The position numbers and the translations under genes were made by a program. Shown here piece after piece: positions 1 through 14,330 of a DNA stretch of 14,330 nucleotides. Below the pieces are notes generated by a model. It saw only the letters and a program-made list of their open reading frames with translations, did not search any database and had not been told where the DNA came from. Positions within the stretch are counted from its first letter, which is position 1; every line of letters starts with the position of its first letter. The stretch comes from a virus: UHGV virus genome UHGV-0200011. One strand, given 5' to 3'.

Positions 1-219
1 GTCCTGTATGTCTCAGGCCATGCCATTGCCACCGGTAAGCCTGGTGAAGTGGTGCCGGGTCTGGAAGGGGAGTTCTGCGCCATCCGGGAAAGCACTGCGA
101 AGATGGGCATCCGTCGCATGACCAGTCTCATCGAATACAGCCAGGCATTTGCTGTGCAAAACGGCGTGCAACTCCGTGAAGTTCGCTACTCAGGTGATTA
201 CTTCGGGAGGGTTGCGTAA
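1..219 (+). CDS. 3'-terminal part of a nin-region gene (possibly YbcN/NinB-like by synteny); 5' end lies outside the window
   Basis: Frame 1 is open from position 1 to TAA at 217-219 (translation ...EYSQAFAVQNGVQLREVRYSGDYFGRVA*). The stop overlaps the ATG of the next gene (TAATG). Product is inferred only from the gene order, which matches DLP12-type nin regions. Confidence 0.45.
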   Translation, partial: VLYVSGHAIATGKPGEVVPGLEGEFCAIRESTAKMGIRRMTSLIEYSQAFAVQNGVQLREVRYSGDYFGRVA

Positions 220-389
220 TGGCTAGCCCTCTCGCTCGCATCATCACCAACGAAATCTACCGGGTCCGGACACGCACTAAGCGCAAGCCTGAACTCAAGC
301 CATCCGAAATCCCATCACTGCTCGGCTACACCGCGCGACTGACCCAGGTGAAATGGGATCGCCTGAAAGCGCGGAGGTCACATGGCTAA
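219..389 (+). CDS. ninE: NinE-like small basic protein (56 aa)
   Basis: ATG 219 to TAA 387-389, translated by hand: [56 protein letters not shown]. Not in the ORF track because it is under 60 aa. Basic KRK-rich composition and position upstream of ybcO/rusA resemble lambdoid NinE as I recall it. Confidence 0.55.
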   Translation: MASPLARIITNEIYRVRTRTKRKPELKPSEIPSLLGYTARLTQVKWDRLKARRSHG

Positions 390-672
390 TTTATGCAAAG
401 CGGCACGCGGCCGCGATTGTCAGGTTCGAATTCCCGGCGTCTGCAACGGTAACCCGGAAACGTCTGTACTGGCGCACATTCGCCTGGCCGGGTTATGTGG
501 CACCGGAATCAAACCGCCTGATCTGATTGCCACCATTGCATGCTCTGCCTGTCACGACGAGATCGACCGCCGTACACATTTTGTCGATGCTGAGTATGCT
601 AAAGAATGCGCGCTGGAAGGTATGGCGAGAACGCAGGTTATCTGGCTGAAAGAGGGGGTAATCAAGGCGTGA
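382..672 (+). CDS. ybcO: YbcO-like (DUF1364) putative nuclease
   Basis: 96-aa [26 protein letters not shown]...[10 protein letters not shown] with a Cys/His cluster, closely resembling DLP12 YbcO as recalled. GGAGG precedes the ATG; start overlaps the ninE-like stop. Confidence 0.8.
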
Positions 673-1031
673 ATACTTACAACATCACATTGCCCTGGCC
701 GCCGAGCAATAACCGCTACTACCGCCATAATCGCGGGCGCACGCACATCAGCGCAGAAGGGCAGGCATACCGCGATAACGTCGCCCGAATCATTAAAAAC
801 GCAATGCTGGATATCGGTCTGGCTATGCCTGTGAAAATCCGCATTGAGTGCCACATGCCGGATCGCCGTCGCCGTGACCTGGATAATCTGCAAAAGGCCG
901 CTTTTGACGCACTCACCAAAGCAGGTTTCTGGCTGGACGATGCTCAGGTCGTTGATTATCGCGTTGTGAAGATGCCCGTTACCAAAGGTGGAAAGCTGGA
1001 ACTGACAATCACCGGGCTGGAGGCCGTATGA
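669..1031 (+). CDS. rusA: RusA Holliday-junction resolvase
   Basis: Translation from GTG 669 gives (M)[107 protein letters not shown]..., near-identical to E. coli RusA as recalled. The ORF-track start at 606 lies inside ybcO; GTG 669 overlaps the ybcO stop (GTGA) with AGAGGGGG upstream. Confidence 0.9.
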
Positions 1032-1165
1032 CATTTGAATCCTGTTTTTCCGATCACCTCCGCGTTCGCTGGCAGCGGCTTCGCTTATACCACTTTCCCG
1101 GCTCTGTGCTGACGGATTACCGAATACTGAAGAACTACATCAAAACCATAGGCGGTGCAGTATGA
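1028..1165 (+). CDS. ylcG: YlcG-like small protein (45 aa)
   Basis: ATG 1028 overlaps the rusA stop (ATGA) and TGA 1163-1165 overlaps the Q start (ATGA). Hand translation [45 protein letters not shown]. Position between rusA and Q matches DLP12 ylcG. Confidence 0.5.
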
Positions 1166-1851
1166 ATACTCAATTTCTCGAATACGTGCGCCAGCAGTTG
1201 ATGGTGGCCACCGCCGATTTAAGTGGTGCGACGAAAGGGCAGTTGATGGCGTGGCTTGAAAACGCGCAGTTCGATACGGGAACGTTTAAACGTAAAAAGC
1301 CTCGAGTGCTGGATGAAGTGACCGGGGAAATGATTACGCTGGATAACCCGCCAATACCGGGCAAGCAGTCGCATGCCAAGGGTTCGCATATTCCCCTGGT
1401 GCAGCCGGTTGAATACTCCAGCGCATCGTGGCGCCGCGCACTGATGTCACTCGAAGAACACCAGAAAGCGTGGCTGCTATGGAACTATAGCGAGAACGTG
1501 CGCTGGTGCTATCAGGTGGAAATCACTCAATGGGCGTGGGCAGAGTTCCGGGAGCAGCTCGGCGCGAAGAAGGTGGCCGGCAAAACGATGGAGCGCCTGA
1601 AGAAGCTTGTCTGGCTCGCGGCTCAGGACGTGAAAGCAGAGCTGGCAGGGCGTGAGACGTACGAATATCAGGCGCTGGCGTCGCTGGTTGGCGTAACGCC
1701 AAAAAACTGGTCAGAGACCTTTACTGACCGCTGGGTTGAGATGCGCAGCATCTTCCTGCGACTGGATAGCGGGGCTTTATTGCAGGTTACGCGATCACGT
1801 TCACAACAAAAGGCGACAAATTTAGACTCAAGTCTTGCAAAACTGGATTGA
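1162..1851 (+). CDS. Late-gene antitermination protein Q (non-lambda Q family, QuuQ/82-like)
   Basis: 229-aa ORF immediately downstream of rusA/ylcG and immediately upstream of a promoter-terminator pair, the canonical position of lambdoid Q. Family assignment is from recollection and synteny, not alignment. Confidence 0.7.
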   Translation: MNTQFLEYVRQQLMVATADLSGATKGQLMAWLENAQFDTGTFKRKKPRVLDEVTGEMITLDNPPIPGKQSHAKGSHIPLVQPVEYSSASWRRALMSLEEHQKAWLLWNYSENVRWCYQVEITQWAWAEFREQLGAKKVAGKTMERLKKLVWLAAQDVKAELAGRETYEYQALASLVGVTPKNWSETFTDRWVEMRSIFLRLDSGALLQVTRSRSQQKATNLDSSLAKLD

Positions 1852-1863
1852 AACGCATATATT
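1835..1863 (+). promoter_or_regulatory. pR'-like late promoter (sigma70 -35 TTGCAA, 17-bp spacer, -10 TATATT)
   Basis: TTGCAA at 1835-1840 and TATATT at 1858-1863 with an exact 17-bp spacer, overlapping the 3' end of Q and about 55 bp upstream of a strong intrinsic terminator. Confidence 0.45.
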
Positions 1864-1917
1864 TCATGTAAATCTGATATCGTCGCCATAGCTTCGTAGG
1901 TCGACAAAGAATTAAGA

Positions 1918-1942
1918 GCCTCGCCATCGTGCGGGGCTTTTT
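1918..1942 (+). terminator. tR'-like intrinsic terminator
   Basis: Hairpin GCCTCGC-catcgt-GCGGGGC (7 bp including one G.U) followed by TTTTT. Confidence 0.6.
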
Positions 1943-1949
1943 CATTTCA

Positions 1950-2024
1950 GGGTCAGAAGCACAGCGGTTGTGCGTTCGGCTGTTAACCGAATGGTCGAAG
2001 GTTCGAATCCTTCCTGTCCCGCCA
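1950..2024 (+). tRNA. tRNA-like gene, anticodon GUU (Asn), non-canonical
   Basis: Hand-folded cloverleaf: acceptor GGGTCAG / CTGTCCC (one T-T mismatch), D-stem GCAC/GTGC, anticodon stem TTCGG/CCGAA with loop CTGTTAA, variable loop TGGTC, T-arm GAAGG-TTCGAAT-CCTTC, discriminator G and encoded CCA. Positions 8-9 are AA rather than U8. Confidence 0.5.
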
Positions 2025-2029
2025 AATTC

Positions 2030-2056
2030 GCCGGTCTAGTTCAGTGGCAGAGGTGG
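2030..2056 (+). pseudogene. tRNA 5'-fragment-like sequence (acceptor 5' strand + D-arm)
   Basis: GCCGGTC-TA-GTTCAGTGGCAGAGG resembles the canonical tRNA 5' region (U8 A9 and a D-arm with AGTGG loop) but no matching anticodon/T-arm follows; the HNH ORF begins at 2060. Confidence 0.25.
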
Positions 2057-2059
2057 TAA

Positions 2060-2485
2060 ATGCCGAGCAAAGATTACTATCTTAATCGAAGGGCTAGGCT
2101 TGCTAAGGCCGTGGAAAAGTTGGGTGGTCGTTGCGCGAGTTGCGGATCCGAATATTCGCTTCAGTTTGACCGCATAGACCCTTCCACCAAATCAGCAAAT
2201 GTAAGCGAGATGCACTATCACTCAGATTCGGTGTTTTATGCTGAGGTTGAAAAGTGCCAACTACTATGTTCTGCATGCCACATTCAGAAAACCAAATTTG
2301 ACCTTAGCTACTTAGTAGCTGGTGAGCTGAATGGTATGAGCAAGCTAACAATGGACAGCGTCCAGTTCATCAGAGAAAACTACATTCCACGACATAAGGT
2401 TTATGGAGCCAGAGGGCTAGGGAGAATGTTTGGTGTAACACATCAAACAGTGCTTTCAGCCTTAAATGGCGAAACCTGGAAATAA
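2060..2485 (+). CDS. HNH-family (homing) endonuclease-like protein with C-terminal NUMOD-like helix-turn-helix
   Basis: 141-aa ORF with CxxC (C25/C28), a FDRIDP segment, CSACH (C70/C73/H74) and a C-terminal GLGRMFGVTHQTVLSALNG motif typical of phage homing-endonuclease DNA-binding modules. Visibly more AT-rich than flanking phage genes; AGAGGTGG precedes the ATG. Confidence 0.7.
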   Translation: MPSKDYYLNRRARLAKAVEKLGGRCASCGSEYSLQFDRIDPSTKSANVSEMHYHSDSVFYAEVEKCQLLCSACHIQKTKFDLSYLVAGELNGMSKLTMDSVQFIRENYIPRHKVYGARGLGRMFGVTHQTVLSALNGETWK

Positions 2486-2486
2486 G

Positions 2487-2523
2487 CTGCGCGTCAGAGG
2501 TTCGATTCCTTTGCCCGCTCCAG
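2487..2523 (+). pseudogene. tRNA 3'-fragment-like sequence (T-arm + acceptor 3' strand)
   Basis: AGAGG-TTCGATT-CCTTT T-arm followed by GCCCGCT and CCAG, directly after the HNH stop; no complementary 5' acceptor strand is found nearby. Confidence 0.35.
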
Positions 2524-2902
2524 TAAAAGCTTTCCAGTCTGCGATGATGGGTTCCCCGGAGTGACTGGAAAGCGACCTGGTTTTGAATGGGCGCTGCTTT
2601 TTGCAAAATTGCTGTGTGAAAATACTGACCTTTGGGTTCAGCGCTCATCCAAAAGCATCACGTGAATTCACCAACGCTCATGTACTCTCCAGGAAACAAT
2701 AAGTGATTCTGAAAAGTTCCGGTTAGATATTGCCCCGGTCACCGGATGATTTTATCTTTTGGTTCGTGGTGAATCCCCCTATGCGGCGGGGCGTCCAGTC
2801 AAACTTTTTTGTCCAGGTTTGTTTGCGCGGAACTAGTCGGCTGGGGCTGTTCCACCGGGAGGCACCCGGCGCCACCTCCTTGACGGTATTGTTATTTTTC
2901 AT

Positions 2903-2929
2903 GCCTGTTCGTCCGAGCAGGCTTTTTTT
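2903..2929 (+). terminator. Strong intrinsic terminator
   Basis: GCCTGTTC-gtcc-GAGCAGGC (8-bp stem, one G.U) followed by seven T residues (2923-2929). Confidence 0.6.
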
Positions 2930-2960
2930 GCCCGCATTATCTTCATTGAAAACTGGCAAC

Positions 2961-3131
2961 TCAGAGAATCATCCAAATTAAAAAAGCAGCAACGAGAGCG
3001 ATTACTAATACATTCTTCGCTTTTTCTCTTCTGCTGGCCTTCACAAAAGGATTCACTATCCGGCAGTGGCTACACACAAGTGATTCTGGGTTAATTAACT
3101 TTCCGCAGTAGGGGCAGGGCTTGATAATCAT
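2961..3131 (-). CDS. Small zinc-ribbon protein with C-terminal transmembrane helix (56 aa)
   Basis: Hand translation of the minus strand: MIIKPCPYCGKLINPESLVCSHCRIVNPFVKASRREKAKNVLVIALVAAFLIWMIL. CPYC-x10-CSHC zinc-ribbon spacing, basic linker, then a 16-residue hydrophobic tail. Not in the ORF track (under 60 aa). No clear Shine-Dalgarno upstream, which lowers confidence. Confidence 0.35.
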   Translation of the reverse strand: MIIKPCPYCGKLINPESLVCSHCRIVNPFVKASRREKAKNVLVIALVAAFLIWMIL

Positions 3132-3338
3132 TGGTACTAATTAAGTTGTGAGAACGTAGTCTCATTTAACCACATTTATCGAGTTGTTTTACTAATGGTC
3201 TAGTTATTTCAGACATATTCATCAATTTCAGGCTCACGGGAATCATCCGCTACGTGCTTTGTTGATAAATCCAGCCCGTGAAGCCTGACCCTTTTCAAAC
3301 ACACACACAGCGCCATCCGAAAAATCGGAGGTGAGGCT

Positions 3339-3617
3339 ATGACCAGAATGAGCACCATTTACAGCAGACTTTCATATGGAACAGGCACCACGCTGACCGG
3401 CTGCGGTGTATCAGCGAAGGCATATGCCGAAACAGCAAAAACAGCAAAAGAGGTGTCCTGGATGTTGGCCGACAGAATTGCAGGGTTAAGCCTGAGCGAC
3501 TGGGCAATTATTGTCGGTATCGCATGCACGGTAATCACCTGTGCAGTGAACTGGTATTTCCGCTGGAAAGAACGGGAGGATCGGCGCAATGGCTATGTCT
3601 CTAAAGCTGAAGAATAA
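3339..3617 (+). CDS. Holin, P21 S-type pinholin-like, with dual-start motif
   Basis: 92-aa ORF with a Gly/Thr/Ala-rich first hydrophobic segment and a second TM segment (WAIIVGIACTVITCAVNWYF) followed by KEREDRR, resembling S21 as recalled. N-terminus MTRM gives two in-frame starts (3339 and 3348) separated by a basic residue. GGAGGTGAGG precedes the ATG. Confidence 0.75.
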   Translation: MTRMSTIYSRLSYGTGTTLTGCGVSAKAYAETAKTAKEVSWMLADRIAGLSLSDWAIIVGIACTVITCAVNWYFRWKEREDRRNGYVSKAEE

Positions 3618-4137
3618 ATTGAGCGCAGCGGTCGTTGGTTTGATTCTTGCCGGGGCTTCCGCACCCGTGATTCTCGATCAGTTTCTGGATGAGAAAGAGG
3701 GTAACAGCTTGACAGCATATCGCGACGGCGGCGGACTCTGGACCATTTGCCGTGGTGCAACAATGGTTGATGGCAAGCCAGTAGTACAGGGCATGAAGCT
3801 GTCAGCTGAGAAATGCGCCCAGGTAAACGCCATTGAACGCGACAAGGCGCTGGCGTGGGTTGACCGAAATATCAAAGTACCACTGACCGAACCACAGAAA
3901 GCGGGTATCGCTTCTTTCTGCCCATATAACATCGGCCCCGGAAAATGTTTCCCGTCTACGTTCTATAAGCGAATTAATGCTGGCGATACGAAAGGAGCCT
4001 GTGAAGCTATCCGCTGGTGGATTAAAGACGGTGGCCGCGATTGCCGCCTGACCAAGGGCCAGAAGGATGGATGTTATGGGCAGGTAGAACGGCGGGACCA
4101 GGAAAGCGCACTGACGTGCTGGGGGATAGACCAGTGA
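3589..4137 (+). CDS. SAR endolysin (T4-lysozyme-like, GH24 muramidase)
   Basis: N-terminal signal-anchor-release type segment (LSAAVVGLILAGASAPVIL) then E-x8-D-x5-T catalytic spacing (EGNSLTAYRDGGGLWT), resembling P21 R21 as recalled. Start overlaps the holin 3' end. Confidence 0.85.
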   Translation: MAMSLKLKNKLSAAVVGLILAGASAPVILDQFLDEKEGNSLTAYRDGGGLWTICRGATMVDGKPVVQGMKLSAEKCAQVNAIERDKALAWVDRNIKVPLTEPQKAGIASFCPYNIGPGKCFPSTFYKRINAGDTKGACEAIRWWIKDGGRDCRLTKGQKDGCYGQVERRDQESALTCWGIDQ

Positions 4138-4637
4138 AGCCGGGTGGCATCTGCATCATTGTGATTGTTGCGTTGGTAGGTTCGTTTCTCGCTGGCAGTG
4201 AGTGGACGAACCGCAGCTGGAAAATAAAGTGGGCTGACCGGGATAGCGCGGAATCTTCACAGGAAGCGAATGCACAGACCGCAGCTCGTATGATTGAACA
4301 AGGGCGAACAATCGCCCGGGATGAGGCCGTTAAAGATGCTCAAGCTCAAGCAGCGAGCGCTGCCGTTACTTCTGCTGGCCTGGCTACCACTGTTAAGCAG
4401 CTGCGCGCCGAAGCAACAAAACTCGCTACCCACATGGACGCCGCAAAGCACACCGCAGATCTCGCCACTTCCGTCAGAAGCAAAACAGCCGGAGCCAACG
4501 CAGCAATGCTTGCCGACATGCTCGGAAGCCTTGCAGAAGCAGCTCGATATTATGCTGGACGATCTGACGAAAGCTACCGGGCAGGAATGACGTGTGAGCG
4601 GATTTACGAATCAGTGCGACTGTCGAATAACCAATAG
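4134..4637 (+). CDS. Rz: Rz-like inner-membrane spanin (i-spanin)
   Basis: GTG 4134 overlaps the endolysin stop (GTGA) and is in frame with the 4041..4637 ORF. N-terminal TM helix ICIIVIVALVGSFLAGS followed by an Ala/Gln-rich coiled-coil-like periplasmic domain. The ORF-track start at 4041 lies inside the endolysin gene. Confidence 0.7.
   Translation: MKPGGICIIVIVALVGSFLAGSEWTNRSWKIKWADRDSAESSQEANAQTAARMIEQGRTIARDEAVKDAQAQAASAAVTSAGLATTVKQLRAEATKLATHMDAAKHTADLATSVRSKTAGANAAMLADMLGSLAEAARYYAGRSDESYRAGMTCERIYESVRLSNNQ
4336..4590 (+). CDS. Rz1: Rz1-like outer-membrane lipoprotein spanin (o-spanin), embedded in Rz in the +1 frame
   Basis: Signal peptide with lipobox LLSSC, then a proline-rich mature region, wholly inside Rz in another frame. 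Start chosen at MLKLKQ (4336); in-frame alternatives exist at 4294 and 4321. Confidence 0.65.
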   Translation: MLKLKQRALPLLLLAWLPLLSSCAPKQQNSLPTWTPQSTPQISPLPSEAKQPEPTQQCLPTCSEALQKQLDIMLDDLTKATGQE

Positions 4638-4809
4638 GCGATTCATGCTGCTAGTTTTCGTCCTCTTGTCGATATGGCTCTGTCGGCAACATGAGGAACG
4701 CCGCTGGCCTTCGGTCGGCTTTAATGTCTCATCGCTGATGCTCATCACCGAGCAACCGGCACGCAGTAAGGGGCTGCGCTGAGATAAGAGCCGAGAATTC
4801 AATCAAATC

Positions 4810-4832
4810 GCCTCGCACTCGCGGGGCTTTTT
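4810..4832 (+). terminator. Intrinsic terminator downstream of the lysis cassette
   Basis: GCCTCGC-actc-GCGGGGC followed by TTTTT; stem arms identical to the tR'-like terminator at 1918-1942. Confidence 0.55.
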
Positions 4833-4844
4833 AACAACTGAGGA

Positions 4845-5048
4845 ATGAGCATGACAGTAGTTCTTACAGCTAAGCAGATTGAAGACCTGGCAGCCTTCGC
4901 GAAGGAAGATGGCCAGCCTCAATACACCATCACCACCGGCACAATTCCTGAATTTGAAGCTGATAATGGTGAGATTATCCCCGGTTATACCGGACTTATC
5001 GCCTATTCAGAATCACTGGATCACGGTGTGTTGCAACTCGACGACTAG
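4845..5048 (+). CDS. Hypothetical acidic small protein (67 aa)
   Basis: ORF MSMTVVLTAKQIEDLAAFAKEDGQPQYTITTG... with GAGGA upstream; the alternative start at 4851 has better spacing. No family recognised. Confidence 0.5.
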   Translation: MSMTVVLTAKQIEDLAAFAKEDGQPQYTITTGTIPEFEADNGEIIPGYTGLIAYSESLDHGVLQLDD

Positions 5049-5092
5049 CGGCATTACAGCAGGCATTCACTGAGTGCCTGTGATAATGCAAC

Positions 5093-5111
5093 AGCCCGTA
5101 CAAAACGGGCT
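5093..5111. terminator. Hairpin between convergent genes (possible bidirectional terminator)
   Basis: AGCCCGT-acaaa-ACGGGCT (7-bp stem) between the + strand 67-aa gene and the minus-strand 204-aa gene, which stops at 5117-5119; a second hairpin CAGGCA-ttcactgag-TGCCTG lies at about 5059-5079. Confidence 0.4.
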
Positions 5112-5116
5112 TGGAT

Positions 5117-5731
5117 TTATCTCTTTGTTGCGTTCATGGTCACATGGTAAACGAATTGGCTAAATTGGTTATCCCAGCGCCCATTATGATTAGCTGCAAC
5201 TAATTGCATTAACGCCTGCATTAACTTGCTGAACAGCAAGATTAACTTAAGTCTGTTTTTTGAACTGTCACTATCTAAGGAAACTTCTTCGGTTAATTGA
5301 TTCTCGGCGTTAAAAATACCCAGTTTTGATTCTTCCATGCTGGGTTCCGTTGGATGCTGTTTAAAGTATTCAGTCAGAGTATCCTTCAGGCTCTGGATCC
5401 TTGAATCAGCAATGCTTTGTATTGATGGATTGTGTGCAAGGTCATTACGCATTGAGTTGATGGTTTTAAGTGATTTCATAAGTTCCGGGGGGATTCCCAG
5501 GTTTCCCGCCATGGATATTTTAGTATTACATTCGATTAAAAGTTTGTTTTTATCTCTTCCAAAGAGATCTTGGCAGTCACAGCATGCGCATATCCATGCT
5601 TCGACCATGCGCTCACAAAGTAGGTGAATGCGCAATGTAGTACCCACATCGTCATCGCTTTCCACTGCTCTCGCGAATAAAGATGGAAAATCAATCTCAT
5701 GGTAATAGTCCATGAAAATCCTTGCATTCAT
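5117..5731 (-). CDS. HEPN-like (R-x4-H motif) hypothetical protein; candidate abortive-infection/defence moron
   Basis: 204-aa minus-strand ORF with a strong RBS (GGAGGA 4 nt before the ATG), embedded in an AT-rich island. Contains SMRNDLAHN (R95-x4-H100) resembling the HEPN / Abi-type motif. Opposite orientation to all flanking phage genes. Confidence 0.7.
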   Translation of the reverse strand: MNARIFMDYYHEIDFPSLFARAVESDDDVGTTLRIHLLCERMVEAWICACCDCQDLFGRDKNKLLIECNTKISMAGNLGIPPELMKSLKTINSMRNDLAHNPSIQSIADSRIQSLKDTLTEYFKQHPTEPSMEESKLGIFNAENQLTEEVSLDSDSSKNRLKLILLFSKLMQALMQLVAANHNGRWDNQFSQFVYHVTMNATKR

Positions 5732-6116
5732 AAATCCTCCAGGTAGCTATATGCAAATTGAAACAAAAGAGATGGTGATCTTTCTAAGAGATGATGGAAT
5801 CTCCCTTCAGTATCCCGATGGTCAATGCGCTGGATATGGGATAGATGGGAATATGCTGATTTTTATGGGACAGAGTTGCGAACTGTTCCCAACTAAAATC
5901 ATTTTGCACGATCAGCGCACTACGAACTTTACCCACAAATAGTCAGGTAATGAATCCTGATATAAAGACAGGTTGATAAATCAGTCTTCTACGCGCATCG
6001 CACGCGCACATCAAAGAGAGTCTTTCAGTAGTGAGCCTGGGTGATGCCGTTAGGTTGCGTTTACCTCTCGGGCGGCATTGCCGTGCGACAGGCTCACGCC
6101 TAAAAGGAAATATTCC

Positions 6117-6845
6117 ATGAGTAACAAAATCATTACGCTATCTGGCGCTGCTAATGAAGTGCTTTATGCGCTGTTTTTCCGTGGCGCGTTGCTGTCTGGT
6201 GATCTGCCTTCTAAATCTGGCACAGCCGAATTGCGCGAGCTTGGTTTTGCTGAAACCAGACACACAGCAACTGAATACCAGAAAGAAAATCACTTTACCT
6301 TTCTGACATCAGAAGGGCAGAAATTTGCCGTTGAACACCTGGTCAATACGCGTTTTGGTGAGCAGCAATATTGCGCTTCGATGACGCTTGGCGTTGAGAT
6401 TGATACCTCTGCTGCACAAAAGGCAATCGACGAGCTGGACCAGCGCATTCGTGACACCGTCTCCTTCGAACTTATTCGCAATGGAGTGTCATTCATCAAG
6501 GACGCCGCTATCGCAAATGGTGCTATCCACGCAGCGGCAATCGAAACACCTCAGCCGGTGACCAATATCTACAACATCAGCCTTGGTATCCAGCGTGATG
6601 AGCCAGCGCAGAACAAGGTAACCGTCAGTGCCGATAAGTTCAAAGTTAAACCTGGTGTTGATACCAACATTGAAACGTTGATCGAAAACGCGCTGAAAAA
6701 CGCTGCTGAATGTGCGGCGCTGGATGTCACAAAGCAAATGGCAGCAGACAAGAAAGCGATGGATGAACTGGCTTCCTATGTCCGCACGGCCATCATGATG
6801 GAATGTTTCCCCGGTGGTGTTATCTGGCAGCAGTGCCGTCGATAG
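6117..6845 (+). CDS. Hypothetical protein (242 aa) immediately upstream of cos
   Basis: ORF with AAGGAAA RBS 8 nt before ATG 6117 (the ORF-track start at 6078 lies inside an upstream palindrome). No family recognised; no obvious TM segment or signal peptide. Confidence 0.65.
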   Translation: MSNKIITLSGAANEVLYALFFRGALLSGDLPSKSGTAELRELGFAETRHTATEYQKENHFTFLTSEGQKFAVEHLVNTRFGEQQYCASMTLGVEIDTSAAQKAIDELDQRIRDTVSFELIRNGVSFIKDAAIANGAIHAAAIETPQPVTNIYNISLGIQRDEPAQNKVTVSADKFKVKPGVDTNIETLIENALKNAAECAALDVTKQMAADKKAMDELASYVRTAIMMECFPGGVIWQQCRR

Positions 6846-6903
6846 TGTGCAATTGATAATTATTATCGTTTGCGGGTCCTTTCCGGCGATCCGCCTTGTT
6901 ACG

Positions 6904-6915
6904 GGGCGGCGTCCG
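6904..6915. other. cosN cohesive-end site (12-nt, GGGCGGCGTCCG)
   Basis: ACGGGGCGGCGTCCGCGC...TCTCGCTATTTATGAAAATTTTC...TTTCCGTTCTTCTTC closely parallels the lambda left end (GGGCGGCGACCTCGCGGGTTTTCGCTATTTATGAAAATTTTCCGG...CGTTTCCGTTCTTCTTCG) as recalled, about 190 bp upstream of Nu1. Confidence 0.6.
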
Positions 6916-7091
6916 CGCAGATTCTCGCTATTTATGAAAATTTTCTGGTTTATGCCATTTCCGTTCTTCTTCTTGTTTACTCATTGTTTTTGTTAAAAAC
7001 GTCCTCTCTCCAGAAAGGAAATGCTGAGCAAGGAAAACGGAAGTTTACCGTTGATTGTTTCCTTTCTCTGTTTTTTTGCCAGGAGTAAGCC
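6916..7091 (+). promoter_or_regulatory. cosB-like terminase-binding region (R-site-like TTTCCGTTCTTCTTC and related repeats)
   Basis: Region between cosN and Nu1 contains lambda-R3-like and related motifs (GTTTCCTTTCTCTGTTTTTT). The ORF-track entries here (6814..6996, 6870..7088) are Phe-rich and almost certainly non-coding. Confidence 0.5.
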
Positions 7092-7637
7092 ATGGAGGTT
7101 AACAAAAAACGCTTATCCGAAATTTTCGGGGTAAGCGTCCGAACGATTCAGAACTGGCAGGAGCAAGGTATGCCGGTTGTCCGCGGTGGTGGCAAAGGTA
7201 ATGAGGTTCTCTTTGAATCTGCTGCTGCAATCGAATGGTACAGTGCGCGCGATGCAGCTATAGAAAATGAAAAGTTGCGGAAGGAAGTTGAAGATCTCCG
7301 TATCGCTTCTGAGTCCGATCTTCAACCTGGCACGATTGAATATGAGCGACACCGACTTACGCGAGCTCAGGCTGACGCTCAGGAATTAAAAAATGCAAAA
7401 GAGTCCGCTGAAGTGGTGGAGACCGCATTCTGCACGTTCGTGCTGTCGCGGGTAGCCGGAGAAATCGCCAGCATTCTCGATGGAATACCTCTGTCGGTTC
7501 AGCGGCGCTTCCCGGAGCTGGAGAACCGACATATTGATTTCCTCAAGAAGGACATCATTAAGGCCATGAACAAGGCAGCTGCGCTGGATGAAATGATACC
7601 GGGGTTGCTGAGTGAATATATCGAACAGTCAGGTTAA
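7092..7637 (+). CDS. nu1: Terminase small subunit Nu1
   Basis: 181-aa protein MEVNKKRLSEIFGVSVRTIQNWQEQGMPV..., highly similar to lambda Nu1 as recalled; AGGAG RBS. Confidence 0.92.
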   Translation: MEVNKKRLSEIFGVSVRTIQNWQEQGMPVVRGGGKGNEVLFESAAAIEWYSARDAAIENEKLRKEVEDLRIASESDLQPGTIEYERHRLTRAQADAQELKNAKESAEVVETAFCTFVLSRVAGEIASILDGIPLSVQRRFPELENRHIDFLKKDIIKAMNKAAALDEMIPGLLSEYIEQSG

Positions 7638-9534
7638 GGGGCTGCAGCACTCTGCGCGGGCGGGGTTACGTTCGCTGTACCGGCCGCAACCGCAAACAGC
7701 AGTTGAATGGGCAGATGAGAATTATTATCTCCCGAAAGAGTCTGCCTACCAGGAAGGGCGCTGGGAAACACTGCCATTTCAGCGTGCAATTATGAATGCG
7801 ATGGGTAATGACTATATTCGCGAGGTGAATGTCGTTAAATCGGCTCGTGTCGGCTACTCAAAAATGTTGCTCGGCGTTTACGCATATTTCATCCAACATA
7901 AACAGCGTAACTCCCTAATATGGTTACCAACCGACGGTGATGCTGAAAACTTCATGAAGTCTCATGTAGAACCGACCATTCGTGATATTCCGACGTTGCT
8001 GGCGCTTGCTCCCTGGTACGGTAAAAAACACCGGGACAATACGCTGAGCATGAAGCGTTTCTCGAATGGTCGTGGTTTCTGGTGCCTGGGCGGTAAGGCT
8101 GCAAAAAACTACCGTGAAAAATCAGTTGATGTGGCTGGCTACGACGAGCTCGCCGCTTTCGATGATGACATCGAGAAAGAAGGTTCTCCCACCTTTCTGG
8201 GTGATAAGCGTATTGAGGGTTCTGTATGGCCGAAATCCATTCGCGGATCTACACCGAAAGTCAAAGGTACGTGCCAGATAGAAAGAGCTGCTAAGGAGTC
8301 TGAACATTTTCTTCGGTTCCATGTTCCATGCCCACACTGTGGGGAAGAGCAGTATCTGAAATTCGGTGATAAAGAGACACCATTTGGCTTCAAATGGTCT
8401 CCGGGAGAACCTGCCAGCGTTTACTACCTCTGTGAACACAATGCCTGTGTGATTAAACAACAGGAGCTGGAATTTCTGGAGGCCAGGTATATTTGTGATG
8501 AAACAGGTATCTGGACACGAGACGGCCTTAACTGGTTTTCTTCATCCGGTACCGAAATTGAACCTCCTGATAGCGTTACATTCCACATCTGGACCGCATA
8601 TAGCCCGTTCACAACCTGGGTGCAGATCGTCAAGGACTGGATAAAAACAAAAGGTGATACGGGTAAGCGAAAAACTTTCGTTAACACGACCCTGGGCGAA
8701 ACGTGGGAACCGAAAATAGGTGAGCGACCCGATGCTGAAGTTTTAGCGGAACGAAAAGAGCACTTTGAAGCGTCTGTGCCGGAGCGAGTGGCATATCTGA
8801 CAGCGGGTATTGACTCCCAGCTTGACCGTTACGAAATGCGTGTTTGGGGATGGGGGCCGGGAGAGGAAAGCTGGCTTATCGACAAAATTATCATTATGGG
8901 TCGTCATGATGATGAGTCGACTCTCGCTCGAGTTGATGAAGCGATCAACAGGACGTATAAGCGCCAGAACGGTCTCGAAATGGTTATATCCCGCACTTGC
9001 TGGGATATTGGCGGCATTGATCCCACCATCGTCTACAACCGCTCAAAAAAACACGGTCTGTTTCGTGTGATCCCTATAAAGGGGGCGTCGGTTTATGGAA
9101 AGCCAGTGGCGAACATGCCACGCAAGCGTAACAAGAATGGTGTTTACCTCACAGAGGTAGGAACAGACACCGCAAAAGAGCAGATTTATAACCGTTTCAC
9201 GCTGGTGGCGCAAAGAGACGAGCCGCTGGCGGGAGCGGTTCATTTCCCGAATAACCCAGAAATCTACGATCTAACAGAGGCCCAACAACTAACAGCTGAA
9301 GAGCAGGTGGAAAAATGGGTAGACGGAAAGAAAAAGATCGTCTGGGACAGCAAAAAACGACGAAATGAGGCGCTCGATTGCTTTGTTTATGCACTGGCGG
9401 CGCTGCGTATAAGCATATCCCGCTGGCAGCTAAATCTTGATTCACTTCTGGCCAGCCTGCTGGAGGAAGAAGGCAGCCGTAACAATAACAAGACCCTGGC
9501 GGATTACGCGCGGGCATTATCTGGAGATGAATAA
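7612..9534 (+). CDS. A: Terminase large subunit A
   Basis: 640-aa protein [41 protein letters not shown]..., close to lambda gpA as recalled; overlaps the Nu1 3' end as in lambda. Confidence 0.95.
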
Positions 9535-9740
9535 TGGCAACACAGACTGAACTGGATGCCGCGCGCGCTGCGTTACATGACCTGATGATGGGAAAGCGCG
9601 TGGCGACGGTACAGAAAGACGGTCGAAGAGTGGAATTTACAGCCACTTCAGTCAGCGATCTCAAAAAATATATTGCTGACCTTGAATCTCAGGTTGGCAC
9701 CACATCACGACGCCGGGGGCCAGCAGGGTTTTACGTATGA
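9534..9740 (+). CDS. W: Head-tail joining / head completion protein W
   Basis: 68-aa ORF between A and B, the size and position of lambda gpW. Confidence 0.85.
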
Positions 9741-11329
9741 AAATACCATCTTTGGTGGGACCTGACGGGAAAACATCCCTTCGGGAATACGCAGGATATC
9801 ATGGCGGTGGAGGCGGGTTTGGTGGGCAGCTGCGAGGCTGGAATCCGCCGAGTGAAAGTGCAGATGCCGCACTCCTACCCAACTATTCTCGCGGAAATGC
9901 CCGCGCTGACGATCTGGTGCGAAATAATGGCTACGCGGCAAACGCCGTGCAGCTCCACCAGGACCACATCGTCGGGTCATTTTTCAGACTCAGTTATCGA
10001 CCAAGCTGGCGTTATCTGGGAATAAATGAGGAGGATTCACGGGCATTCTCGCGGGATGTGGAAGCTGCATGGAATGAGTATGCCGAGGACGACTTTTGCG
10101 GGATTGATGCCGAGCGTAAGCGAACGTTTACGATGATGATCCGAGAAGGTGTGGCCATGCACGCGTTTAACGGTGAATTATGCACGCAGGCGACCTGGGA
10201 CAGCGATTCAACGCGTCTTTTCCGTACTCAGTTCAAAATGGTCAGTCCGAAGCGCGTCAGCAATCCGAATAATATCGGTGATACCCGGAACTGTCGCGCC
10301 GGTGTGAAAATAAATGATAGCGGTGCTGCGCTGGGATATTACGTCAGCGACGATGGTTATCCCGGCTGGATGGCGCAGAACTGGACCTACATTCCTCGCG
10401 AACTACCCGGCGGTCGACCTTCATTTATCCATGTATTCGAACCGATGGAGGATGGACAGACCCGTGGGGCCAATGCGTTTTACAGCGTGATGGAGCAGAT
10501 GAAAATGCTCGATACCCTGCAAAATACCCAGCTCCAGAGCGCGATAGTGAAGGCTATGTATGCCGCTACCATCGAGAGTGAACTGGATACCCAATCGGCG
10601 ATGGACTTTATTCTCGGCGCGGATAATAAAGAGCAGCAGAGCAAACTTACGGGCTGGCTCGGTGAAATGGCGTCCTATTACTCAGCTGCGCCTGTTCGCC
10701 TGGGTGGGGCAAGGGTTCCACACCTGTTGCCTGGTGATTCTCTCAACCTTCAGTCGGCGCAGGATACCGATAACGGCTACTCGACTTTTGAACAGTCCCT
10801 GCTGCGTTATATTGCCGCTGGGCTTGGTGTGTCGTATGAGCAGCTTTCGCGAAACTATTCGCAGATGAGCTACTCGACCGCACGCGCAAGTGCTAACGAG
10901 TCCTGGGCGTACTTTATGGGGCGTCGCAAGTTTGTGGCATCCCGACAGGCCTGTCAGATGTTTCTTTGCTGGCTTGAAGAGGCGATTGTCCGCCGCGTGG
11001 TCACGCTTCCTTCGAAAGCCCGGTTCAGTTTCCAGGAGGCGAGAACAGCCTGGGGGAATGCCAACTGGATTGGCTCTGGTCGAATGGCAATTGACGGGCT
11101 GAAAGAGGTACAGGAGGCCGTCATGCTCATTGAGGCAGGTCTCAGCACGTATGAAAAAGAGTGCGCCAAACGCGGTGATGATTATCAGGAGATTTTTGCC
11201 CAGCAGGTCCGGGAAACCATGGAGCGTCGTGCTGCGGGTCTGAAACCACCGGCATGGGCCGCTGCAGCTTTTGAGGCCGGAGTGAAAAAATCAAACGAGG
11301 AGGAGCAAGATGGCGCACGAGCTGCGTAA
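9737..11329 (+). CDS. B: Portal protein B
   Basis: 530-aa protein with extensive similarity to lambda gpB as recalled (e.g. [27 protein letters not shown], ...[21 protein letters not shown]). Confidence 0.95.
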
Positions 11330-12653
11330 TCTTCCGCATATTGCCAGTATGGCCTTTAATGAGCCGCTGATGCTTGAACCCGCCTATGCGCGGGTTTTCT
11401 TTTGCGCGCTGGCTGGCCAGTTGGGCATCACCCGGCTGACAGATACCGTCTCTGGCATCACGCTTGATGCCGGACAAATAGCCGAACCGCTGGCGCTGTT
11501 TGGTGAGGATGATGACATGGATCCCCGTCCATCACGCAGCTATCAGGTGGCAAATGGTATCGCGGTCTTGCCGGTTTCCGGCACGCTGGTCAGTAAAACC
11601 CGTGCGCTTCAGCCTTATTCCGGCATGACGGGTTACAACGGGATCATTGCTCGCCTGCAGCAGGCAATCAGTGACCCCGGCGTTGACGGCATTCTTCTGG
11701 ATATGGATACGCCGGGTGGAATGGTGTCCGGGGCGTTTGACTGCGCCGACATTATAGCCCGTATGCGCGATATCAAACCCATCTGGGCGCTGGCCAATGA
11801 CATGAACTGCAGTGCAGGGCAGCTTATAGCCAGTTCGGCATCGCGACGGCTGGTCACACAAACGGCCAGAACCGGCTCCATTGGGGTCATGATGGCGCAC
11901 AGCAACTATGGCGCTGCGCTCAAAACTAACGGCGTTGAGGTCACGCTGATTTACAGCGGCGATCGCAAGGTCGACGGCAACCCTTACGAAAAGCTTCCGA
12001 AAGATGTGCGTGCTGATTTCCAGACGCGTATCGATGCCACTCGTCAGATGTTTGCCGAAAAGGTTTCCGCTTATACCGGCATGTCTGTTCAGGACGTGCT
12101 GGACACCGAAGCGGCAGTATTCTCCGGCCAGGAGTCTTTGGATAACGGACTGGCGGATGAACTTGTTAACAATACCGATGCGCTCGGCGTGATGCGCGAA
12201 GCACTCGACAGACGCAAAAAAACAACCCTTGGAGGAACTATGCCATCACCTTCTGCTTCAGCTGTGACCACTAAGCCAGTTGACCAGGCAGCAACTCAGA
12301 CAACTGCCTCAGCTGAACAGGTCACTACCGTTGACACGACCATTGCTTCCGTAGCGGCCCCTGTAGATGTCAGTGCGCAGGTTACTGCAGCAGTAGCTGC
12401 AGAGAATAGCCGCATCATGGGCATCCTGAACTGCGATGAGGCTAAAGGGCGTGAGTCACAGGCGCGAGCACTGGCCGAAACGCCGGGTATGACGGTAGAG
12501 AGCGCACAGCGCATTCTGGCTGCTGCACCGCAAAGTGCCCAGGCGCGTACCGATACGGCGCTGGATCGTTTGATGGAAACAGCACCCGGTGCACTCCCAG
12601 CAGGTAGCGCATCTTCTGATGCCGCTGACGATTTGTTAAACACCCCCGTTTAA
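11310..12653 (+). CDS. C: Capsid assembly protease C (ClpP/S49-like)
   Basis: 447-aa protein similar to lambda gpC as recalled ([31 protein letters not shown]..., ...DAADDLLNTPV); overlaps the B 3' end. Confidence 0.9.
   Translation: MAHELRNLPHIASMAFNEPLMLEPAYARVFFCALAGQLGITRLTDTVSGITLDAGQIAEPLALFGEDDDMDPRPSRSYQVANGIAVLPVSGTLVSKTRALQPYSGMTGYNGIIARLQQAISDPGVDGILLDMDTPGGMVSGAFDCADIIARMRDIKPIWALANDMNCSAGQLIASSASRRLVTQTARTGSIGVMMAHSNYGAALKTNGVEVTLIYSGDRKVDGNPYEKLPKDVRADFQTRIDATRQMFAEKVSAYTGMSVQDVLDTEAAVFSGQESLDNGLADELVNNTDALGVMREALDRRKKTTLGGTMPSPSASAVTTKPVDQAATQTTASAEQVTTVDTTIASVAAPVDVSAQVTAAVAAENSRIMGILNCDEAKGRESQARALAETPGMTVESAQRILAAAPQSAQARTDTALDRLMETAPGALPAGSASSDAADDLLNTPV
12048..12653 (+). 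CDS. nu3: Scaffold protein Nu3 (in-frame internal start within C)
   Basis: Internal ATG at 12048 (MFAEKVSAYTG...) gives the C-terminal 201 codons of C, the same nested arrangement and length as lambda Nu3. Assigned by analogy only. Confidence 0.45.
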   Translation: MFAEKVSAYTGMSVQDVLDTEAAVFSGQESLDNGLADELVNNTDALGVMREALDRRKKTTLGGTMPSPSASAVTTKPVDQAATQTTASAEQVTTVDTTIASVAAPVDVSAQVTAAVAAENSRIMGILNCDEAKGRESQARALAETPGMTVESAQRILAAAPQSAQARTDTALDRLMETAPGALPAGSASSDAADDLLNTPV

Positions 12654-12662
12654 GAGGCTATC

Positions 12663-12995
12663 ATGGCAATTACTGAAGTTTTCACACATAACCAGCCGCT
12701 CGGTAACAGCGACCCGGCGCACACTGCGTATGGTCCTGGCGAACTGACGGCTTCCACTCCAGCCATGACGCCGCTCATGCTGGATGCCACTTCTGGCAAG
12801 CTGACCGTCTGGGATGGTGCTCATGCTGGCGCGGCAATGGGCATCCTGGCTGTAACCGCAGACCAGAACAGCGCGGAACTGGCATATTACAAATCTGGCT
12901 CTTTCCGTATTGAAGATGTCCTCTGGCCATCTGCCGTCACCGACGACAACATTAAACGTAACGCGTTCGCCGGTACTGCAATCAGCATCGTTTAA
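12663..12995 (+). CDS. D: Head decoration protein D
   Basis: 110-aa protein ...GNSDPAHTA...PAMTPLMLD...[10 protein letters not shown] matching lambda gpD as recalled. Confidence 0.9.
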
Positions 12996-13027
12996 TCCGC
13001 ATTTCTACAACCATCATCATTCATAAA

Positions 13028-13049
13028 AGCCGCTTGCGCGGCTTTTTTT
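13028..13049 (+). terminator. Terminator-like hairpin with T-tract between D and E
   Basis: AGCCGC-ttgc-GCGGCT followed by a T-run (TTTTTTT), flanked upstream by AAAA. Confidence 0.4.
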
Positions 13050-13062
13050 ACGGGAAAAATCT

Positions 13063-14088
13063 ATGTCCGTTTACACCACTGCCCAACTGCTGGCGGTCAA
13101 TGAGAAGAAATTCAAATTCGATCCGCTTTTCCTGCGTATCTTTTTCCGCGAAACCTATCCCTTCAGTACAGAGAAGGTTTACCTGTCGCAAATTCCTGGC
13201 CTGGTCAATATGGCGCTTTACGTCTCGCCGATTGTCTCCGGCAAAGTGATCCGCTCCCGTGGCGGCAGCACGTCTGAATTCACGCCGGGTTATGTGAAGC
13301 CGAAACACGAAGTTAACCCACTGATGACTCTCCGCCGCCTGCCGGATGAGGATCCGCAGAATCTCGCTGACCCGGTCTATCGCCGTCGCCGCATTATCCT
13401 TCAGAACATGAAGGATGAAGAGCTGGCGATTGCTCAGGTCGAAGAGAAACAGGCTGTTTCGGCGGTGCTCAGCGGTAAATACACCATGACCGGGGAAGCG
13501 TTCGAGCCTGTTGAAGTCGATATGGGCCGCAGCGCTGGTAACAACATTGTCCAGGCCGGTGCGGCTGCATGGTCAACCAGCGACAACGAAACGTATGACC
13601 CGACCGATGACATTGAAGCCTACGCGCTCAACGCCAGCGGTGTGGTCAACATCATTGTGTTCGATCCGAAAGGCTGGGCGCTGTTCCGTTCCTTCAAGGC
13701 TGTTGAGAAGAAGCTGGATACGCGTCGTGGTTCTAACTCTGAGCTGGAAACTGCCGTGAAAGACCTGGGTATGGCTGTTTCATACAAGGGGATGTTTGGC
13801 GATGTGGCCATCGTGGTGTACTCCGGCCAGTACGTCGAAAACGACGTCAAAAAGAATTATCTGCCGGACCTGACAATGGTGCTGGGGAATACCCAGGCTC
13901 GTGGCCTGCGTACCTATGGCTGCATTCTTGATGCTGATGCCCAGCGCGAAGGTATCAATGCCTCGACACGCTACCCGAAAAACTGGGTGCAGTCGGGGGA
14001 TCCGGCGCGCGAATTCACCATGATTCAGTCAGCTCCGCTGATGCTGCTGCCAGACCCTGACGCATTCGTCTCCGTCAAACTGGCATAA
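13063..14088 (+). CDS. E: Major capsid protein E
   Basis: 341-aa protein with very high similarity to lambda gpE as recalled (...TAQLLA.NE.KFKFDPLFLR.FFRE.YPF.TEKVYLSQIPGLVNMALYVSPIVSG...). Confidence 0.95.
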   Translation: MSVYTTAQLLAVNEKKFKFDPLFLRIFFRETYPFSTEKVYLSQIPGLVNMALYVSPIVSGKVIRSRGGSTSEFTPGYVKPKHEVNPLMTLRRLPDEDPQNLADPVYRRRRIILQNMKDEELAIAQVEEKQAVSAVLSGKYTMTGEAFEPVEVDMGRSAGNNIVQAGAAAWSTSDNETYDPTDDIEAYALNASGVVNIIVFDPKGWALFRSFKAVEKKLDTRRGSNSELETAVKDLGMAVSYKGMFGDVAIVVYSGQYVENDVKKNYLPDLTMVLGNTQARGLRTYGCILDADAQREGINASTRYPKNWVQSGDPAREFTMIQSAPLMLLPDPDAFVSVKLA

Positions 14089-14133
14089 CTTCCCCCAGTG
14101 GCCCTGTCGGGCCACCTTTCTGGAGTATTTCCC

Positions 14134-14330
14134 ATGACAGAAAAAGAAAAGCTGGTCGCCCGCCTGAATGAACTTGGGACCCAGCTTAACCGCGAGGTCA
14201 GTACCAGCGGCACCATTCAGGAACTGACGATGCGTATTGCTGAGCTTGAAGAGGAACTGGATGGCAATGCCGGGTCAGTTGACGGTGAAAACGGCGTGCA
14301 GAATGCTTCCGACAGCACCGACAGCACCGA
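14134..14330 (+). CDS. FI: DNA-packaging protein FI (5' part; continues beyond the window)
   Basis: ATG 14134 after a GGAG RBS; hand translation MTEKEKLVARLNELGTQLNREVSTSGTIQELTMRIAELEEELDG... resembles the lambda FI N-terminus; no stop before the window end. Confidence 0.7.
   Translation, partial: MTEKEKLVARLNELGTQLNREVSTSGTIQELTMRIAELEEELDGNAGSVDGENGVQNASDSTDST

Follow-up and report, generated by a model that had tools for sequence, protein, structure and literature searches.

Positions 1950-2024 of the window (the whole 14,330-nt stretch of viral DNA analyzed here, UHGV virus genome UHGV-0200011) carry a tRNA-Asn(GUU) gene which, judged from its sequence and that of its relatives, is very probably a working gene. 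In the tRNA cluster found between the tR' terminator and the lysis genes in many lambdoid prophages of the Enterobacterales, it always comes first. Taken as a whole, the observations are most likely explained by a functional lambdoid tRNA-Asn that would be expressed through Q-dependent read-through, that has kept its odd structural traits, and whose benefit is more likely to be insurance than codon supply.

The window comes from a lambda-like prophage with the gene order RusA, Q, holin, lysozyme, DUF2514, Nu1 and gpA terminase subunits, lambda-type portal and E-type major capsid. The best match to an E. coli chromosome covered 78% of the window at 99.9% identity. The tRNA-Asn gene is placed on the late strand between the Q, pR'-like and tR'-like elements and the holin gene (3339), and the lysis cassette provides the first late protein genes 3' of the tRNA region. 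The features of this part of the window were as follows.

1162-1851, + strand: late-gene antiterminator Q gene, 229 aa (Pfam PF06323 Phage_antiter_Q, E=1.7e-101)
1835-1863, + strand: pR'-like sigma-70 promoter candidate, TTGCAA-17-TATATT (consensus scan match only)
1867-1940, + strand: short leader RNA of 74 nt, counterpart of lambda 6S RNA and Gifsy-1 IsrJ (Rfam RF01393 isrJ)
1918-1948, + strand: tR'-like intrinsic terminator, stem 1918-1924/1931-1937, loop 1925-1930, U-rich tract 1938-1948 (RNA fold)
1943-1949, + strand: 7-nt 5' leader or spacer CATTTCA, from the T-run to tRNA-Asn (read directly)
1950-2024, + strand: tRNA-Asn(GUU) with encoded CCA; U4·U69, A8, A14, U21 and G73 (ARAGORN, Rfam, parsed cloverleaf, RefSeq, conservation and covariation)
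2030-2051, + strand: 5' remnant of a tRNA-Thr(UGU) gene, positions 1-22 (identical to the intact gene of E. coli M37H and Enterobacter phage ENT1)
2060-2485, + strand: HNH endonuclease gene, 141 aa (phrog_4234 HNH endonuclease, E=9e-20)
2483-2517, + strand: 3' remnant of the tRNA-Thr(UGU) gene, positions 35-69 (identical to intact positions 35-69)
3339-4637, + strand: lysis cassette, comprising holin 3339-3617, lysozyme 3589-4137 and DUF2514 spanin-like 4041-4637 (Pfam PF16080/PF04971, PF00959 and PF10721)

ARAGORN run on the 14.3-kb window returned a single tRNA, tRNA-Asn(gtt), at 1950-2024 on the + strand. The Rfam tRNA model RF00005 matched positions 1950-2021 with 63.9 bits (E=3.4e-12), against a gathering score of 29 bits. 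A sequence-only reading of the window had proposed a tRNA-Asn(GUU)-like gene with these same ends and had named predictor scores as a check; both programs agree with it. For scale, the E. coli host tRNA-Asn scored 72.6 bits with the same model, the tRNA-Asn of phage T5 55.4 bits, and all T5 tRNAs 33-69 bits, the score of 63.9 bits being above that of most T5 tRNAs.

The gene was parsed as GGGTCAG/AA/GCAC/AGCGGTT/GTGC/G/TTCGG/CTGTTAA/CCGAA in the 5' half, followed by TGGTC/GAAGG/TTCGAAT/CCTTC/CTGTCCC/G/CCA. Standard pairs occupy 20 of the 21 positions in stems of 7, 4, 5 and 5 bp. The exception, U·U at 4:69, is the acceptor-stem T-T mismatch of the earlier reading and was also the sole non-standard pair flagged by the Rfam model. 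The cloverleaf had a folding energy of −25.5 kcal/mol, compared with −26.1 kcal/mol for the minimum free energy structure. The universal tRNA core consists of U8, A14, G18 G19, A21 and T54-Psi55-C56. Of these, A14, the GG pair and a TTCGAAT T-loop are present, with A in place of U8 and U in place of A21. The AA at positions 8-9, listed in the sequence-only reading as an irregularity, is indeed there; the oddity is limited to A8, as A9 is common among tRNAs. E. coli AsnRS recognizes G34, U35, U36 and the discriminator G73. All four are found here, the first three within the loop CUGUUAA, and from these identity elements the tRNA is predicted to be a substrate for charging by AsnRS.

Relatives with 75-87% identity were found in virulent phages, namely the Demerecviridae Aeromonas AhP_Mru1 and Vibrio vspsw1 and, among the Ounavirinae, the Erwinia Hena2/phiEa21-4 group. 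They share the 5' pattern GGGUNNG-AA-GCAY with A8, A14 and U21, a U4 without a Watson-Crick partner in any of them, the CUGUUAA loop, G73 and the encoded CCA. They differ in lying within multi-tRNA clusters rather than behind a Q-controlled terminator, and in having stems altered by compensatory changes. In a family alignment of 11 sequences, A8, A9, A14, U21 (the last base of the D-loop), the loop CUGUUAA, G73 and CCA were invariant (11/11); position 21 is normally A in tRNAs and U8 is near-universal. Changes on both sides were seen in 9 of the 21 cloverleaf pairs. Alignment cells were paired in 93.1% of cases, compared with 42-46% when the partners were slid as a control, and the observed covariation was reached by none of 500 shuffles. 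At 4:69 six sequences have U·G, five have U·U and none has a Watson-Crick pair; the neighboring 5:68 appears as C-G, G·U, U·G and U·U.

On this alignment, A8, U21 and the non-Watson-Crick 4:69 are to be read as conserved signatures of a phage tRNA-Asn family and not as damage. The tRNA would be expected to function despite A8 and despite U4·U69, which gives a weaker acceptor stem, because these positions are conserved and because T5 too has tRNAs without U8 (Thr with A8, Ser with A8 and with C8, Asp with G8).

Lambdoid loci were collected with a search pattern in which the D and anticodon arms alone were fixed, giving at least 120 viral contigs. The pattern fixes 31 of the 75 positions, and D-arm and anticodon-arm variation of the lambdoid group therefore lay outside the sampling. 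Of 127 loci collected, 104 had the identical 75-mer. A later set of 130 loci comprised 77 distinct 70-nt upstream contexts, and the reference tRNA-Asn was present in 62 of them. In this 130-locus set, the 43 tRNA-Asn positions left free by the pattern had a diversity of 0.034, compared with 0.56 in the upstream hairpin and 0.64-0.69 farther out on both sides. The spacer is conserved as YRTTTCA in most contexts, positions −12 to −1 having a diversity of 0.20 (0.56 in the hairpin). The same tRNA-Asn occurs behind three unrelated Q families: PF06323 in the window, PF03589 in Klebsiella phage GZ7 and PF06530 in HK639. Representative genomes containing it were from Serratia, Klebsiella, Pantoea, Enterobacter, Cedecea, Atlantibacter and Citrobacter.

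The two odd positions were kept within the lambdoid group. Position 8 is A throughout the set. Of the 84 unique lambdoid combinations, 76 have T at position 69, five have G and three have C. None has A, and T-to-A is the one change that would restore the 4:69 pair. In a minority lineage (loci L025 and L008, and Pantoea) the T stem carries the compensatory changes A49-U63 to C-G and A50-U62 to U-A (75-mer numbering), and 4:69 is U·G.

The region 5' of the gene has the layout of a lambdoid late promoter. The Q gene of the window is named 'bacteriophage antitermination protein Q' in RefSeq where the same gene occurs in E. coli L6-21. The promoter candidate at 1835-1863 lies just 5' of the start of the isrJ-like RNA (1867), and RF01393 matched 1867-1940 over its full length with 68.7 bits (threshold 37). 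The 3' end of this RNA is formed by the GC-rich hairpin at 1918-1948. A terminator scan of the window did not list this hairpin, presumably owing to its T-window rule; RNA folding and the isrJ model confirm it. Because a Q gene, a promoter-like site and an isrJ-type RNA lie upstream, the tR'-like label that had been given to the terminator is justified. The five-T run occupies 1938-1942 and the tRNA starts at 1950. The intervening 7 nt agree with the earlier statement that the gene begins 8 bp past the T-tract.

The junction is a general feature of the group. A GC-rich hairpin, a T-tract and the YRTTTCA spacer precede tRNA-Asn in nearly every context, and at least eight unrelated hairpin sequences are used there. 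A separate promoter for tRNA-Asn was considered and rejected: a consensus scan between the T-run and the gene found no site, and 7 nt are too short to hold one. It is a reasonable inference that expression would depend on Q-mediated read-through from pR', since the spacer is too short for a promoter and the junction of terminator and tRNA has been kept behind three different Q families. As pR' is constitutive in lambdoid lysogens (PMC7547250), leaky read-through could provide some tRNA-Asn in the lysogenic state as well.

In the proposed mechanism, transcripts from pR' would normally end at the hairpin and U-tract, which finish 2-7 nt before tRNA-Asn. Q-modified RNA polymerase would read through the tRNA into the late genes. 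A cut by RNase P is predicted at 1949/1950, and trimming at the encoded CCA end would then release a tRNA chargeable by AsnRS.

In all 106 loci with enough downstream sequence, tRNA-Asn was the first gene of the cluster. It stood alone in 29 of these, was joined by tRNA-Arg(UCU) in 30 and by tRNA-Thr(UGU) in 25. The others held Gly(UCC) and Thr with or without Arg, or further combinations; tRNA-Lys(UUU) was found in none of the 106 clusters.

In the window the second tRNA gene has been lost. ARAGORN and Rfam searches of the window called no tRNA at the tRNA-Thr remnant. A 431-bp insert (2052-2482) replaces 12 nt (positions 23-34) of the tRNA-Thr gene and is filled nearly completely by the 426-nt HNH ORF, whose stop codon is the TAA of the old tRNA-Thr anticodon loop. 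The acceptor 3' end of the tRNA-Thr has degenerated, with CTCCA after position 69 where the intact gene has GCACCA. The ORF is named 'HNH endonuclease' in RefSeq (WP_001568783.1). Pfam and NCBIfam searches of the ORF gave no significant match; PHROGs matched. The same tRNA-Thr/HNH junction was seen in 10 other loci. On the evidence of these junctions, the tRNA-Thr gene is one that an HNH endonuclease gene has split. The insert was also considered as a self-splicing group I intron. This was rejected: Rfam showed no intron at gathering thresholds, the ORF takes up almost the whole insert, and the tRNA both lacks 12 nt and has a degenerated acceptor 3' end. In the T5 annotation, HNH genes are interleaved with tRNA genes, one of them overlapping a pseudo-tRNA.

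The sequence-only reading had left the gene as either functional or decaying. A decaying pseudogene, with its structure being lost through the U·U mismatch and the absence of U8, would account for the departures of U4·U69 and A8 from the canonical tRNA. It would also suit the destroyed tRNA-Thr next to it and the few copies that carry extra stem-breaking changes (Klebsiella sp. R390, locus L119 and Klebsiella phage 2b LV-2017). Against this, the mismatch-bearing sequence recurs without change in several genera and in 62 of 77 unrelated contexts, A8 and the non-Watson-Crick 4:69 are common to distant virulent-phage relatives whose other stems covary, the score exceeds that of most T5 tRNAs, and RefSeq carries no pseudogene flag. 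Decay is thus rejected as scarcely credible, and a functional gene is strongly favored because of the identity across contexts, the covariation and the conserved odd positions. The extreme identity might alternatively reflect mainly shared homology, used to swap Q/regulatory and lysis/structural modules by recombination. The gene is a 75-nt island of near-100% identity between essentially unrelated flanks (0.03 versus 0.56-0.69), with differing gene modules on both sides. Recombination at the site could contribute part of this identity beside selection. It accounts for spread, however, and not for the kept tRNA fold, the identity elements or the covarying stems of distant relatives, and it is unlikely as the main cause. 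The idea is compatible with a working tRNA and is not an alternative to it.

A different role is suggested by the conserved abutment of the tRNA on the terminator, with a spacer of ∼7 nt whatever the hairpin or Q family. The gene might be a tRNA-shaped RNase P signal that parts the leader sRNA from the late mRNA, with decoding secondary or absent. In that case production of the isrJ-like RNA would continue under antitermination, and a new 5' end would be created on the late mRNA. Short pR' RNAs can indeed be regulatory sRNAs (StxS, PMC7547250), and an isrJ match is found here. A processing signal nevertheless needs no invariant CUGUUAA loop, G73 or encoded CCA across the family, and family members sit within ordinary virulent-phage tRNA clusters that have no terminator. 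This explanation was judged very unlikely, and a tRNA active in decoding is preferred.

For such a tRNA the classical account of phage tRNAs is codon compensation (review PMC10264068). Here the benefit would be added decoding capacity during the late protein burst. Codon usage in the 14 genes of the window was compared with that in 32 genes of one E. coli strain with an identical region. Asn codons made up 40.2 per 1000 codons in the window genes and 35.4 in the host sample (AAC/AAU 21.9/18.3 and 20.2/15.2). The median E. coli host has four identical tRNA-Asn genes, which already share the anticodon. The codon comparison proposed in the sequence-only reading thus leaves its rationale unsupported, and codon compensation for Asn was rejected, as there is no meaningful excess over host genes. 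By contrast, the codons of the partner tRNAs Thr(UGU), Arg(UCU) and Gly(UCC) were enriched 1.8-3.9 times in the window (per 1000: ACA 13.2 versus 7.3, AGA 5.1 versus 1.3, GGA 12.1 versus 6.6), which speaks for a supply role in the cluster. The optional partners fit codon supply better than does Asn, yet the invariant member of the cluster is Asn and not one of these rare-codon tRNAs. The benefit of tRNA-Asn is probably not codon supply, and added decoding capacity in the late burst is left as a possibility of modest weight.

Insurance against tRNA-cleaving defenses is plausible as the benefit. The AriB nuclease of PARIS cuts between positions 40 and 41, acting on Lys(UUU) and Thr(UGU) and less strongly on Asn(GUU); altering U39 abolishes cleavage (PMC12409363). 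The Lys(UUU), Thr(UGU) and Asn(GUU) tRNAs of T5 itself neutralize PARIS, and overexpressed T5 tRNA-Thr(UGU) and tRNA-Lys(UUU) restore both cell growth and T7 infection under PARIS (PMC12409363). Gifsy-1 has a HEPN nuclease, HepS, which responds to lambda-type tail-tip proteins by cutting the tRNAs for Thr, Ile and Ser (PMC13043305). The lambdoid tRNA-Asn has the anticodon of the secondary AriB target Asn(GUU). At the AriB site it has C39/G41 and the host U39/C41; chance alone would be expected to give such differences when tRNAs are unrelated. In the partner tRNA-Thr of the phages these positions are G39/U41. By analogy with T5, tRNA-Asn and tRNA-Thr(UGU) may, tentatively, be nuclease-insensitive copies that counter PARIS-like, HepS-like or other tRNA-cleaving systems. 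A8/A14/U21, the non-Watson-Crick 4:69 and C39/G41 would then be determinants of evasion. The first late position would mean that the tRNA is made before the tail- or head-protein triggers accumulate. Against a defense role, the anticodon loop is identical to that of the host, so nucleases that cut the loop would not be evaded through loop sequence, and the main PARIS target, tRNA-Lys(UUU), is missing from all 106 clusters. The conjecture preferred here is that the gene more likely insures Asn decoding during late expression against tRNA-cleaving defenses of the host or of its prophages.

The tRNA-Asn gene call is already known from public records and in itself adds nothing. Standard pipelines annotate the identical sequence as tRNA-Asn, without a pseudogene flag, in RefSeq E. 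coli prophages, and several Klebsiella phage records also annotate it. The HK639 record has no tRNA-Asn annotation; ARAGORN calls the gene there. The region was matched in 107 of 5,426 complete genomes. A literature search found no description of the lambdoid tRNA-Asn signature (A8/A14/U21 with non-Watson-Crick 4:69), nor of its constancy as first late gene and its conserved abutment to tR'. A paper on pR' regions (PMC6266700) makes no mention of tRNAs. The pattern may be of specialist interest: one and the same tRNA, unchanged among mosaic lambdoid phages from many enteric genera, always comes first after tR', duplicates an abundant host tRNA, and retains A8 along with an imperfect acceptor stem. 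Codon supply and anti-defense are the two positions in the debate on why tRNAs are kept by temperate phages. The tRNA-Asn provides a simple case for testing them, being present in E. coli phages, HK639 among them, that are amenable to genetics.

The tRNA-Asn of the E. coli host (asnT/U/V/W) shares with the phage gene the CUGUUAA loop, G73, a variable loop of 5 nt that includes G46 and C48, and a GTTCGA-type T-loop. It differs in having U8, an acceptor stem made entirely of Watson-Crick pairs, an 8-nt D-loop and other stem sequences throughout. The experimentally studied T5 tRNA-Asn (GGTTCCT-TA-GCTC...) was compared directly as a possible relative and belongs to a separate lineage, unrelated beyond general tRNA features. 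With the PARIS-neutralizing tRNAs of T5 the likeness lies in the same anticodon, in a departure from the host near 40|41 (C39/G41 here, G39 in T5 Asn) and in the frequent companion Thr(UGU), which is also an AriB target. T5, in contrast, is virulent, carries a large early-region tRNA cluster and includes a tRNA-Lys, which lambdoid clusters do not; it is for the T5 tRNAs that resistance and rescue were demonstrated.

Among lambdoid phages, the closest arrangement is that of the Stx phages 933W and Sp5, in which ileZ-argN-argO lies between Q/pR'-tR' and stx, so that tRNAs on the late strand likewise precede late protein genes. The anticodons there are those of Ile and Arg, compared with Asn here. 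A short RNA from pR' lies upstream in both, StxS being an Hfq-type sRNA (PMC7547250) and the RNA of the window being of the IsrJ type. The succession of pR', short RNA and tR' is itself known from lambda 6S RNA and from StxS (PMC7547250). In Sp5 transcription of the tRNAs appears to begin at a separate start between tR' and stx2AB (PMC7547250); the window differs in leaving 7 nt and having no promoter-like site in them. Gifsy-1 of Salmonella resembles the window in IsrJ, which 1867-1940 matches over its full length up to the terminator abutting tRNA-Asn. Gifsy-1 differs in having no tRNA-Asn there, and the match ends at query position 109, before the tRNA. In kind, the gene is a lambdoid late-region tRNA gene like those of 933W and Sp5 and a duplicate of a host isoacceptor like those of T5.

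The features of the late region that surround the tRNA-Asn(GUU) gene were located in the window as follows.

1867-1940, IsrJ-like RNA, IsrJ being a Hfq-binding sRNA of Salmonella (full-length match to Rfam RF01393, 68.7 bits)
2030-2517, tRNA-Thr(UGU) gene, interrupted by an insert
2060-2485, HNH endonuclease gene, borne by that insert
2741-2933, match to the STnc100 sRNA family (RF02076, 71.7 bits, full-length)
5117-5731 (-), ORF of phrog_5483 (E=1.6e-80), a PHROG family of unknown function
6078-6845 (+), ORF of phrog_17079 (E=9.5e-170), also a PHROG family of unknown function

In the 11-sequence tRNA-Asn family alignment (A2), members from Erwinia phages (L133/L136) were found to carry three successive U·U oppositions in the acceptor stem (GGGTTTG / CTTTCCC). 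Even so, these genes are annotated as tRNA-Asn, and the clusters that contain them are ordinary tRNA clusters. The family seems to be marked by an acceptor stem that is weak in its middle part.

The tRNA-Asn is also present in phage HK639 (L002), where it is unannotated in the GenBank record. It is followed there by a sequence (L002 about 2614-2690; alignment A1 columns 219-305) resembling the tRNA-Gly(UCC) of ENT1, an Enterobacter phage with an intact tRNA-Thr. ARAGORN made no tRNA call at this Gly(UCC)-like sequence, which is therefore probably a decayed tRNA-Gly.

Junction mapping against tRNA-Thr showed that 431 bp of inserted DNA (2052-2482) divide the tRNA-Thr(UGU) gene and stand in place of Thr positions 23-34. 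The TAA of the anticodon loop doubles as the stop codon of the HNH gene, and the 3′ acceptor end of the tRNA-Thr has degenerated. An identical tRNA-Thr/insert junction was found in 10 further loci. The arrangement looks like the invasion of a tRNA gene by a homing endonuclease.

Across the 106 related late-operon loci, the majority of the cluster tRNAs read ANN codons and hence carry U36 (Asn GUU, Thr UGU, Arg UCU, Ser GCU and Met CAU), the exceptions being Gly UCC and Phe GAA. Decoders of ANN codons are also the reported targets of the tRNA-cleaving defence nucleases PARIS AriB (PMC12409363) and HepS (PMC13043305). The bias could have arisen from rare-codon supply or from nuclease pressure.

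In the window, the STnc100-like match comes after the tRNA/HNH region and before the holin gene, and its end is formed by a terminator-like hairpin at 2903-2922. Both PHROG-family ORFs are flanked by the lysis cassette on one side and the terminase genes on the other; one of them may be a moron-like insert, as it is on the opposite strand.

Judged by its position, the IsrJ-like RNA is the short transcript running from the late promoter pR' to the late terminator tR' of the UHGV-0200011 prophage. By implication, the Gifsy-1 IsrJ corresponds to lambda 6S RNA and to StxS.

Follow-up and report, generated by a model that had tools for sequence, protein, structure and literature searches.

A candidate free-standing homing endonuclease gene of the HNH family, probably inactivated, inside a tRNA-Thr gene of a lambdoid E. 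coli prophage

The window analysed here is the whole 14,330-nt stretch of the virus genome UHGV-0200011, and it contains an ORF for a protein of the HNH nuclease family that splits a tRNA-Thr(UGU) gene. The element is interpreted, with moderate confidence, as a free-standing homing endonuclease of phage tRNA clusters, which has probably been inactivated in the window copy. Three of the properties expected of a homing endonuclease were found: the same site is filled in some genomes and empty in others, the protein combines a nuclease with a DNA-binding domain, and the same insertion point is occupied in a diverged target, together with the flank of the donor. The features of the locus are listed in Table 1.

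Table 1. Features of the window around the split tRNA-Thr gene (positions from the first base of the window).
Feature	Position	Strand	Basis or remark
Antiterminator Q ORF, 229 aa	1162-1851		Identical loci carry Pfam Phage_antiter_Q
Promoter-like site at the position of the late promoter pR'	1835-1863	+	Consensus scan only: TTGCAA-17-TATATT
Short leader RNA with terminator hairpin	1867-1940	+	Rfam RF01393 (isrJ), 68.7 bits (gathering score 37)
Intact tRNA-Asn(GTT)	1950-2024	+	ARAGORN; Rfam tRNA, 63.9 bits
tRNA-Thr(UGU) 5' remnant, gene nt 1-22	2030-2051	+	22/22 identical to the intact Thr of L001 and L003
Shine-Dalgarno-like GAGGTGG	2050-2056	+	Read from the sequence; junction from filled/empty comparison
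Inserted segment, 431 nt	2052-2482	+	Comparison of filled and empty alleles
ORF, 141 aa	2060-2485	+	HNH domain ~residues 9-84; helix-turn-helix ~residues 90-141
Codon 38, CGC (Arg) in place of CAC (first HNH-motif His)	2171-2173	+	Changed base G2172
tRNA-Thr 3' remnant, gene nt 35-69	2483-2517	+	35/35 identical to the intact Thr of L001 and L003
tRNA-Gly-type 3' end CTCCA (2518-2522) and tRNA-Gly downstream sequence of other lambdoid phages	2518-2750	+	
Holin and lysozyme genes	3339-4137		
Terminase-position ORFs	7092-7637 and 7612-9534		

The window represents the late region of a lambdoid E. coli prophage, with Q, a leader RNA, tRNA-Asn and the split tRNA-Thr(UGU). Phage 21 and Sf6 share the gene order of pR', leader/terminator, tRNA-Asn, tRNA-Thr and lysis genes; the layout is that of a lambdoid late region, as the first-pass annotation had proposed, and the tRNA-Asn that it regarded as intact was called by both ARAGORN and Rfam. 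The place of the promoter-like site agrees with the annotated pR' of phage 21, which also has its late leader and terminator at the position equivalent to the leader RNA of the window. The Salmonella 'island-encoded' sRNA isrJ matches this leader interval over its full length, and Gifsy-1 matches the same interval; isrJ thus looks like the short leader RNA that is transcribed from a lambdoid late promoter and ends at a terminator.

Comparison of filled and empty alleles revealed the structure of the split gene. Empty alleles with an intact tRNA-Thr and no ORF were found in E. coli EM18-18-42, Enterobacter phage ENT1, phage 21 and Sf6 (L001, L003, L020 and L021). In E. coli EM18-18-42, the tRNA-Asn is followed by five bases and then by an intact 74-nt tRNA-Thr(UGU); ENT1 has an Asn-Gly-Thr cluster. 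The 5' remnant in the window comprises the acceptor 5' strand and the D-arm up to GCAGA, and the 3' remnant comprises the last anticodon base, the 3' strand of the anticodon stem, the variable loop, the T-arm and part of the acceptor 3' strand. The insert stands in place of 12 nt (Thr nt 23-34, C/ACGGCAGCCTTG): the D-stem has lost its 3' strand and the anticodon stem its 5' strand, and two anticodon bases, the first and the second, are gone as well. Because these 12 nt of the tRNA body are replaced, no tRNA-Thr can be made from the split gene. The ORF in turn relies on the remnants for its stop codon and for part of the ribosome-binding site: the first two bases of the Shine-Dalgarno-like GAGGTGG come from the tRNA and the remainder from the insert, and the stop TAA (2483-2485) consists of the last anticodon base and the next two loop bases of tRNA-Thr. 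An isogenic filled/empty pair was not found, and the flanks of the best empty allele (E. coli EM18-18-42) are 92-94% identical over ~100-150 nt only. A 7-nt match to the missing anticodon-stem sequence (CAGCCTT, 2454-2460) was dismissed as chance: it lies in codons (Ser-Ala-Leu) belonging to a motif whose amino acids are conserved in homologs, where other codons are used.

These results refine the description in the first-pass annotation, which had placed tRNA-like segments on both sides of the ORF. Both are real pieces of tRNA-Thr; however, homology of the 5' piece stops at 2051/2052 and not at 2056, and the 3' piece begins at 2483 and not at 2487, with a 3' end that is a Thr/Gly chimera. A disrupted or replaced tRNA had been suggested. 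Disruption is borne out by the intact tRNA-Thr that occupies the exact site in related lambdoid phages without the HNH gene; replacement is not, since the gene is split with a loss of 12 nt. The covariance-model and ARAGORN check proposed for the fragments failed to detect them. ARAGORN (introns allowed) and the Rfam tRNA model (E<=10) called the tRNA-Asn only, although alignment shows that both fragments derive from tRNA-Thr. The absence of such a call would thus wrongly dismiss real tRNA pieces, because only the comparison with intact Thr genes reveals them.

Group I introns are known in bacterial and phage tRNA genes (PMC3984707), and tRNA-like sequence on both sides of an endonuclease ORF might also suggest an intron-encoded endonuclease, with a self-splicing intron and a tRNA restored from the two fragments. 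This explanation is rejected as extremely improbable. Twelve tRNA nt are absent, two anticodon bases among them, and the ORF extends from 8 nt past the left junction of the insert to the right junction, which leaves no room for a ribozyme. No intron family was found in Rfam at E<=10, the ARAGORN search with introns allowed returned only the tRNA-Asn, and the Gly-type 3' acceptor strand of the window leaves the 5' strand unpaired. Trial splicing of the window (2,250 splices) gave four calls of a poor 'tRNA-Leu(taa)', whose anticodon stem contains A-C and G-G mismatches and whose long arm is unpaired; these were rejected.

The tRNA remnants show no sign of constraint or of refreshment by repeated homing. 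Segregating sites number 9 of 57 in the remnants and 11 of 59 among fourfold sites (Fisher p=0.8), and because their variation is close to that of fourfold sites the remnants are plain pseudogene pieces. One other copy of the Arg-38 allele (L032) has two substitutions in the remnant acceptor 5' strand (TCCGGAC vs GCCGGTC), which fits neutral decay of the tRNA fragment.

The right end of the locus carries the trace of another exchange. The switch from Thr to Gly lies within a shared GCCCG (2513-2517), and the sequence that follows matches E. coli FAM21845 (L004; Ile-Thr-Gly cluster) and phage HK639, so that the window acceptor 3' strand is Gly-type and unpaired with the Thr-type 5' strand. In the Enterobacter prophages (L007-L010), the remnant still ends as a genuine Thr gene does (GCCCGGCAC) and is continued by the sequence found after Thr in empty alleles. 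The CTCCA end of the window stems from a separate recombination, a second event at the locus. The tRNA genes in this late region are evidently crossover points. Phage HK639 (L002, ~1612-1690) also has a chimeric tRNA-Gly, which is non-functional and uncalled by ARAGORN; it joins an ENT1-type 5' half to a FAM21845-type 3' half in the anticodon loop (CTTCCAA), and represents a second case of a lambdoid mosaic joint within a tRNA gene.

The ORF is present as first described, and its assignment to the HNH nuclease family was confirmed. Residues 11-84 match PHROG 4234 'HNH endonuclease' in a profile search (E=9e-20), Pfam HNH (PF01844) is matched by 12 of 21 homologs, and a twin of the window protein with His-38 scores above the Pfam HNH threshold. 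The motifs of the HNH domain are CxxC (25-28), D37-R38 and CxxCH (70-74). C25, C28, C66/C70 and H74 are invariant across the 21 homologs and C73 is present in the window protein, which retains the four zinc cysteines (two CxxC pairs) and the last motif histidine (CxxCH). The AlphaFold model (mean pLDDT 83.8) has a strand-strand-helix core, which is the beta-beta-alpha fold of the HNH superfamily, followed by three to four short helices. The tails of the two closest full-length homologs match HTH_7, HTH_38 and HTH_28. The protein thus consists of an HNH (beta-beta-alpha-metal) nuclease domain and a C-terminal helix-turn-helix DNA-binding domain. The earlier label 'NUMOD-like' has to be dropped, since no NUMOD family was matched by the window protein in Pfam (E<=10) and the C-terminal domain is a helix-turn-helix. 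The gene had also been called AT-rich; its GC content is indeed lower, but modestly so (0.448 vs 0.516 for the whole window). The pN/pS ratio of 0.18-0.36 indicates that the protein has been under purifying selection. Sequence searches of the PDB gave nothing significant, NCBIfam gave no meaningful match, Foldseek against the PDB gave no match at E<=0.001, and a scan of genome contigs with the single protein as query found no relative.

HNH proteins of similar size assist the terminase at cos in HK97-like phages (PMC10448857), which raises a packaging accessory as another role for the gene. Such a role is very unlikely here. The ORF is placed after Q and before the lysis genes, and ~4.6 kb separate it from the terminase-position ORFs downstream (7092-7637 and 7612-9534). 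Related prophages and phages do without the gene. Moreover, relatives of the protein occur in tRNA clusters, and no terminase was adjacent where the neighbours were examined.

The first histidine of the HNH motif serves as the general base in the HNH superfamily. Its replacement in the window protein (FDRIDP) had been noticed in the first-pass annotation and was verified at codon 38. Histidine occupies this position in 19 of the 21 aligned homologs and in all 14 other variants of the cluster, and the codon is CAC in four complete E. coli genomes, in Enterobacter contigs and in 17 of 18 IMG/VR copies. Over 896 bases, about one difference separates the window from E. coli L6-21 (99.9% identity); within the ORF, the codon 38 base is the only one that differs. 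Since Arg-38 is one base away from its His-38 twin and all other variants examined have His, it is best read as a derived allele and not as a feature of the family. It is neither a sequencing error nor private to the window: the exact Arg-38 protein was found on at least 42 contigs (74 blocks of the sequence collection), and the allele occurs in two downstream flank contexts with no other base change.

The single substitution is also reflected in the annotation of the two alleles. The Pfam HNH score is 15.1 bits for the window protein and 23.4 bits for the His-38 twin (P0023), with a threshold of 21.4. The sources of the sequences name the Arg-38 protein 'hypothetical protein' and the His-38 twin (301 contigs) 'HNH endonuclease', which agrees with scores on either side of the threshold. 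With the general base of the HNH motif gone, activity has likely been lost, and the window copy is probably nuclease-dead. The window protein is by descent a member of the HNH family, in which the lost residue is known to be catalytic. The Arg allele occurs in two downstream contexts and is carried by at least 42 contigs, which suggests that it is not obviously at a disadvantage.

The same persistence might point to domestication, in which the Arg-38 protein would be kept for the binding of tRNA-Thr-like DNA by its helix-turn-helix, and might serve in regulation or shield such sites from the active enzyme of rival phages. The intact Arg-38 ORF without any other change and its occurrence on at least 42 contigs in two downstream contexts could be taken in this sense. 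Nevertheless, domestication is improbable. The allele is a single base from the active type, hence young and without time to show selection; no second adaptive change was seen, and recombination at the tRNA remnant accounts for the two contexts without selection.

Filled alleles occur in E. coli and Enterobacter (the window, L006-10, L016-18 and L031-58). The left and right junctions are identical in all 36 close copies compared, which have 92-100% protein identity and up to 28 of 426 ORF bases different from the window; their tRNA contexts are Asn-Thr, Asn-Gly-Thr and Asn-Thr-Arg. The identical junctions point to one ancestral insertion, from which all filled alleles would descend. The element is rare: 5,426 complete E. 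coli genomes contain four full copies and two truncated ones. The empty type-A Thr was found in six genomes, and the empty module of the phage-21 type in 363 or more. The truncated copies, in E. coli ECONIH5 and C 236-04A (L005 and L019), retain only the first ~95 ORF bases after a phage-21-type Thr 5' fragment, immediately followed by the DNA that precedes a lambda-type holin gene; these are deletion derivatives of the filled allele.

The ORF of E. coli L6-21 recurs with 100% identity behind a phage-21-type tRNA-Asn and a phage-21-type Thr 5' fragment GCTGGTTTAGCTCCAATGGTAGAG, which is diverged from the Thr of the window. On the right, these copies (L006, L016, L042 and L047) have the type-A Thr 3' remnant and window-type downstream DNA. 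The crossover lies at the edge of the cassette, where the two Thr genes share few bases, and not in the 13 identical nt with which tRNA-Asn ends. A break in a phage-21-type Thr that was repaired from a cassette-bearing phage would give exactly such a joint, which is suggestive, with chance recombination as the alternative. This evidence (including the truncated L005 and L019) represents one lineage of events and is not statistical.

The distribution might also be explained by passive cargo. The cassette would then have landed once, by illegitimate recombination, in a dispensable tRNA gene and have spread with prophages and lambdoid mosaic recombination, short conserved tRNA sequences acting as crossover points; the nuclease would have another role, or no site-specific role here. 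All copies have a single set of junctions, and identical junctions mean that the spread could be ordinary prophage inheritance and mosaic recombination. The remnants drift neutrally, at about the rate of fourfold sites, and so give no signal of repeated re-homing; the element is rare, and crossover points in tRNA genes have been seen both in the window (the Thr/Gly chimera) and in HK639 (the chimeric tRNA-Gly). Passive cargo is thus a possibility to be taken seriously, but it is still judged unlikely. The crossover in the phage-21-type copies was at the cassette edge with few bases of identity, and not in the nearby 13-nt identity, and the protein is under purifying selection. Its nuclease and DNA-binding architecture, as well as the tRNA adjacency of its relatives across unrelated phages, fits site-directed mobility.

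As a homing endonuclease, the element might work as follows. The ORF would be expressed from the Q-dependent late transcript during late lytic growth, and the active enzyme would cut the intact tRNA-Thr genes of co-resident or co-infecting lambdoid phages, presumably close to the part of the D-arm and anticodon arm that is missing in cassette carriers. Repair of the break with the cassette-bearing genome as template would copy the endonuclease gene and adjacent late-region DNA into the rival phage. The carrier would be immune because the insertion has removed its own target site. The Arg-38 copy may persist passively with the prophage, in the decay phase of the homing-endonuclease life cycle.

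Relatives of the protein are often, but not always, found beside tRNA genes. Among 62 distant IMG/VR loci, 20 have a same-strand tRNA that starts between -39 and +35 nt from the ORF end; no tRNA gene lies close to certain other relatives. In distant relatives (loci L059-L120, L011, L012 and L026-L029), the ORF often reaches into the same-strand tRNA that follows and has its stop codon there, in many cases at tRNA nt 8-10, and the adjoining tRNA is most often tRNA-Lys (11 of 25 cases listed). Metagenomic contigs with arrays of 15 tRNAs also carry HNH-domain homologs. In named phages, the homolog overlaps tRNA-Lys in E. coli phage JohannJBalmer, lies between tRNA-Trp and tRNA-Leu in Mycobacterium phage Crossroads, and adjoins tRNA genes in Streptomyces phages Forrest and Mildred21. 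These genes, annotated as endonucleases and each beside or overlapping a tRNA gene, have an N-terminal HNH domain homologous to that of the window protein (36-51% identity, tblastn). Their neighbouring tRNAs are intact, unlike the split tRNA-Thr of the window, and most of the proteins lack the helix-turn-helix tail. It is conceivable, though improbable, that the clade is a dedicated tRNA-gene-homing HNH family, normally placed at the 5' edge of a tRNA with its stop codon inside the tRNA; the lambdoid member would then have come to lie inside the tRNA body, with Arg-38 as a retained nuclease-dead DNA-binding derivative, for instance a shield of tRNA-Thr sites against the enzyme of rival phages, and hence not simply a gene in decay. 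On one metagenomic phage-like contig (L011), a tRNA-like sequence uncalled by ARAGORN (3497-3575) lies downstream of a 45%-identical homolog (P0003), and ARAGORN predicted a tmRNA-like gene (4373-4738) with the tag peptide ANTNVWMGATVPASTLVLV.

The comparison with T4 segB made in the first-pass annotation proved apt. T4 SegB is a free-standing GIY-YIG homing endonuclease in the tRNA cluster of T4; it cuts inside tRNA genes, whose T-loop motif it recognises, and causes preferential inheritance of the tRNA region (PMC2330249). Both systems have a free-standing endonuclease gene in a phage tRNA cluster, and its presence varies among related phages. The fold is different, however, being GIY-YIG in SegB and HNH in the window protein. 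The segB gene lies between tRNA genes of a virulent phage, whereas the window gene lies inside a tRNA gene of a temperate lambdoid prophage and destroys it. Moreover, cleavage was demonstrated for SegB and is a prediction for the window protein.

The HNH genes of phage T5 also lie in a tRNA cluster (PMC2330249). Here again, HNH-family genes are embedded among phage tRNA genes, and both hegC and hegD overlap the following tRNA at its 5' end. The T5 proteins differ in their larger size and other DNA-binding modules, and T5 itself is virulent; hegC and hegD showed no useful similarity to the window protein, and hegA a marginal one (E=0.009, pairwise). In the T5 record (L121), hegD (2398-2979) overlaps the 5' end of a tRNA-Gln(CUG) (2345-2420) given as a pseudogene; there, too, an HNH gene may have damaged the adjacent tRNA gene. 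The occurrence of nuclease genes at the boundaries of exchange is a theme already described (PMC10448857); a full-text literature search found no description of the present element. The locus differs from the known systems in its temperate lambdoid setting, in the insertion inside and not beside a tRNA gene, and in the circulating catalytic-site mutant.

The mechanism itself will hardly surprise specialists, being an ordinary homing-endonuclease story in a slightly unusual place. The locus provides a clean natural example of a homing-type endonuclease gene in temperate lambdoid prophages instead of the usual large virulent phages, and the empty, filled and hybrid sites, the truncated copies and a mutant of a catalytic residue are all available in public genomes. 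For annotation, tRNA-Thr is the source of the "tRNA fragments" seen behind tRNA-Asn in these prophages, and one base change decides whether a pipeline assigns the label "HNH endonuclease" or "hypothetical". For phage mosaicism, the tRNA genes and the nuclease gene at their edge are crossover points between different Q and lysis modules. The extended non-coding interval that separates the holin gene from the tRNA remnants also contains a full-length match to the sRNA family STnc100 (RF02076; 2741-2933, 71.7 bits), which closes with a terminator-like hairpin at 2903-2922.

Follow-up and report, generated by a model that had tools for sequence, protein, structure and literature searches.

A divergent STnc100 small RNA gene and a candidate truncated tRNA-trailer element between Q and holin of a lambdoid prophage

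STnc100 is a small RNA (sRNA) of prophages. Strain EDL933 carries 11 copies, all of which are transcribed and one of which was confirmed by Northern blot (PMC5331693), and in Stx2 phages a copy is located 75 nt downstream of stx2B (PMC12370729). The STnc100 prediction beside stx2B is overlapped by EcOnc27/sRNA103, an sRNA supported by Hfq-CRAC and Northern blot data (PMC7873438, PMC12711010). Overexpression of sRNA103/EcOnc27 raises the levels of the fimZ and espA transcripts (PMC7873438, PMC12711010). [quoted passage not shown] 2014, as reported in PMC7873438). PasD1 and PasD2 of EPEC, RNAs of 172-173 nt, were mapped by RNA-seq and Northern blot (Table S6, PMC8550237), and PasD was detected on Hfq by RIL-seq (PMC8550237). 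For PasD and STnc100 a common ancestor has been proposed, with seeds that differ between the two (bioRxiv 10.64898/2026.05.13.724894).

The window analysed here, a stretch of 14,330 nucleotides of virus genome UHGV-0200011, represents the late-regulatory and lysis region of a lambdoid prophage, all of it on the + strand. The following features surround the segment of interest:

1162-1851, +: antiterminator Q (Pfam PF06323, E 1.7e-101)
1835-1863, downstream of Q: promoter-like site TTGCAA, 17 nt, TATATT (promoter scan)
1867-1940: isrJ-family RNA of 74 nt with its own terminator (Rfam scan, 68.7 bits)
about 1916-1945: tR'-like terminator, part of the isrJ-family match (terminator scan and Rfam scan)
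1950-2024, +: tRNA-Asn (tRNA scan)
2060-2485: HNH endonuclease ORF (PHROG, E 9e-20)
2487-2522, +: 3' fragment of a tRNA-Thr-like gene, upstream border of the flagged segment
2524-2929: flagged segment of 406 bp, between the tRNA remnant and the end of the terminator at 2903-2929
3339-3617, +: holin (Pfam/PHROGs searches)
3589-4137, +: lysozyme (Pfam/PHROGs searches), with packaging genes next downstream

The tRNA-Thr-like remnant comprises part of the 3' strand of the anticodon stem, the variable loop, the T arm, the 3' strand of the acceptor stem and the CCA end. ARAGORN called no tRNA at 2487-2522, and the remnant was recognised by alignment to the intact tRNA of E. coli OW1E2 (L005 2426-2499) and to HK639. 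A group I intron with the HNH ORF inside a split tRNA was considered and rejected, since no intron model was matched in the Rfam scan and the insert is too short for a ribozyme plus the HNH ORF.

The original prediction had described the flagged segment as GC-rich and poor in ORFs, ending in a strong intrinsic terminator and located at a known cargo hotspot. The GC content of 2524-2929 is 49.8% compared to 51.6% for the window, which corresponds to the 33rd percentile of 406-bp windows. The segment is thus not GC-rich, and GC content was rejected as a signal; positions 2741-2933 taken alone are slightly raised in GC (54.4%). The paucity of ORFs was borne out, as none of the three ORFs in question has a Pfam or PHROGs match:

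2730-2981, +: ORF of 83 aa, TTG start
2723-2959, -: ORF of 78 aa, TTG start
2370-2648, -: ORF of 92 aa

The terminator was recovered as described, with an 8-bp stem, a 4-nt loop and T7 at 2903-2929. Terminator-like sites in 1000-4200 are not above chance (3 found vs 3.5 expected in the terminator scan), and the significance of the terminator at 2903-2929 therefore rests on how strong it is and on the fact that an RNA family conserves it as its 3' end. The assignment of the Q-to-holin spacer to the cargo slot that holds stx was correct, and STnc100 copies adjoin stx2 in Stx2 phages. Two inverted repeats that had been quoted are indeed present, but neither is used as a pairing in the STnc100 family structure. 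The first, CCGGTCACCGG at 2735-2745, is located in the spacer of the predicted promoter; of the second, GGGAGG (2857-2862) opposite CCTCC (2876-2880), the GGGAGG part belongs to the conserved P5 hairpin. The strongest inverted repeats of the segment had not been listed and are found at 2529-2539/2563-2573 (11 nt, 100% complementary) and 2578-2596/2639-2657 (19 nt, 84%).

Our analysis indicates that the flagged 406 bp most probably consist of two unrelated non-coding modules in the Q-to-holin spacer, an STnc100 sRNA gene in the 3' half and a truncated copy of an element termed block A in the 5' half. An Rfam search, which had been named as a check on the original prediction, yielded a full-length STnc100 match for the 3' half. 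In the scan of Rfam 15 STnc100 (RF02076) was placed at 2741-2933 (+) with 71.7 bits (gathering score 47) and an E value of 5.5e-14. The match covers model positions 1-206 of 206, and the E value was 3.3e-15 when the sub-region was scanned. The 3' half is a routine member of the known sRNA family STnc100 and no new class of non-coding RNA.

In HK639 (52.6 bits) and in the E. coli phage PHB10 (74 bits), STnc100 genes likewise lie between Q and holin and on the same strand. Four Klebsiella phages carry STnc100 between Q and holin (81-87 bits), and in Salmonella phage Fels-1 three copies were found in the Q-to-holin spacer (138, 83 and 59 bits). Furthermore, a pattern search revealed at least 120 IMG/VR contigs with both STnc100 core motifs. 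The variant of the window is rare, with at least 80% of its sequence being held by 10 of 5426 complete E. coli genomes, and PGAP has no annotation of the segment in any matching genome.

The elements of the STnc100 gene in the window are as follows:

2730-2735 (-35, TTGCCC) and 2753-2758 (-10, TATCTT), +: predicted sigma-70 promoter with a 17-nt spacer
2766-2875, +: STnc100 5' domain (Rfam RF02076, RNAfold, covariation)
G2766-G2771 with C2870-C2875, +: closing helix P1, 6 bp including one U-G
2775-2792, +: P2 hairpin, conserved; one P2 pair of the Rfam consensus is non-canonical in the window copy
2855-2869, +: P5 hairpin CCGGG-AGGCA-CCCGG, invariant
2876-2902, +: linker CUCCUUGACGGUAUUGUUAUUUUUCAU, 27 nt, U-rich, single-stranded
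2903-2922 (stem) and 2923-2929 (U7), +: Rho-independent terminator, 8-bp stem with one G-U, GUCC loop (scan and Rfam model)

The 5' motif of STnc100 is GGUGAAUCC(C/U)n with the P2 hairpin, and GGTGAATCC is present at 2768-2776 in the window; the invariant motif CACCGGGAGGCACCCGG, which includes P5, is present at 2853-2869. The multi-branch architecture of STnc100 was reproduced by both the MFE and the centroid fold (RNAfold) of 2766-2929. In the window copy P1 encloses P2, two central hairpins and P5, and the two outermost P1 pairs of the Rfam consensus are non-canonical and unformed. The single-sequence folding z-score of the 3' part (-0.88) is unremarkable. The terminator at 2903-2929 corresponds to the terminal hairpin of the Rfam STnc100 model, and an almost identical hairpin, in which the G-U pair sits elsewhere in the stem, is present in phage PHB10.

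For the analysis of covariation 30 non-redundant STnc100 cores with less than 88% mutual identity were taken from the matches listed, aligned and submitted to RNAalifold. Among these 30 cores the closing helix P1, the P2 hairpin and the invariant P5 hairpin were recovered, of which P5 and part of P2 had been fixed by the search pattern itself. In P1 and P2 96.8% of the cells are paired, compared to 43-54% in slid controls. Cells with double changes numbered 34 vs 11.9 in shuffles, and 0 of 500 shuffles was as high, a control that overstates significance since the sequences share ancestry and the tested structures came from the same alignments. The clear compensatory exchanges in P1 are exemplified by columns 3/130, with GC in 15 and AU in 12 sequences, and by columns 2/131, with CG in 12 and UA in 6 sequences of the 30 cores.

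Compared to the described relatives, the window copy shares with STnc100/EcOnc27 the full-length model match, the GGUGAAUCC and CACCGGGAGGCACCCGG motifs, the closing helix and the intrinsic terminator, as well as the Q-to-holin slot, which holds stx in Stx phages, and the orientation therein. It differs from the EHEC copies in that its sequence is unconnected to them by BLAST, it has a linker found in no other copy, its outer two P1 pairs do not form, and neither stx nor AsxR or AgvB adjoins it. PasD1 and PasD2 (EPEC E2348/69, EcOnc13) resemble it by the 5' motif, which appears as GCAUGGUGAAUCC at the mapped 5' end of the RNA, by the Q-to-holin context, and by the succession of a structured 5' domain, a single-stranded seed-bearing linker and a terminator. 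Nevertheless, PasD1 and PasD2 reach 41.4 and 37.7 bits, which is below the STnc100 gathering score, whereas the window copy reaches 71.7 bits. The PasD seed UGUGAG, located in the PasD linker upstream of the terminator, is absent from the window linker at 2876-2902, and the P5 region reads GCGGGAGGCGCCAUGC in PasD versus CACCGGGAGGCACCCGGC in the window. A blastn comparison of the window with PasD1/PasD2 yielded nothing beyond 14 matching nucleotides at the 5' motif (E about 1). From the bit score, the lack of BLAST likeness and the absence of UGUGAG we conclude that the gene is STnc100 proper and not PasD.

The window also resembles the EHEC dyads, as the genomic slot is the same and one dyad member is an STnc100-type RNA. 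For the other members, AsxR (RF02703) and AgvB (RF02702), no match was obtained at E values up to 10 on both strands of 2480-3345. Within the same limits an antisense partner or any further Rfam family was sought in 2480-3345 with only noise as a result, and scanning for promoter-like or terminator-like sites on the - strand found none. The window thus appears to have a single sRNA and no recognisable dyad.

RNA polymerase would start at the weak sigma-70 promoter preceding the 5' domain, as judged from family homology. This predicted promoter agrees with the consensus at 8 of 12 positions and was therefore missed by a promoter scan with a 9-of-12 cut-off. Its hexamers align with the TTGAC(C/T)-type -35 and TAAnnT-type -10 elements of the homologues. 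Of 95 unique upstream regions of the family, 57 have their best -10 element beginning 13-14 nt ahead of GGTGAATCC; the distance is 15 nt in the window. The mapped 5' end of PasD at GCAUGGUGAAUCC corresponds to window position 2765/2766, and the Rfam STnc100 seed begins about 25 nt too early for the transcript. Based on the PasD 5' end and the conserved promoter position, a primary transcript of about 165 nt is predicted, extending from about 2766 to about 2929. Alternatively, most of the RNA might be produced when late or read-through transcripts are processed.

The predicted RNA would be composed of a multi-branch domain of 110 nt closed by P1, the 27-nt linker and the terminator. The unpaired probability of the linker at 2876-2902 is mostly above 0.8 in the fold of the window copy. 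Across STnc100 members this region is hypervariable, and its sequence is specific to the window variant. By analogy with EcOnc27/sRNA103 and PasD1/PasD2, the linker is probably the seed and Hfq-contact region, and Hfq would be bound via the terminator, the U-tail and the U-rich linker. The variant-specific linker could then base-pair with host or phage mRNAs, so that the RNA would act as a trans-acting regulator in the lysogen that is encoded in a phage cargo slot. The STnc100 gene would accordingly be a cassette complete in itself, with its own promoter, a structured body, a variable single-stranded linker and a terminator. A search for a target of the linker among the translation-initiation regions of the window gave a best value of -23.8 kcal/mol, which was reached by 13% of shuffled linkers, and this candidate was rejected. 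Pairing of a CACCUCC motif with the Shine-Dalgarno sequence GGAGGUG of the holin gene was rejected as well, since it comprises only 7 nt and lies partly inside P1.

In the scan, the hairpin at 2903-2929 was the sole terminator-like site found between the tR'-like terminator and holin, because the terminator of complete block A copies is missing in the window. Non-Q-modified transcription would be halted there ahead of holin and lysozyme, including leakage past tR', transcription of the tRNA-Asn/HNH region and transcription from the sRNA promoter itself, while Q-modified polymerase would read through. The sRNA terminator thus probably also shields the lysis genes from Q-independent transcription and premature lysis. 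It could be argued that the STnc100-like sequence acts purely in cis, as a terminator module insulating the lysis cassette or as an element that governs how the late mRNA is processed or how stable it is. Four terminators are annotated from Q to the lysis genes in HK639, three STnc100 copies stand in tandem in this spacer of Fels-1, STnc100 has no validated direct target (PMC7873438), and no standout linker target was found within the window. However, termination would need no more than a bare hairpin, whereas the 5' domain, a multi-branch structure of 110 nt that has invariant motifs and stems that covary, is maintained across phages of Escherichia, Salmonella and Klebsiella. The linker is also hypervariable and seed-like, and relatives are abundant in lysogens, with Hfq-CRAC and RIL-seq evidence (PMC8550237, PMC7873438). 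We therefore regard a function restricted to cis as rather unlikely and prefer an sRNA gene whose terminator may serve the lysis genes in addition.

The 5' half of the segment is made up of block A and a junction:

2529-2657, +: block A with hairpins A1 and A2, directly 3' of the tRNA remnant
2529-2573, +: hairpin A1, GCUUUCCAGUC / GACUGGAAAGC, an 11-bp perfect stem right after the tRNA CCA
2578-2657, +: stem-loop A2, stem UGGUUUUGAAUGGGCGCUG / CAGCGCUCAUCCAAAAGCA (inverted repeat), near-invariant loop UUUUUGCAAAAUUGCUGUGUGAAAAUACUGACCUUUGGG
2658-2729, +: divergent junction, unrelated sequence in place of A3 and the terminator

For positions 2527-2666 the identity is 94% with a stretch of HK639 that lacks annotation, 88% with Fels-1 and about 77% with the copies present in 540 of 5426 E. 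coli genomes (about 10%); none of these matches reaches into the STnc100 part. At least 120 IMG/VR contigs carry block A. The full unit has a length of about 230 nt and consists of three hairpins, with the A3 loop GGGUGGUUUGUUGG, and the terminator GCCCGCUUUUGCGGGCUUUU. Most relatives carry this unit, including A3 and the terminator, in the space that separates their last phage tRNA from holin. A perfect-stem terminator follows 83-93 nt after the A2 motif in many of 55 distinct downstream contexts, including five of the seven commonest groups. The scan detected no terminator-like site in 2524-2902, so that block A of the window type is without a terminator of its own. The conserved A3 loop GGGUGGUUUGUUGG is also lacking in the window copy, and the predicted STnc100 promoter stands in its place; a short AUCAC/GUGAU complement was aligned by MAFFT at the position of the A3 stem. 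These borders would be explained by a recombination event that replaced the third hairpin and the terminator of block A with the STnc100 cassette.

The A1 stem is present in the MFE and centroid folds and is retained via compensatory changes in the copies of HK639 and of the AR434 type. Among 18 block A variants less than 96% identical, 97.2% of the cells are paired. Double-change cells numbered 35 vs 12.2 in shuffles, with 0 of 500 shuffles as high, numbers that stem from few independent events and that are likewise inflated by common descent and by structures taken from the alignment itself. Covariation is clearest in A3 (CG to UA, UA to CG) and in A2 columns 15/69. The full unit folds as three hairpins plus terminator, with z-scores of -4.93 (AR434) and -2.99 (HK639); for the 5' part of the window, which holds the truncated block A, the z-score is moderate (-2.44). 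A promoter inside A2 was considered as the cause of conservation and rejected, as neither strand offers a site with at least 9 of 12 consensus matches and the spacing of the hexamers, judged by eye, is unfit. The covariation within the A2 stem favours RNA structure over a promoter.

The original prediction had treated the segment as one unit of about 400 bp. BLAST matches span either 2527-2666 or about 2751-2929, and both parts occur together only in near-identical E. coli prophages. The comparison by BLASTN, proposed for judging conservation as a unit, thus revealed two halves that are conserved independently. The analysis of covariation across homologous prophages, proposed as a further check, showed covarying stems in two separate elements. 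A discrete non-coding + strand transcript ending at about 2929-2930 is favoured for the 3' half, some 165-190 nt, where the STnc100 match ends at the terminator; its predicted length is about 165 nt and not about 400 nt. The suggestion of decayed cargo is unsupported, given the lack of similarity to proteins and the covariation of the stems.

A single non-coding RNA or leader of about 400 nt could nevertheless be derived from the late (pR') transcript or from a tRNA precursor and end at 2929. Since no terminator-like site was found from the tRNA fragment to 2903 and the block A terminator is lost, a read-through RNA would span both modules, and an 8-nt perfect complement (2666-2673/2767-2774) could join the two parts. 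PasA, a Pas sRNA of the same prophage region, is reportedly cut from a longer transcript. On the other hand, the halves combine freely with other partners, and the composite of block A and STnc100 is confined to a small set of almost identical sequences, present in about 10 of 5426 E. coli genomes and in 9 IMG/VR contexts. Furthermore, a promoter-like element at the distance conserved in the family is located between the halves, and the mapped PasD 5' end corresponds to 2766 of the window. One RNA spanning the segment is therefore unlikely, and two separate modules remain the preferred reading.

It is highly improbable that the segment represents a pseudogene remnant of protein-coding cargo, or that a small protein is made from the 83-aa ORF on the + strand or the 78-aa ORF on the - strand. 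These ORFs overlap the region and the Q-to-S spacer is a known site of moron genes, but the 83-, 78- and 92-aa ORFs lack Pfam or PHROGs matches, and the first two have TTG start codons and overlap both one another and the terminator. Homologues are separated by many indels whose lengths are not divisible by three, substitutions compensate each other between stem strands and follow no codon pattern, and matching genomes were left without annotation by PGAP.

In 72 of 81 unique contexts block A is located directly 3' of a tRNA on the same strand, and in 55 of the 81 a distance of 150-199 nt separates it from the start of the next downstream ORF of 60 aa or more. A scan of one genome per species detected block A in Escherichia, Shigella, Enterobacter, Citrobacter and Yokenella only, to which Fels-1 adds Salmonella. 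No Rfam family matches block A, neither in the window nor in complete copies, and a literature search with block A sequence strings retrieved nothing that describes it. The possibility of a Pas sRNA was rejected, as block A has no resemblance to PasA, PasB, PasC or PasD of EPEC (coordinates from Table S6, PMC8550237). In EPEC PasA and PasC are encoded on the opposite strand beside an esterase or holin gene, and PasB lies in the tail region.

Block A, though not the STnc100 gene, is comparable to 3'ETS-leuZ and to RtT, the trailer RNA of tyrT, by its location directly 3' of a same-strand tRNA. By analogy, a complete block A, which runs to a terminator, would be released as a structured tRNA trailer. 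It differs from these RNAs in having no sequence or covariance-model similarity to any Rfam family, and in the window it is truncated and follows a mere tRNA remnant. Our tentative view is that block A in the window may constitute the leading part of a structured RNA family not yet described, located between the last tRNA and holin in many enterobacterial lambdoid prophages. It could serve as a tRNA-trailer sRNA or sponge, or as a leader for processing of the tRNA-lysis transcript or for lysis timing.

Real potential for novelty is confined to this truncated tRNA-trailer element in the 5' half. Block A is widespread, strongly structured and apparently undescribed, and hence a reasonable candidate for a new RNA family. 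The 3' half adds one more divergent, unannotated variant to STnc100, which a routine Rfam scan names and PGAP leaves blank. As its linker is specific to this variant, STnc100 genes may represent a swappable seed cassette in the slot that carries stx.

The interval between the antiterminator gene Q and the holin gene holds further elements on both sides of the prophage sRNA gene STnc100. Immediately 3′ of Q, a promoter-like site is followed by an RNA of the isrJ family (RF01393, 68.7 bits):

1835-1863, promoter-like site TTGCAA, 17 nt, TATATT
1867-1940, isrJ-family RNA, 74 nt

At its 3′ end this RNA has a GC-rich hairpin with a T-run, so that promoter-like site and RNA together take up 1835-1945. 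The element also occurs in HK639 (34.6 bits) and in one Klebsiella phage (57.2 bits). Judged by its position, the RNA is a short pR′-to-tR′ leader RNA, with lambda 6S RNA and StxS as positional counterparts.

Further downstream, a tRNA-Thr-like gene (region 2030-2522) is split by an HNH endonuclease ORF:

2030-2052, tRNA-Thr-like 5′ piece (acceptor and D arm)
2060-2485, HNH endonuclease ORF
2487-2522, tRNA-Thr-like 3′ piece

The 5′ strand of the anticodon stem and the loop are absent, and an intact tRNA is found at the equivalent position in E. coli OW1E2 (L005 2426-2499). Since no group I intron model matched the split region, the tRNA appears to have been destroyed by the insertion of a free-standing homing endonuclease.

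Block A, which lies 3′ of the tRNA remnant, is the front part of a larger unit, of which two complete examples are:

L003 1992-2262, complete block A of E. coli AR434
L001 2491-2722, complete block A of HK639

The complete form, which separates the holin gene from the last prophage tRNA, consists of three covarying hairpins in succession and a terminator. It folds much better than shuffled sequences (z = −4.93 for AR434 and −2.99 for HK639) and had no match in an Rfam scan. About 10% of complete E. coli genomes carry the unit.

Right after hairpin A2 of block A, ATTCACCA (2666-2673) is perfectly complementary over 8 nt to TGGTGAAT (2767-2774), which forms the 5′ strand of helix P1 in STnc100. 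If transcription read through both, this pairing could compete with P1; the complementarity may also be due to chance.

Convergent with the STnc100 terminator we noted a short ORF:

2961-3131, − strand, 56-aa ORF

Its product, MIIKPCPYCGKLINPESLVCSHCRIVNPFVKASRREKAKNVLVIALVAAFLIWMIL, is zinc-ribbon-like at the N-terminus (CxxC...CxxC) and hydrophobic at the C-terminus. The Pfam hits, DUF2116 and Zn_ribbon_3, were weak and under their cut-offs, tblastn against the phage collection gave no match, and the ORF is uncalled in the PGAP annotation of identical prophages.

In the STnc100 copies of four Klebsiella phages (L008-L010, L012) the conserved 5′ domain is present, but the ~130 nt 3′ of it show no obvious hairpin and U-run, unlike the E. 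coli and Salmonella copies, in which both follow this domain. In Salmonella phage Fels-1 (L002 1273-3028) the Q-to-holin spacer contains three tandemly oriented STnc100 copies (138, 59 and 83 bits), the last preceded by a copy of block A2. Several such cassettes can thus build up in this spacer.

Follow-up and report, generated by a model that had tools for sequence, protein, structure and literature searches.

The stretch of viral DNA analysed here (UHGV virus genome UHGV-0200011, 14,330 nt; hereafter the window) carries, at 2961..3131 on the minus strand, what is almost certainly a genuine protein-coding gene, and its reading frame is under purifying selection. Taken as a whole, the locus is probably best explained as a genuine moron-like gene for a zinc-ribbon membrane protein, the function of which we infer. 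In the following sections, we describe the location of this small gene and the comparative evidence for it, the predicted architecture and family of its product, its putative promoter, and its distribution among prophages; competing explanations are weighed alongside, and the gene is finally compared with known systems.

Genomic location

The small gene, the parts of its product and leader, and the neighbouring features referred to below are as follows.

1162..1851: Q gene, upstream of the small ORF
2741..2933, plus strand: STnc100 sRNA with its terminator (stem 2903-2922), Rfam RF02076, a separate neighbour
2961..3131, minus strand: small gene, 56 codons and a TGA stop codon (2961-2963), from the ORF list; predicted tail-anchored zinc-ribbon protein
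2964..3011, minus strand: hydrophobic C-terminal tail (VLVIALVAAFLIWMIL), codons 41-56, predicted membrane anchor
3012..3050, minus strand: P28-F29 and, after it, the basic juxtamembrane linker (PFVKASRREKAKN), codons 28-40
3063..3116, minus strand: Cys4 zinc ribbon CPYC-x10-CSHC, codons 6-23
3132..3163, minus strand: predicted 5' leader, short and AU-rich, with no Shine-Dalgarno sequence
3164..3172, minus strand: putative extended -10-like promoter element (TGGTTAAAT), ending 32 nt before the ATG
3339..3617, plus strand: holin gene, first in the lysis cassette (Pfam Phage_holin_2_3 / Phage_holin_2_1)

The ORF list of the window confirms the 56-aa ORF of the original prediction, with an ATG start codon and the product MIIKPCPYCGKLINPESLVCSHCRIVNPFVKASRREKAKNVLVIALVAAFLIWMIL. 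An HNH endonuclease gene and the holin gene, whose product is labelled 'phage holin' in RefSeq, lie 853 bp apart, and it is in this gap that the ORF falls. It is divergent from the holin gene, at a distance of 207 nt, which bears out the position antisense to the late operon and just upstream of the holin that had been claimed for it; since it lies downstream of Q, it is antisense to read-through late transcription. On its other side it is convergent with the STnc100 sRNA, from which 27 nt separate it. The STnc100 assignment rests on a full-length Rfam match (71.7 bits, where the gathering score is 47), and the terminator stem of the sRNA was located by a terminator scan.

Evidence for a protein-coding gene

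The window holds 64 ORFs of at least 60 aa, and the length of the small ORF is by itself unremarkable. What places it above chance is comparative evidence: the frame is intact in 36 of 36 collected copies, pairwise dN/dS is 0.10-0.26 in most comparisons, substitutions are in excess at third codon positions (minimum substitutions per position 24/22/52; chi-square p=1.8e-4), and all four cysteines are invariant in a family reaching down to ~30% identity. Between the window and the Salmonella allele, 14 changes are synonymous and 11 nonsynonymous (binomial p=6e-4), and between the two subgroups dS is saturated at a dN of 0.32 (p=6e-5). Across eight aligned loci the small-gene frame alone is free of stops in every one, each other frame being interrupted in some, and the sole length change is an in-frame 9-nt indel, a 3-codon insertion within the tail that is found in the diverged group. 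In a Salmonella prophage (L007), the ORF is 85% identical to that of the window, whereas its flanks, at 40% and 50% identity, are unrelated. The comparison of homologs, in which frameshifts, stop codons and a lack of purifying selection had been named as the marks of a spurious frame, thus came out in favour of a gene.

A chance ORF, the conservation of which merely reflects signals in the plus-strand late leader RNA or in the DNA, would sit well with the omission of the ORF by PGAP from three RefSeq genomes, with the lack of a Shine-Dalgarno sequence, and with the strong conservation of the adjoining non-coding block at 3181-3300. We nevertheless regard this explanation as very improbable, given the codon periodicity of the substitutions with dN/dS at 0.1-0.2, a frame that is open in all 36 copies where the other frames are interrupted in some of the eight loci, the 85% conservation of the ORF between unrelated flanks, and the existence of family members at 30-50% identity that keep the same architecture in unrelated genomic contexts.

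Several alternative gene boundaries were also considered. A '45-aa' form in Salmonella was rejected as an instance of decay, the full frame being open and the difference one of start-codon choice; start-codon choice likewise accounts for a Citrobacter '70-aa' annotation. N-terminally extended forms of 70-75 aa were rejected on account of in-frame stops just upstream in the window and in a second locus (L005), and they are also contradicted by the similarity between copies, which begins at the shared ATG.

Protein architecture

The product very probably combines a zinc ribbon with a membrane anchor. All three elements of the original description (CPYC-x10-CSHC, a basic linker, and a 16-residue hydrophobic tail) were found: the zinc motif consists of C6-P-Y-C9, 10 residues, and C20-S-H-C23; the 10 residues preceding the tail have a net charge of +4; and residues 41-56 form a run of 16 hydrophobic residues, unbroken to the last residue, with a Kyte-Doolittle 15-residue maximum of 3.11. 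Six family members show the same pattern of hydrophobic tail and basic flank. As in tail-anchored proteins, there is one C-terminal hydrophobic helix, no signal peptide, and a positive flank.

In family alignments of 13-14 sequences, C6, C9, G10, C20, C23, P28, and F29 are invariant. The tail, which is the least conserved part, diverges in sequence while retaining its hydrophobicity in every family member, and it is the Cys4 knuckle and the PF motif, not the helix, that are most strongly constrained. An AlphaFold model (mean pLDDT 83.7) places beta-knuckles at residues 1-27 and a single long helix at residues 28-55, with the linker, from residue 28, as the beginning of that helix and with the tail portion at a pLDDT of 88-91. 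For the window allele, a tail of 16 residues is short for a complete membrane span.

Local Foldseek alignments against the PDB superimposed the model on 24-25-residue Cys4 zinc knuckles at 0.8-1.5 A, none of them significant; together, the Foldseek and profile searches of the PDB returned generic zinc knuckles only and no significant solved-structure match. With Pfam Zn_ribbon_3 (PF13248), for which the cutoff is 27 bits, the window protein stays below it at 23.5, and three relatives (P0005, P0010, and P0053) pass at 28.1-30.4.

Database status and family

The protein is already catalogued publicly, as an uncharacterised one, and is not new to databases. The exact sequence occurs on 583 public contigs (NCBI/UniRef), where it and its close homologs are named 'DUF2116 family Zn-ribbon domain-containing protein'. 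The gene is left out of the PGAP annotation in all three RefSeq E. coli records inspected; its description as unannotated therefore holds for PGAP in those records and fails for NCBI/UniRef. More generally, length cut-offs and annotation pipelines systematically miss small prophage genes, and here PGAP drops one that is under selection.

The score of the window protein against Pfam DUF2116 (PF09889, 'probable treble clef') is 24.6 bits and thus under the gathering score, which is 26.8. Across the family the scores run from 18.3 to 25.2 bits, with eight relatives in that range; one relative (P0076) has a precomputed 'weak' PF09889 match, and two (P0010 and P0034) have no DUF2116 match at E<=0.01. 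The family itself is sharply bounded, with 14 clusters at 72 bits or more and the next at 42 bits or less. No informative match was obtained from PHROGs or NCBIfam, and no significant one from the defence models of PADLOC-DB 2.0, where the top hit, at 17 bits, paired 22 residues of the zinc knuckle with a homing-endonuclease model. Literature searches on the combination of zinc ribbon, tail anchor, and prophage, or on morons, holins, and small membrane proteins, yielded nothing relevant.

Promoter, leader, and transcript end

An extended -10-like element upstream of the gene was revealed solely by comparative alignment. Its consensus, TGnT(A/T)(A/T)A(A/G)T, ends exactly 32 nt short of the start codon in 10 of 10 distinct prophage upstream sequences, including that of Salmonella L007, the rest of whose flank is unrelated, and the eight aligned loci agree without exception at the positions TGGT..A.T. 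A scan of both strands of 2300-3700 for a consensus two-hexamer sigma-70 promoter returned nothing, and no -35 element is evident. The original prediction had pointed to the lack of a clear Shine-Dalgarno sequence, and indeed no real one was found in the window or in the other window-type prophage copies; the initiation region has little folding stability (-4.3 kcal/mol, z = +0.55). After the stop codon, the terminator scan found no minus-strand intrinsic terminator, and the nearby hairpin at 2903-2922 has its T-run on the plus strand only.

The ORF together with ~40 nt upstream, which include the extended -10-like element, constitutes a mobile unit. Transcription would start from the gene's own sigma-70 extended -10 promoter and oppose late transcription, so that the lysogen might produce the protein without any need for Q, and the promoter would be occluded once Q-modified polymerase reads through. 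Translation would begin without a Shine-Dalgarno sequence, from the unstructured AU-rich leader. As to autonomous expression in the lysogen, we regard the case as evenly balanced.

The same arrangement suggests that antisense transcription might itself be the main function, with a constitutive promoter that damps leaky late (holin) transcription in the lysogen through transcriptional interference or an antisense RNA, and with the peptide secondary. The conservation of the -10 element at a fixed position and an orientation that opposes pR'-derived transcription agree with such a role and, lacking a terminator, the transcripts would reach STnc100 and run on towards Q. However, interference as the main function leaves unexplained the protein-level purifying selection and the four invariant cysteines, as well as the in-frame indel and the third-position excess, and we consider it improbable. 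Antisense interference and a role for the protein are mutually compatible.

STnc100 and the possibility of a toxin

The convergent STnc100 layout of the window recurs in three other loci (L004, L005, and L023). Salmonella L007 has STnc100 on the opposite side of the ORF and divergent from it, and in the four diverged-group loci scanned (L026, L027, L029, and L030) it was not detected at the Rfam gathering threshold. STnc100 was accordingly rejected on synteny as a conserved antisense partner.

These observations bear on the suggestion that the product is a type I toxin-like or abortive-infection membrane toxin, the mRNA of which would be held in check by STnc100 and which would damage the membrane when released. 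A size of 56 aa and a hydrophobic helix fit this picture, as does a convergent sRNA that ends 27 nt from the stop codon in a layout repeated elsewhere; with no minus-strand terminator behind the ORF, the mRNA could read on into STnc100 as an antisense transcript. Moreover, toxin-antitoxin genes (BrnTA, SocA/Panacea) adjoin some distant relatives. Against this, the adjacency to STnc100 is not conserved, as L007 and the diverged-group loci illustrate, type I toxins are not known to have a structured zinc domain, constraint here is strongest on the Cys4 knuckle and the PF motif, and PADLOC gave no significant match. A toxin is thus an unlikely reading, and the 'toxin-like' possibility first raised for the gene fares poorly, as there is no conserved antisense-RNA partner and the STnc100 adjacency varies.

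Distribution and moron-like behaviour

Carriers of the small gene account for 10 of 5,426 complete E. coli genomes; E. coli strains that carry it include KL53, MS 115-1, NCTC9040, and OW1E2. A tblastn search with both subfamily proteins found no match in INPHARED (50,697 deposited phage genomes), and a scan of GTDB species-representative genomes gave no confirmed relative, from which we conclude that the gene is rare accessory cargo. In the Qin prophage of K-12, the small gene is absent, and the flanking lysis and ynfU-csp segments are homologous to those of carrier loci. The GC content of the ORF is 42.1% and that of the leader 32.7%, compared with 51.6% for the window, 49.8% for the holin gene, and 54.6% for Q.

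Phage morons are autonomous accessory cassettes in lambdoid late operons, examples being bor and lom of lambda, gp15 of HK97, and stx, which lies between Q and S. Cargo of this type classically occupies the Q-S gap, where Shiga toxin and other conversion genes ride. The present cassette behaves as such an autonomous accessory 'moron', situated in the late-operon leader of lambdoid prophages between Q and the holin gene; its low GC, conserved -10 element, patchy presence, and unrelated flanks fit the lysogenic-conversion role that was among those first proposed for it.

Every prophage copy sits immediately upstream of a lysis cassette. It is this constant position that suggests a lysis modulator, i.e., an antiholin-like protein that would interact in the inner membrane with the neighbouring holin or the SAR endolysin, so that lysis is delayed or made sharper. 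A predicted single-pass membrane helix, as in many holin-interacting proteins, is in keeping with such a role, and antisense late read-through would couple the shut-off of the small gene to the onset of late expression. Nevertheless, the protein at 84-100% identity adjoins at least three unrelated holin families, namely P21/HP1-type (Phage_holin_2_1/2_3), Phage_holin_3_1, and Phage_holin_8 with 3_7, as well as two Q families, a variety that points to an autonomous moron and away from a lysis role tied to one holin. Furthermore, conservation is lowest in the tail, the opposite-strand location of the ORF means that there is no co-expression with the lysis genes, and the more distant family members, found on plasmids, a conjugative element, and an IS66-flanked island, have no lysis genes nearby. 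Lysis modulation is therefore improbable, and specific modulation of the adjacent holin, which had been put forward as one possibility, is unlikely. All in all, the earlier interpretation is supported as regards an independently organised small zinc-ribbon membrane gene, agrees with the anatomy as regards a moron, and is weakened as regards a holin role and a toxin-like nature.

Proposed function

For the moron-like gene that we favour, the product would insert as a tail-anchored inner-membrane protein, with the basic linker and the Zn(Cys)4 knuckle facing the cytoplasm, as the positive-inside rule and the need of Cys4 zinc sites for a reducing compartment would suggest. At the inner membrane face, the ~25-residue zinc knuckle may act as a binding module for a component of the host or of an incoming phage, and the lysogen or prophage might benefit, for instance by exclusion, by defence, or through an altered process at the host membrane. 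We propose this class of function, a membrane-held zinc-knuckle binding module that benefits the lysogen or prophage, tentatively and by analogy, since no PADLOC model, PHROG of known function, or solved structure helps to narrow it down. Tuning of the neighbouring holin is less likely than a module of this kind.

A bolder and rather doubtful extension is that the tail-anchored zinc-ribbon protein represents an unrecognised type of lysogen-expressed effector at the inner membrane face, perhaps paired with YnfU. It might, for example, block genome entry of superinfecting phages, or gate the lysis or induction of the prophage. If so, Qin-like prophages may carry a two-gene antisense module in which the small gene is accompanied by the adjacent soluble zinc protein YnfU, and the detected K-12 YnfU would gain its first functional handle. 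Since the Q-to-holin gap carries Shiga toxin and other conversion genes, a second conserved type of cargo there is a candidate for a function that benefits the lysogen. The practical value is modest and lies in a well-delimited 56-aa protein with a clear domain logic.

Comparison with known systems

The small gene lacks the hallmarks of a holin or antiholin, lying on the opposite strand and beside several holin types. Type I toxins include Hok, TisB, and Ldr and the convergent types txpA/RatA and bsrG/SR4; those described are not known to have a structured zinc domain. The product resembles them in being a small protein with one hydrophobic helix, and the stop codon of the window gene directly faces a convergent sRNA gene. 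It differs in its predicted zinc domain with invariant cysteines, and in that sRNA adjacency varies among loci.

With DUF2116, the likeness extends over nearly the whole profile: residues 6-56 of the protein match positions 6-56 of the 59 in the profile, the Cys4 knuckles of the two coincide, and coverage is near-full in all tested relatives except P0010 and P0034. The difference is one of score, the protein staying under the Pfam gathering score. DanI (UTI89_RS27595), which antagonizes the LytTR regulator DanR in uropathogenic E. coli, is likewise a small Cys4 zinc protein from a mobile island and has been described as DUF2116-like (10.1101/2025.06.10.658900). However, it matches the window protein by BLASTP at E = 0.43, covers only the knuckle half of DUF2116 (positions 6-33, 19.2 bits), lacks a hydrophobic tail, and has a 33-residue N-terminal extension; among the ORFs scanned, no LytTR regulator adjoins the window gene. 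On the basis of the UTI89 sequence (no tail, E=0.43, half-profile match), DanI was rejected as a functional model. It is the sole studied protein under the DUF2116 label, and no meaningful relative of the window protein.

YnfU (b4776) of the K-12 Qin cryptic prophage has been seen as a tagged protein in western blots, at the highest level among the small proteins newly identified by Weaver et al. (10.1101/511675). It is also a Cys4 zinc-knuckle protein of 56 aa, and its gene occupies the same hotspot in the same antisense orientation, between the Q/csp genes (cspB) and the holin gene essQ. In contrast to the window protein, YnfU has a knuckle spacing of CPNC-x19-CPHC, no hydrophobic tail (Kyte-Doolittle maximum 0.61 vs 3.11), and a good Shine-Dalgarno sequence, and BLASTP between the two gives only 8-9-residue matches around one CPxC knuckle. 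A tblastn search with YnfU found nothing in the window and a separate gene in L026-L032; in these, the window-type gene is followed after ~360 nt by a same-strand homolog of YnfU (86-88% identical). YnfU was thus rejected as a homolog or allele, the sequences being unrelated and both genes occurring in tandem in those loci.

In relation to morons, the small gene differs in that no terminator of its own was detected. It resembles them in being inserted amid conserved late-region genes with a patchy distribution, in having a lower GC content than its surroundings and a putative promoter to itself, and in being oriented without regard to the operon.

Genomic surroundings

The small ORF is located in a lambdoid prophage, in a late region occupied by the features listed here.

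Features of the window around the small ORF
606-1031, RusA
1162-1851, Q antiterminator (PF06323)
1950-2024, tRNA-Asn
2060-2485, HNH endonuclease ORF (RefSeq naming)
2486-3338, gap of 853 bp
2741-2933 (+), STnc100 sRNA, full length (Rfam RF02076, 71.7 bits vs. a gathering score of 47)
2961..3131 (-), small ORF
3339-3617, P21/HP1-type holin
3589-4137 (+), lysozyme
4041-4637, DUF2514 (Rz-like)
Downstream of the DUF2514 gene, terminase, portal and capsid genes

Within the 853-bp gap, the small ORF uses the opposite strand and has its 5' end towards the holin. STnc100, known from the literature as a prophage sRNA module found in Stx and lambdoid phages, has its 3' end at a plus-strand intrinsic terminator (2903-2922) and converges with the small ORF, 27 nt from the stop codon. 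The same pairing is present in the homologous loci L004, L005 and L023; the order is different in Salmonella (L007), and STnc100 was not found at the Rfam gathering score in the four diverged-group loci scanned.

Several other features of the region were recorded. An isrJ-like sRNA (Rfam RF01393, 68.7 bits vs. a gathering score of 37) occupies 1867-1940 (+), between Q and tRNA-Asn. Directly 3' of the HNH ORF, ~2483-2522 (+) resembles a tRNA 3' part (…GGTTCGATTCC…CCA) and aligns with the final 40 nt of a tRNA-Thr annotated in E. coli OW1E2, and a tRNA-Gly occupies this place in another strain. The 5' part of a tRNA gene has apparently given way to the HNH gene. A non-coding block situated between the -10 element of the small ORF and the holin start (~3181-3300, both strands) has no Rfam match and is 79–87% identical across loci whose small ORFs are only 60–63% identical (DNA) and whose holin families differ; in K-12 Qin, essQ is preceded by a diverged version. 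In the L027 lysozyme, near-identical to that of the window, the N-terminus is hydrophobic (MAMSPKLKNKLSAAVVGLILAGASAPLIL…), a trait typical of signal-anchor-release endolysins and in keeping with the window's upstream holin of P21 (pinholin-like) type. A second antisense late-region ORF at 5117-5731 (-) (204 aa, GC 40.5%), with no Pfam family and only weak CARF/HEPN-type matches in PADLOC (E 0.004–0.012), is a candidate for another moron, i.e., an autonomous phage accessory gene.

Predicted architecture of the product

The ORF list of the window contains the 56-aa, ATG-started minus-strand frame (MIIKPCPYCGKLINPESLVCSHCRIVNPFVKASRREKAKNVLVIALVAAFLIWMIL) just as originally predicted: the zinc motif is exactly CPYC-x10-CSHC, the basic residues of the linker lie at 28–40, and residues 41–56 form a 16-residue tail that is hydrophobic without interruption (Kyte-Doolittle 15-residue maximum 3.11) and is preceded by ten residues with a net charge of +4. 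The AlphaFold model (mean pLDDT 83.7) places beta-knuckles at residues 1–27 and a single continuous helix at 28–55, and PDB searches returned only local, non-significant matches to 24–25-residue Cys4 knuckles of the NZF, RanBP2, L40e and Nop10 types. Together, sequence and model indicate a zinc ribbon, a basic linker and a hydrophobic tail. The knuckle and linker are likely cytoplasmic, with a C-terminal anchor, because of the positive-inside rule and because Zn(Cys)4 sites require a reducing compartment.

Evidence for a real gene

The window contains 64 ORFs of at least 60 aa, and a 56-codon ORF is by itself nothing unusual; therefore, the case for the small ORF must rest on sequence comparison. 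The copies gathered from IMG/VR and NCBI assemblies yielded 36 family ORFs, every one of them intact. The "45-aa" Salmonella and "70-aa" Citrobacter products were traced to start-codon choices of gene callers, and the shared ATG is the only compatible start since in-frame stops occur just upstream in the window and L005. Prophage copies form two subgroups, one close (84–100% aa identity) and one diverged (L026–L032; 53–56%, 59–61 aa long). Most pairs give a Nei-Gojobori dN/dS of 0.10–0.26. Binomial comparison with neutral expectation gave p=6e-4 for the window and Salmonella copies (14 synonymous and 11 nonsynonymous changes) and p=6e-5 between subgroups, where dS is saturated and dN is 0.32. 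Across eight aligned loci, the minimum substitutions by codon position are 24/22/52 (p=1.8e-4), the small-ORF frame is the only one free of stops in all eight, and the sole length difference is a 9-nt in-frame insertion inside the tail. The Salmonella ORF is 85% identical to that of the window, whereas its upstream (40%) and downstream (50%) flanks are unrelated; thus, it is the ORF itself, rather than the surrounding late-operon leader, that is selected and mobile. These comparisons point firmly to a real gene at 2961..3131 (-). Frameshifts or stops in related phages, with no purifying selection, were the refuting outcome named with the original prediction; this check was made and did not refute the gene, and the opposite reading, a non-gene, is essentially excluded.

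Expression signals

Invariant upstream positions in the eight-locus alignment (TGGT..A.T; TGGTTAAAT in the window, 3172..3164 (-)) define an element of extended -10 type, consisting of TGn plus TTAAAT, TAAAAT or TTTAAT. It is kept even in the Salmonella locus, although all sequence farther upstream differs, and its distance to the ATG is exactly 32 nt in 10 distinct prophage upstream sequences. A two-hexamer consensus promoter scan gave no match, and no -35 element was seen upstream of the ORF. Extended -10 promoters are able to function without a -35 element, and we infer that this element is the promoter of the small gene.

The weak point named in the original prediction, a missing clear Shine-Dalgarno sequence, is borne out: none is present in the window (…CACAACTTAATTAGTACCA-ATG), nor is a real one found in any window-type prophage copy. 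The AU-rich initiation region has virtually no structure (-4.3 kcal/mol, z=+0.55), a state consistent with SD-independent initiation; the distant relative P0010 (L036) has a Shine-Dalgarno sequence, GAGGTG. A minus-strand terminator for the ORF is absent, the hairpin 3' of its stop having a T-run on the plus strand only.

Protein family and annotation status

The best Pfam match is DUF2116 (PF09889; 24.6 bits, profile positions 6–56 of 59), which just misses the gathering score of 26.8, followed by Zn_ribbon_3 (23.5 bits). DUF2116 matches in eight relatives are likewise full-length and sub-threshold (18–25 bits), and the relatives P0010 and P0034 have none. The family, delimited by an exhaustive HMMER search (1.84 billion representatives) and then a profile search (5.8 billion proteins), is small: 14 clusters score at least 72 bits, and the next (at most 42 bits) are generic multi-zinc-ribbon proteins. 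Every named member comes from Enterobacteriaceae. Residues C6, C9, G10, C20, C23, P28 and F29 are invariant, and the tail, variable in sequence, is always hydrophobic.

The description of the gene as unannotated holds for PGAP, which leaves this gap blank in three RefSeq E. coli genomes carrying the region at at least 99% (KL53, OW1E2 and NCTC9040). Each lacks one locus_tag number there (RS09475, RS04835 and RS10310, respectively), which suggests that a feature was formerly annotated and later dropped. It does not hold for databases at large: the exact sequence occurs on 583 contigs of a 15-billion-protein collection, and NCBI, UniRef and JGI name the identical protein "DUF2116 family Zn-ribbon domain-containing protein" or "predicted nucleic acid-binding Zn ribbon protein", the former name also being given to close homologs in E. 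coli, Citrobacter and Salmonella. Databases thus already contain the gene under a name; its product belongs with the small prophage accessory proteins and the DUF2116-like zinc ribbons.

A portable cassette and its possible role

In prophage copies, the cassette (the ORF and its short upstream) is always antisense in the interval from Q to the lysis genes, and its neighbours vary. Adjoining holins are of P21/HP1 type (window, L005, L006), Phage_holin_3_1 (L007) or Phage_holin_8 and 3_7 (L004, L040), and Q belongs to PF06323 in the window and to PF03589 elsewhere. The cassette is thus independent of holin type, and the proposed lysis modulation, as a holin-specific role, is not supported. More distant family members adjoin BrnTA and a T4SS coupling protein, reside within an IS66-flanked island or on eight Enterobacter IncF-type plasmids, or are found near a SocA/Panacea gene. 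The window allele occurs in 10 of 5,426 complete E. coli genomes and in no deposited phage genome searched, and the ORF has a GC content of 42% (52% for the window). The suggested lysogenic-conversion reading gains from this varied company, rarity and low GC: the cassette bears the hallmarks of a moron, except for a terminator of its own. Judged from the alignments, the mobile unit is the ORF with its -10 element; this portability between unrelated flanks and the fixed distance of the element go beyond the routine.

The small gene would be transcribed autonomously in the lysogen, opposite to late transcription, until Q-modified polymerase reading through occludes it. Its product would be a tail-anchored inner-membrane protein whose knuckle faces the cytoplasm, and may act there as a membrane-tethered binding module on a host or incoming-phage component, resulting in exclusion, defence or host modulation. 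This function is our best guess, at low confidence because the argument is one of analogy, taking other small membrane morons as its model; no PADLOC defence model matches the product. Rivals to the binding module, each less likely, are a lysis modulator, a transcription-interference device and the toxin-like role first suggested, a type I-like toxin. The original interpretation is partly supported: gene, architecture and moron-like status stand, and neither a toxin nor a holin-specific role is supported.

Comparison with known proteins

Among proteins labelled DUF2116, only DanI has been studied (10.1101/2025.06.10.658900), and it differs from the window protein: the UTI89 sequence lacks the tail, covers only the knuckle half of the DUF2116 profile and shows no significant similarity (E=0.43).

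YnfU (b4776) of K-12 Qin is likewise a 56-aa zinc-knuckle protein, and its gene is likewise antisense, with cspB/Q on one side and the holin essQ on the other; its expression has been demonstrated with a tagged protein (10.1101/511675). The two sequences are unrelated, and YnfU is without a hydrophobic tail. When the Qin segment was compared by BLAST with the diverged loci, the following feature emerged, found at the same place in L026 and L028–L032.

L027 3542-3712 (+), YnfU homolog that has a good Shine-Dalgarno sequence and is located between a cspB-like gene and the holin

The order in L026–L032 is the Zn-ribbon/TM gene, ~360 nt, the YnfU homolog downstream on the same strand (86–88% identical to K-12 YnfU) and the cspB-like gene. 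In L026 and L030, isrI sRNA matches overlap the lysis-cassette start region (2497-2593 (-) in both). In L023 and L026–L030 (~4050-5160 (-)), the interval from Q to the small-gene hotspot contains csp genes with 5' UTRs of cspA-thermoregulator type, as it does in K-12 Qin. YnfU as an allele of the window gene was rejected, as L026–L032 carry both; thus, YnfU is a neighbour at a shared hotspot. This tandem pairing of two small zinc proteins antisense to the late operon, at a common site before the lysis genes, likewise goes beyond the routine.

Follow-up and report, generated by a model that had tools for sequence, protein, structure and literature searches.

The 242-aa gene lying just before cos in the UHGV virus genome UHGV-0200011 (14,330 nucleotides, the whole of which is hereafter called the window) belongs to a family that, as judged by sequence comparison, is a mosaic with a constant tail and a variable head. 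The tail resembles the extreme C-terminus of siphophage tape-measure proteins, and the stalk in front of it is related to the central tail fibre J. We tentatively propose, at somewhat less than an even chance, that the product is a late trimeric protein which would dock on the phage tail tip by mimicry and carry its variable head there. The gene is not new, being already catalogued as orf66 of phage phi80 with a role still undescribed; no earlier description of the J and tape-measure modular mimicry, of the tail-defined mosaic family or of the structured leader in front of the gene was found in the literature searched. If the tail is a docking tag derived from tape measures, this would account for a mosaic family that is widespread and makes up about half of the proteins in this genomic slot, offer a way of loading siphophage tails with foreign domains, and bring a further player into the newly recognised tail-assembly conflicts (Tai/Ati, Tab) that are encoded alongside.

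Identification of the gene

The open reading frame is a real gene and not a chance ORF. It starts at ATG 6117, with a Shine-Dalgarno sequence (AAGGA, 6104-6108) 8 nt upstream, and stops at TAG 6843-6845. The program-made ORF list opens it earlier, at TTG 6078; the homologues all open at the ATG (MSNKI, MGQKI or MAEKI). The product aligned end to end with PHROG 17079 (residues 1-242 of 242, E 7.8e-170), and pairwise dN/dS values against eight homologues of 65-98% identity ranged from 0.12 to 0.51, all of which agrees with the well-formed gene of the original prediction.

That prediction had also been unable to assign the protein to any phage or host family. It does have a family, that of phi80 PHI80_66 (AFV29203.1, 98% amino acid identity to the window protein), an entry annotated 'ORF x171.28; similar to N15 gp59', and homologues at 73-98% identity bear the name 'Fur-regulated protein'. 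Positions 5049-6912 of the window match the right end of phi80 at 97.5% identity. A prophage gene of E. coli Nissle 1917 (WP_000066210.1) shows 100% nucleotide identity to the window gene, and DH5alpha-type strains carry a copy of 97.9-98.3% identity, the same level as phi80, from which it is presumably derived. What stands from the earlier statement is that no curated functional family claims the protein: Pfam gave a marginal tail-tip match, NCBIfam profiles gave nothing above cut-off and the PADLOC defence models gave no match. The CcdA antitoxin profile (15.6 bits against a cut-off of 100) and the Trns_repr_metal profile (E 0.17) were dismissed.

A total of 658 homologues were found among 5.8e9 proteins, mainly in Citrobacter, Salmonella and E. 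coli, and, among complete E. coli genomes, 99 of 5426 carry the gene. The family is narrow: only 107 clusters (representatives at 50% identity) came out of an exhaustive search of 1.84e9 cluster representatives. In phi80, orf62, 64, 65 and 66 have each been deleted singly, with a lowered titre reported for orf64 only, and a deletion spanning orf62-66 still plaques (PMC11364771); orf66 is therefore dispensable under laboratory conditions and is not the anti-Tai. The features of the window that are discussed here are listed in Table 1.

Table 1. Positions of the gene, its protein modules, its neighbours and the surrounding nucleic acid elements in the window
Feature	Position	Strand	Basis or remark
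Neighbour TaiEcA (phi80 orf63), 204 aa, tail-assembly-inhibition defence	5117..5731	-	99% identical to phi80 orf63
Neighbour AtiEcA (phi80 orf64, 'ORF x171.8'), 76 aa, anti-Tai	5712..5942	+	98% identical to phi80 orf64
Conserved slot leader with hairpin 6020-6107	5992..6116	+	Folding, conservation, covariation
Leader helix P0	6020-6028/6100-6107	+	SD AAGGA 6104-6108 partly inside
Leader helix P1	GTGAGCCTG 6031-6039 / CAGGCTCAC 6089-6097	+	Fold
Leader helix P2	6040-6049/6073-6082	+	Fold and covariation
242-aa gene, phi80 orf66 (PHI80_66, 'ORF x171.28'), PHROG 17079	6117..6845	+	NCBI 'Fur-regulated protein' family
N-terminal winged-helix domain, codons 1-85	6117..6371	+	Acidic, pI 5.9
Stalk, codons 86-180: helix 98-121 and beta-rich part related to central tail fibre J	6372..6656	+	PF09327 at residues 119-151, nt 6471-6569
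C-terminal part, codons 181-242: long helix 181-230, then PGG, I-W and basic residues	6657..6842	+	AlphaFold2 helix; tail comparisons
Palindrome TGATAATTATTATCG	6854..6868		Fur-box 7-1-7 consensus at 14/15 positions; left side of cos
cosQ GGGTCCT 6874-6880 through 12-nt cohesive end GGGCGGCGTCCG 6903-6914	6874..6914	+	3' boundary of slot

Genomic location and mosaic structure of the family

The gene was always found on the strand of the late operon, 3' of the lysis cassette and 5' of the packaging genes, and its predicted placement immediately before cos is borne out in the window, where the palindrome, cosQ and the cohesive end come directly after it (Table 1). Three packaging modules follow the gene in different phages: a lambda-type cos with Nu1/A, as in the window (Nu1 start at 7092); another cos type, exemplified by Nissle, whose small terminase is a DUF1441 protein; and an HNH plus Terminase_4 module. 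At the HK97-like HNH/Terminase_4 loci a 77-aa gene or a ~485-aa glycosyltransferase-like gene comes next, apparently translationally coupled, and other genes stand between the gene and the terminase genes. The corresponding slot of lambda is occupied by bor, p78 and p79, and the gene is absent. A conserved packaging accessory of lambda type was therefore not what was found: with three kinds of packaging module downstream, and with lambda doing without the gene, it is cargo and not a packaging component.

The region before cos is hypervariable, as had been supposed, since one conserved leader, present in at least 120 viral contigs, heads a wide variety of first genes. Among the 110 distinct complete proteins encoded directly behind this leader, 57 bear the PGG tail described below, and their heads are a winged helix (31 proteins), FN3 (11), an 'MKxLSLQ' domain (8) or others (7). 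The phi80 and Nissle copies are the same gene with the same tai/ati neighbours and the same pre-cos position as in the window, although the Nissle copy precedes the DUF1441 TerS packaging module together with an HK97-like head. N15 gp59, mEp213_076 and the Fraca 'Fur regulated protein' occupy the same slot between lysis genes and cos and have the same PGG tail as the window protein. They differ in their heads: mEp213_076 consists of a winged helix and the tail only and represents the minimal form; N15 gp59 is composed of FN3, like that of J, followed by stalk and tail; and the Fraca protein has two heads, with an extra N-terminal domain. The leader is common to mEp213 and Fraca, and the J-like module to Fraca and N15.

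Head and stalk

In a single-chain AlphaFold2 model based on an alignment of 50 sequences, pLDDT exceeded 90 for residues 10-77 and fell below 50 for residues 128-167, and a long helix extended over residues 181-230. The N-terminal domain (~80 aa, net charge -2, in a protein of overall pI 5.3) is predicted to have a MarR-like winged-helix fold. It differs from the MarR, HxlR and PadR winged-helix regulators in its low identity to them (11-24%), in its acidic character and in the absence of the flanking MarR dimerisation helices and of a basic DNA-binding surface; no MarR or HTH match was found in Pfam or NCBIfam. The same domain also occurs as a stand-alone protein of 75-105 aa in virulent and jumbo phages.

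The stalk gave a marginal match to PF09327 (Phage_Tail_Tip; 23.4 bits against a cut-off of 22), and 26 of 50 family members match this model, with a best E of 4.7e-13. By blastp against a database of only 10 sequences, family members matched phi80 J at 1048-1137 down to E 3e-10; the FN3-headed relatives align to phi80 J 775-875, and the family profile matches the F2-pyocin fibre at 1137-1164. The short modules held in common with J include NGxxFIKDAxI...AKI, YNIxxG...ADKFxV and AHS-like helices. Unlike J, the protein has neither the hub (the N-terminal 770 aa) nor the receptor-binding domain, its module order is permuted, and its identity to phi80's own J is only ~33% over 67 residues. With 242 aa, no other tail domains and a gene located between the lysis genes and cos, it is not a J protein. 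In lambda J, which is an obligate trimer, the corresponding part makes up the helical shaft and the straight fibre (PMC12617516, PMC11101478); this may be why the stalk appears disordered in the monomer model.

The tape-measure-like tail

The last ~30 residues define the family. P-G-G was invariant in the 32 tails compared and is followed by hydrophobic, aromatic and basic residues; an amphipathic helix, (P/A/D)GG, hydrophobic or aromatic residues and basic residues are likewise found at the C-termini of tape measures (lambda gpH 818-849, N15 gp16, phi80 gp16/H). A profile of the 32 tails aligned over its full length with the very C-terminus of N15 gp16 (hhalign 96%, E 3.9e-9); it also aligned with phi80 H (hhalign 84.5%) and, weakly though in register, with lambda gpH 822-849 (hhalign 15%). 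When two family tails were searched by tblastn against 2.3 Gb of phage genomes, most of the annotated matches outside the slot family lay under tape-measure genes, which fell into five groups (phi80/mEp213, N15/HK225, Aeromonas, Pectobacterium and Cronobacter); the other matches outside the family were unannotated or hypothetical proteins.

This resemblance holds at the level of the family profile, and the window sequence alone is not significant, its own tail finding by BLAST only phi80 orf66 and N15 gp59. Searched through a word index of proteins, the tail profile retrieved only fragments of the family, with no tape measure among them, and when the C-terminal 155 aa were compared with phage genomes by tblastn, the matches were confined to phi80, Fraca and one Aeromonas phage. 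The protein is also not itself a tape measure, since it has no tape-measure body (242 aa versus 850-1050 aa) and its gene lies outside the tail block and not between G/T and M. Residues 818-849 of lambda gpH have been observed by cryo-EM as a trimeric coiled coil sitting on the gpI trimer plug in the tail tip (PMC12617516, PMC11101478).

The tail of N15 gp59 (RPGGIIWQATRRNR) closely matches the tail of N15's own tape measure (QPGGLIWNATNRR), and phi80 and mEp213 share one tape-measure tail yet carry differing slot-protein tails. Because such matching within a genome is seen in N15 and absent from phi80 and mEp213, it does not settle whether the target would be self or non-self.

The palindrome at cos and the name 'Fur-regulated protein'

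The heptamer GGGTCCT at 6874-6880 is what we take, from established knowledge of lambda, to be cosQ. The cos elements were read from the sequence and compared by alignment with the ends of lambda and phi80; the palindrome lies 8 bp past the stop codon and 5 bp ahead of cosQ, with 28 bp between the end of the gene and cosQ. The identity of cosQ follows published work (PMC4669245). The palindrome is conserved 3' of the gene in both cos types and is present in lambda (as the perfect TGATAATCATTATCA), phi80, mEp213, N15 and the Nissle-type cos; it is missing where another gene and not cos comes after, and the sequence shared by lambda and the window starts only at the palindrome. The palindrome is part of the left side of cos and not a promoter element of the gene.

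The NCBI and RAST family name 'Fur-regulated protein (ORF x171.28)', together with the Fur-box-like palindrome (14/15 to 7-1-7) adjoining the gene, would favour a Fur-regulated lysogenic-conversion gene, expressed by the prophage under iron limitation and perhaps tied to the use of FhuA/TonB by phi80. We regard this as very improbable. The only strong 7-1-7 match is the one at 6854-6868, downstream of the stop codon and inside cos, where it is kept in lambda, which has no such gene, and lost where cos does not come next; none stands on the promoter side of the gene. The 19-bp Fur consensus, allowing up to 3 mismatches, had no site anywhere in the window, no sigma-70-like promoter was found upstream of the gene, and what does stand ahead of it is a late-operon leader, often just past a terminator. 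The database name is probably a historical artefact of the palindrome in cos; a Fur-titration clone containing the palindrome may have given both ORFs (x171.28 and x171.8) their names, and literature searches on 'x171.28' and on Fur titration with phi80 returned nothing relevant.

The tai/ati neighbours

The 204-aa neighbour, called a HEPN-like moron in the original prediction, is TaiEcA (phi80 orf63), and its true partner is the 76-aa AtiEcA, which had been overlooked. TaiEcA is made constitutively by the lysogen and AtiEcA is its late-expressed antidote (He et al. 2024, PMC11364771). The 76-aa gene on the + strand intervenes between the two, so the 242-aa gene and the 204-aa gene are not directly divergent, contrary to what had been stated.

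Co-occurrence was assessed in 73 loci, comprising 71 viral contigs encoding relatives and the phi80 and Nissle loci, which were queried with the neighbouring proteins of the window. A Tai-like gene lies near the homologue in 17 loci, of which 14 hold copies of at least 97% identity, one holds a variant sharing the N-terminal domain only, and two hold a Tai relative that is 27% identical. No Tai-like gene was found within the fetched flanks of the remaining 56 loci, a few of which end early upstream, and one locus (L009) has a 99.6%-identical copy of the gene with neither Tai nor Ati. The Tai and Ati queries matched other ORFs at these loci, never the 242-aa gene.

The suggestion that the 242-aa protein serves the 204-aa gene as its regulator or immunity partner, for which the closeness of the two genes in phi80, Nissle 1917 and the window speaks, can on these grounds be given hardly any credence. 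The antagonist of TaiEcA is AtiEcA, encoded between them, and the deletion of orf64 alone was reported to lower the titre; Ati alone protected a heterologous phage, and TaiSalB and AtiSalB of Salmonella interact in a two-hybrid assay, cognate binding of the other pairs being a hypothesis (PMC11364771). The gene does share with Tai/Ati and Tab the phi80 neighbourhood and an arena, the tail-tip proteins, and its slot also holds the late and non-essential ati. It differs from Tai/Ati in having no sequence similarity, no obligate co-occurrence and no reported phenotype. A structural or packaging match irrespective of the neighbour had been named as the finding that would speak against the original prediction; independence of the neighbour and similarity to J and to the tape measure were indeed observed, but the protein does not belong to the conserved structural or packaging proteins, and lambda is without it.

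Possible functions

In the mechanism proposed here, the gene product would be a dispensable accessory protein, translated from the late Q-dependent transcript alongside the head and tail proteins. Late expression is suggested by the position of the gene, which shares a strand with the lysis and packaging genes and follows a terminator-like hairpin through which Q-modified polymerase would be expected to read; the late operon of phi80 has been described (He et al. 2024, PMC11364771). The protein would have three modules, a winged-helix head (1-85), a J-shaft-like stalk (86-180) and a long helix with the tape-measure-like tail (~215-242), and may trimerise via its C-terminal half. The tail would then dock on the tail-tip machinery, either the gpI homologue or the initiator complex, and the variable head would thereby come to lie at the tail tip or inside it, as an accessory that is carried by the virion or ejected. 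Consistent with this are the matches of family tails to tape-measure genes in several groups, the binding of the equivalent lambda residues (gpH 818-849) to the gpI trimer (PMC12617516, PMC11101478), the fact that the tail is what defines the family, both in the 32 PGG tails and in 57 of 110 slot proteins, the likeness between the tails of N15 gp59 and the N15 tape measure, and dispensability in phi80. On the other side, the tape-measure link exists at the profile and family level with a weak match to lambda gpH, tails are not strictly matched within the genomes of phi80 and mEp213, a fibre-like stalk or FN3 head would be an odd passenger for the tail lumen, a tape-measure mimic made beside the phage's own tail proteins might poison assembly, the acidic winged-helix head hints at no ligand, and no phenotype has been reported for the orf66 deletion. 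The main rival, which we consider rather unlikely, is that the protein is not a part of the virion and acts within the infected cell as a decoy or competitor in tail-assembly conflicts, soaking up defences that attack the tail tip (Tai- or Tab-type systems of other prophages, PICIs or P4-like satellites) or poisoning the tail-tip initiator of co-resident rival phages. It draws on the same J and tape-measure mimicry, and also on the stalks, which resemble the C-terminal fibre region of J that Tai proteins target, on the adjoining tai/ati genes in phi80 and the window, on the statement that non-cognate Tai may be countered by other versions of anti-Tai (He et al. 2024, PMC11364771), and on a slot and family as hypervariable and mosaic as arms-race genes should be. 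It fits less well with minimal members such as mEp213_076, which have no J-like module, and with the invariant part being the tape-measure-like tail, a segment against which no known defence has been reported; moreover, with its own Tai present, phi80 is reported to lose titre upon deletion of orf64 alone, PADLOC gave no match, and most loci have no Tai nearby, though a decoy for foreign Tai would need none.

A winged-helix DNA-binding protein, either a transcriptional regulator or a cos accessory factor made oligomeric by a coiled-coil C-terminal half, would agree with the MarR-type wHTH fold of the N-terminal domain and with a gene ending 8 bp from a conserved palindrome and 28 bp from cosQ. 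We judge it improbable: the domain and the whole protein are acidic and match no HTH or MarR family in Pfam, the downstream packaging systems are of three unrelated kinds, with intervening genes in the HNH/Terminase_4 phages, lambda has the same cos without the gene, the winged helix is exchanged for FN3 or other heads while the tail is retained, and phi80 can dispense with the gene. Returning to docking at the tail tip, the PGG tail might, in a broader and more speculative form that we likewise hold to be rather doubtful, be a transferable 'tail-tip address' copied from the tape measure. The slot of lambdoid, N15-like and HK97-like phages would then be a hypervariable library of proteins, with winged-helix, FN3-fibre and other heads on one address tag, expressed as a whole behind the structured leader. 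The proteins would be loaded at the siphophage tail tip or inside it and delivered with the DNA, or they would compete there with the tape measure. If true, they would form a class of virion-borne effectors or assembly mimics that has not been described before.

The structured RNA leader

The ~115 nt 5' of the ATG are better conserved than the protein itself. The leader is kept ahead of diverged or unrelated genes and is usually preceded by an intrinsic terminator, and the leader pattern AGTCTTTCAGNNGTGAGCCTG matches at least 120 viral contigs. Its hairpin has a minimum free energy of -48.3 kcal/mol (z -2.45). No match to Rfam was obtained in 4600-7200 at E up to 1. The 5' half of the outer helix is set by the search pattern, and the independent evidence for the structure is that of P2 alone. 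In an alignment of 46 distinct sequences, five of the six P2 pairs show compensatory changes, one pair occurring as GC in 16, CG in 14, UA in 7 and UG in 7 sequences. The covarying hairpin at the 5' edge of the slot is a candidate cis-acting RNA element separate from the protein. The observed P2 covariation score was reached by none of 500 shuffles, and sliding the partner strand of P2 lowered the pairing from 97% to 32-55%.

RNA leader and palindrome flanking the slot gene

A conserved structured RNA leader lies at the 5' edge of the cargo slot, and was found in at least 120 viral contigs, ahead of many unrelated first genes. The inner helix of its hairpin displayed covariation at five of six pairs, and the outer helix partly covers the SD. 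No match to the leader was obtained from Rfam when 4600-7200 was searched with E up to 1. The leader may act in processing or stabilisation, or by insulating translation. Coordinates of this and the other features were listed in the table below.

Features of the window and of homologous loci (L001, phi80; L033, L036, L038 and L058)
Feature	Location	Strand	Remarks
67-aa ORF	4845-5048	+	PHROG 9518, function unknown
TaiEcA	5117-5731	-	as in He et al. 2024
AtiEcA	5712-5942	+	as in He et al. 2024
Structured RNA leader	5992-6116 (hairpin 6020-6107)		5' edge of lysis-to-packaging cargo slot
Fur-box-like palindrome	6854-6868		between slot-gene stop codon and cosQ; 14/15 to TGATAATNATTATCA
phi80 orf65 (PHI80_65), as annotated	L001 3934-4233	-	phi80 record
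Tai-like gene	L033 3998-4468	-	27% identical to TaiEcA
Tai-like gene	L058 3997-4467	-	27% identical to TaiEcA
77-aa gene (MRLTVLDDDPGRK...)	L038 5687-5920		downstream of slot protein
~485-aa gene (MQVTIDGVPY...)	L036 5648-7162		downstream of slot protein; weak Glycos_transf_2 match

The palindrome behind the slot gene is kept in lambda (perfect match), phi80, N15, mEp213 and a second cos type, and is overlapped by a promoter-like pair, TCGATA-16-TATTAT (6839-6866). The family name of the slot protein, 'Fur-regulated protein', probably derives from this palindrome.

Genes associated with the slot protein and its winged-helix head

In HK97-like prophages, the 77-aa or the ~485-aa gene comes next after the slot protein at many loci, the start of each overlapping a GGAGG exactly at the preceding stop codon, and each was also found alone after the same conserved leader. 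The winged-helix head of the slot protein occurs as a separate small protein in virulent phages without a lambdoid tail, namely Vi01-like Klebsiella/Salmonella phages and Erwinia, Dickeya and Pseudomonas jumbo phages, which suggests that the head is active in its own right, without need of stalk or tail.

TaiEcA, AtiEcA and neighbouring ORFs

TaiEcA and AtiEcA, the tail-assembly-inhibition defence and its antagonist, share 20 nt at their 5' ends on opposite strands. The 204-aa gene described as HEPN-like in the original prediction is TaiEcA; the description has some basis, since residues 95-100 of the protein (RNDLAH) form an R-x4-H motif, and CARF-HEPN defence profiles match the protein weakly (E 0.004-0.012). 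Neither feature is mentioned in the portions of He et al. 2024 consulted. In both L033 and L058 the distant Tai-like gene is placed as TaiEcA is, divergently and upstream of the slot protein, which is itself diverged; no Ati was recognised beside it in either locus.

The annotated phi80 orf65, which overlaps the conserved leader and the orf66 5' end on the opposite strand, is probably not a real gene; the matching region of the window holds only a 51-aa minus-strand ORF (6138-6293). Where the window has the 67-aa ORF, phi80 has rha instead. Several related contigs also have this ORF close to the slot.
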